The notes under the pieces: generated by a model | What the model was told of the DNA's origin: nothing | What the model saw: the letters and a program-made list of their open reading frames with translations, nothing else | The model's database searches: none | Position numbers and translations under genes: made by a program | Part shown: positions 1 through 64,000 of the stretch, piece after piece | Layout of the letters: each line of letters opens with the position of its first letter | Position numbering within the stretch: position 1 is the first letter of the stretch | Origin: Azolla caroliniana | Taxonomy: Eukaryota; Plantae; Polypodiophyta | Length of the DNA: 64,000 bases | Reading direction: 5' to 3' | NCBI GenBank assembly: GCA_043228905.1 | Contig: JBHGNT010000001.1 | Span: 36,952,001 to 37,016,000, forward strand

Positions 1-2449
1 CACATGCCGATATACTCCACAGCAAAATGGAGTTGCTGAGAGGAAAAACAGAACTTTGGTGAACATAGCAAGGGCAATGATGACTGAGAAGAACATGCCA
101 TTATACTATTGGGCAGAAGCTGTAAATACAGCAAATTACATTTTAAATAGATGTATTACATCAGGAGTACATGAGGCAACTCCTGAAGAGTGTTTTTATG
201 GCAGGAAGCCTAGCTTACAACACTTGAAGGTGTTTGGATGCCTTGCATATGTACATGTGCCTGCAGAAGTAAGAAGTAAGTTGGATCCAAAGGCAGAAAA
301 ATGTATTTTTGTTGGCTATTCAGAAGAACAAAAAGGGTATAGATGCTATAACCCTGTAACAAAGAAGATTGTGACAAGTAGGGATGTAATCTTTGATGAG
401 TTAGCCAGCTGGTATAGTCCAAAACAGAATCCAGAGACTGATGAAGACAATGAGATTGAAGACAAAGACAAATCTGAAAACGTAGAAGACTGCCATAGAG
501 ATGGAAGCAAGATTGGACAGCAAAGTCCAACATCAACAGAATGTTCTGGACCATCAAAAAGCTCAGATGGTAAATCTGATTCAAATTCATGGAGTGGAAA
601 AACTGGACAGAAAAAATCTGATGACAAAAAAGGAAAACAGAAAATGCCAGAGTATGAAATCCCGGATGACCTATCAAAAAACATGGTAGATGAAGATTCA
701 GATATGTCTTTGGATGATTTCCTTGGAATACAGGAAATGAAAATCCCTGGTATGGAAAAGGCAATAAAGAATGCAAATCAGAAACTGAGAAGATCAGATA
801 GAGAGAAAAAGACTGTGGAAAGATTTGGGTATGATACATACATGGCTATGCATTATGCATACATGTCTAAGGTGGTACAGATCCCTGATCCAAACAGCTT
901 CGAAGAAGCAAAATCTGAGAAGAAATGGATGGATGCAATGCAAGAAGAGATTGATGCATTGGCTAAGAACAAAACGTGGGATTTAGTGAAGTTACCAAAA
1001 GAGAAAAATGTGGTAGGCTGCAAATGGGTCTACAAGACAAAGCATGACTCCAATGGGAATGTAAGCAGACATAAAGCAAGATTGGTTGCAAAAGGATATG
1101 CTCAGATGCAAGGGATTGATTATGATGAGACTTTTGCACCGGTTGCAAAGATGGCAACCTTGAGAACACTACTTGCTGTAGGAGCAGCCAGAAAATGGAT
1201 TTTGCATCACATGGATGTAAAAAATGCTTTTTTACATGGTAACTTGGAAGAAGAAGTGTATATGAGTCAACCACCAGGTTTTGAAGATAAGAAACAACCT
1301 GATTATGTATGTAAGCTGAAAAAAGCTCTCTATGGACTGAAACAGGCACCAAGACCATGGCACAGAGAACTTTCAGATTCTCTGAAAAATCTTGGTTTCA
1401 AAATGTCAAAAGCTGATCCTTCTTTGTATGTAAAAAGTGAAAATGATTGCATTGTTATTATTCTGATTTATGTAGATGATTTGATTATTGGAGGAGATTC
1501 CGTGGATGAAATAAGAAAGTTGAAAAAAAATCTGGAAATGCAATTTCATATGAAAGATTTGGGAGATCTGAGATATTTTCTTGGTATTGAAATCATCAGA
1601 TCTGAAAGTGGTATATGTATGCTGCAAAAACAGTATGCAACAACTATGTTGAAAAAGTATGGTATGCTTGGATGCAAACCTATTGGAGTACCACTTGATA
1701 AAAACTGCAAGTTGAGGGCTGATTTGGGAGCCAAGATAGAAGATGTAAACATGTACAGGTCTATGGTGGGCAGCCTTATTTATTTGACTATAACAAGACC
1801 TGATTTGAGCTATGCTGTTGGATTAGTCAGCCAGTTTATGCAACAGCCAACAAAGCCACATTTGGACTGCATCAGAAGGATTCTGAGGTATGTAAAAGCA
1901 ACTCAGAACTTTGGACTATTTTACAGGGCTGATCTAGACATAAATCTGGAAGGATATACAGATGCTGATTGGGCTGGAAGCCAAACAGACATGAGATCCA
2001 CAAGTGGATACATGTTTACCCTGGGAAGTGCAGGAATTTCATGGAGTAGCAAGAAACAGGCTACTGTTGCATTGTCCAGTACAGAAGCTGAGTATAGAGG
2101 GGCTGCAATAGCCACATGTGAAGAAGTATGGATCAAAAGACTGCTTGCTGATCTGGGAGTATATATAGATGGTGCTGTCACAATCTGGTGTGACAATATG
2201 AGCAACATTCAGCTTGCAAAGAACCCAGTGTTCCATGCAAGAACAAAGCACATTGAGGTGCATTATCACTTTGTTAGAGAAAAAGTGATGGAAGGTGAAG
2301 TTGATTTGGTGTATGTGAATACAAGTCAGCAGGTTGCTGATATTCTCACAAAGGGATTGAGTGTGGAAAAGCATACACAGTTTCGGAACATGATGGGAGT
2401 TGTAAACATTGATGAGATGGCTAAAAAGCAAAATGGAAAAGAAGATTGA
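1..2449 (+). CDS. Ty1/copia polyprotein, 3' part (integrase C-end, reverse transcriptase, RNase H); open at the window's left edge
   Basis: Uninterrupted frame from position 2. Integrase motif TPQQNGVAERKNR and GYS...KGYRCY; RT motifs KARLVAKGY, MDVKNAFLHG, LYGLKQAPR, YVDD; RNase H motifs DADWAG, SSTEAEY, RTKHIEVHYHFVRE. The INT-RT-RH order is copia. Confidence 0.98.
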   Translation, partial: TCRYTPQQNGVAERKNRTLVNIARAMMTEKNMPLYYWAEAVNTANYILNRCITSGVHEATPEECFYGRKPSLQHLKVFGCLAYVHVPAEVRSKLDPKAEKCIFVGYSEEQKGYRCYNPVTKKIVTSRDVIFDELASWYSPKQNPETDEDNEIEDKDKSENVEDCHRDGSKIGQQSPTSTECSGPSKSSDGKSDSNSWSGKTGQKKSDDKKGKQKMPEYEIPDDLSKNMVDEDSDMSLDDFLGIQEMKIPGMEKAIKNANQKLRRSDREKKTVERFGYDTYMAMHYAYMSKVVQIPDPNSFEEAKSEKKWMDAMQEEIDALAKNKTWDLVKLPKEKNVVGCKWVYKTKHDSNGNVSRHKARLVAKGYAQMQGIDYDETFAPVAKMATLRTLLAVGAARKWILHHMDVKNAFLHGNLEEEVYMSQPPGFEDKKQPDYVCKLKKALYGLKQAPRPWHRELSDSLKNLGFKMSKADPSLYVKSENDCIVIILIYVDDLIIGGDSVDEIRKLKKNLEMQFHMKDLGDLRYFLGIEIIRSESGICMLQKQYATTMLKKYGMLGCKPIGVPLDKNCKLRADLGAKIEDVNMYRSMVGSLIYLTITRPDLSYAVGLVSQFMQQPTKPHLDCIRRILRYVKATQNFGLFYRADLDINLEGYTDADWAGSQTDMRSTSGYMFTLGSAGISWSSKKQATVALSSTEAEYRGAAIATCEEVWIKRLLADLGVYIDGAVTIWCDNMSNIQLAKNPVFHARTKHIEVHYHFVREKVMEGEVDLVYVNTSQQVADILTKGLSVEKHTQFRNMMGVVNIDEMAKKQNGKED

Positions 2450-2489
2450 AGAGAACCTCAAGCAAGAATAAGTTGAGCTTGAGGGGGAG

Positions 2490-2937
2490 TGTTGAGAAGC
2501 AAGCTCAACATGGTATGTGATGCTTATGAGAAATAAGCTATAGTAGCTATTTAGCTACTAGTGAACAAAAAGGTAAAACAGCTATTTAGCTAGTGACAGC
2601 TAATTAGCTAGTGAACAGCTATTTAGCGACTGACAGCTAATTAGCTGCATGTGTAATAACTTATGACTTAGGTAAAAGTAAGTGAGAGTGAATAGGAAGT
2701 AAGTAGTAAGAAAAAACAGAGAATAGAGAGTAGAGAACTCTGAGAGAGAGTGAGAGACCAGAAGACTGACGAGAGCAAGTTGAGCTCTACATGTAATAGA
2801 AGAAAACCATTTTGCTACTACAGAGGTAAGTCCCCTTTCCTTTCTCTGTCTGTTTAGAGCACGCTAACGATCCAGCACACTACGATCCGCCGCGCACATA
2901 AGAAGAGCCCGAGTGCCTTCTTCACGTTTTCTTAACA
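2490..2937 (+). mobile_element. 3' LTR of the copia element (about 448 bp)
   Basis: Polypurine tract GAGGGGGAG (2481-2489) is followed directly by TGTTGA. The LTR ends at TTAACA (2932-2937), giving TG...CA termini. Internal TAGCTA-type short repeats lie at about 2535-2646. The 5' LTR is outside the window, so the right boundary cannot be confirmed by LTR pairing. Confidence 0.82.
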
Positions 2938-3149
2938 CATTTAAGTGTGCCAATTGATTGTGTGCATTTTTTGAAGGCCAATATCCAAATAAAAACACAT
3001 TGCTTCATGATAAATTTACATCAAATCAAATTAAAACTACGTTTCAAACATTCAAAAACAACAATATCATCAACAAAAATCAAATGATGCCATTGAATGA
3101 TACCACAATCCCCATTGAAAAAGATTGGAGAAGCTGATTCATGCGAGAA

Positions 3150-4330
3150 ATAGACAGTATGGCTTTCGAGAGCTTACAACGCATAGCTTTTGCATATATG
3201 GATGTCGATCATGTGGATGTCACAAGTATTGTTGATGAAATGACATAGGATTAGCAGATTTTCACAATTTCCAACTTGACCCTTCTTGTGATTCTTGGAA
3301 TTAAGGATCCTTCTTGACCCAAGGTTCGCAACTTTGTGAAGCATTGACAAGTATAAAGGTATGAATGGTGGCACAAGATAGTCTATGACCATGAACACAA
3401 GTTCTATAGAGTTTGGGATCCTTCATGACAGTGATCATGCTATTGAAGGAAGAGAATTTCGTAACTAATCAAACAAGGGAAGAAAGCAACATTTTCCAAG
3501 CATCTCTATCAAATAAGTTGTTGATGGTAAGGACATTGAGGGAAATGGGCGAGGTTTTTGCCATGACAAGTGATGGTACTAATGATGCACCGACAATCTT
3601 AGAAGCAGATGCCAATCTTGCTAGGTGCATTCAAGGCGTTGTAGAGGATAGTTCAAACATTGTGATTATGGATAACAATTTTGTGTCATTTTTGAATTTT
3701 GTACAACGGGGCTAATTGATTCACTACAATAGACAAAAATTCATCCAATTCCAATCGAGTGTGAATGTGGCAACACTCTCCATAAACTTTGTGGCTGCAA
3801 TATCATCAGGGGAGGTACCACTGATTGTTGTTCAGGTGGTGTAGGTGAAAATGATCATGGACATGTTGGGAGCATTGGCGCTTGCTACAAAGCAACCCAT
3901 TGATCGTATGTTGGACGTGCCCCTAGTTGAGCGGAAAGAGTCCCTCATCTCCAAGTTCATATGGAGGAACATTTCCTTCCAAGCCCTATGATCGCTTCGA
4001 TGTTCTTTTGGCCCTTTAGTTCAAGGGAGAGAAGATCAATGGGGTTGTCTAGTGGGCAAAATGCCTCCCAAATCAACAAGATATTCAATACGTTTATGTT
4101 TTGTTAGCCCTTTCAATGAAGTGAATGCATGGAAGCTAAAGGACAAGATCATGTTCCAAGGAATCATTATGAACTGGTTGTTTTTTCAAGATCATCGGCA
4201 CCACGATGGTGATGCGGACAACTTTGCATCAATGATGAAGCTGTCGTGGAAGTATTTGTTGATCATCATTGGAATTGGGTCATTGAGTTGGCCAACCACT
4301 TTTCACACACAACAATTTCCCACAAAAAAT
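3150..4330 (+). pseudogene. Intronless, degraded P2B-type Ca2+-ATPase (ACA-like) pseudogene, C-terminal half
   Basis: Collinear decayed motifs: MAFESLQRIAFAY, LTLLVILGIKDP, AIEGREFRN, VFAMTSDGTNDAP (hinge GDGxNDAP), SSNIVIMDNNF, QKFIQFQ..VNV, IMDMLGALALAT, MWRNI, FNEVNA. Many stops and frameshifts and no introns. Confidence 0.88.
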
Positions 4331-4684
4331 CCTTCATTAAGTGCGCACTTTTGTTTTTACCAAGATCAAAGTGGGCGCTTAAGTTAGAGTTTACTATATC
4401 TGAAGCAAAGGGAGCTGCTTGCTAGTTGTGTTAAAGAGAAGGTGAACAACGAATGGGCAGCCCACCTGCACCATGGCTTGAGGCAAAGGACGAAGAAGCC
4501 AGACACACCATGGTGTCAAAGCGAGGGGTATTTGGGCGGGTGTGAAAGGGGCCAAAGGGTTTCTAAGAGGTTTTAGGGAGACCTTATCTCTCCCTCCGTC
4601 TCTCCATGTGTGTGGCTTGGCATAGTGCATGACTTCAAAAGTCACAGAGAAGGGTGACAAATATCTGGAAAAGAGAATTCATAA

Positions 4685-4726
4685 AAGAAGAAGAAGAAGA
4701 AGAAGAAGAAGAAGAAGAAGAAGAAG
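4685..4726 (+). repeat. (GAA)n microsatellite at the presumed 5' end of the helicase transcript
   Basis: Visible directly. Followed by a CG|GTAAGC donor at 4769 and a TAG acceptor at 5068-5069, i.e. a probable 5'UTR intron. Confidence 0.9.
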
Positions 4727-5077
4727 AGAGTTGAAGCTCTCCTCAGCTATCTCCCTCTTCTCCAACCGGTAAGCTCTCTGTTTTTTAGAGTTAAGCATCC
4801 CCTGTTTCATCCATGAATAAAGTTTTCGTCAGAAGCTTCTTTTCTTTTGAACTCTGGGTTTATGTCTATGTGCTTTTTAAATCAATAGCTTATTATTATT
4901 ATTATCTAGGGTTCAACTCTTTGAAACTATGTCAATTTATACAAAAAGAAATGCTTTTGCTAATGCTATTCTGATTAATTCTAACGAAAGCAAGCTATCC
5001 ATACCATTCTAATCCTCTGAATGCTCATTATCACACGTATACATGTATTTCTATAAATCATGTATATAGGAGGTTCC

Positions 5078-8000
5078 ATGGCTTCTCTAGCTTCTGCCGG
5101 AGGGCTAATTCAGCCATTCCATTCTCTCTCGCTTGAGGCAGGAAGCAGAAGAATGTATCAGAGTACGTCCGGTAATGTGGTCAGTATGTTGTCTTCCTCT
5201 TTCGTGGGAGACATATCGTGCCTTGTTACTTCGCCTAACACAATTTCAACAAATGGACAATTATCTTCTTCTTCTTCGTCGAGGGTTTTGCATACCATGT
5301 GTGTTAGAATGGATTCAAACTTTCAGCCTGTACATTTGAATGAAGGCAATTTTCCTCCTTTTGGTGATGATTCATGGAAGAGATCCGCGGTGGCTATGCA
5401 AGAGTATGCTGTTACAGAAAGGGATGTTGACTTATCTATCCAAAGAGGAGTCCCTGGGGATATGTCTGGACAAAACATGTATATTTCATCTGGACAGGGT
5501 GTGCCCGGGAATATGTCCGTGCAAGGTAGTAATTTTGAGCAACCTCGAGCATTGAACAATGGTAGTGATATCACTCTGTTGGGTCTCAAGGCTGAGCTAG
5601 TTGAAGCTCTGAGAAAACGAGGCATCACCCATTTGTTTCCCATCCAGGTATGCAGTTTTGGTTCTTGTTATGTATTTTTGTGGGAACTCTAGCTACAAGT
5701 ATACATATAAACATATCTCTGTATGGGGGCTCTTGTTTGGAGCATATGTGTAATCAGTGCAACCATCATTCATGGAACTAATGGGTCTGTGTTTCACCTA
5801 ACTACAATCCATTAATCTATGATTTTGATAATATGTGTAATAATCTACGTTGGTGGGCGTACATATTGCCCAATTGACACCATAGGCTTATCTCTGGTCT
5901 ATTTACTCCAGTAGTATGTGCTTATGAGCATATGCGAGATCATACATTAATGGAGCTAGTGGGCCTATATCTGCCCTTATTGAATCCAGTACAATAATCA
6001 AACCTTAACAGAGCTAATTGAATTATTGCTGGATTCTGGACTAAGTGCAGTAATGAAGCTACTAGATCTACCTCTGGTTTGGCCCATTGATGTATGATTG
6101 CACAGTTGTGCTTCCCAAAAAAGTACTATTCCTTTAGGTCAGTGGAAACTATAGACTTATCCTTACCTCAGATTATGTAATCCTAGTTTGATTGATATCA
6201 CATTCTAGTGGATAGTGGTTTAAACAACTGATTGGAACATTAAATTGTCACCCATCTATGCATTATAGTTTAACCTTCTGATTATGGCATTAAATCATCC
6301 ATCCATATCCTTTCTGTTTCATTCTTGTGATACAGTTCATGTTGATTTATTGTCATGTTGACAAGTGCAGGATGCAGTTCTCAAACCTGCAGCAGAAGGC
6401 CTTGATCTAATAGGCCGTGCTAGGACAGGAACAGGTAAAACCTTGGCTTTTGGCATACCCATCATTCAGAACCTCTTGGAAGAAAATCAAAATGGCTCAA
6501 GGTATTTTGTTCTATGGCTACAATTAAAATCGAATAATATTTTCTGTGATCCATGGTATATTTAATAATGTGCTGAAGAGGTAATATTACTGTATTTGTA
6601 GTCGCTTCTCTCGAAACCCTCGTGTATTGGTGCTTGCACCAACTAGAGAGTTAGCAGTGCAGGTAGAGAAAGAGTTCATGGAATCAGCACCCGCTTTGTC
6701 TACTTTGTGTGTTTATGGTGGAGTTCCGATTAGTGGTCAACAAAGGAAGTTGCAAAATGGGGTTGATATTGCTGTTGGAACCCCAGGACGTATTATAGAC
6801 TTGATTGAACGAGGCTCCTTAGCACTCAATGAAGTTAGATATCTTGTCCTGGATGAAGCTGATCAGATGCTTGCTATAGGTTTTGCTGAAGACATAGAGA
6901 AAATCTTAGAAAATGTACCTACAAATCGCCAAACTATGTTGTTTTCTGCCACCATGCCATCTTGGGTTTCCCAAATTTCCAGGAAATACTTGAAGAATCC
7001 CTTGATGATTGATCTGGTGAGTTTTTAATGATAATATGTTGACGTTAATGCTATACTCAGCGTACTTGGGTTGGTAGGGGGGTTGTATTGCCTTACAGAT
7101 GAATTTATTTGGTTAGGTTGGAGATTCTAAGGAGAAACTTGCACAAGGAATCAAATTGTTCTCAATGTTGTGTCCACCAACAGCCAAACGCTCTATCCTG
7201 AGTGATCTTATAACTGTAAATTCATATATACACAATCATGTAACCACTTCCATGGATTGAATCTCATTTTTGTAAAGTCTAAACATATCTGGTACCTTTT
7301 TTACAGGTGTATGGAAAGGGTGGAAAGTCTATTGTTTTCACACAAACAAAGAAGGATGCAGATGAAGTTGCTTTGTCAATGAGTCGTATCCTTGGTGCGG
7401 AAGCTTTGCATGGTGATATATCTCAAGCCCAGAGGGAGAAAACTCTCTCTCGCTTCAGAAGTGGGAAGTTCTCAGTATTAATAGCGACTGATGTTGCGGC
7501 TCGAGGATTGGACATCCCAGATGTTGATCTGGTGAGATTATTTCCAAATTTCTTCCCACGATTCTATATGCGTGTCATCACTGGAAAAATTGATAAGATT
7601 AAACACCATGATCACCTAAAAAGTAGATGAGATTCACTTCCCAATTGAAGACCTTGGATATGCTTTATGCCATTGATAGAGTAGCCCTAGCTTTTCTAGG
7701 CACTTGACGATATTAAGGTTATTTGCTAGTGTTCAACCACAAAGGTCACTCTTGATCCCTAGGCTGGTATACTGATCCTAGTGATCTACCATAGATGCTT
7801 GTGTGGTAACAATATCTTGAGGATATTATAGTCCAGCTTTGATATCTTTATATTGCTTTCAGGTTATCCACTATGAGGCACCAAATGATCCCGAAACATT
7901 TGTCCACCGCTCAGGGAGGACAGGACGAGCTGGTAAAGATGGCACAGCCATATTAATACATACAAGTGCTCAGATAAGAACGGTGAAGACAATCGAGAGG

Positions 8001-10224
8001 GACGTCGGTTGCAAATTTGAGCCTATAATTGCTCCAACTGTTGAAGATGTTCTTAGAGCTTCGTCGGACCAAGCTCAGGATTCCTTAAGAAAAGTACATC
8101 CAGAGCTGATGGCCGTGTTTCTTCCCACAGCACATAAGCTCCTGCAGGAGCAAGGTGTAGAGGCATTTGCTGCAGCCATTGCGCAATTAAGTGGATTCAC
8201 ACAGCCTCCAGCCTCAAGGTCCTTGATTACTCATGAACAGGTACTTTACATTCTAATTCATGCCTTTAAGGCCTTATGTGATATGGGGTTCTTATGTGAA
8301 ATGAAATATATTGTGGATGGTTGGTGAATGTCCATAATTTCTAACCCCATGAAATAAAATGGATCATGTATTTAGGTCCTTCATTACACATGTCCATGTA
8401 TTTTATTTTGATTTGCCTAAGACCTTTATGCTGTGGATTTTGGTAAAAGAAAAACATGGATGGCAATTGTCTTGGGTAGTTAGTGATTGTTTACAATTGC
8501 TGATGTTAAATCTTTGTCAAGTCTGTAAGAGAAAATTATAAATTGGAATGGTTGTCGTTATCCTGTTCTTATGGGGCACAAAAAGAGACTCTGCATGCAA
8601 CTATCTTGAGAGATTTTGAAAACCAGAAGTGGAAGAATGAAATTCTAAATACTTCAGGTAGAGGACAACTATATGTTTATTGACAAAAGCATCAATGTAT
8701 GACCAAGTTACCATTGCCACTTGCATTTTATGGTATATCAAGCTCTTTTCATACGTTATTGCAATCTTATCTCTTTCCTATTAAGTTCCCTATCAGCATC
8801 ATCTCATTCTCACCTTGACAATATAATTTGTTTTTTTGTTTGCTCTTCGTCTCACATAAATCTAATGAATTAATTTCATATTCTTTCATATGTAAGGGAT
8901 GGATGACAGTGAAATTTACACGTATCCATGGAGTTGGTGGGCTTTCATCTCCAGGGGGTGTTATGGGAGCACTTGCATCAATTTTTCAGAGAGCTGCTGA
9001 TGAAGTTGGGAAAATACAAATGCTGGACCCATCAGAGGTTAACTCCTGATTATTGGAATGTCCTAAGTATGTATATTTGTTTTTGGCAACCGTCTGACTA
9101 TTCCATGGATTATCAGGGCATGGGTGCTGTTTTAGATCTCCCAGAGGATGTTGCGAAAGAACTTCTTGCTCTTCAACTGGCACCTGAAGATTGCATTCAA
9201 GTAATTTCAAAGGTTAGTTCCAACCTCCTTTTAAAGAAAACAACTAGGGTAGTTCCTAGGGAGAGGTTTATACCCAGGTAAGGGATAAAAACGAATACAC
9301 TGCAATCATCAAAATCCATGCACTTCAGCATATGAACACTCTTTTCAAAGAATTATAGTTACAATTTGATGCAAAGATTGAGAAAAACTCGTTGTGTGCA
9401 ATATAAGTATGTATATATATTGGGCCAAAGTTTATACACCAAATTAAGCCTATCCACTTCAGGAAGTGCACTCGTGCACATGCAAAAACACCTGCCTCAA
9501 TGTTATGAACTATAGAGGTAGGAAGAAACAAATGTCGCTCTCTCTGTTATGAAAGGTGAAGATAGAATACAACAATGTTTTATTGTCCATGATGAGGTCA
9601 ATTTTGATCAATGGGGCCAAATCAACATGCATGCACATATGTGCTCACCCTGCTTAGTGGACATTTAAGTATGACACTCACATTGTCATGCCCGTCTAAC
9701 AAGTTGTCATAGTTCTCACGAAATACCTTACATGCTGATCGTCATATTTGGTCCCACAGTCCACTAGGTTTTCATTGCATATCTTCATATTTGGGCAATG
9801 ATGCCATGATACTACCACAACACTAAATTGTGTGAATGAGTTCGAAGAAATATCAAGGCTCTCCGAGAACCAAGGGTCATGGGGGTAGTGAGATGCAATT
9901 GGATATGTTTAGCATTTTTACCTTGTATTGGGGCCAACATTGTATGTTAATATTTGCTATGTAATATTCCTAGTTTGACATTTTAGCATCTTGCCACTTC
10001 ATCCTTAGTGCCTCTAGTAATCTATCCTCAAATGATCACATACTTCATAGCATCACCTGAGAGCTCCAATAGATCTTTTACTCCCCATCTCTTAAACCAT
10101 TTCATAATGTCACCCAGCCAGGTGTGAGGATTTTGCTCTGGTGGTTAATTTTTTGTACCTTGCATCTTATATTTCAAGCTTGTTTTGCCAGTCTATAATC
10201 AAGTATATTCTATGGGGGGGGGGG

Positions 10225-10267
<43 letters not shown>

Positions 10268-11399
10268 GGTGAAATCATTTGTACTCTCTTTCCAAAGTTG
10301 CCAAGGCTTCAATATGAAGAAGCTCCACGGGATAGATATGGAATGTTTTCTCCAAGAGGTGGCTATCGCAACAGTAGCGGCGGCGGTGGCACTGGCCCAG
10401 TAAGAGGCCGAGGCTCAAGTTGGGGTAATACGAGAAATGGAAGCTCATCTTGGGGTGATAATTTCAACAACACGAATAGGAGTGGAAGCATGAATAGAAG
10501 TGGAAGCTCATGGGGTGATAATTTGAGCAATATGAATAGAAGCGGGAGCTCATGGGGTGATAATTTGAACAACATGAATAGAAGTGGAAGCTCCTGGGGT
10601 GATAACTCAAGTGGCATGAATAGAAATGGAAGTTCGTGGGCTGATAACTCTGATGGCGTAAATACGAGTGGAAGCTCATGGGGTGATAAGTCCGGAGGCA
10701 TGAATAGAAGTGGAAGCTCTTGGGGTGACAACTCTGGCGGTATGAATAGGAGTGCAGGCATGAATAGAAGTTTAAGTTCTTGGGGTGATAACTTGGTTGG
10801 TATTCAAGATTCTGGCGGTGGTATGAATCGGAGTGGTAATTCTTGGAATGGTAATGCGTCGGGCAATATTTACGATAACTTTGGTAGTGGTATGAATAGA
10901 GGTGGAAGTTCTTCGAGTGATAATAATAATTCGGACAGTATTCAAGGTAACTCTGGTGGGGGTATGAATAGAAGTGCAAACTCTGGGGGTGCTAGCCCAG
11001 GTGATGTGAATAGAAACAGAAACACGAATTGGAATGGGCAACAATTGATTTCTGGAGGGATTCCAGGAAGCCAAGTTCCAAGGTATTGACTGGTCAACGA
11101 TTTAAATAGTTGCTTCTTGTGTGTAGTAATTTCTCTTTTTGCAAAGCACCAAATTACCCCTGAGTTTTGGATATTACGAGAATACCCTTTGATATAGTGC
11201 ATTGAAGAGCTACAGCGGGGTATATTCTGGTAGATACCCAATGAGTTAGAACTTAGGGGTATTATGGTGTGTTTCCGTCGAAAACAAAAAAATAACAAAT
11301 AATGGTTTCTTCTGTCTTTTCAGGACATCATCAATTTTCTTTTGTTTCAAATGTGGCGAGTCAGATCATCGAGCTGCTTTCTGTCCAAAGCAACGTTGA
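5078..11399 (+). CDS. RH3: DEAD-box RNA helicase RH3-like (probably plastid-targeted; GUCT domain, low-complexity tail, CCHC zinc knuckle). Exons 5078-5647, 6371-6501, 6602-7016, 7117-7215, 7307-7531, 7863-8240, 8897-9037, 9117-9212, 10298-11082, 11324-11399
   Basis: Q-motif [64 protein letters not shown]; GUCT-like [19 protein letters not shown]. The last exon encodes [15 protein letters not shown] (CX2CX4HX4C). All junctions are GT-AG and in phase. The N-terminus is Ser-rich and transit-peptide-like. Confidence 0.93.
10406..10850 (+). repeat. Coding tandem repeat, about 42-nt unit ([14 protein letters not shown])
   Basis: Repeated ATGAATAGAAGTGGAAGCTCnTGGGGTGATAA units within exon 9 of the helicase. 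Confidence 0.95.
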
Positions 11400-11657
11400 A
11401 TGTGATCCTGAGCTGCTGAAGCATAATGAAATGATGTTCTGTTGTAGTGAAAGATTTCTTTTTAAGGTTGCAGCACATGAGACCAACAAATTATTTAAAT
11501 CTTTCTAAGGTTGCAGCATATGTGTCCAACAAATTATTTAAGAGAGATTCTTTATCGAAGATTTTCTGGGGATTATTTGTCAAGAGTACAAGTAAAAAAG
11601 AACATTTTCTTTTAAAGTACCTGCTGTATCAAAAGGTTCTATATGTCTGGCAAACGG

Positions 11658-12185
11658 GTATAAACTATTATGATACTCTTAAACAGTATCTGTACATCAT
11701 CTAAGGAAGTGGAGCGATTATTTTCCAACATAGTAAAGATTGGTTTTCTTAAGCATATTGATATTGAAGAGGTGAAATTCTAATAATAAAGTGATATTGA
11801 TGCAACTTTAAAAATGCACTCTGGGCAATAGAGAGATGGCTTTTCTAATTTTAAATGGTAGAGACTTTTTATAATCATGCACATGATTTTGAAAAAAAGT
11901 CATCTTAAGCTGTTGGTTGTTGTATAAACTATTATGATACTCTTAAACAGTATCTGTACATCATCTAAGGAAGTGGAGCTATTATTTTCCAACATAGTAA
12001 AGATTGGTTTTCTTAAGCGTATTGATATTGAAGAGGTGAAATTCTAATAATAAAGTGATATTGATGCAACTTTAAAAATGCACTCTGCGCAATAGAGAGA
12101 TGGCTTTTCTAATTTTAAATGGTAGAGACTTCTTATAATCATGCACATGATTTTGAAAAAAAGTCATCTTAAGCTGTTGGTTGTT
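11658..12185. repeat. Head-to-tail 264-bp tandem duplication (11658-11921, 11922-12185)
   Basis: Copies align end to end. I counted 4 substitutions by eye. Confidence 0.95.
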
Positions 12186-12805
12186 GATTATGCAATAATT
12201 TTTGTTGGGAAAATCATAGAACTGCACAGCTTTTTTGAAAATTATTAAGCAAATAGAACTAGCTGATGTAAATTTTCTAAATTCACAAGGTACAAATTCT
12301 CATGATTAACATCTTATTCATTCATTAAAATATATGCCAAAACAGATTTCGGTTGATCCTCATGTTTTACTCAATGTAGTTAGTTTTTGCCTGATTATCA
12401 ACTTGTGGCGAAAAAGCCTACTGATTTGCCTTGGTATCCCCACTATTTGTTTTGATTGAGATTATTAAGATGAAAAAGTTGTGTCTTCTATGTTCATTGT
12501 AATATTGTTCCTAACCTTTTTCACGGTTTTTTAATACAGCAATACATACATAAAGCATATCAAATCATCTATAACCCAAATTGAAAGAAAGCATGCAAAC
12601 CTAAGAAAACCATTAAACATAAATCTCTCCATAGTGTATGTATTATGATATTAAACTTACAAACATGGAGAATAAGGGCTGTATATATATAACTACTCTC
12701 CCATCTACCACATATTCACAAGTTTTCCAAACAAATCTCCTTGGTTGTGAATCCCCAATTCGATTATCGAATATTCTAAGCAGAGATGGAAACAGCTAAA
12801 AGCGT

Positions 12806-13285
12806 TTACAGGAAAGGTCTTTGTGACGCGGCACTAACCATTGCCGCCGCGAACTCTAGAAAATTGATCCTTCCATCTCCATCCATATCGGCTTCTCGGA
12901 TCATTTCACTTAACTCAGTAACAGTTAGAGGATGACCCATCTTTGCCATAGAGTAAGCCAATTCAGAAGCGCTTATGAACCCATTCCCATTTCGATCAAA
13001 CTTTCGAAAAAGTAACAGAAGCTCTTCTTGGTTATAGATTTGTTCGTCGGTGGTATCATTTCCTACCATGGTGACGAACTCCTCGAATTCGATAAGCCCA
13101 TTATTGTTGGTGTCAGACTTGTGTAAAAGCTCAGTAATCTGATCAACAGTTGGGTTGAGACCCAGGGAAAGAATTAATGCTCCGAGTTCGAGTTCAGTTA
13201 GACTTCCATCTCCATCTATATCAAATTTCAAAAAAATCTCCCTTAAGTCGGCTAATTGTTGCTTGGTCACCGGTTTGAGGCCCAT
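12806..13285 (-). CDS. Calmodulin-like protein (CML, 4 EF-hands), intronless CDS; probable 5'UTR intron 13454-14289
   Basis: EF loops DIDGDGSLTELE, DTNNNGLIEFEE, DRNGNGFISASE, DMDGDGRINFLE; ELAYSMAKMGHPLT resembles the CML15-18 group. Minus-strand AG|GTGCGG donor and TTCCAG acceptor lie upstream. Confidence 0.95.
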   Translation of the reverse strand: MGLKPVTKQQLADLREIFLKFDIDGDGSLTELELGALILSLGLNPTVDQITELLHKSDTNNNGLIEFEEFVTMVGNDTTDEQIYNQEELLLLFRKFDRNGNGFISASELAYSMAKMGHPLTVTELSEMIREADMDGDGRINFLEFAAAMVSAASQRPFL

Positions 13286-16200
13286 GCGTATTCTTTGTTT
13301 TTCTTTATCTTATATACAAAAAACAAAGTTTAGGCCAACAATGATACAAAGCTGATTATCTATTGCCAGGGTGCAACAGCAGATTCACTTTTGTCAATGT
13401 TGCACCTCTTAATTCTGCCGATTATTTCCCGTTGTATTTTGGGTTATAGGAACCTGGAATGTAAAATAGACACAAAATTAAAATATCTTAAACACAAATA
13501 GCAGATATTGTAATCAAAGTATGGGATGAGAACGGATCAATCAGATCAAACAAACAATTCAGTCAAAGTTCGACTCTATTGTGAGAAGAGAATAAATCCA
13601 GATTAATGTCTACAAGGTTTTCGTTTTGTATTATTCGAACCATAGAAATAAATACACATACAGAAACAAATTGAAATCAAGCTGATTCAACCCCTATGAA
13701 TATGAAGTGACAAATTGAATTGAATTCTATCAAACTAGGCATCTCCATGATGGCAATGAGTGTAGAATTGAATGGGTTCTTTGCAAACTATTTGTTATAT
13801 GTGATGGTAACAATGATGATACATACCGAGTTCAATTGAGTGCCGAATTCAGTTGGGTTCTATGGCAATCATGGTTGTGGGAGTGTGTCAATGTATAGAT
13901 ACATATGTATATTTAGAGAGATATCCTACACATGGATTGACAAATCCAATTGAATCCTATCCAAACCATGTGTACATAGGCTATTTATCAACAATTAGGT
14001 GGATCTCTTGTATATATGTGATGTGCGCAAAAGAAGCATATGGAATGAGTATCAAACCATATGTGCCGTGCCGATTGTCCAATTCAATTGGGTCCTATCC
14101 AAACCATGTGTATCAACAAGCATACAGAACGAAAATTTTAAGTGAATCTATTGTATATGAGTGATGTGAATATTAAACAAGCATATTGAATGAGGAATGG
14201 AAGTGGGTTCCATGCAAACCATGTTTATATGAATCAGTATTAAAAAACAACAACAAAAAACTGAGTGAGAGAAAGGGAGAGCCCCGCACCTAATCAGAAT
14301 CGGTATGAGGAAGAAGAGGCTAAGGATATGGAAATGGAAAGAGGCACAGAAAACCACAAAAAATGGTGTAAGACTTTGGAGAGGGGTGTGTGTGAATCCC
14401 TTCCTTTTGACATTTTCAAGATTAGGATCATGGATTTGCACCCATTCTCCTGCCCACACATCCGGGGTCCGCCACGCCCTTTTGACCGCATCCGCTGTCC
14501 GTCCATATTTTTGCTACGAATCTCGCCGTCCTTTCATTGTTTTTTTTTCCATGACGAGTATGAAAGCAAGCTTCCTTATTTCCGGTTGGATCGATGAAAA
14601 CTATAGTAAAGGCTAGTCCTCCTTGTAAATGCACCGGATTTTCATCTATAGTAAAGGCTAGTCCTCCTTGTAAATGCACCGGATCATCTACCAGGATTGC
14701 ATTCCAACTAGAAATAAGGTCTCGTGTGAATGTAAAGTTCCTCTGAGAGCCAACTCGTTCATTCCCCGACCTCTTTGCTTAGTCACATATGTGGTATCCC
14801 AAGTTGGGAATGGCCATATTATGTCTTAGTTTATTTGTTCAACCTAATATTTGTAGCTGGCACCATCTACACAAATAAATATCATGCACCAATTCTAGTA
14901 GCTGGCACCAAGTGACAACATCAAAGTGGCAATGATGTTGCATTGACTATGGTGCTATGAAAGAAACAAATACATCTATAATAGTGTGTGTGCATGCTCG
15001 TGTAAAGGATGACATACATCATGTGTGAACCCTTGTTGAATGAAGTCGCATGTATATTGTTTGTATTGAATTTACAATAACTTTATGGGACGAACAACTT
15101 GATTGAGCTAAATAATTATAAGAGATTATTTAATTGCTATGAATACCTTTATAAAACCCAGCTTGATTGAAACAAGGGTTTACGTTGACGTAATACATTA
15201 ATGGACTCTGGCAAAAAAACCTTCAATATTACGTCTACTAGGATGGACAAATGTGATATTTACCCAAATATATTAATGCAAGCATTGGTATCGCTTTAAT
15301 ATATTTGCACATAATGTAGTTTGCAATAGTGGGCAAACTCATCCAAGGGTTTCTAATGAGGATCAACTTATTCATACACTTCCATTATGAAACCGGTAAA
15401 CATCTTCTACACATCTTCTTGAATATTGGTCAAACTCATCCAAGGGTTCTTGATCTGGATCGACTTATTCATACACTATCAGTATGAAATCGGAAAACAT
15501 CATATGCATGTCTTCCTATCTCCATTTAAGGGGGAGGGGGGGTTTATGGCACACTATTTAGTTGATGGATTTTGCATCGGCATCAAAGTTTCGCCTCATC
15601 ACTATCCAAATATTTATATGAGCCAACACACACACACACACATAGAGACTTGTCTCGACAACAACTTTATTGGAGTTTTGGTAAGGAGGGCCATGTGTAA
15701 GTAAGGTTCTATACATATGAAATCCCTATGTGGAGCAAGAGGACATTGTCATTTAGTGATATCTTTAAGATAGGGATATCACATCCTTCAAATTTAATAT
15801 AGATATAGAATAATACTTACAAACAAAAAAATATTATCTAGAGATTCATTGCTCTTTTTTTAGCATCCCCAAAAGGTTGAAATGGTCCACAGTGACACCA
15901 TACGGTATGTTTTATCCTAGACCTTTGGTGATCTAATCGTGACAAAAACTTCTAATATTTGGGCACCTCATTTTAGCATAATATTAAAGCATTGCCTTCA
16001 TACATCATCTAAAAAACTGTTGATGCTCAACAATTATATCCAACTTATTATAGATTGCCAATTTATATAATAAGAAGTTAAGATTTTATTAAAATTTTCT
16101 TTGTAAGTTTCAGTTTACAACCCACTTTTGTCCAACCAAGTGTCAAAAATGACAACAATGTTGCCTTATAAAAGCAACCTTAGCAATAAAGCTTTAATTT

Positions 16201-17788
16201 AGGGTTAGAAATTTGTTGGTAAATTGAGTCTAGACTCCATATCAAGGCCTTTCGTGTTATAGTCAATGTTGTGCCCAACAATAAAATATGAACCAAGAAC
16301 ACCCAAAGGAAGATATCAATGAAACATAACCTAGTTGAATTTGATGTAGATTAAAGAGGAAGAACAATGCATATATAGGCACATCTGAACTAAGAAAATA
16401 TGAAAGAAGTATTGAGCTCAGCAAAACAATTATGCAACACAAAGGAAGTACAAGATACTATTTTTTGTGAAAAGCAACTTGATTAAGAGCTAAATGTCAT
16501 ATACAATTATATATGATATGACTATATTTGGGGTAAATGTTACCAAAATTTTGGTTTAATCACAAATAAATTTTTGTTCTGCTATACTACATCATAAGCT
16601 TTTTACATCTTATCGTCTACCCACAAATTCATTTCATTCATTTAAAGGATTTGGTGCTCTTCCCCCCACATTATCGAGGGAAATGCTTCTCAATTTGTAC
16701 ATACATGGTAATAACTTCACATATATTCAGACATAGTTCAAACATTGTTTGAGAAACTCCCATTAATAAAAGAATTGTTGACATAGGCTAGTGAATTTAG
16801 ACACAATGCATAACCATTACACAAGCACTGGAATACACTTAACACAAAGTAAGTTGGTAAATGCATTTGCATGATAAAAATTCGTTCTGACTCAATCCCA
16901 TTTAAGAATCTCGTTGCTTCGTCTTATCAAGAGGATCTTATGAATTTGAGTATACTTATGATTCCATACAACAATATATTTGTATGATTCATCTCATAGA
17001 CACCAAAATATAATATTCTGAATCACAATCATGGAATAAATACTTAATACTATATATTACAAAATGAGCATTATCACTAAAAATTACAAAACGAGATTCA
17101 CAAAAAGGATGTCAAAATAAAGACATCTGGCACTGAGGCATACATTATCATAAAATGTGAGCCTGTATTACAATGCAATTTTCGAATTAAGAAAAGACTG
17201 GCCATTTCACACATTTTCTGATACCTCTCAGAGGGGCAGTTTATACATACATATAGCACAAGGGATTCAAGTCACTTACAATTTTTTCTGATACCCTGTT
17301 TCGTAGAAAACTATTTACTAAAGCATGTATTGAGAACCATTGACTTTTTTAGATCAAGAATAAAACATGCCATCGTACATGGCAAAGCGAAATACATAAG
17401 TTGCAGGGATTCAAAATTATGGGGTCTCTCTTTCTCAGTACGTCCAGATCCAAGAGTATTAAAAATTTAGAACACCATAGACATTTCACCCAAGAATTCC
17501 AATGCCAAAGCATTATACCCATTGAGCCAAATAAAGATGCAGAATGAATGCAAACGTGATTCAAAACATCTCTATTTTTTCCTGATTACCTCTTTGTCAA
17601 GGTAAAGTATATCCTAGAGTGTCGCATAGACATCATTTTTCCAAGAAATTAAGAATTACTCACCCACCACACTAACCGCGTATAATAAGATGAAGAAGAC
17701 ATCACGAAAGACTAAAAATACAAAACGGCCTTTTTGCATAAGGTGGGAGGATCATGTGTTTATCAATCAATTTGTTTCCTCTTTGTTT

Positions 17789-20700
17789 TCAGAACATTTG
17801 ATTTCTGAATGCCTGTTGTAAATCCAGAACCTGCTGCTTCTGCTCGGGAGGCAAAGAATTAATTTGCTCAGGTGTAAGGTTCATAACTTGCTGTAGCAAA
17901 GCCTTTTGCTGCTCAGGTTCTAGCGAAATCTGGACGGACACCAAGGAAGAACAATGATTCATCTCAATAAAAGCCCAAATCATCAAAATATAAATAATAC
18001 CTAGAACTTAAAAGAGGGTCCTCTGTAAAAAACTATACAGTATAAACCCTAAAAGTAGAACGTGAACAGAATGCAAAGAAGAATTTATAATCAATTTTGA
18101 AATTCATTTAAATCATAAAACGACTACACCTTGAACTGTAAAACCTGAACATCGTCAGAAGAACAATGACTCATTCCAATGACTACCAAAATGATAAAAT
18201 CAAAATCGAAAACCTAAAACTTGAGCATAAGTCCATAGAAGAATTTTACAATTAATTTTGTAACTTAGCACTAAACCTTGAAGTCTAATATGCCTGAAAA
18301 CACTCCAAAGAAGAACAATGATTCATATAAAAAACTACCCAATCAACAAAACCCTACAACCTAAAACCTAGAACCTGAACAGAGTTCACAGCAGGGGCAA
18401 TAATTTAATTTCGGAAAATATCTGAATAGAGTCTGAAGAAGAATCATGATTAGTTTGACAACTGCCCAGAATGTATAAATCCTTAGCAGACACTGAATAA
18501 GAACAGTGACTAATTTCGCGAACTATCTGAATCATAAGACCCTAAACCATGTACTCTAAAACCTGAACAGAGAATGATACTATCCAAATCATAAAACTCT
18601 AAAACCTAAACACTTAACAGAGTCTTTAGAAGAACAGTGACAATCATGCCAACTTCCGTACATTTTAAAAAATGAACAGAGTCAGAAGAACGATTATTAA
18701 TTTCAACAGCCAGTCATTCATGAAGACCTCAAACCTTGAAACCTGAAACACACACACACACACACACTATACCAGAACATAGTCGAAAGAAAAACAATGA
18801 TTAATTTCAACAGCTTCCCTTATCATAAAAATCTAAACACTAAACAATGAGCTCTAAACCTTCACATAGTCCAAAACAAAAACGATTGATACACCTGCCC
18901 AATCATAACAATCTTGAACACTAATACTAACCTGAGTTTGCGGTTGACTTGGAGGCTGTATCATAGTATGGCTATATTCTTGAGGATGCATAATTCCAGC
19001 AGCTCCTTCTCCCATAGTACCTTGCATCAGAGGCCCCACTATTGAACTTGAAGAAGATGCAAACTGAGCAGAATTGCTGAACATATCCATGTCAGGTCCT
19101 CTTCCGGATTGAGAAACCCCAGCTAAAGTCAAGCTGGCTGATACCTTTGATTCAAATGTCACTATGTAAGCATTTCCACTATCGCCCACCTCCATATAGA
19201 CAATGCACATATCCTTCATTCTTATCAAATCTTTTCACGAGACAGTAGCATTAGGCTTTAGCTCACCTGTAAATGTTGCGGAGGAGGCTGATTCGGTAGA
19301 GGTGGTGGCATGCCTTGGTATGGTGGTAATCCAGTTAAGGGAGGGGTTATTCCACTAGGTTGCTGCAAATACTTCCAGGATTAGAACTTCTGAAAATAAT
19401 GATTAATGGAATTTTTTAACAGGATATTTGGCAGTAAAGATTATATTTCTATAGAGAAAGAAAGACATAGTAATCATCCATGACAGTCCAAGATCAGAAG
19501 AATGAGTCTGTGTCCTCTTTAAGTATCCAAGTGATGGATGACCATAATGATTATATTTTACCATCCCCCCTAGAGTCCTCATAAGTATCAAGAGATGGAC
19601 AGACTGAACGAAAATAAAACCTGTGAAAGTTGTGGCTGCTGACTCTGAGAGTACTGAGAACCAACTCCTTGAGCAGCTCGAAGAGGTGATGGGGGTCGAG
19701 CTTGTGGGGGCAAAGGTGGTTGTAAAGGCAATTGAAGCTGTGTATGTTGTGGCAAGGCAACGGTACTTGGTGGTACTTGTACCAGAGCAGATTGTGGAGT
19801 AAGTTCTGTTGTTGGATGGATGCTCAACTGCTGCTGAGGTGGATGATGAGTCATTTGGAAAGGGAAATTTTGAGTGTGTTGAAGCTGAGGCTGAGGCTGT
19901 TGGGCACTGGGTTGTAATTGACCTGCAGCATTTATTTGAGGTTTCCCTTGTTCTGATGAGACTATTGAAGACATTTGTAAAACATTTATTTGAGTTTTCC
20001 CTTGTTGAGGCGTGATCATTGAAGACATTTGCCCACCCTGTGGGTAGTAAAAACCATTACAAGGAATTCTAGGGAAACAAACAATGAACTAACCGAACTT
20101 CAATAATTTAAGTTTTAGTTTAAGCTTAACGTACCATCTGAGGTACGGATCCCAATATGAGTTGTGCCTGAAAAGCAGGTAACCACAAAGCGTAAGTGAG
20201 CACTGAGTGGATATCTTATAGACTCGCATATATACTTGATACTAGATAGTATTTAATTTGCATATGCATTTAGAAGAGGATCTCGACACCTGAAACAGTG
20301 CTTTTGTGAGATGTGGATTTGCTAACAAGATTTGTCGAGCTTGTTGTTGATTCTGCTGGATAAAGTCCTGCCATAGGAAACAAGCTTCACATTATATCAC
20401 CCACCATCAATTTCCACGAAGCCCAAATCAATCAAATGGCTTCACATTATACCTTCATCAGATGAATGATTTCATATAGTTGGAATCTTGATAAACCAGC
20501 TAGATAAACAGTGAGGGGGTCGGTCATGGCTACTCTACCAGCACCGCCTGTGGCATTAGATCTAATCGGCATTTGTGGAGCTCCTAAAAGACCAGCCATT
20601 ACTCCCGCAGCTGAAACTGCAGCCGTAATGCCTACAGCTTGATGTAAAGACAGGTCTCTGGCTACTTTAGGTCCAACTGCTTGCTTGGACAAATCTGCAA

Positions 20701-23477
20701 GTATCAAGTGAAAATTAACTTATATATCAAAGACCTATAACCCCTAACTAGAAACTAATATAGTACTCTGGTCAGATACTTACCTAGAAAGCCTGGCCCT
20801 CCTCGGCCCTACAAATAATCAGCAAGTCCATGATCATTCATATTCTAAGAAGAGCAAATTGTTTTTCCAAAACAATATGTTCACATTTACCTGCTCTCTG
20901 GACCGATCAGCACTCCCTTTTTCATTCTCTGCAAAATCCACTCGTAATTGGCGTCCATTTATCTCATAGCCCTGCAAGTTACGCCGGGCACTCAATGCTG
21001 TTTCCTCATCTCTGTACTCACAGAAACCAAAACCTTTTGGTTTTCCTGTGTCCCTGTCAAGTACCAAACTGCCAGAGAAACCATATCGGTAAGACTAACA
21101 GCAAGATCCTGTAAATCAAATCTAAAAGCAAAGACTGAGGTACTGTTTTCCCATGATTTCATAATAGTCTTCTACAACATTGTACAACATATGTACATCT
21201 GAATGGGAAGGAGCCATCAAATTGGTCTATAAAACTTGAGAGGGATGGAAGCTTATTGATTGGTTTTGGGTTCTGGGTTTTGGTTTAGGGTTTCAGGCTT
21301 GGGTGTTCATCTGCTTAACGTGTTTCTCCGGTATGATAGTAAATTGAAGTGTGCTTAATTTCTATCAAAGAATATTCTTTCCTGACTCATGTGTCCTTAT
21401 CAGGATTGACCATCGATTTATACATGATATTCTTATTTTGCCGTCGGCATGTAGAGAAAACCAAAAAATTAAGCTTTGCCAATACGGAGGAGCCATTTTA
21501 GTCAATAAAATCCTCAAATATATAGCTTAATTTCCTGTCTCCAAATGTTCGGAGAAAACTTCAGTCAAAGTTGGTGATAAAGTTACAATTAATTTGCAAA
21601 GATGAGGAAACTCATGACATTCTTTGGGATGCTGCATTCAACAGGCATGTAATTCCATCATGATTCTCTTTAGTAATCAAACGGATTCATATACATTCAC
21701 ATAGATGCTTAAAGTAGCTAATCACTAGCTCTTTTATTCTGTACAAGATTTGGCAAAGGTTACATGAACAAATGAATGGTTCACTGATTATCTTACAAAT
21801 AACTCCAGCATATTGCTATGTCAACAGCCAAGAGTTACAATATATTGATAGACAGAGAGGGTAATAGCGGCACATAAAGCTGGCACAATTAGTTGTGTAG
21901 CATACCATATAACTGGAAAACACAAACGTATACAACAATTTGAAATTAATATGAGTCATGACACAAATTCAAGATCATGATGAGAATACACTAACAAGAA
22001 TCTTTTCTTCTGTACAACCCACACGCCCCAAATACTCAGACGGGAAGAACCATTAAGATTGATTACAAACAAAATCTTATTGGAGAACAACTTCCTCCAT
22101 CCTCACATTTTACCAATAAGCGATTCTACAAGCACCACCCATATGATCTTCGTTTGGGTACCTGTTGACATCTATCCTGGTTACCAAAACAATGAATATT
22201 CTTTGTTGTTCGTTAATGTGTGCAAAATGAACTTACAAAATCGAACATGTTCACCCAAACCGCTGCTACAACGTCATATTGGTTAGTGAGAAGTTTAGTA
22301 CAACTAAATTCAAAAACCAGGCTGCATCAACAACAAATTAGAATACCTCGTAAGACTTTCACAAATGTTGCGAATCACATGCAATGTCATGCTATCGTAG
22401 TCTGAAATTAAACCAAAATTATCTGCGTTGTTCGTATCACTCAGAAAGTTTACAATAGAGAATGCCCCAACTTCCAAATACGTGATCAAGGTAACGACAT
22501 CATCTGCTTTAAAGCAAAAGGTTTGCACATATAATTTCCATAGAGAAAAAAAGAACACGTTCTGCATGCTTATAAGTACCAGGTTGCATTCCACCAAGCA
22601 TTTTCCATATGCACATTTTTTCAACATGTGAGGTATATGCTAATATCAGAGATAGACAGAAGATGTACACCAACATATTAAACTTATAAGCTTTTCATAA
22701 CTCTAAAGAAGAACAAACTCTTTGATGGCCTGAGACGTTCAAAAAAAGGGAGTTCCTGATCTTGAACCCACCGAAAAGAGACGACTGGTCCAACCTCCTC
22801 GCAGATGCGAATCAACTCTTCTTCTGTGGCATCATATGGTATATTCCCCACTGTCAAGGTATATTTACATTAGCATAATCCCTGAGAAGATTGGCACGCT
22901 ATGATGCTTTGTTAAAATGTTTTAGTAATCTTTGCATGAACACTGTGTCACAGAAATTGATTTAAGCATGTATTCCATGTTAACTTTAAAGTTGCATATG
23001 GTAATACACTCATTGACTACTGCTCAATTTTTCATAAATTAAATTATTTGAGGTGATTTTAAGTAGCTTAATGAAAATGATCCATGATCCATTAAAACGC
23101 TTTCAATAGATTAAAAACGTAGTAGATTATGAAATTATACTATTACCATTAATAAACATGGATAGATCCTGAAATAAAACAGTAACTTTTACTGAACTCT
23201 TAGAATGATCCAAAAAACTCAACTTTTACCCTAGTTTCACTAACCTCTGAGAAATACGGAAAACATCCGTACTCTGAGAAGAGTTCAAAAAACCCTAATT
23301 TTACTGACCTCTGAGATGGACCCAGAAATTTCTAATTATATTGACCCCAGAGAGAACCCAATAAGCATTAACTTTACTGACACCCGAGAGAACAAAAAAC
23401 CCGAAAGAGACAGAACTGACGATAGAAGAAGAAAAAAAGTTCCTACCGAAAACAGAGCGACGTTGGGTACTGCTCAT
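17789..23477 (-). CDS. CSTF64: Cleavage stimulation factor 64 kDa subunit. Exons 23477-23447, 22850-22772, 21068-20891, 20808-20784, 20694-20453, 20367-20290, 20167-20135, 20037-19621, 19362-19267, ~19189-18932, 17929-17789
   Basis: RRM: [62 protein letters not shown]. Hinge: [26 protein letters not shown]-rich linker. C-terminal [24 protein letters not shown]. The exon 10 acceptor is uncertain. Confidence 0.93.
17930..18850. repeat. Degenerate tandem repeat filling the last CstF64 intron
   Basis: About ten variants of (CCTGAACAGAGTC..)GAAGAACAATGATT..AAATCATAAAA..CCTAAAACCT. Confidence 0.75.
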
Positions 23478-24841
23478 GACGGTGGGGAAATGGTTTCAAT
23501 TTGAAGCTTTAATGGAAAATCAAGAGCTGAGGAAGCCTGCTAGGATAACGTTGGTCGAGAAGGAGCATTTCCGCCTGTTTCCTTCCTCTTCTTGGATTGA
23601 GTGTGGAATGAAAACCCACAAGTCTAGTTTCATCATGCGAGACAATGGCTCTGCAGAAGAGGAGCAACAGAGGGGTGTATATAAGAAAAACTCAGATCTC
23701 TCTCTCTCTCTCTCTGTCTCTGATAATTGACTAGACTTTGTCTTTTGCTTTTGCTTTTCTCCCTTCCTTCCTCTTCTTGCCTCCGCTGAGGTTTCTCTCT
23801 TCTGATTGTGATTAACGTGATCCATGTTTCCATTATGTACATACATACATACACATAGAGAGAGACACACACACACAAACAAACAAACAGATATTTATTT
23901 CTTTTCGTCTCCAATGGATCTATTGAAAATCTTGGGATCAAGATTTCTAGGGTTTGTGTTCCCAAGAAGCGCGCAACTCTGGAGGCCTAAGTTTTTCGGG
24001 GGTCTTCTGAGTTATGATGCGCGAGGGTTTCTATTGTCTTGAACCTATATTACTATCTTCCAAGGAGTGTCTCGGGTAGACTTGAACCCATGGAATGTGA
24101 AAGTGTTTCAAGACCCGAAAGCATGACATGCATTGTGCTTTCTTTGTGTGAGACCATTTCCTAGGTTTGGATCTAAAGAACCTATATATTCATCATGCAC
24201 CATGCTCAACAGCTAGACTCTAGAGCATATGGTGCCACCATTTTGTAGGTTCGAGTTATGCCACGGAGCATCCATCCTTGAGTCAATGTCCAACCATGGT
24301 TCCTGACGAAATTGTTAATTTGCATTAGACCATTTTTTGGGTTTTGTTATGTGATCATGAACATATCTCTTTTCTATTTTATTAGTGGAACCTCGAAATG
24401 TTTGTTTGAAATATACATTTCATATGTTTGTTGCTATGCTATGTGAAATTTGAGCTATGGAACTTTGATAACTTCAACCCTGGATGAAACTCGTACAATT
24501 GTGTCGCAATTTTAGAGCCAACACGGACTAGACATGATCATAATGTTTGTAGGAACAAATTTGTGCATGCTCAACACGATTAAATGTCCATCTTTTCATG
24601 CGTGCTCCCTACAAGAAAGTTAAAATAGAATCTCACTACGATGTTTTGAAACAATTGATATAGAAGGACCAATAGGCAAGAGTAATGGAGTTCTTGATCA
24701 CGAAGATCTTCCAATATTAGCAAGTGGTACTACTACTAGTGCTAAACCAAAGGTCAATCATACTGATTGACGATTAAGAGATTGATATAGCGAAAGCGAA
24801 AGCACATGGGCAGGCGGGCGGGCATGCGTGGATGATGGATG

Positions 24842-24965
24842 TAGAAAGAAAGAAAGAAATGTATATTAACGTCGTCTTTTAAGAGGCCAAAATGGCCTAT
24901 AAGAAAGACCAAACAAAGAAGTTACATCTTTTAAGAAAAAAGGGTAGAGAAGAGAACAACAAACA
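24842..24965 (-). mobile_element. Isolated 3' tail fragment of an RTE-like LINE family
   Basis: Aligns by eye with 63679-63795 (same orientation) and with the reverse complement of 57448-57558; ends in a (CTTT)n tail on the minus strand. Confidence 0.7.
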
Positions 24966-26094
24966 ATTTCAGGGGCATTTCAGCAATTTCTTCGTCTCGA
25001 GACTCTACCCTTGGATCTGTGATTTCTCAGACTTCGAAAGAGAGAGCGAGAGAGAAAGAGTGTGTGTGTGTGTGTGTGTGTGTGTTTACATTGATTGTCC
25101 TGTTCTCATTCCTGCTGACGATGGAGACTCATGTACATAATAACTAGCTTGGACAGACAATTTCAAGCGTAGGGTAATCCCTTACAAGTATGGATTCATG
25201 TTTTCATCTTTTGTTATTTAGGGGTTTCCTTCTGTTCTTCCCCCCCCCATCCACGCATCAGTATCTACATGTATATCGCATCGCAAACTTTGTGCACAGA
25301 TCGGTGGGAACATTTGTGTGCAACGATCCTGTATTCAAATGTGTAGTTTCTGAAATTATCATTGATCCATTACTATTTGAGGAAATTCCGGAAATGCTGT
25401 CCTCTGATCTTGAAAAATAACCAAGACACCATCAGTTAAACTCTGGATTTGATTGATGGGTGTGACCCTTACTCTAGTGGAAGTGATTACTGCTCACTTG
25501 GGGTTGACCATTGCTGAATTTGAGTTTGTTTTCATTAAATTGGGGTGATTATTACGGTGAACAGGGATCAATTTCATATGATCAATGATTAGCTGGTCAT
25601 GGGTTTTATTATTGTTTATGGGTGCTAATGTGGAACTGGTTCGCGGCTAGCCTTTTAACAGTGGAGTTGTTAGTATTTGATTGAGATGTTGGGGTGATTG
25701 TTGTACCATTGCAGTGATTAGAACATTTTTGGGTGATAAGCAGTTGATTGGAACTTACTAGCACTTGAGTTGGAGGTGATTACACATTTTCCTTCGATTG
25801 GGGTGATTATCAGTGCTGGAGGGTGATTAGCAGTTGATAGAAAGTTATAAGCACTCAAGCACTCAATTAGAAGCGATTACAATTTCTCTTTTTGGCTCCA
25901 TAATCATTATAATATGTCACAATGACATATATTGGTAATGGATTTGCACAAACTGTAATGGTATATTGGTGCTTTCCCCTTTATTTTCTCATTTTGTACC
26001 GAATGCCCTTAACAAGAATGCATGGAAAGGTTCTTTTTTAGGGTTTTTCATTTTCTGTTGTTACACTAGAACTCTCAGTAAATTAATGTAGAGA

Positions 26095-28239
26095 ATGCTA
26101 CAGAGGCACATTTGTGCACCTGCCAGCTCCAGGGGGATTTCGGTTGCACCTAAAGAAGCTTTTCCTTGTTCTTTAAAAGATCCAATCTTCAAAGAGTTTT
26201 GTTGCCCTGACATCAGGCGAGATGAGAGTCAGAAGAGTGCAAATGCACCTACTTTTGAGAATGTACCTCACTGTCTATATAAAGAGGAGCATGCAGAAAG
26301 GGCTTTGCACATGCTTGTTCACATGGATAAGCTTTTTGCCCCTAATTGCGATTATTTTTGGGTGATCTTGAACACTTGCAATAAGACCAAGGCTCTAAAT
26401 CATGCCCAAAAAGTGCACTCCTGCATGATATACTATGGTGTAGATCTTTTTACCTCTTTCGGTGAAGATCTAGTTGCCACATTGATTAGATGCAATGGCC
26501 TCAAATATGCATTACGTGTATTTCAGAAGTTGCCTCATCCAACTGTTTTTTCATGGACTTCTATTATTAGTGGCTTCATTAACTCTGGTGAGAATAAAGA
26601 AGCTTTGAGGCTATATCAGCATATGCAGAACAATGAAGTGGAACCGAACAAGTACACGTTTGTTCTTCTCTTAAAAGCTTGTGCGAGCGTCGGTGACTTG
26701 GAGAAGGGGAAAAAGCTACATGCTGATGTCCGACGGCGAGGTGGATTTGATTCCAATACTTTTGTGAGAAGCTCCCTTGTGACCATGTATGGCAATTGTG
26801 GCAGTTTATCTGACAGTGAGATTGTCTTTTACAATGGGCCAGTCACAAGTGACACGGTATTATGGAGCACAATGCTATCGGTGTATGTCGAGCATGGTCA
26901 AGGACAAAAGTCAATACAACTTTACAGGCAAATGCAAGAGGAAGGAATTGTTCCAGATGAGCAATGTCTAGTCATTGCCTTGCAAGCTTGTTGTGTTCTT
27001 TTTCAAGATATGGAGGTAGAGGGTTCCCTAGCATGTTTACAAATCGGTCAAGCAATTCATGCCGAAGCCAGAAGAAAGGGATTACTTTCAAATATCTTTG
27101 TAGGGAGCACTCTCATAAGCATGTATGGAAAGCTTGGCAATATAATAGGAGCAGAAAATGTCTTTGTTCAGTTGCCAAAACAAAGTATTGGGCCATGGAA
27201 TGCGATGCTTTCAGCATATATTGAACTCAGGTTACCAGGAAAGGCTCTGTGTTTCTATTGTCACATAAGAAAAAATGTTTTCAGTCCGGATAAACACACA
27301 GTTGCAATAACGTTGCAAGCATGTTGCATTTTCATGGAAATGCATGAAGGAATAGGGAATTCAGCTCAAATAATGTGTTTAGAGATTGGACAGGCATTGT
27401 ATCTGGACTGCCAAATGAAGGGATTTATTTCAGATGCAGTCATCTGTAGTTCCCTTATGAGCTTGTTTAGTAAATGTGGGAGTATAATTGGGGCAGAGAA
27501 TATTTTTTATAGCTTTTCTGGATGTGATACAGTACTACGGAATATGATGCTTTCAACGTATTCTAATGATGGCCAAGCTGCTAAAGCCCTTCAACTTTGC
27601 AAGAAAATATTAGACGAGAGCCTGCTTCTCAGTGATGCAACAGTTATTCACATGTTACAGATCAGTGGTAAGACAGGAAGCATATCTATGTGCACGGAAA
27701 CTCATAATATAATAGCATCAAACAGTTATGATTTTGGTCCAGATTTAGCTAATACCCTTGCTCACGCATATGGGAATTGTGCGAGCATGATTAATGCTCA
27801 ATCAGTATTTGAGAAATTGGTGGATCCGGATATTGTGTCATGGAATGGTTTAGTTGCAGGCTATGCTCATGAAGGAGATTATACCTCAAGCTTACGAACC
27901 TTGGAAGAGATGGAACTTAGCGGCACCACGCCAGATGAATATACATTTCTTTCTATTTTGGCTGCTTGTACTCACGCTGGCCTTGTAAATATGGGCATTA
28001 GGATATTTGTGCACATGTGCAATTATTACGCCATAGTTCCAGAGATCAAGCATTATATTTGTATAATTGATCTTCTGGGTCGGGCAGGAGACTTCAAAAG
28101 AGCTGAGGATATTCTGCAGAGCATGCCGACGCAAGCTGATGTAGCAACATGGTCATGTCTTGTAAGAGCATGCAGAACACATGATAACATTGACCTCGAA
28201 AAACATGCACTAGATCTAGCTGTATGTTTACAGTCGTAA
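26095..28239 (+). CDS. PLS-class pentatricopeptide repeat protein ending in a partial E domain, no DYW
   Basis: Intronless 714-aa ORF with P/L/S motifs: VFSWTSIISG, PNKYTFVLLLKACA, FVGSTLISMYGK, DIVSWNGLVAGYA, TFLSILAACTHAGLV, HYICIIDLLGRAG, WSCLVRACRTH. It stops within the E region. Confidence 0.93.
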   Translation: MLQRHICAPASSRGISVAPKEAFPCSLKDPIFKEFCCPDIRRDESQKSANAPTFENVPHCLYKEEHAERALHMLVHMDKLFAPNCDYFWVILNTCNKTKALNHAQKVHSCMIYYGVDLFTSFGEDLVATLIRCNGLKYALRVFQKLPHPTVFSWTSIISGFINSGENKEALRLYQHMQNNEVEPNKYTFVLLLKACASVGDLEKGKKLHADVRRRGGFDSNTFVRSSLVTMYGNCGSLSDSEIVFYNGPVTSDTVLWSTMLSVYVEHGQGQKSIQLYRQMQEEGIVPDEQCLVIALQACCVLFQDMEVEGSLACLQIGQAIHAEARRKGLLSNIFVGSTLISMYGKLGNIIGAENVFVQLPKQSIGPWNAMLSAYIELRLPGKALCFYCHIRKNVFSPDKHTVAITLQACCIFMEMHEGIGNSAQIMCLEIGQALYLDCQMKGFISDAVICSSLMSLFSKCGSIIGAENIFYSFSGCDTVLRNMMLSTYSNDGQAAKALQLCKKILDESLLLSDATVIHMLQISGKTGSISMCTETHNIIASNSYDFGPDLANTLAHAYGNCASMINAQSVFEKLVDPDIVSWNGLVAGYAHEGDYTSSLRTLEEMELSGTTPDEYTFLSILAACTHAGLVNMGIRIFVHMCNYYAIVPEIKHYICIIDLLGRAGDFKRAEDILQSMPTQADVATWSCLVRACRTHDNIDLEKHALDLAVCLQS

Positions 28240-29101
28240 AGTAGCAAAAACAACATCCTCATATTGACAGTCTGAACCCTTTGAGGGTTGTGCATTTGCT
28301 TCCTTAATACAGCAAGAGTTGTTGCTTCATTCATAGTTCGGATGAGTCTTGATCAGACTTCTCATCCTCTGAACCCCTTTTCAGGAAAAATTGAAGATTC
28401 CTAGATCTAAACACTGATGTAGAGCTTCAATAACATAATTTCACTCGGACAATGGGACTAATTCATAACTGAAAAGCGGATAATGCTTGATCGTTTTTCA
28501 ACCCTGTTTATATACAAGATTTCCCCATGGGCCATCATTATGTCAATCTATGTCATTTGCTTCACCCGCAATTATAAATTATCTAACAATTTGATGAATT
28601 TACTTGGAGTAATTAAAAGATTACCTAAAATCACGCTACACAATTTTGTAAAAGAATTAGGGAGTTAAAGGTGTCGATAAGTCAAACCAAATTTAACTGA
28701 CACTTTTTCCTAGCCGTCTAGTGTCACTAACTAGAATGAGCACTACTATCTGCCTTAAAAGTTGTACTTCACCTAGTGGTGCTAATACTCTTCATTGACA
28801 TTATGAGCATGATATTGGAGGATCTTGATAGGTGAGGATAGAGAGTGCAAAATGGCATGATTTGTTGTAATTTAGGTTTGTTCTAAGCAAAAACATGGTA
28901 TCATCCATCCCCCCATCGGAAAGAGAAAGCATAACTTCTGTCTGAGCTGAGTTTTAACCATATGGCATGTTTGGGCTTAGTTAAGGCATGAGATAGTGGC
29001 ATCGTGGGATCTCAAAAGAAGAAGAATCACCCATTTTTGGACAAGTAGGACGACAAGGAAGGTTTCGTAGTCTGAGAAATTAACAAGTTGTTGGCTGCAA
29101 A

Positions 29102-29139
<38 letters not shown>

Positions 29140-29147
29140 AAACTGAG

Positions 29148-30449
29148 ATGGCCATTGCCATGCTGGATGCGGGTCTTCATGATTTCGACACCGTCTTTGC
29201 AACCGCCCAGTCTCATGGGCCGCTCTTCCTTCTCTTCCTCGCAAACCGTGATCCTTCCATCGGCCGCAGTTGGTGCCCTGGTCAGTTTCCTCCCTATCTT
29301 CTTCTTCATCTTCTTCTTCTAGTTGGGTCTGTTCTTGTTCTCCAATGGCTTTTGACAACACTCTGCTTTTTTTCTTTCTGTGTTTGGTTTTTGGTTCATT
29401 AAGGAAAGCATGGCTACTTTTTATGGATTTTCAAAATGAATGGCTATGCCCTCTCTCTCTTTTTTTGTGGGTTTTGAATGAATGGATCTGTTTTGTTCTT
29501 TGAGGGTTTCGGAAGGAATGGATCCTTTTTTCATTGTTTGAGGGTTTTGTAATCAGTGGTTCTGTTCTATTTGTTTGTTTTAGGGTTTAGGAAAGTCTGG
29601 ATCTGTTCGTCTGTTTTAGGATTTTGGAAGGGATGGCTCTGTTTTGTTTTTGTTTTAGGGCTTTCCAATGACTCTTATGTTGTGAAGGTTTTCCCTGAGA
29701 GATTGGGAGGCATAGGTTTTCGTTATCCCCAATATGTAAGAGAAACCTACGGAAGTTTCGATATGTCCTTGTTTTTCTGATACTTGTTTCCACAATCTGT
29801 TTTAGAATGTTGGAAAAGGGATGGCTTTGCTTTCTTTTTGTTTTAGGGTTTCAGAATGACTCCATGTTGTGAAAGTTTTCACTGATATAGATTCAGATGA
29901 AATCCTTGATTTTGGATTAGGTCCATGTTTAAAATTGTGGATTAGGCCACAATAAACTACTGATAATAGCCACTCGTGTGCTGTCTGCTAGTTAGAGATG
30001 AAGCTCCTACTCTTTGAATGTATGGCACGCAAGCACTCCATGGAGAACACTTAAAAACAACACAGAACACCATGCACATTCTTTTCTCTTCCATGTTTTC
30101 TTCGATGCTTCGAATGGGTCCTTTGACATGGTCACATGATCCTCTCATTGTTCTTATTGTTTTGGTAGATTGCGTGAGAGCTGAACCTGTGATATACCAG
30201 AAATTCGAGAGTTCTGAACGGAAGTTTACATTGTTGAGGGCATATGTTGGAGACAGGCCAACATGGAGGAATCCCTCACATCCTTGGAGGCTTGATAAAA
30301 GATTTGAACTCAAGGGGGTGCCAACACTTATGTTGTGGCAAAATGGAGGTGTAGCCGGAAGGCTCGAGGATCATGAGGCACACTTGGAAAATCGCATTGA
30401 AAAGCTTTTAAGCATTGCGATTAATGACGCTTCTAGTGAAAAAATATGA
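29148..30449 (+). CDS. Thioredoxin-like protein Clot (TXNDC17/TRP14 family). Exons 29148-29280, 30169-30449
   Basis: Splicing rebuilds SWCPDCVRAEPVI; also VGDRPTWRNPSHPWR and LKGVPTL. The intron splits the Asp codon of the WCPDC active site. Confidence 0.95.
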
Positions 30450-30480
30450 CTTATGTCTATATATATTAGATGAATGCATG

Positions 30481-30596
30481 TTTGCCCTAATACAAGATTA
30501 ATCCTTAACTATGTGGTTGATGGCAAAATACAAGATTAATCCTAAAATTTTGCCCTAATACAAGATTAATCCTTAACTATGTGGTTGATGGCAAAA
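30481..30596. repeat. 48-bp direct duplication (30481-30528, 30549-30596) with a partial third copy between
   Basis: TTTGCCCTAATACAAGATTAATCCTTAACTATGTGGTTGATGGCAAAA occurs twice; the spacer begins TACAAGATTAATCCT. Confidence 0.9.
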
Positions 30597-33500
30597 CAAT
30601 GATTCGTTAGAGCTCCAAAATGTATAAGTAAATAAGATGAGGACAGTGTTGTTGATGCCTCATAATGTACCACTTGCATATTGGAGAAGCTTTGGCATGG
30701 GAATAGCTTTGACTATTTTTAATGGTGTCCTTTCATGGTTAGTTCTTGGATAACTCATTTCCTTCTTGGGGTTGTACTCAATGCAGAGGAATGTTTTGTT
30801 TGAATGCATATTGTAAAACACTTGGATAGGAGTTTGTAAGATCATTATGATGTGCTTCCGATTGATACCTTGCACTCATTGATAATATTAATTTCTGGTA
30901 CTTTGCCATCATTTTTGTATACAAAATCTTGTTGATCCTGCCAATGCCATTTTTAAACCATTGTAATTAAATGGTCACATATCTAATCATAACCTATGTT
31001 ATTAAATTAAAAAAAGACTTATGGTTCAAATAATTCAGTCATAATTCATTTGAAGAAAGCATTTGATCTATAACAGCAGATAACATTCTTTGTGTTATGT
31101 AACTTTTGTCAACTGGTTGTGTCTTCTTTCTTATGGGAAACACAGGCATTTTTGTCTTGAATATAGGGACTTGACGTTTTTAACTTTGTTCACAAAATAC
31201 CATTTGCATTTAGTAAATCTCCCAAATAGCGCTTCTTTGTAAGAGTCAAAATTCTCTCTCTCTCTCTCTCTAAGATAATATGGCAAGCCTAGTTGGCATA
31301 AAAGTACACACAAAACCTAGTTATGAGAACAAACAAATCAAAATTCCTTTCCACCCATGCACTTATGATATCCATGGAGATCACATGACATTAAAGAAAC
31401 TAATTTCTCATACTCCATTGATCGTAATGCATTCGTCAAATGTTACTTATATGATGGGGGGAATAAAACCTTGGCGCCATGATTGGAAACCCACTCAAAG
31501 GTCACTTTTATGAAAATAATTTGACCCATTTGAAATATGTCATACATTTAAACCACCACCAAAGCTCAACCAATAATTCTTGCCAGTGAAATATATTCAC
31601 ATATAATAGAAAATGAGATTGTCATCTTACATCCAATAGTCAAGGCTGCCACTATACACACTAGGGTAATATGCCAAGTATGCATATGACACGACCATTT
31701 ATGACACTTCATCTACAATTGACTTATGTCACTTGTGCACATCCTCATGTTGTACACTCAATGCCACCATCATGCACAATCGTTAATACGCCACGCAAGT
31801 GGCACCTTCGTCACCAACCATGCTTTATCTACCATTGGTTTATGATAGTACTAGGAGTCAACGGTATTAAACTTTTTGTATCAAATAACTTATCTCTCCA
31901 CTATCCCTCAACAACCATTAGTGGAATAAGGTCTACAAGAATAGGGAGAATAGAAAATAATTGCCAAATATGATCATGATTCATATCTAGGAGGTATATG
32001 CAACCCAAATCGTATAGGTTTGAAGGCCATGATATCTCCATGTGTGACAATAAAAAACTATTTGGCACAATCATCAAGCCAAGGCTCACCATATGATCAA
32101 ATTCAAACGTGGAATTCTCTTTAATATCCTTGTGGTTGAATATTCACGGATCATAAAAATAGAGTAATCATTTATTGGTTGTACAACTTTGAGTCAAGCT
32201 TGAGACATAAATACAAATAGTGAAGACACTAATAATGATCAAACTTGGAAGGAAACGGATGCCCGTGCTAAAAATTTGTGATAGTTTATTGAAAAATATG
32301 TGGGTCTGACACATGCATTCAAATTTGAAACTTAAGTAAGAATGAGTTGTGTATGCCAATTTATTCTTTTAGGTATCAAAATTGTTTTATCAATTCAATG
32401 GAATAATTAAACCAAACTATTTGAGTGCATGCACAATATCTACTTGATTTTTTGGGAAAAAAATAAAAAAATCTGCTTACTTGAAATGAGTTTCTTTCAG
32501 GTGTCACATTTGAAAAAGTTTTATTTAAAAGTTTTGTTTCTCTCTATAATTGCTTTGATCCATTAATCATGCTTGCTACATGGAAGAAATTCCTATTGAT
32601 GATGATAAACAAGAAACTAACAAGTGTAGCAACTCATCCAAGAATACATTGCATATAGCATGCATTTGTTAGTTCAAAGCATATGGTATGTGTATTACAC
32701 GATAATACAAATTGACATGTAGGCGTTGTAGGTAAAAAATTAGCTATCTATCACTCAAAATAAATTTGTTACGCATCAAAATATAAGTGAATGTTAATCT
32801 TACGTCATGTAGTTATAACAATTTATTAGTCTCATGTGTGAATATTGCTCAAACAACACTAACATTGATATGCAAACAACCATAAATGAGAATTGTTTTC
32901 AAATTGAAATGATTCCTCATAAAGTATTAACGGATAAACATTAAATTGATGAAGGCATAAATATCAATAGGAAGATATGTGTATTTCCCCATGTCCAAAT
33001 CAATTTCAACTATGACCCTAGAGGCTTTGTTTTGAGAAGTTTGTCAAAAAAAAACTTTTTAATATAGTGTTTAGTGTTTCTACAATGTGGTCAAATGCGC
33101 TCTTCTATTATACTATTTGCATTAAAGTCATTCTATTCTAATGATGGAATATCTTCATTCAATGGCCCATAAACTTAGACAAGTGAAAATATATTGCAAA
33201 GTGAATAATGGCTGATGGAGTGTGAACACATTAAAATTTATTTCCAGTGATATAGCGATCACCATGTATTTTGTCAACTCCTTTAGTGTTGTAATGACAA
33301 GAATAACATGATACGATGCCATCCATATCAATGACAAAAAAACCCATCATTCCCATCTATAATATGCATACAAGCGACACCATTTGGTCATCAACAGTAG
33401 ATTGAGATTTTTCTTCGTGCATACTTAGATCACAATGAAACTATTCAATGCAGGTATTATCAACAAAACCTAAACATATCTCAAACTTCACATTTTTAGA

Positions 33501-36500
33501 AAGTTTTATCACACTTGCATAAATGAGGACAAGTCATAGATGTCCTAGGAAACATGCACTGTTCATACAATTGCTACACACATAATATTGTTTTTATGCT
33601 TAAATGATAAGTCATGGGTCGAAGTGATGACTATGAAATTCATGTTAGAGTTGCATCCAGAGCTTTGTTGATGACTATGTTATATCTTGTGCTAATGAGA
33701 CCTACACATGCAAGTGGAGACACATGAAAGTAGGAAAGTGATTAGACTAGTATATTCTCTCACTTTTTCATACACAAGCATGCCAACACTCTTTGTACAC
33801 TTAATAGCCAAGACAGATGTTGTGTTTATTAAGGTATGGTTTCTTTATGGATTGTTACGCTTACTAGTTATCATTAAAGTGACGTAGTTTAAAACCTGTG
33901 TAATATGGACACCTTACATCTTCTTTCCTAGAATGTATGGATAATGATTGCTAGCATATCAATAACATATTCTTCGTTTGCTACAACCTTCCAACCTAGA
34001 CAAGAACATCTATGGTTTGGATTATTCATAAATTGACACATTGATAGTTGTCAAGGGTGTTTCATCTAACGGGTGCACTTCTTATTTTGAAGTCTTAGAC
34101 AACCATAGATTACAACCTTATACCTTTGATTGCAGTAATCTACAACACTTGTGAAGTGCACCAGTCAGAGTGGTTGCTAAAACTGGAAAGAAATGGATGC
34201 TCGATCCTTATCCTTCAATTGCTCATATGTGTGATATGTTGTGGTTATACACAAAAGACCCTATTGCAAGATTAACATGGGATCCGGGGGGTTGGTTTCA
34301 TTCCTTGGGGGAACAAATCATAAAGGTTCTCTTCTTTTAGTACTCAGTAAAACTTGGAAGATCATTACTGCTCTCTCGAAATGCAACGACGCCAGCTGCT
34401 CAGAAACATTGGACCACTTGGGGTGTCTCAACTTTGCATTTGAAAAACCTACTGGAGATGGATCTTGTCATTTAAGGGGAGTGTTGCATTCCACTTTGAC
34501 ATTGTATGAGGCAGACAATGTTCAGGAGGCAATGATGGTACATAATAGAAGATTGATATTAGTTAGCCCCTTTCCGCAACCTCGAAAGCAGGTGCGATAT
34601 GTCCAGGTTTGGAAAACAATGACTACGGTAAGGTTATGTGCATTATGGAAATGTCGATGTAACTAACTTTATGATGTGAAGATCAACACCTCTCAAATGT
34701 CTTGCATGAGATATGGGAGAACTCGCTGGTAGTAGTCTGTGGCCGGTATGACAATATGCATGGTTCCCCATAGACTGTGAACAAGAGAAGGAAGAAGCTT
34801 CTCATGGAAAAAGTTGCCCCTATTTACAGAGTCAACTCAAAGGCCTCAATGTCACTATCGACTTCCATGGCCCCTTTCTTGAATATCAGTAAATCATGGC
34901 ATTGCGCATCAACAAATTCCAACACCTTCTACAAAGTCCCATCTTTGGTCTTAGGATTCTTGTATATCGTTGTACATAAAAAGTTGTAAGCTTCTGGGTA
35001 GACAAGCTCAAGTTGTAGCCTTTGGGTGATTTTCTTAATACTATTGAAGCAAATCTTTGGAAAAAAAACAGTAAAAAGAGTGATGTAGTTTAGTCACTTT
35101 TTGAGAGGGCAATTAAAATGGTATTAAGAGGGGGTATGTTGTGAAAATAACATACTTTGTACTTTACAAGGGATAAAGAATGAGTGTTTCAAGTTGGTAT
35201 CCCACTCTATAGCTTGTAAGTGAGACCAAGGAGATTCACAATATCAGCACAGTGGCCAATTTGTTAAGCTTTGGTAGTTAACCAACTTAGCCATTAACAA
35301 CACCCCATTATGACCGACAAAATGGTCATGCCAAAAAAAACTCCTTCCACTAGTTATAAAATTTTATAGATGAGAATGTTATAAAACCTATAGAATCATG
35401 AATATTATGTTGTATAAACAAAGATAGGCATTAGGCATGGTCATATATGGACTAATCAAGGTAAAAGGTTTTGTAAATATTATTGTGAGAATAAAGCACA
35501 CAAGACATATAGGTAATAATATGACATACATTCATGTTGTGTAAGTGATTATTATTCAAGATATCAATGATGAAAAAATGGACTCTATTCGATAAACAAT
35601 CTTAGCTTATCGGGAATTATGTCATAAAAGGTGCTAATTATTCTAAAAGAACATTACATAGCTGAAAACACTGGCACAGTACAACGAGATATTAAAACAC
35701 ACAACACTTGACTATTCCCAAAATGTTTGCAATGACAAATTGGCTTGGCACTTTCATATAGGAGTTTCCGATCACAATTTTAATATGTGTATAATATTAT
35801 TTCCTCCCTGTAAATCATGTTTTGAGATATTTTTGGACATTTTAAAACATTTCCAAGGGGGTGGAAGATTTTATGATTTAGCAAAAAAGGACAAAATTTG
35901 ACTCTAAAAACATAAGACAGAAAACATCCCTTTCGCATGAAGTGTAAAATAATAAAGCTATGTGAAACATGTGGTTCCACATGTACATCAACTAACAAGG
36001 AACAAAATAAAACATTGGTTCTTGAGGACATGTAAGCATACACATAAACTTTGTACTATCCTAACAAGTGAAAATTGCTGAAATTTTACTTATAAGCGAA
36101 ACTAGATGAGTACGCTTACTTAATTTCAAAATTGCACATATATATGTATTCTATCAAGTTTGATCAAGCACTTAATGTTAAGATTAAAAGTATAATCATA
36201 TGACATAACATACATTGAATGTATAGATTAGCATACGAGATTTCCTAATTTCTTCAAGGTTGATTATATGCTTAACCTTAAGTTCCCCATGATTAGTTGC
36301 CATGATGTGGGGTAGGCACATTTTATTATCTTTTGAAAATAAACAAGCGTACATTTGTAATTCCTATAACCTATAAGCAAATATATTTTTACTAATCATC
36401 ATTATCGATGATGACGTATTGTGCTTGGATGATTGGAAACACTACATAGTGATAGAGGCCCTATTGTGTAGAGGGAAGGTTGAAACTTTTAACAGGAGTC

Positions 36501-38744
36501 CTTGGTATCCAAAGAGATGAATAAACTATACTCACACATGTATAGATAACTCTGTACAAGTTTTAATGGGATGTCATGTTACAATTTGTTCACTCCCATA
36601 GGTTTTGAATTATGAGAAAGAAGATGAAAGCGTGTAAGGAAACATGCACAACTCCCACACATGATAAACATACAAGTAACACGTCATTACATGCTAAAGC
36701 ACAATGTACATGCACCACCGTTATGCATTGCATAAAAGATTGATTATGTCCCCACAATTGATTGCTTATACACTCATGAGCTTTCCTTATTAAAATTGTG
36801 ATGTTCATATATAATTGTTTATTCATAGATATATATGATAATGAATTGTAAAGCTTGTTGCTTCAAGCCATGATCAATAACTTTGATGTTGCCTTCAGTA
36901 TAAAAAAACAATTCTTTAGACAGTTACTTTCATATCATACACATTAAAACATTTGCTCCTAGCAGATGGCTTTAGAAGATTGACGATGTCAAAATTCCCT
37001 CAACACAAGTGAAAATTATTTAACACAACAAAATCATAAACGAAACACCATATCCTTGTGACCATGGCAAGTACTATAGAATGTAAGTCTCAATTTCCTA
37101 TACATATACCAAATTTTGTTTACTTACTCGTTTAGTAGTGTAATGATGATGACATGCCAAAGCTATGGACAAAGTGATGTATGATGTTATCAACAAGAAA
37201 GTTCTTAATATAGATAAGACATTATATTTGGCTTCACTCTTCATATATGACAAACATATACAATACAAAATAATACCCACCAAATTAATGCAACGATAAT
37301 TGGAACTATAGAAGGCCAACCTTACATGAGTCTTTAGACGGATGTGGGAAAGACATTGACACTTGGAACTCCATGGTTCTACTAATGACGATGTTAGGGC
37401 TAAGGAGATGAAAATTGTCTAGAAAGCCAAGTTCGTTTTGAGTTTTCAAGAAACTTCAATGCCGAAGGATAAGAATATATTTAGAATGGCTACATAACAT
37501 GGAAATTATTCTTCTCATATCCTCATGTTCTTTGCGGCACTAGTAAGAATAAATAAATGACCGTGCAATAGATCATACACCACACCTACATGCATGATGC
37601 ACATTGGAATCGACAAGCACAAACACATAGTTAAGCAAGGACGAATTACCAAGTGCAAGAAGTGCATATATACAAACTAGGCCACTTGATATTTACATCG
37701 ATGATAACATACACAAAATTTGCTAGGTACTATACATACGTGTATGACACACATGTAAGACATTGTTGGATTTCGGAAGCAGACAAACAAGTATAAAGAG
37801 AGAATCGAACCCAAGTGTACGTGAATCTCTCTCTCTCTCTATTTAGACAATGATATAATTGTGAAAAAGTGTGAAGCTCAAGTGGATGGTTGAAAATTCG
37901 GCTTTTGATTGAGCCTTCTTTGGTGTACTCTATTGTTCCTTGCTTATTAACTTTAACAAATTTCGCCATGCCCCACACTTTTGGGTGGCAAATGATGTTG
38001 TGCACTTGGGAGCCCTAGTGTGCTTTGATTATCTATTCCAATCAATTAAGTCATGTCCCACAGTTTATGCCCAACGAATTTGTGCCACATCGACATGGAT
38101 TCCCATCCCAAGCACTAAGTCTAAACGTAGACTTGGTCTTCCATAGGATAGTTTATTGCCAATACCATTAATTAACGGTGGTGAAATGAAGCCCCTCCAT
38201 ATCTACTGCATTGAATCATAAGTTGATGATGAGGACCTTGTAATTTTTGCAACCAATGCTTGTCCAACACAACAATAGAGTGATCCTCTTCGCGGGTAGA
38301 AAACACACATGGGCAAATATGATGTTTCACTTCCAATTGTTGAATATACAATATGCCCCCATGGACATGCTAGCACATGTGGACATGGGGATACCCTACA
38401 CATGTAGATCAGGTGACCATACATTGAGCCCCAAAGTGCCCAAATACACGGTTGAGTGTTAGTGTAGGCGCTCAGCTCACTCCACATGCACGAGCACCTA
38501 TGCAAGTAGCCAATTGCTATGGGGCACATTAAAACATGGTTTGTGTTACAAAGGACAAAGTATATATGTATGTATATATGTATATATGTATGTATGCATG
38601 TATGCATGAATATATGTATGTATGTATGTATCATCATCATCACCACCACCATATCCCAACTCTTCAAGCTAAGCAAAGCAAGACAGAGAGAGATTTTGAG
38701 AGAGAAGCTCACCACCTTGACGATGATGCCTTTATCCTGATAGA

Positions 38745-38803
<59 letters not shown>

Positions 38804-38926
38804 TTTTCTCGCCTTCTTTTCCCTTTTCAGCATTTGGGTTGTAACATTTGCTTCATCTCTGAACTGCATTGCTTGTCATTTCAGCTTTCTCTGCTTCAAA
38901 ACATCTCTGCTCTTCTTCTTTGCATT

Positions 38927-39160
38927 TGGGTTTCCAATTATACACGAATACATTCAGGGTTTCCAACTATACAAAGAGATACTTTAGTAGGGTTTCCAAC
39001 ATATGCAACGAAACGATTTGGGGTTTTCAACACATGCAAAGATAACTTTAGGGTTTCCAACGTATGAAGAGAGATCTTTACGGCTTCCAACATATGCAGA
39101 AAGACTCTTTGGGTTTCCAACATATCCAAAGAGACCATCGGGGGGTTCTGAATACACATG
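38927..39160. repeat. About 30-bp minisatellite (7-8 degenerate units, GGGTTTCCAACATATGCAAAGAGATCTTTA-like) upstream of the RRM gene
   Basis: Units start near 38928, 38957, 38990, 39021, 39051, 39081, 39111, 39141. Confidence 0.85.
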
Positions 39161-39437
39161 CCATTCTCTGCGTGCTTCTCATTTGTGAAGGGATCGATCC
39201 ATTTCAGGGATTTATTTCTTAGAATCTAATCGGAAATACTTCTATTAATCAGATTTTATATTCAAGGTCACATCTTTAAACTTGTTGATCTATTCCAGAG
39301 TTTTGTTCAAATTTAATATTTGAAGGTAGCCGACACAACAATATTTCGGTTCCTTTGATCTGTTCAGATCAGACGCTGAAGCTTTCTTGGATCCTATTAT
39401 AACATCACTTCAAAGGATTATCTGATTTGAATCTCCC

Positions 39438-42041
39438 ATGGATTCTGATCAGGGAAAGATTTTTGTTGGGGGCATTTCCTGGGAAACGACAGAAGAAAAG
39501 CTAAAGGATCATTTCTCAAAGTTTGGAGAGGTTGTGGAGGCAGTGATCATGAAGGATCGAGCCACAGGAAGAGCTCGTGGATTCGGGTTTATCGTCTTTG
39601 CAGATCCAATGGTATCAGACATGGTGCTTCTAGATAAGCACAACATTGATGGAAGAATGGTGAGTGAGAGAAACAATCTATTTTCTTCACAAAACGATCT
39701 CATTATCTCAGTTATGACTGCAAAATCATCCTTTTCTTAAAAACCAAGAAGCAGTTTGCTTAATTCAGTGATTCCAATGGTGACTGTAATTCCTTTTACT
39801 TGCTCTATTAGTTATCATTAGGCTTTGAATTATACTGAGATGACTCCTGGATGACTTGTGTGGTGTGAACATCACAAGAACTCACAGTCCAATATTAGTC
39901 TCTGGTGATGGAAGAAGTAAGAGAAAGAAAAGAGAAGCATTGCACAGCTCAATCCGGATGGGTTTTTCACGTGTTATGGCACGGCTATTTATACTAGATG
40001 ACTTAGGAATGGTTTAGCCTCCAAGAATAGCCGTCGGTGGTGCTGGAGAAGGCAATTTCTCTTAATCAAGACGCATTGCTCACGAAAACATAAATGTGGT
40101 TTCATGTCGTATGGCACCTGTACGTATGCTAGATGATTAGGAAGGGTATGTTTTTTACGTCGAGCTCAGGGGAATAGTCTGCGTGGTATGAATGTACTTC
40201 ATATTTCTAGGGTTATTGTGAGTGATAGTTTTGGCGTTTGTTCAAGCTATGATTCGAATAAATCTTCTGCCCTGGGATTCCAGGGTGTTTTATGTAGTGT
40301 GGTTTCAAAAAAATATAGCTAAATAGTCCAATAATACCTCAGATGCTAGAAAAGGCTACAGTTCATGCTTTGACAATGCCACATACATCTGTGGTTGGCT
40401 ACTCTATTTTAATCTAGCCATGCTACGTAATGTCTATGGTAGTTCTGTATGCTTAATGCTAGGGCTACTATTTTTTTGAGCAAAATTCGTTGCCCTTTGC
40501 TCTCGGCTATACTGTGTTATTTTGTTCTAGTATACAGATCTATGGCTGGGTACCAATTCCTATCTAGATTTCTGGTTTTCTTACATCAGTGTTTCACAAA
40601 AATATTCCTCGTATCCCCAGGTGGAAGCTAAGAAAGCAGTTCCTAGAGAAGAGCAGCACGGTATAGATAGAAGTGGTATCAACGGCGGGGGCAGCAGCCC
40701 AATGCTATCAACCCGGACACGGACAAAGAAGGTATTTGTCGGTGGCTTGTCGTCAACAGTTACTGAGACTGATTTCCGGAACTACTTTGAGCAATTTGGT
40801 TCGATCACAGATGTGGTTGTGATGTATGATCACGGGACCCAAAGACCTCGGGGCTTTGGATTCATCACTTATGAATCTGAAGATTCAGTGGATAGGGTCC
40901 TTCTCAAAACCTTTCATGCCCTTAAAGAAAAACGAGTGGAAGTGAAGAGGGCAGTGCCGAAGGATATAATTTCAGGTCCTAACCGAAGTAATGGAGTTGC
41001 TGGGCTCGGTTTCGGCCTTACAAAGAGTAGTTCATATGGAGGGAACTATGTACCAGCTTTTAATTCGAGTTCAATTTCTACATATAATATGAGATTAGAA
41101 ACCAGATACAACCCATGTCCAAGCCGTAGCAATTATTCCGCCAATGGATCGATTGGATATGAGAATCATAGTACATCTACAAATGTATCAGCTGGATTCT
41201 ATAGTGATGGAGCTTATAGGAGCTCGCCAAATCCAAATGGAAGCAGTGTTTATGGAAGTATAGGGAGTAACAGCATTTTGAACAATGCATTTGGTAGTTA
41301 CCCTGGTAGAAGTGTATGGAGTACTGAAGGAAGTAGTTATGGCAATTTTAATAGCTCAACAGGATTAGGAGGAAGTGGAGGTTCTGCTAATCCTACTACC
41401 ATGAGCAATTATGGAGGATCAGAAACATGGGCGGCTTCTTCCCAACCAACGAACGATCACAATGTTGCATATAGCAATCATACCTATGGGCAAAGGGACA
41501 GTTATGCTTCATTTGTTAACTCGAGCAAACTCAGCTATGTGGGACGTAATGGTGGATCTGGAAGTTTGCTCGAAGGAAACAGATTACGAGGAGGAAGCAA
41601 TGCTTTATTTAGCTCTGAGTATAATTCTTCTGCGTGGCAACCATCTGGTGATGCTTTCAATTCTTCCAGCATGGCGTTTAGTGGTATCTACGGTATAAAT
41701 AGCCTTATGAAGAACAATGGGGATGATTCACCAGCTTTAGATGATGGATATGGTGCACAAGGAAGACCATCTTACAGAGGTATGATATCTGCACATATCT
41801 TCGTCTAAAGAAAGAAACATCTTAATACGGAAGATTTAGCTTGAAACTTTGTAAATGCTCAGTGATATGACTACTGTATTTGTTAAGAGAGAAAAAACGT
41901 TTTTTCTATTTATTCCACGCTGAAGTCCTTAGATCAAAATTTTAACTCCATATGGGACTACCAAGAAGAAGATTGCATTATAAATTATGCTGATAACATT
42001 ATGATTTTTTTTCTACGGATTTTGCAGGTGTTGCTGTTTAG
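39438..42041 (+). CDS. hnRNP A1/Musashi-like protein with two RRMs and a G/S/N/Y-rich tail. Exons 39438-39659, 40621-41779, 42028-42041
   Basis: RRM1: KIFVGGISW...RGFGFIVF. RRM2: KVFVGGLS...RGFGFITY; VEAKKAVP and VEVKRAVP. An AG|GTATGA donor and TTGCAG acceptor give a C-terminus ...RGVAV*. Confidence 0.92.
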
Positions 42042-43220
42042 GAAGCGTATCCTGTAATAGGTTTTGAGAAGGATTTTTGCTGATTCCTGAGTATAAAGTG
42101 TTTGCTAACAAACCAAAAACCTTTTTAGATCTCTCTTTCCTAATAAACATTGTCAACAGATATATATAGATAAATCAAAACATACATTTGCAATCCCTTT
42201 TGGTGGTACATACATTTGCAATCCTTTTTTTATGGGACTATCCTAGAACCAATGAAAAAGCTGCAGAAATGAGCTTGATTGTTTTTTTAGAGCAATCCAT
42301 GGAAGGGCAGATTGTAATAAGGGTAGGAGAGATCATACAATAAGGCATACATATTCAAAAACCTCTTCATTAGTTATCATCACCTTCTTTGCTAGTGTCT
42401 TATTACCCTGACTCTGACGCTTCCCCTTTGTCAAATGGCCTTTATACATTTCTATTTATGGCATCAAATCAAAGAGTCTTCGCAAAGAAACTACTATCAA
42501 ACCTTTTTCTTTTAAACTTCCACGTTCTGATTGGTTGTACACGTTCTGAAAATATTCTGAACTTAATATATATAACATTCACGCGTTAAGTTGCTAACTG
42601 TCGGTCATTTTGAAGCAGAAATGTTTATGAAAAATAACAAGATACTAAACTATTACAAATGTATTGGGAGAGAGACATTAGCAAGCATGATGAATAACAA
42701 GTGTCCATTATTCAGTGGGAACTCCCTTTAACTTTTGTTATACTTGTTTATGATCGAATGGAAGTGAAAGCTTTATAAAGAGACGATAAGAATATATGTT
42801 AACCAAGGCAATCAAAGCATGTCCCTACTTAGGAAGTTGGGTTTTGACACTAGTAGCATGCATTTCCTACCTTTCTAATGTTATAATTCTGCTTTCCTTA
42901 ATTATACAAAATGCTTCTTAAGAAGGTGACTTCTTATCATACGGTGATCATTTTCCTCATCGCATGCCACGAATGAAGCTAACTTCTTCTCAAAAAGAGC
43001 TTCTTTTATCCTTTATACTCTCACCAGCAGTTTGGAAATCTCGACCTTCTTCTCCTCCTCCTTTTTGTACAGAACTCATACCTGGTTGGTTGCAGAGCTA
43101 TAATGCTTGTGAAATCTGTTTGTAGCACCCGCCATGTCATATTTTGTTGCTCTGCGATGATTCCCCTGAAGGAAAGCGAAGAAGGAGGAATAGGGTAAAA
43201 GCAGGGTCTTATGGTAAGCT

Positions 43221-43380
43221 TGAAAGTATCTGAATCTAATCTCCATGTCTACAGAAACAAAACACTCCTATATTTCCAAAATCAGAATGGTGCCCCTATG
43301 AAAGTATCTGGATTCTGAATCTCCATGTCTACAGAAACAAAACACCCCTGCATTTCCAAAATCAGAATGGTACCCCTATG
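43221..43380. repeat. About 80-bp tandem duplication
   Basis: AAAGTATCTG..AATCTCCATGTCTACAGAAACAAAACAC..ATTTCCAAAATCAGAATGGT.CCCCTATG occurs twice. Confidence 0.9.
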
Positions 43381-46300
43381 ACCCACCCATTAGTAAACAG
43401 AGGGATCATTTGGAAATTTCTGAAAACATAGCCCTATTCCGGCCCCCGGGTAAACACACTCTACCTTTCCCTGAACCCCAAAGCTTCAATGTCCTCATAT
43501 TGAAACTAGTCTTCTATAGGGGGAAGGAACAAAGGAGAGCTTCTAGATCAAGTTAAAGTTTTAGGCTTTCAACATTTCTTTGTATGTGTTTCTCTTGTGG
43601 AACACATTTGCTTGGATTTGATGATTGTAGAGTAGTACGTGAATTCAAAATCTAGACTAATGTGGCATTGTGTCATTGGTCATTTAAAAACAGTATGGGG
43701 CATAACGCACCAGTCGGCACAAAAGTTATTCAAGAAAATGAACAATGGAAGTGCAACATATAGTAGCCATGGAAGTTCAATGGATTAGCTTTTCCATCAG
43801 TCCTTTGGGTATCCATAATTCTTGGATTGATGGGTTGGTTTCTGCTAATACTTAGATGAGCCATGCGATTGATATTAGATATCTCATTTCATTTCCTAAC
43901 TAGAATGATGGCATTCATAAAATTATTGTTAGCAATTAGCATTAAAAACACATATCACATGTTGAAAATAGAACTATGGAGTTGGACCTACACTCTTCTA
44001 ATGGGTTCCTCACATTCCTATGATATATTCTCATAATTGTTTGATCCCACTCAAACAAACATTCCATGATGGTCACTTGAAACTTCTCATTCTAAATATT
44101 TAGCCTTGTGGAGAAAGTATTTACTCTAGTTATAAGTGTTGGATTAAGCCATGTATTTATGATTTCTGTACTTCAATAAAATTAAGACAAACAATTGGGG
44201 GAATACCATATTGATCTTTTTATCACTTTGAGTTTATCCCATTGGAGTGAATGACATAATACAACCTATATTGTACTACATGACGCAATGCAAAAATCTA
44301 CCATTTGGAAATTTGTGCATAATCTCCTCTAGGTTTTCGATCAACTCACTTCATAATCATCAATATAGATCACATCTACAAATAGGAAGAATATTTTGTA
44401 AGTTAACCTAAAAACTCATTTACAGACTTCTCACAAAATTCTTACCTGCCATTATAATCCTTATTGATTGTTAATGCTCATCAAGCTTTAACATTTTAAC
44501 AAAATAATTTACATAGCAATTGCCACTAGCCTATTTAGTGAGCCTTGTATTTGTAATTGTTATAAAATATTAGGACCTCCCAATTTGGCGTCTTAAAAGT
44601 AGAATAGCTCTATGCACTCTCAAATGTTAAATTTATCATATTAAATATATTATAACCGTCCAATTCACATAGTTTGTGTAAAACCCTAAAGTTTAAACCT
44701 TAATCCTTGCCCCATAGTTTTCACATGTCAACCTTCCGCTTCATGATATAATAAATAATTTAGTAAATAAACGTAAAATAATATTATTATTAATACCAAT
44801 ATTTTAATTAATTAAAAGAAATAAAATTAAATAATTATGATTACTAAATAATTCGAATAAGATAATATATATACATCCTGACACAATAAATAAGTAAATA
44901 CATAAAATAGTAATAAATAACAATAACGATGATAATAATAATATTAACGAAGAAATAAGAATAATAATAAATTATCGTGCTAAATAATCATATAGTGATA
45001 AATTTAAGTAAATAAACTGAACGTAATGGTAAGAGTTTAATAACAATATTTAATATAAATAAATCATAAGAATTTAAAGAAGATAATAATTATAAAAAAC
45101 AAATTGTTAGTTAATTAATTACCTATAATAATTAATGGTACTAATGACGAATTACCTATCTCTTTGGCATCGACAAATATCAAAGTACACTAAACCAGAC
45201 ATTAACACTGAAATAGCTATACGTAGATCTTTCACACACACAAATACCTACGCAGCACGCTGTTACGAATGCCTAAAACACATTATTCCTGAAAGAACAT
45301 CTAACATCTTGAAACACTATAATAATAATACCTAGCAGACTCGATTCAACCCATCCTCTCTGGTTCAAGTGTCCCAGTCTAATCCACATGCTAAGGGGCC
45401 CGCCCGCATAACTTGGACACGACGACATGGAGTGCGAGGGCTATGTGAGAGGCTCATGTTGGTATTAAATGAGATAAAGTAGGGATATGATGAATAGGCA
45501 TAAGGAAATATGTATGAATAGGAGGGAGGGGGTGGGTGGTGGAAGATGGATGGAGGTGGCAACAGAGTAGGCGGAGGCACAGCAGCAGATTTCCGTGCAG
45601 AGGGTGGGCGGCGGCCCCGCTCGGTTCGACTGGAGCCGAACAGAGCAGCGTTCGACTCCTATACATATTACATAATACATACATACATACTACCTGCTAG
45701 TGCACTGTGCTAGCTAGCTAGCTCAAAGGGGGGTGGGGGGAGCCTTTAACTAGAGTCGAAGGCTCCCTCATTATTTATTTATTATATTTTGTTCTATTCT
45801 TTACTTTCCCAAATTTCAAGTTATATAGGCTCGCGGCCATAGCAAAAACAAAAAGATTTAAGTTTTGATATTTTTGGGCTATCCTCCGGGGCACTGTCTT
45901 GTCTTGTGGACGAGACATTGGTTCCCATGGGCGTCAGTGACACCCTAAATGCCGATTTCGTCAAATTCTTGTAACTTTCTCCTATTGCCTCGGAATTCCC
46001 GTGCCGAAATTTCCAACATGCTCCTTGCTTGATCACGATTAGGTTAAACACGGATTTTGCGCATGATAATTGAAATATAGATTATATTAAAATTTTACAA
46101 GTTCACGAGAGCATGTAAATACAACGAGAAAATCCTCGGCTCCATTACATTGACAGGAATATATTTGTCCTTCTTACCTCACCCTTATTTAACTTATTTT
46201 CTCCTATGCACTCTCTGCATCACGAGAGCGCTCAATCACGAATTAGGTATACGATGTTGCATTTATGGTATCAAAATGTGCATAAAATATACTTGAAGGC

Positions 46301-47255
46301 ATATTTGATGGTGAACATATCACTTAATTTTACATGTTAAGCATATAGTGCAAATTGTGAATACTTAAGACACCACTAAAAAATGTTGAGCCAATAGGTG
46401 TATGCATTATTCACACATATAGTCGTTGTGCTTCGATTCAATAAAAGCATCCCTCTCACGAGGAAGATGCACATCAAGAAAAAACAAGTCCCATGGGTCA
46501 ATATTGCCCTCTCCATGAAAGATAAAAATTCTTTGTGTGTGTGTGTGTGTGTGTGTGTATGGAGCTCTATTAAGCATCTAGCAAGATATAAATCCATGTT
46601 TAACTGATTATATAAGATTAGTAGACCTTTTTTTGCAAATTAAATTAGTAAATTATTTACATGGTTTATGATCGACATCACTATTGCGAATTGTCCATCT
46701 AGAGATGTGCCTTTGTAAATCTACATTTCTTAGCCATGACTATATATAAACTTGATCTTTCTATGTGATAAAGCTAGTTCAAAAAGTCACATTCATGCTT
46801 TTCTTTTGAAAATAATGTAATCTTTGTTAGAAATAATTGAGTTGCTATTCATAAGGTCATCATGAATTTGTTTGCAACTAACTCCTCTTGGACTTATCTT
46901 ATACCATGTTTCAGAACATTTTGCTATGCACATAGCTCCAAGCTCCTATAAGATAATAACAAAATGCGGCGATTGAATGGGACAATCTAAAAGTGAAATA
47001 TATTCGAGAACTAATTGGCCCATGCTTATTTTGAGTACACTATATGACAATACCAAAATGTGAGATTTGTATATCTTTGAAACCAACAAATATTTCTCAT
47101 CTTAGAATATCACTCAATGACAATATTCTTTGAGGTATGGAGAGTATTTGGACTTGTCAAAGTTGTTTTAGAATGCTATGTTAGGCTTGATTATTATAGG
47201 AGAACTATACCAAATGTAGTTAATGAGGACAAAACAATGTTAATATGAGTATTGT

Positions 47256-47470
47256 TGTACTACCATTTTGTTGGCTCCTAGGTTGCATGCACATCGGCAT
47301 TCATCATGGATTCATGTAAACCCCAAATTGCATGAGAGTGTAAGCGGGTGTACTACATCCATTATGGAGTACAAACGAATCTCAAGTTTTCACGAAAGAA
47401 AGAATAAAATAATGAAACAAAAGTTGTACTACAATTTGGTCGTGTACTACTAAGGTGAATGTCTATATAG
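47256..47470 (+). promoter_or_regulatory. Cluster of five GTAC cores (four as TGTACTAC) plus a TATA-like box; candidate copper-response elements
   Basis: GTAC at 47257, 47350, 47369, 47426 and 47444; CTATATAG at 47463, about 120 bp before the ATG at 47588. Confidence 0.7.
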
Positions 47471-47518
47471 GTCACAAAAATTTTAACCATAGGTATCATT
47501 TCCTTGGTTTGTTGCGGT

Positions 47519-47549
<31 letters not shown>

Positions 47550-47587
47550 AGAGATCATATCAAACATTAGGTAATATAGTGCTGAAA

Positions 47588-48735
47588 ATGTCAGGTTGTG
47601 GAAATTCAAGTTGTTCTTGTGGCTCATCTTGCCAATGTGGGAGTGGGTGCAGGTGAAGTTCCCACACAACATTTTAACAATATTGCTTGCATACTTGAGT
47701 TAAAACTCTCTTGATCACGCTAACAAGGCTTCATTCTCCCAATATTTATCATGTTAAGTGTTTACACGATTTTCTCTTCCCCATCAGGATCATCATTGCC
47801 CTACAACTTTATTGGCTTTTTGAGTTAGGAGAAGTGAGGTAACAATTTGTACCATTTTAAAAAAGAGTATATCCTCAAATCACCACCATTAATGATAAAT
47901 GTGGGTTCAAAAGTCCACTACTACCACACTCTCTTGGCTTTAGGGTTTCCATGAGCTTGGCTCCTAGTGTGTCACTTTCGTTTTGTAAATGAGAGATAGG
48001 GAGTGCTGAACTTTTGGGGGGAATCGATCCATGCAATTCACATTGTGCTACAATGGGTTTAAGTAAGCCTTTGTCTTCCTAACTAAATCTGGAATGTCCA
48101 CCCATTAGAAGGGGCCAAACCTACTAGACTATTATGATGCTTCGCAAAGCCTAGCAGTGAGATCTATGTACCTAACTACTGTCGACCAACCATAGCGAAA
48201 CCCTTAATGTCTACTGTGCTTAGTGACCATGCCAAAGTACTATGCATAGCCAGATTGACCAGACAAAGGCTGAGCGAGATCAATCAACATTGCGCCAACT
48301 CACGAAATTTACGCATATTTGATCAATCACGTGGATTTGAGTGGTTAATTTCTATTTTATTCAATCTTCAATTGAATGTGAGCTAATCTTAATTATGTGA
48401 TCCATTTGTTAAAGGTGCGGGAAGAGAAGCATGGAGGATGAAATAAGCGTCTTATCCCTCTATCCACTGATCAATTATAACAGCATTGGCCAATGGTAAG
48501 GACAACATTAAACTGGTCACTATAATTAGTAGGCATGATTACTGATCCTCTCACTAAAGGATCAAGTCAGGGGTTCAAGTCCTACTTATACAATACAATC
48601 CACGATTAATCCTCTATTGCTCTTTGTTTTTCTGTGTGAAATCACAGCTTCGATGCCAATGCTAATAATAGGCGTGTCCTTCTTGATGGAAGCTTTGCAT
48701 TTCATGGAGGATTAGTCTCTGCCGCAGGAATATGA
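47588..48735 (+). CDS. Metallothionein-like protein, 77 aa, N-terminal Cys cluster only. Exons 47588-47652, 48415-48495, 48648-48735
   Basis: Spliced product: MSGCGNSSCSCGSSCQCGSGCRCGKRSMEDEISVLSLYPLINYNSIGQCFDANANNRRVLLDGSFAFHGGLVSAAGI*. Donors AG|GTGAAG and TG|GTAAGG, acceptors AAAG and CACAG; AATAAA at about 48827. Exon 1 is a clear plant MT domain; exon 3 is less certain. Confidence 0.8.
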
Positions 48736-49735
48736 ATGAAAGAGAGAAAGAGGGAGACTTTATCATTATACCTATCTTCATAAACCTCGTGTTCATAGTT
48801 TCCATTGTGTAACCAACCACACTTTGAATAAATAAATACTTGTAATCATGCTAGAGATTGTGTTGTATTCTCGGGTATGAATTGTAATGTTATGGTCATT
48901 GCCTTCTACTCTAATCTTCCTATCATTGCCTTTTTGGTGTGTTTATGTGTCATAATAGAGAGAGAGAGAGAGAGAGAGATGCAAAGAGGATATAGTTTTG
49001 TCATATTCAAGTGGGGCCAAATATGAATTGTTGAACCAAAGTGAAACATTTTTTCATTTTTGTGTATGAAATTGATCAATGGCTCTCAACATTCAATGGA
49101 TACATCATGAATCATGGCTTCATATATGCACAAAATGTTTTCCTATCGGATCGATTAAAACATATTGAGGCATTAAGAACTGTTTGAATAAGCTTCTCTA
49201 CGCATCTATGCTCTTCTTGCCTCTATTCTCAAATTGTCATATTTAGTGATCATTAACCTCTTTGCATATTCTTATGGCCTCTCTTGCCAATTTGGGATCT
49301 ATGGCAAATTTGGAGTGTGAGAAATTGGTTCTTGTTTTGTGGTCTCCACGTTGAACCATGTAATGTTGTCCATAGGCTGAAAGGAATTTTTATTTGGTAG
49401 CATGTGCGTGCGATTGAGCTCAACAAGAACCTTGTCTCTAGAAGAGTGCCTTTATGTCAAGAAATCTTCGATTGTTCTCCTCAATCATGAGGATCCTCCC
49501 ATTTGTATGAGGTGACAAGGGGTTTTCAGTGTTGTTTTGTTACCATGTATATTTTTACAGAAAAGAGAGAGATGATGAGATATTAAGGTCTGTAAAGACA
49601 AACGTGACCCATTAAAGTGCCAATTATTACAAAGCACTCCCTTCAAAGCCTAGATGAGGGGATATTTAGATGCCAAAACAAAAACGCAATGTAAAAACTA
49701 CATGGAATGCATCATTTAGATCTTCCATTTGTTTT

Positions 49736-50758
49736 TTTTATAATTTATTTATTTAAACTACACCATAGTTTCCATTACCAATCCAAAAAGCATATACAAG
49801 ACATATAATAATACAATGTAGTGGCGGGTAAGATATCCCCCTTTATGTCATACGTGACACCAACCTCCACCTATGGAGGAAAAAACCATCGTGGGGGTAC
49901 ATATTGCCAATCCATTTTCTCATTTCTCTCCACAAAAACTAACAAATCCTTCCATTTGCCTTTAAAGGATTGTTGTTTCATAAAAATCCGATCTTCATTA
50001 CTTGTGAAGGAGTCATATTGTCATTTTAAAATTGAGATAAACATCGACCAAATTTCCTTCACACAATGAATAGGATTTTGCTTTATTTGCTGAAACACAT
50101 TTTTGCATCGATCTATCCAAATATTCCATAGAACCACCGATGATATCGTAGCCCATATTGTAGCATCCACATTCAACCGATTTGAGCTTGAGTATGGTAT
50201 GTCCTTAACTCGCCTTCCCCTAGTTTGAAGGGTAAATAGTATCTTTTCCCTTTCATAATTATGCTTATCCACATTTACGTCCATCCAAAAGACATTTCCT
50301 CATGTAATCACATTAGGTCCATATGCAACATCAATGAGACGCAACATACGTTTCCAAACAGAACATGCGGCCATACAGTTCCATAAGACATGTTGCATTG
50401 ATTCCAATTGAAGCCCACAAAAAGAGCAAGTTTTGGTTCCCTCTTCCCAATGCATCCATTCCAAGGCTAGAAGTGCATAGTGGACACATAACCATCTAAA
50501 TGTAATGCTTTTGCGAGGAATATGTAGAGCCCATAACCATTTCCAAAATGCCAATACTGAATGCATAGGAATATTATTATTTAACCATACCTTAGCTGCA
50601 ACTGGCATAACTGGATTCCTCCTTTGTTGGAATTCCCTACCTGTCAGGAGTAGTACTAAGACAAAGAAGTACTATTAGGAACAATACTAAAACAGAGACG
50701 GAATTAGTACTAAAAGATGAGGATTAGTACTAAGGGAGGTGTAGAACTCTCCAGAGAA

Positions 50759-50844
<86 letters not shown>

Positions 50845-51942
50845 GATAACAAAAGATATATGTTATGTTAAGGGAATATACAATAGTAGCTAAGAGGCTT
50901 AAGACTGGCGTTGAACTAATTTGGTTCGAAATAATGCCTTGTGCCTTCTTTTCTAGTGTTCTTAGGAGTACTGAAGTTTCTAGAATGTTCCAAAGAAATT
51001 TGGAATATACATCAATTTTCTATAGTAAAACTTAAATGAAAATAATATTCTTTGTATTACAACATATAGTCTAATGGTCAAGAGCTTGACCCATGTAACA
51101 TAAGGTCATGGGTTTGAGTCTTGCCATATCATGACATTTTTCCCTCTTTAAAACGACGAGTGTCACGAGTCGTTTTGGATTGAGGACCCGGTTTGTTTGG
51201 ATATCGACGATGGAAGTCTAAGCCGGTTTGTCTCTCGAGAGTTCTACACCTCCCTTAGTACTAATTCCTTCTCTGTTTTAGTATTGTTCCTGATAGTACT
51301 TCTCTGTCTTAGTACTGCTCCTGACAATTTGAACCGATTTGGTTCGAAATAATGCCTTGTGCCTCCTTTTATAGTGTTCTCAGGAGTACTCTTGAAGTTT
51401 CTAGAATGTTCTAGAGAAAAATGGAATATACACTAATTTTCTGTAGTAAAACTTAAATGAAAATAATATCTTTTGTATTACAATATATGGTCTAATGGTC
51501 AAGAGCTTGGCCCATGTAACATAAGGTTATGGGTTCGAGTCTTGCCATATCATGACACTACCTAATTTACAGAGTATGTAGTCAAAGAAAGAAATCATCT
51601 TATTATTAACATCTCTCCCCCACCATTCCGTCGGATCCCAAAATATCCCATAAAGGGTTTACTTTTTCAGGATGGGGATCAATAATACATATTTTCCCTG
51701 TTTTTGCTACCACCCTAATAGGCTTCCATTCAACTAAATTGAGAAGATCATCCTCCATAGAGACCCATTGCAATTTTCCCTCCGAAACTATTATATATGA
51801 TAAGAAGGATTCATTAGATGTATAAGCTCTTGCTCCAATCAAGACATTAAAAGAAGAGAATGTCCCGTACCATACATGGTTTGAATTAAAAGAAGAAGGC
51901 AAAATCCTATTACAAGCATTACTTATCGCTTGGAACATTAAG
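49736..51942 (-). mobile_element. 5'-truncated L1-type LINE (ORF2 C-terminus, zf-RVT), interrupted by an LTR element
   Basis: FWKWLWALHIPRK..FRWL, CSFCGLQLESMQHVLWNC..ACSVW, LWNIWIDRCKNVF; A-rich tail near 49736-49755. Perfect 18-bp TSD AGATCTTCCATTTGTTTT at 49718-49735 and 51943-51960. Confidence 0.9.
50642..51557 (-). mobile_element. Internally deleted, rearranged LTR retroelement (probably Gypsy-type), 916 bp
   Basis: TGTCA...TGACA termini; 5-bp TSD CTACC at 50637-50641 and 51558-51562. Complete LTR 50642-51136; minus-strand PPT AAAGAGGGAAAAA at 51137-51149. The second LTR is present as a direct piece (51329-51557, matching 50911-51136) and an inverted piece (51231-51326, matching 50642-50757). 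Confidence 0.9.
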
Positions 51943-53783
51943 AGATCTTCCATTTGTTTTGGTTTTGTGGTTGATTAATCAATCAAAGAATAAGCCTTGT
52001 GTCAGTGGTTTCATTCTTGATATAGGCTCTTGAAAGTTGAAAGCTAGTACTTTTTCATTTTTAATTCCTATATTAAAATACAACTTAATAGTGGTTGTTG
52101 CCAAGCATATAAAAGAGCTACATAAAAGTAGACAAGTGTTAAACAATTAGAGTCTCATAGTCAAGATAGATGTTATCGTGATGTAACCTACATAGATTGA
52201 GTTTTATACCACGAATGTCAGCTTTACGTGACCACATTTTGATCCTTGAGCTCTTAACACTCTTGTGTCTTTGCATGACTACAATATGTATTGAATTGAA
52301 CCTAATACTTCTACCACTGTCAAACCTATTGAATAACTTTACACTTATATCATTGTCTTGATAAAAATATGGATTTCATGTTTTTGACATCTCTATACAA
52401 TGTGGGTTTCTTGAACCTTTATAATGCAACCCATACTTGTTGATCAATAGTATCATGTGCATGTGAGCTAATATAACACCAATGAGAAGGTGGTGTAGAA
52501 GTTAATATTGCTATGTTATACATATGTATATGGAAGACATGGGTATTGGGCCATTTATTACTCTTATTTGCTTTCTAGCACAACCTTCGTTCTTTCTTGA
52601 GTTCATTTATATTGTCAATACTAGTCATTGTTAATATTTTTGTCAATGTTACCTTTTAAGGGCAACTCTACTATTTTCATTGTTTCAATTGGGGGAAATG
52701 TGACAATGTGCGAGTTTTGAACCATTATATAGGAGCAAATTGATAGATACTTATTACTGACATACCTAAAGTGAAAAAATATGTTTAATGCAAAATACAA
52801 CATCAAACTCATGGATGTACACTAGAGTTCCAATCTTGAAGTGGTAAAGAGGAGCTTTGCCACAAGACTGCCATGGTTTATATACAATGTTGTGGTGTTG
52901 TACCTTAATATTTTCTTGAAGGCAATGCTTTCAATTCTGGTATAACACATAGTGTCTCTTTGGCACAATGTTTTTCAATGGAATCATGTCAACCTCGTTG
53001 TTAAAGTTGTAACATGATCCGATACTAGAACTCCATGTGCAACATCTAAGTCATCGATAATGTGTAGAACAAATGACATTCAATATCGAACATAACTGGT
53101 TTATAAATACTAGTTCTAGAAGCGCAATAACATAATTGCAACATACGAGGATTTAAAGACTCTACCTCGAGATAACAATGATCACCCCTTTATAGTGTCG
53201 GTGAGGGAGTTGGTTGTCTTGCCACAACACATGAGCATAACCCAAACTATGGTTCTAGCTGTAAGGGTTACCGTCCACCCTAGTTCGGGGGGGTCATGAT
53301 GTGAACATGGGTCCAAGATATGTTCATTCTTGCCAGTAGTCGTTCTTTAGGTGTTGGGAGCGAGGCCATGCCAAGCAAACAACGTCCAACATGGTGAACC
53401 CCACGAGAAGCAACATGATGATGGCCCGTGATGCAAGGAGCTTTGAGTGTGTCCATTTGTCGGTTAGTCCATTCATCTGTCCATCAGTCAATCCGCCCGA
53501 GTGATCGATGATGAGTCGCGAGAACTCTTGCATGGAGCACCCCGTGATTTCGTGAGACCCGGAAGAGAGGAGGGTCTTGCATTTGTGAGGTTAAACATCA
53601 TCATCATCATCGCCCATTAGAGAGACCAACCAACCCATCCTTCTTTCCTTCCTTCCTTCCTTCCTCCATCTGAAACCTGTCTTTCTTCCCTTCCTTCCTA
53701 TCATCTCCATCTCCATCTCCATATTCTCCCTTCCTCCCCCCTCTCTCACCCTTTCTCTCTTCGATCTCTACAGCAGTTCTGCC

Positions 53784-53894
53784 ATGGCGAAGTTTCTCAG
53801 CAAAGCCTTTGCTCCTGTCTGGACATGGGCCTCTCGCCGCTACACCGCAGCCCTTGACGCTAAGCTCAGGAACTACGGTAAGTATTCCCTTCCT

Positions 53895-53939
<45 letters not shown>

Positions 53940-56900
53940 TCTGTATGTGTTGTTAGTTTTCCCTCCACGCTTCTTTTCGATCTTTGAAGAAGGAAACTTT
54001 CTGTTTTTTTATTGCGGGATAGAGATGATATTCCGTTTGAATCTTTGCTTTATGTATGCCTGTTCCTCTCTCTGATGTGAACATTTGGAAGATATTACTA
54101 TAGCATTTGTTAGGGTTTCTGCAGCGCTGATGCCAGACTTTATGGAAGGTACTGAATAACCTTGTTTGGGGTTTTTCACTCACTGATGCGAGATTACAAG
54201 GTTTTAGGGTTTCATCTCACCGATGGAGAAATTTGTAGAAGTTACACATACTTCTTACGGTTTTGCACACACTGATTTGAGATTGATAGGTATTAGGGTT
54301 TCCGCTCGCAGATTTGGAAATCTGTGAAGTATTATTATGCATCCTTTCTAGGGTTTTCTCTTTCGCTGAAGTGAGACTGGAAGGGTCTTTATAGTCTTGG
54401 TAGGATTCTCACTGTGCATGCATATATGAATCCTGTGGAAGGGACAAAGTGTGATATTTATGCAAGAGGCCAGACTTCATTCATTTTCTGTTGCTTGTTT
54501 TGAAAGAATAGGCCCCGGGATCTTTGAGGAACGATTCGTCTCTCACAGCATTTTATATATTATCTATATATATATATATATATATAATGTGCATGCTTAT
54601 ATAAAAATGTAAAGGATTATTTATGTATGTTAGCATTCCATTTATTCATCTCAGAAACAGTCCTCAACTCTGAGTTTATAGAATGCTATATCGGTATTTT
54701 GAACTAAAGATAAAGATGTCATTGAGTATCCAAGTTTTGGGATTGAAGGGAGTAAAGAATTTTTTATTCTAAATAAGCACTCCCCTCATTGCTCTAGATG
54801 GGTGAAATATGCACAGAAGCTTTTTTGATAGTGATTATGCAATGTTTGCACTCTTGTTCAAGGTGGTTCTTTGGAGCGCCTTTCGAAGCAATTGGTCACC
54901 TGTATGAAATGTATGGTAATGATGTTAAGACAGAAAGGGATGATAAAGGCCACATGAAAAGTTCAACCTTTAGAAATTATAGTCTTGTAAGGGTGAACCT
55001 TTGGTCGAAGGAAGTGACAAATTTTTTTGGTGAACCACTTCAAGAACGCTAAATTTGATGAGCTATGCACATTTAATAGTGGTTCTTTTGTCTTTTGATG
55101 GCCTGCAGTAAAACACAAATTTTATCTAAAACATCAGGTGAAGGGCCTTGAAACAACCAACAAATTTGCAGCACCCTAAAACAGTTTGAAATTTGATTGC
55201 GTTATAACACTTGCATAAGAAGGAAATTTGTGAGAGCTCATTGTTGTAAATGTGGTGAAGCAAAACAAATGCCTTTTACATTCATGTTGCTTTAGGAAGT
55301 GCCAATGATGTCCTCAACATGGGTTCCGTCTGTCTCTCTCTGTCTCATGTTGGCTAAACTTGAAGCAGAGGTATACCTGTTGTTCCTTGGAAAAAATAAA
55401 AGAGCATGGAAAATGTCTAATGAGAGGCAACTCAGGACACAACTGGTCTCGGTGCTCTATGACATTTCCAAGAAGCCCCCCCTCTCTCACCCACATGGCT
55501 CAGGCCAGTATGAGTTCACCACTTTTACTCCACAAAACGTGAGAAATGCCTTTAATAGCTTACAATCTGGAAAAGCTCGAGATCATGATGGATTGGTAGG
55601 TAAGTATTTTATCTATGCCCATGCACCTTGCTCCCACTCTTTGCACGCATCTTTAATAGCTCTATTTCTGAAGGCTTCCGTAGTAGCTGGATCAAATATA
55701 GCATGTATCAATATTCAAGAGCAGAGATCCCATGATACCTGGCAATTATGGGACTATAATGTTTGGTTATTACTCGGGTAAACTGTATGGTTTGGTCCCA
55801 GAGTCAGAATTGAGTGCATGGGCAAAGAGAAATGGCTGTTGTTTAGCCAGACAAACAGGTATCAAAAAGGGGTTCACAAATTTGGATCACTTATCGACCT
55901 TGTGAATTATTATTGAGGAGGGAAGAGATCATAAAAGGAGAATCTATTGTTGCTTTGTGATTTCTGGAAAGACATCGAAACTATAGTACGTGTTTACCTC
56001 ATGCAGCGACTGGAAACCCTTGGAGCACTAACAGATATGCAATGGGGAAGTCAGGCACTCTATGAATTAGTGTCAGAAAAAATGCACACTCTGACTGGAT
56101 TATTGGATGCTGTGACTTGCAGGATTGGAGTAAAACAAGGGTGCCAACTATTACCCACTCTCTTCAGTCTTTATATTGATAAGATATATAACTATATAGA
56201 TAGGATGGGTCATTCAAGAGCATGCTTTGCAAGGGCAAGCATACTGATACTATTATATGCCTATGACAGTGTATTGATCTTGAACTCGTCATAGGGACTG
56301 CAAAGGAATACTTGAAAATAATTTTGTATAGATAACGATTTTTCAATCAACCTTTTGATAAAGCCAAAGAGATCAGAGCCAAAGTTCTGCTTGGTAAAGG
56401 AAAAGGTGGCATACAAATCCTGGTTATATTGAGGAGTAACATTCATAGGCCTCGGTTCTTCCTAAAGGAAGCTGCCTATGCTCGACATTCTCATGGTATG
56501 CTGCCTTTGGTGTCCTTAAATGACATATGTGCACATCTCCAGTTCCAAGAACCATGAACTGAATTGTGTTTGTTTGCTACAATTGTAAAACTGACTCTTT
56601 CTATTGAATAGAAATTTGGGGACCAAGCCTTCATAGGGTACATAACTACGCAATTTAGGGGAGATCTTTAGTGTCAATGGTTGCCTTCATGATAAAGAGC
56701 AATACATCAATGCTCCATGATATTATTTGAGCAGAGATGAGAGCAGCCCCAATTGTGACCAAGGTGATTGGTGTCCAATGTATTTGGGAGATCTTTATGC
56801 AAAGGTACTCAAGATGGGCACTTACGTAATCAAAACAAGTTGCTAGTTATGTAGGTACTCATTGTTGGTATACTGAAATGCAAGAATGATTTCAATCAAG

Positions 56901-59166
56901 ACCTCTTCACATCCAATATAAATAGATCTAGCCAGATACACATACGAATCTATAGAACAGATCTGCTGATCATATAATTGGGAACTGGAATCAGAAGAGA
57001 ACCATGTTCTCTATTGTGTCGTCCTCAAACAGGGCTTTGATCCACTACACAAGTTAATAAAATACAAAGACTAACAGAGGTTAGGACTGTTCTTGTTAGA
57101 ACGCAAGAGACATAGGAGAAGTTGTTGAACAACAATACAACCACAATAGCTCATCAACACAGAACAGTCAGTCACAGCTTTCTTTAGCTCCAACACTTGC
57201 TCTCATGCTACAAGTCAATCTAAGGGCTACACAAATGGACCCTCGACCAAGACACTTGGAAGTGGGTTATAATAGATGAAGCAATAGCTGTGTACCGTGC
57301 ACAGAGGACACGCCCATCTGGACAACAGACTTGTCACCCTTGTCATTGACTAAGAAAGGTGCCAAAGTTGCATCCCCCGGTTTGGAGATCTCTCCATCTT
57401 GGAACAGCCTTTGTTGGAGATTCTTTGAAGGCAGAAGTTTTATTACCCTATTATTTGGTTTGTGGTTCTCATAAAGGAGAAACGTTTAAGATGTAATCTC
57501 TTGTTCTGTCTTCTAGGCCGTTTTTGTCTCTAGAAAGATGTTAATATAGTTTTTTTTTCACAATTAAGCTATTACCAATCTCTTAATACTATAAACATGA
57601 GAAAAACACAGAAAATTAAAGCTTTTAAGAATCTCAATTTTTGCTTTTACAATGAATTTTTCTAAAATTTTATTAAAAATTCCTCCTATTTGCTTTCAAA
57701 ATGTCAAAATTTATCCCTGCTTCCACAACTTATGTGGATAATATCATACGCATATTGTGTTTTATTTCTTTATTGTGTAAAACACGCTTCCTATTTTTCC
57801 CAATGATGTGGAAAAAACTTCATTTTTGTCGAGAACTTTTAAACTCTTTGAAATTAAGGAGCCTTTTCTTACTCCAATAGGTCATCAGTCTTCGTCTTTG
57901 TTAGCAACCATCTATAGTGAACCAGCTTTTATAACAACAATCTTTGTTGTAATCTCTAATTAAATGCTTAAAAATCACACCTTCAAACCCTGCCATCCCA
58001 CATATCCCAATTTGAAATGCAAAATTATATTAAAATAGACAGTCTTAAAACATTCATTCTGCATATTCTACCGAGTTGTATATGCTTCTTGTTCTCACCA
58101 GACCATTAATTTCCTTATTTATTTGGAAAACCTATATAATTAAACCCTGGCATTTGGTGTCACCCAAGTTGCAATGCAAACTGATATTGAAATAGACAGC
58201 CTTAAAACTTTCCTTCGGCGATGTTCAATTGACTGGAGAATTATTGCAATTTTTGTTGAGAAAAGTCATTCTTCCTATGTTTGCAGTATTTTGTTTTGCA
58301 CCAGTAATGTATTGTACTACTGAAAGGAAGTGTGTAAACATGCTTATGCATTTCATCTGCTTTAAAAGTATTATCAATGAATACAAAAACAATTGAACTA
58401 ATGAGATTGGTATTGTTCCATGGTTTCATTTTAATTTCAGGCCTGCGCTATGATGATTTGTATGATGATATGCATGATTTAGACGTGAAAGAAGCCTTGA
58501 CACGTTTGCCGCAATCTGTGGTTGATGCACGCAACCAACGTCTCAAGCGTGCCATGGATCTTTCACTCAAACATTCACACCTTCCCGAAGATCTTAAGGT
58601 GCTACTAGACAATATCAAGAATTTTCTCTAGTTTTAAGAATTTTAAGATAACTAACCAGCAGACAATTTCTTTTTTATTTTCTGCTAAGTAAAATGTGAT
58701 AGGTTTTTATGCTTATCTAATTTCTCCTTTACACCTGTTTTATGGGATGCGGTTTGAAGAGCATGTCCTTTTGCATTCACCTCATGTTTAGTTTTGTTTC
58801 ACATTTTCATGTCTTTTGCCTTTCATCTCATGGTTTTCACATATTTGTTAATGACCTTTGTATTCATTTCATGCTTACTTGTGTCATAGTTTTATATACC
58901 TTTAGAATTGTCTGGTGATGAGTTTATTTTGTCTTCTTTCCTACGCAGAAATTGCAAACTCCTTTCCAGCCGTATCTTCAAGATATGTTGAAACTGGTAA
59001 TAAGGCTATTGGTGGTGGTGATTGATTGAATTGGTAATGAAAGCCATGGTTTTATGTATTTAAATATCCTGTTTCCTCCACTTTCATGTTTTTGTAGGTG
59101 AAAGCAGAAAGAAAAGAAAGGGAGTCTCTAGGATCAGAAGTTCCTTACAATCGAACCCTTCCTTAA
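53784..59166 (+). CDS. QCR7: Cytochrome b-c1 complex subunit 7 (UQCRB), 122 aa. Exons 53784-53877, 58441-58598, 58949-58996, 59098-59166
   Basis: LRNYGLRYDDLYD..DLDVKEALTRLP..VVDARNQRLKRAMDLSLKH..LP...QTPFQPYLQDML..VKAERKERESLG..PYNRTLP; all junctions are canonical and in phase. Confidence 0.96.
55130..57560 (+). mobile_element. Decayed RTE-like LINE (RT remnant and 3'UTR) in QCR7 intron 1
   Basis: Fragments LQSGKARDHDGL, GVKQGCQLLPTLFSLYID and ILLYAYD (LLFADD-like) with stops and frameshifts. The 3' end matches two other copies in the window. The left boundary is approximate. Confidence 0.8.
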
Positions 59167-60976
59167 GCATGTTAGGGTTTCATACACTGCTTTCTTGATT
59201 TGTTTTGGCTTACCAAAATTTTTTTGCAATCTATGTGTGAACCAAAGCTTCAAATAAATCCTGAACCATTGGTAAAGGATTGCGCTGGATCATGTATGTG
59301 AAAGATTGGATATAAAGGAAGTCTCAATTGATGTTAATAATGCCAAATTTTAAACTCAGAATCTGAACCAAACTCTGGTTGCATCTTTTGTATTTTTTTC
59401 TTTTTGTGCATTTGATATCATGCCCATTGTTGTTTCATTTTGTGATTATCTGATAAGAAAGAGTCTTCTGCTTTAGCTATTTATATAGTTTTCTGTGATG
59501 GCTTTTGTGCAATTCTTTCTGCTGTGATAATCTTTCCAGTGATCTTCCATAATTTATGAAAGCACTCTGTTTTTTTAAGTTTTCAGCTTGCAGGGATTAA
59601 TTTTATTCATAAAAAGGCTCAAGAAAATTTATCACGTGACTACAGTTATGTGGATGAGATAAACTTGCTTTCTTGTAGTAGTCCGATTGGCAAGTCTTCT
59701 TTGTTATAGTTTGTTTGTGACGATGTTCCCACCATGATTGTCATCTGCCTTATTGGCAAAAACCTCTTTTCTTGCCAACATGTATAGCTGAAGATGGTAA
59801 ACATTTCATGTTGGGAGCATGCAATCTTTGTAAGCTCTGTAAGAATGAGATGCTGACATAAGACGTACACATATCATGTTGTGGTTTGTGTGATTTAAAA
59901 CTGAATCAGTTTTATAATCCATTATTAAGTTATGACAAGTGCTCCACTAATTTCTAAAGGCGTTTAACCTTTTGCTGACATTTGCAAACTGTGCATTGCA
60001 TTAATACAAGTTTCTATCCATAGCTCACTCTCTATGACCATGGAAATGACTACAAATGTGATGCATCAACTCAGTCAACTGGCAGAACAAGTTACGGGGT
60101 TGACTATTATTTTTGGATGAGTTAAGCAATATCCAACCATGGGAAAAAGACATGGGGTTGATGGGTCTTGATACACCAGGAGTACAAAAACCATTATTCT
60201 GAACTTATTGACCTATCAATGAAATTTAAAACATGACCATTATCCATCAATTGCAGGTGGTTATCCATGTGTTAACAATATTTGTTAGATGCACAATTGT
60301 GCGATACGTAGAAATTGGCATTCAACTTAAAAACAACATTCTTAGAAGATTGTGTTTTTTAAAGCCGTTCTACAAATAGAGATAAATCAAACTTTATAGT
60401 AACATGGAGATTTAAGAAAAGTCACCCTAACTATCAATGCACAACTTTAGTATATTTCATAGTGAAGATGGAATTTGGAAATTGTACAAAGTGTGACTAG
60501 ATGGAGAAAATCCTAAGAAATTTGGTGGTGGTGTTGGACCAAAAACCCTAAACCTTAGTTTTAACACAAAATTTGGGTCATGTTTCTAGCTTCCCATGTT
60601 TGTCTCTATCTCTTCTAAAAATATAGACATCCATGAATCAATTGCTAGTTGCTAGAATCCCATAGGATCCCCAATTCTCTCATATCATGACATGCCTAGA
60701 ATACAAATTCCCAAGTGTGGAGGCAGGATGAGGGTAGTTTTGATGGTGTGTATGTGCATGCACATTGCATACCATACTATACCATACCATACCATACCAT
60801 ACCATATGTATATGTATATAGAAACACACATCTCCTCTGTTATCATATGCGTGCCTACATGCTGGTGATATCTACTGAGGGTGAAGAAGTTCATTGGTTT
60901 GTGAGTAACATGATGAAGCTCTCTGCTTGAATTTTAGAGAACAAAGAAAGAAAGAAAGACCAAGGAAAACTCTGCC

Positions 60977-61981
60977 ATGGCCCTGCGTTTAATAGGAAAA
61001 CCTTCCCCTCTCCTCCCATCGTTACCTTCTCCCCTCCTCCACACGCATGTTCATCCTCTTCCTCTACCTCTTCCGCTTATCACTTCCTCTCTTCCTCAAC
61101 AGGTATTGTTAGTTTTTTTTCTGTTAGGGATTTTGAAAAGGAAATCTGGTTTACAACAGACTCATGTTTTATTTTTGTCGTTAATTAAAGAAGAACAAGA
61201 ATAAAAGATAGTCTTTTCTTTTAGAGTTTTTGACCAAGAAATCTAAATTTCAATGCGAATTCGCAGTTCATTTAAATTATTTTGGGTCCAATGACGTGAA
61301 AGTTAAATAGTGTTTTTTCCTGTATGCTATGTTAAAATGGGTTTCAAAGTCAAGTTCTTGTTTATTCTCTATAAATGTGGTATCTTCCTGATTCATTTCT
61401 TAAACTTATATCCTAATTGTTAAGAGCTGATGCAGGACCTAATTGATGCCACTCTGTTTAATTTTGTTCTCAATAATGAAGAAAATCTCAAGTTTTTAGG
61501 TTTTTGAAAAGTTGTGTAAATATTTCTAAGCTGCCCAAATTGGTAGAGCTGATAGAGGACCTAATCTGTCCTATGTTGCCTATGATTGTTAATTCTTTGA
61601 AGAATGGATTCTTATGTCTCAAACAATGGAATAGCTGATGTCTGTTGAACCTATGCCTCTTTATACTCTTTATAGGGAAAATATGACTGAATGTACGCCA
61701 CTTTGTTAGTTTACAGGAACAAAATAACTAAATAGACACCACTTTTCATTGTTTATGAGAACAAAAAAATTGACATGATTTATCATTTTAGGAACAAACC
61801 AAATTAAAGGCAAGTTCATGCTTTGCACCACTTGCTGCATTTGTATGCATGGGAGCAAAACAAGCATTTGCCGTACAAGATGTGAGTGATGTGCCATCAA
61901 TATTTTCTGCTCCTAATGGACAAATCATGTATGCGTTGGTTGCTATTCAAGCAATTGCACTTATTGGTGCAGCCGTTGGAG
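60977..61981 (+). CDS. FLU: 5' part of a FLU-like (FLUORESCENT IN BLUE LIGHT) plastid membrane protein. Exons 60977-61102, 61792-61981; continues beyond the window
   Basis: P/S/L-rich transit-peptide-like exon 1 with CAG|GTATTG. In-phase exon 2 ends in the hydrophobic segment IQAIALIGAAVG(G), resembling the FLU TM segment before LLARQRK. The coiled-coil/TPR exons are not in the window, so the identity is tentative. Confidence 0.6.
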
Positions 61982-63678
61982 GTAATAATCTCATACTTTC
62001 TTCTTCGTCCCTCGTTTCTCATTTTGCTCGGACGAAGTGCTGATTGTGCACTGAATTCTGTAATGTTTGCTAATAGGGAAACCATTTCAACAATTAATTG
62101 TTGTCTTTGTCTTCTCTGATTCATTAATCAGGTTATCAAAGAACAACTTAACTTCAATGTTAATAATGTGATTAGCTGCCCTAATCCATATATTATTTTA
62201 GCTTTGGTTTGGTGGCTATTTTTTAGGCAAAAAACTGATCAGTAATTTCTGCAAAGATGAAGTTCCTTTTCAATATGCAGGGAGCTGCAGTGCACTCTAT
62301 GCTGTAATATTGTGGTATATGGTACATACAATACAAAGCAGTTGGATAGGTGCCCATGAATCACTTATAATATAGATTAATCTAGAAAACTCTCATACAC
62401 CTATGAAGTGCAATCTATATTGTAATATTGGATAGACAGTGGAAAGGCTATGAAGCACTAATAATATATATTAGTCTACATTACACTCGTAGAGCAATGT
62501 TCAATGATATCAATTTCCCGAGTCCTCAATATTGCATGGTATATTGCATGGGGAATCTGCATATCCTCTGTTGCAATATTCCGTAATTGGCTCCTTGGCT
62601 CCTTGGCTCCTTAATTGTCGTGAGAGACTCACAAAATCAGTGGATATCTAATATAAAAATCCAAAATAGTTGTGATCATAAAAATCATGACAAGGGAAAC
62701 AGTCCAAATTCTATCGAGAAAGGCACCAATCATGTCATTGTGTTCCATAGGATACTGTGCACCCTACAGTGGCATATATATTATGAAATCCATGACCAGG
62801 GAAAACGGTCCAAATTCCTATCAAGGAAGGCAGCAATAAAGTCTTCGGCTTTCATAGTATGCCTTGCGCACTACTGTAGCATGTGTATTATGTAGTGCTC
62901 CTCAATCTCTGGATGTATATCTTGCTGATGTACACTGAGTATGTTTAGGAGGTGCATCCCTATACTGAGTATATCTTGCTGATGTTTTAAGTTGTGAATA
63001 TGTTTAAATGGCGCATTCTAATCCATGAGACAATGGGTGTCTATCACCATCGCATACTACATATAATCATGGGTAATGCGGAGAAGTGGTCTTGACAGCA
63101 TGCCATCTTCGATCTGAATTCTTGTGCTGACTGAGGTTTTCAGCCTGCCTGATTATTCTGCCATTGACCAAAGTGATAGCTGTTTTCAGTTTCACATTTC
63201 CTGCCTTTGCTTTTTCTGCTCCTGAAATGTGTCCCATGTGGCAATGTTCTATCCATCTCTGGGTGATGGGATATGATCCATCCATGCCTCCAGGAATGCT
63301 TGAGAGAAGTAGGACAAACTGAAACCATGAAGTTTGAAATGCGCTAACCCCTGGGACTTGAAGATCCAGCTTTGCATGTCCATATTGAAGATGTGCTAAC
63401 AATGAAGCAAACTGATATGACTAAGCCTATGATTGGTAGCCATCTCATCCCAAATGCATTGGCTCAAAGTATTCTAGAGATTATGAATACAAACTGTCTG
63501 TTCATCGGTCTCAAGTCCTTGTAGGTATGTTTAGACATTCAACGGTGATATACAATCTACAGTTCCTATTCTGTACCTAATGTACAACCCTAGAGAAAAA
63601 TGATGTAAAAGGTTCATGACTAGAGATCGAATCCATCTATTTCAGTGATAAGCACCAACTGCAGCTGCCTTAAAAGCT

Positions 63679-64000
63679 AGAAAGAAAGAAAGAAAGAAAG
63701 TTGCATTAATATCTTTGAAGAGGCCAAAATTGCCTATAAGACCAAACAAGAGATTATATCTTAAAATGTTGTCTTGTCTCTGAGAACAACAAACCAAAAT
63801 AGATGTAATTAAGTAAAAAAGTAATAAGACATGACTAAAGAATCTCATCTGCTATATGTATATGTATGCTACTCAAGTCAGACATTGTAATTTTATCCTC
63901 AGAAAATCTCTAGCATATGTCGATCCAGAAAGGAATGGTCTCCAAAGCGAGGGAAGCTCCTCCAATGGTGGGAGATAATGTCCTTTATCTGTCAATGACA
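63679..64000 (-). mobile_element. 3' end of an RTE-like LINE copy within the FLU-like intron
   Basis: The reverse complement aligns with 57341-57558 (TGTCATTGAC..., TTTGGTTTGT.GTTCTCA, TTTAAGAT.TAATCTCTTGTT, AAAGAT.TTAAT); (CTTT)n tail. Confidence 0.75.

What the first reader, a model, noticed from the sequence alone, without database searches (positions are those of the whole stretch)
47256..47470. Dense TGTACTAC array suggests this MT-like gene is switched on by copper deficiency
Seen: four exact TGTACTAC (47256, 47349, 47425, 47443) and a fifth, reverse-strand TGTACTCC (core 47369) within about 195 bp abutting the TATA-like box. Their flanks differ, so this is not a tandem duplication. Known: clustered GTAC cores are bound by the SBP-domain factors CRR1 (Chlamydomonas) and SPL7 (Arabidopsis) and activate genes under low Cu, whereas MTs are classically induced by metal excess. 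Inference: together with the truncated protein, this may be an undescribed Cu-economy module, such as a low-capacity Cu carrier made when Cu is scarce, or a host transcript for a Cu-regulated RNA.
Basis: partly seen in the sequence, partly recalled or inferred. Interest (0 to 1): 0.72.

Follow-up and report, generated by a model that had tools for sequence, protein, structure and literature searches.

The report
Copper-starvation switch on fern metallothionein gene
A water fern has a tight cluster of copper-deficiency switch motifs directly in front of a spliced gene for a metallothionein with only one cysteine cluster, so this metal-binding protein is likely made when copper is scarce rather than in excess, much as reported for one Arabidopsis metallothionein.

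Summary
Four TGTACTAC and one reverse TGTACTCC lie 20-207 bp before a TATA-like box. Four match GTACTRC, the published SPL7 low-copper motif. None of 3000 background 200-bp tiles held more than two. The array is single-copy and not shown to derive from the genome's GTAC-rich repeat.

The genome is Azolla-like and has two SPL7-type genes. The same motif clusters at 3 of 5 COPT promoters, a ferric-reductase gene pair and a Cu-ATPase intron. It is absent from 11 of 11 other metallothionein promoters and from 4 of 4 Fe/Mn-SOD promoters.

The gene is spliced in contigs of four runs. It encodes 77 aa: one 7-cysteine cluster plus a cysteine-poor tail of unproven function. No microRNA-like hairpin was found.

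Best reading: a likely direct SPL7-type target switched on by low copper, whose product would buffer or carry Cu(I). Binding, direction of regulation and metal binding are untested. It is not an undescribed module: Arabidopsis MT1C rises 5.2-fold under copper deficiency and needs SPL7 to do so. What is new is the fern setting and the one-cluster protein.

The parts
47256..47263 (+). GTACTRC site 1 (TGTACTAC), core 207 bp before the TATA-like box
47349..47356 (+). GTACTRC site 2
47366..47373 (-). TGTACTCC site: TGTACT class, not GTACTRC
   Evidence: TGTACT/AGTACA is noted as a high-affinity SPL7 site
47425..47432 (+). GTACTRC site 3
47443..47450 (+). GTACTRC site 4, core 20 bp before the TATA-like box
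47034..47039 (-). distal sixth GTAC core (TGTACT on the minus strand)
47462..47469 (+). TATA-like box; function inferred, transcription start not mapped
   Evidence: contigs cannot show starts
47519..47546 (+). GA repeat in the likely 5' UTR
47588..47652 (+). coding exon 1: ATG and six cysteines of the N-terminal metallothionein cluster
   Evidence: (Pfam MT families, E 0.11-0.19, below cut-off)
47653..48414 (+). intron 1, 762 nt, GT..AG, phase 2; no microRNA-like hairpin
   Evidence: joint seen in contigs of 4 of 4 runs
48415..48495 (+). exon 2: seventh cysteine (CGKRS motif as in paralogues) and spacer
48496..48647 (+). intron 2, 152 nt, GT..AG, phase 2
   Evidence: joint seen in contigs of 4 of 4 runs
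48648..48735 (+). coding part of exon 3: cysteine-free tail and stop; another frame at its start holds a Cys-x-Cys-stop resembling the paralogues' ends
48736..48914 (+). 3' UTR covered by contigs, with AATAAA near 48827

Best explanation
The array is likely a copper-response element cluster through which an SPL7-type factor would switch on this spliced, one-cluster metallothionein gene when copper is scarce, and the 7-cysteine cluster would then buffer or carry Cu(I) brought in by COPT/FRO uptake. Shown: the motifs and their position, the exon structure and spliced transcripts, SPL7-type genes in the genome, the same motif at COPT, FRO and Cu-ATPase genes, and its absence at other MT promoters. 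Inferred: SPL7 binding, activation under low copper, translation, Cu(I) binding (about 4-5 ions, by analogy with fungal 7-Cys units) and the carrier role. The tail is probably a frameshifted relic of the old last exon and 3' UTR with little role of its own (inferred).
For: (1) Four sites equal GTACTRC, the motif enriched at SPL7-activated low-Cu targets; SPL7 peaks lie mostly 200-20 bp before the start, and top targets carry one or two such sites. (2) Rarity. (3) A genome-wide scan for paired TGTACTRC gave 60 matches and returned, unprompted, a COPT promoter, two FRO promoters, a Cu-ATPase intron and a bHLH promoter. (4) COPT genes found by Pfam: 3 of 5 have 2-3 GTACTRC within 421 bp of the ATG. 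Other MT genes: 0 of 11 have any in 600 bp (Fisher p=0.018, copies not independent). (5) Two SBP genes match SPL7 best (61-65 bits against at most 42 for other SPLs); a control SBP gene ranks SPL7 last. (6) Both splice joints occur in contigs of 4 of 4 runs, the stop is in the last exon, and a second sequence type about 91% alike keeps the frame. (7) Precedent: Arabidopsis MT1C goes from 152 to 786 under -Cu, but 116 to 136 in spl7-1. (8) 7-Cys units are complete Cu-thioneins in fungi.
Against: No expression data with and without copper, no binding data, and no promoter from a related species could be obtained. None of 3 FeSOD-type genes or the MnSOD-type gene has GTACTRC near its start, although FSD1 is the top SPL7 target in Arabidopsis. 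The other four-site array outside the minisatellite lies in an intron of an HMA4/HMA5-type Cu-ATPase, a class linked to copper excess; Arabidopsis HMA5 is unchanged under -Cu (0.93). GTACTRC clusters are common in a dispersed repeat, and most paired-motif loci had no copper gene. Wheat TaSPL7/13, compared there with AtSPL9/15, also prefer GTACTAC. SPL7 also has 157 dependent down-regulated genes. Constraint on the tail is inconclusive (omega 0.39-0.72, p 0.10-0.35). The cysteine spacing differs from the Neurospora pattern.
Confidence: 0.62

Rival explanations
1. The low-copper control is real, but the product is not a copper carrier: either it scavenges Cd, Zn or reactive oxygen during high-affinity uptake, or it is a decaying MT whose promoter has outlived its protein.
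For: The downstream cysteine clusters are gone. The tail has no relatives beyond one near-identical gene call and shows no significant purifying selection. An out-of-frame Cys-x-Cys-stop at the start of exon 3 matches a paralogue's end at 12 of 12 nt.
Against: The frame, both introns and the stop position are kept in two sequence types about 9% apart, and no difference from the window was listed in exon 1 in any of the four runs.
Confidence: 0.14
2. The array is bound by an SBP factor with the opposite output: repressed in low copper and on in excess, like classical MTs and Cu-export ATPases.
For: A matching four-site array lies in a Cu-ATPase intron. Arabidopsis MT1a, 2a, 2b and 3 are induced by copper, and MT1A and MT2A fall in Cu-deficient opt3 leaves. 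SPL7-dependent repression exists.
Against: GTACTRC was enriched among activated targets. The same motif marks COPT and FRO uptake genes here, and the canonical MT paralogues lack it.
Confidence: 0.09
3. Moss-type logic: a clade-II SBP factor binds GTACT under high copper and represses, so the gene is still higher in low copper but by release from repression.
For: PpSBP2 represses FeSOD through GTACT motifs under high Cu. All five sites contain GTACT, and the genome has at least 13 SBP genes.
Against: SPL7-type genes are present, and the flanks match the SPL7 activation motif.
Confidence: 0.07
4. The sites serve a developmental SPL factor unrelated to copper.
For: All SPLs share the GTAC core; wheat TaSPL7/13 prefer GTACTAC and AtSPL15 can prefer TGTACT.
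Against: Most Arabidopsis developmental SPLs prefer GTACGG, which none of the five sites has. The motif tracks copper-uptake genes in this genome.
Confidence: 0.04
5. The array is a chance cluster or a relic of the GTAC-rich minisatellite, or the transcript mainly hosts a small RNA.
For: A dispersed repeat carries many TGTACTAC, including pairs with the same 18-nt spacing as sites 3 and 4.
Against: The promoter is single-copy. Its alignment to five repeat copies is no better than motif-preserving shuffles (p 0.13-0.38). Rfam gave no hit of note, and the best MFEI was 0.66.
Confidence: 0.04

Closest known systems
Arabidopsis MT1C (AT1G07610), an SPL7/CITF1-dependent, Cu-deficiency-induced metallothionein (PMC9266912)
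   Same: A metallothionein placed in the low-copper regulon together with COPT and FRO genes.
   Different: There induction is measured (5.2-fold), but the passages I read show no direct binding to its promoter. Here a dense promoter array is seen but induction is unmeasured. This protein has one cysteine cluster and a cysteine-poor tail. Orthology was not tested; independent recruitment is inferred.
SPL7/CRR1/OsSPL9 copper-response element arrays (FSD1, CITF1, MIR398, MIR408, COPT2, FRO4/5 promoters)
   Same: Clustered GTAC cores with GTACTRC flanks within about 200 bp of the start.
   Different: Four GTACTRC against one or two in the tabulated Arabidopsis targets. This is a fern, for which I found no such description. 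FeSOD promoters here lack the array.
Azolla filiculoides metallothionein-like protein 2 (Q8S3M2) and its relatives in this genome
   Same: Cysteine-rich N-terminus, CGKRS motif after a phase-2 intron, three-exon layout with a phase-2 second intron.
   Different: The C-terminal cysteine cluster is absent here, and the relatives' promoters have no GTACTRC.
Fungal 7-Cys Cu-thioneins (Neurospora, Agaricus; Cryptococcus repeat units; PMC4755600)
   Same: Seven cysteines within about 25 residues, enough for a Cu5-type cluster in those proteins.
   Different: Different cysteine spacing, a 54-residue extension, and no homology shown. This is a works-like comparison only.

Membership tests
SPL7/CRR1 copper-deficiency regulon | Several GTAC cores with GTACTRC flanks close to the transcription start | tested here: met
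   the start is inferred from the TATA-like box
SPL7/CRR1 copper-deficiency regulon | An SPL7-type SBP factor in the genome | tested here: met
   two genes with best PDB match SPL7 and the RxSxKL-x4-P-x3-P signature downstream; the IRPGC pentapeptide itself was not found in the 10 kb read
SPL7/CRR1 copper-deficiency regulon | The same motif at known-type targets in the same genome | tested here: inconclusive
   met at 3 of 5 COPT and 2 FRO copies; not met at 3 FeSOD-type genes; no MIR408 recognised
SPL7/CRR1 copper-deficiency regulon | Induction under low Cu that needs the GTAC cores and the factor | not testable with these tools
   only assembled contigs without growth conditions were available
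Plant metallothioneins (Pfam PF01439, types 1-3) | N-terminal cysteine cluster with Cys-x-Cys motifs | tested here: met
   Cys at 4, 9, 11, 15, 17, 21, 23; Pfam hits on exon 1 alone are below cut-off
Plant metallothioneins (Pfam PF01439, types 1-3) | C-terminal cysteine cluster after a spacer | tested here: not met
   the spliced frame has one further Cys (49) and none in the last 28 residues; MT-derived, not a canonical member
Plant metallothioneins (Pfam PF01439, types 1-3) | Shared exon layout with family members | tested here: met
   phase-2 introns at matching places in two paralogues
Plant metallothioneins (Pfam PF01439, types 1-3) | Metal-thiolate cluster formation | not testable with these tools
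   needs recombinant protein
Copper microRNA host transcript | Long stable hairpin or known MIR family in the transcript or introns | tested here: not met
   Rfam: one hit, E 0.71, outside the gene; best MFEI 0.66; small-RNA reads were not available

The most novel reading that the evidence does not exclude
This fern has split its multi-cluster metallothionein into complementary halves. This N-cluster-only gene has been wired directly to SPL7 as a dedicated low-copper Cu(I) shuttle between COPT/FRO uptake and a co-regulated Cu-ATPase, with a frameshift-born tail as a new docking piece. Seven copies that kept only the downstream clusters carry no SPL7 site. That would be convergent with Arabidopsis MT1C and would show metallothioneins repeatedly recruited as scarcity-mode copper carriers.
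Probability: 0.18. Interest if true: 0.68.

Novelty: new variant of a known kind. Interest (0 to 1): 0.42.

Why it matters
What metallothioneins do when copper is scarce is open: they are textbook excess-metal buffers, yet Arabidopsis MT1C and rice MTs depend on SPL7/OsSPL9. This locus offers a clean test, a compact promoter with four consensus sites on one MT family member, against 11 paralogue promoters with none. It also gives a candidate list for the copper-deficiency regulon of a fern used in phytoremediation and as green manure (own knowledge): COPT, FRO, Cu-ATPase, bHLH and this gene, apparently without the FeSOD arm.

Tried and rejected
Bare GTAC density is not significant (p=0.116) and was rejected as the signal. 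My first exon borders were off by one, corrected and matched by the joints. Repeat origin of the array was rejected. MicroRNA host: no support. The MIR408 genome search gave only low-complexity hits, 0 over cut-off, so the microRNA arm of the regulon is unassessed. No RNA holder is on record; the runs are contigs guessed to be RNA, and their depth was not used to rank genes. Runs X5 and X6 align to neighbouring genes only at about 80-85%, and X7 laid nothing, so their lack of this gene says nothing. Protein searches found no full-length orthologue. The 2234-aa Ig-repeat hit (E 7.8e-4) was rejected as chance. The ESM Atlas best score was 0.78, a lead only. No structure was predicted. The MT pattern scans were swamped by simple repeats and listed only the first 100 places, so the MT family count is a lower bound. 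The reversed-pattern controls exceeded the real counts (194 against 60; 1316 against 736), so paired motifs are not enriched genome-wide. Bernal 2012 and Yamasaki 2009 were not held, and the supplement of PMC9516184 was unreadable; these may list further SPL7-bound MT genes. Earlier-finding look-ups gave nothing that bears on this locus.

Full report
Observation. TGTACTAC stands at 47256, 47349, 47425 and 47443, four of six matches in the window (shuffle mean 1.27; 0 of 100 shuffles reached six). A fifth core at 47369 reads TGTACTCC on the minus strand. The cores lie 207 to 20 bp before a TATA-like box at 47462. Five plain GTAC in 200 bp is ordinary here (permutation p=0.116), whereas four GTACTRC is not (p=0.00015). 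GTACTRC was not fitted to these data: it is the motif enriched at genes that SPL7 binds and activates under low copper, with peaks mostly 200-20 bp before the start (PMC9516184; passages and first part of section 11). In 60 evenly spaced 10-kb stretches the rate was 0.105 per kb, and 0 of 3000 200-bp tiles held three or more. A Poisson estimate gives 0.05-0.2 such four-site clusters genome-wide outside repeats.

The gene. Coding exons are 47588-47652, 48415-48495 and 48648-48735. Both GT..AG joints occur in contigs of 4 of 4 runs laid; these runs are only guessed to be RNA and carry no conditions. The frame gives 77 aa with Cys at 4, 9, 11, 15, 17, 21, 23 and 49, and the stop is in the last exon. 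Two paralogues share the CGKRS motif and both phase-2 introns. A paralogue's last exon is 75% identical to Azolla filiculoides metallothionein-like protein 2; with 22 large contigs in 523 Mb this points to an Azolla-like water fern (inference). The protein is thus MT-derived but fails the C-terminal-cluster test. The tail found two hits among 1.84 billion representatives: a near-identical gene call and a chance hit. Two runs hold a second sequence type about 91% alike with frame and stop position kept. Of 12 listed differences in exons 2-3, 7 change a residue and 5 do not; 6 more were unlisted, so omega lies between 0.39 and 0.72 and is not significant. Another frame at the start of exon 3 reads Cys-x-Cys-stop, matching a paralogue's end at 12 of 12 nt. 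Such a triplet is expected 0.027 times in 450 nt (noticed after the fact). I infer that the tail is a frameshifted relic.

Is the motif a copper signal in this genome? A genome-wide scan for two TGTACTRC within 34 nt gave 60 matches. Twenty-one belong, by matched sequence, to one GTAC-rich minisatellite, of which three copies were ranked and two read. The other 39 fall in the window, 34 fetched loci, and 2 unfetched duplicates of fetched matches. I scanned 139 of 466 frames from 19 loci plus 2 of the 466 counted twice in my list, 141 in all, and 109 of 118 frames from 10 loci. One locus was a copy of another, and four were not scanned. Hits: a COPT promoter, two ferric-reductase promoters, an intron of an HMA4/HMA5-type Cu-ATPase and a bHLH promoter; most other loci showed retroelements, unrelated genes or nothing. 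Of the 35 non-minisatellite loci, 7 have three or more GTACTRC in 250 bp: this gene and the Cu-ATPase (4 each), then the COPT, the bHLH, a site 1.6 kb before a hemerythrin-domain gene, and two unassigned. As a non-circular test, COPT genes were found by Pfam: 3 of 5 have 2-3 GTACTRC within 421 bp of the ATG, against 0 of 11 other MT promoters (p=0.018, though 7 are recent copies). Against this, 0 of 3 FeSOD-type genes and the MnSOD-type gene show an array. Two of 13 SBP first exons match SPL7 best, and a control ranks it last.

Other origins. The promoter is single-copy and aligns to five minisatellite copies no better than motif-preserving shuffles (p 0.13-0.38). Rfam gave nothing in the gene, and no window folded like a microRNA precursor (best MFEI 0.66).

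Mechanism. Most likely (0.62) an SPL7-type factor occupies the array under low copper and activates the gene with COPT and FRO, and the 7-Cys cluster holds a few Cu(I) to buffer and pass on the influx. Fungal 7-Cys units form Cu5 clusters (PMC4755600, passages), and Arabidopsis MTs redistribute copper to sinks (PMC4859090, passages). Binding, direction, translation and metal preference are all inferred. Rivals: same control but a non-copper or decaying product (0.14); opposite sign (0.09), which the Cu-ATPase array, Cu-induced MTs and lower MT1A/MT2A in Cu-deficient leaves (10.1101/2021.07.30.454504, passages) keep alive; moss-type repression by a clade-II factor (PMC3617394, passages; 0.07); a developmental SPL (PMC11429892, passages; 0.04); chance, repeat or RNA host (0.04).

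Comparison with what is known. The regulatory idea has precedent. In PMC9266912 (passages, section 8 and rows of Table S1; file cut when stored) Arabidopsis MT1C goes from 152 to 786 under -Cu, but 116 to 136 in spl7-1 and 122 to 81 in citf1-1. In PMC13222354 (passages and section 10) rice spl9ko lowers several metallothioneins. Ten searches showed no paper on an SPL7 regulon or a GTAC-array MT in Azolla or ferns; most results were seen as listings only, and 'Azolla, copper, SPL7' gave two reviews. Passages were also read in PMC4158090, PMC12722077, PMC12430517 and PMC6600651. Two key SPL7 papers and one supplement could not be read and may name more SPL7-bound MTs.

Verdict. The feature is real and probably functional. 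It is a new variant of a known kind: a fern MT-derived gene with one cysteine cluster under a dense SPL7-type array. Interest 0.42, held down by the MT1C precedent and the lack of copper-response data, and held up by the clean within-genome contrast and easy tests.

Noticed in passing
L074:4842-5026 (G000:C10, near 22179500): Four TGTACTAC plus two more GTAC cores inside an intron of an HMA4/HMA5-type Cu-ATPase gene; none seen in the 1.5 kb before its long first exon.
   Followed up: partly
L070:4903-5025 and L071:4948-5070 (G000:C3): Duplicated ferric-reductase genes, each with six GTAC cores (two GTACTRC) about 200-330 bp before the likely start: candidate FRO4/5 equivalents.
   Followed up: partly
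L075:4770-4980 (G000:C15): bHLH gene with three GTACTRC next to several CACGTG boxes; the tandem neighbour upstream lacks the motif. A possible copper-iron crosstalk regulator.
   Followed up: partly
L090-L094, L096, L097 (G000:C8 and C19): Seven MT copies whose first exon has lost the N-terminal cysteine cluster but whose last exon keeps two clusters: the mirror image of the window's gene. Splicing not verified.
   Followed up: partly
L098 (G000:C2, near 1730600): A type-2-like MT gene whose predicted third exon also appears cysteine-poor (read by eye) and whose promoter has no GTAC.
   Followed up: no
L181-L183 and many other places: A dispersed minisatellite rich in GTACTAC, with many copies genome-wide; it could soak up SBP factors unless methylated.
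   Followed up: partly
window 48461: The window has T (Tyr38); all four runs read C (His) and the second sequence type reads G. An allele or an assembly error; His could add a metal ligand.
   Followed up: no
window 42665-43167 and 45331-45738, minus strand: A spliced transcript in one run (CT..AC joint), head-to-head with the MT gene and about 1.4 kb from the array, with a TATA-like box near 45827; no frame over 77 aa and no Rfam hit of note.
   Followed up: partly
window 50650-51560: A repeated element with inverted GTAC-containing ends around a long GA tract; high copy in a more distant run.
   Followed up: no
L137:4903-4970 and 6145-7597 (G000:C6): Three GTACTRC about 1.6 kb before a small hemerythrin-domain gene.
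   Followed up: no
runs X1 and X4, window 48413-48797: Two transcript types about 91% alike at similar depth in one run: a hybrid, polyploid or mixed sample; the genome holds only one copy.
   Followed up: partly
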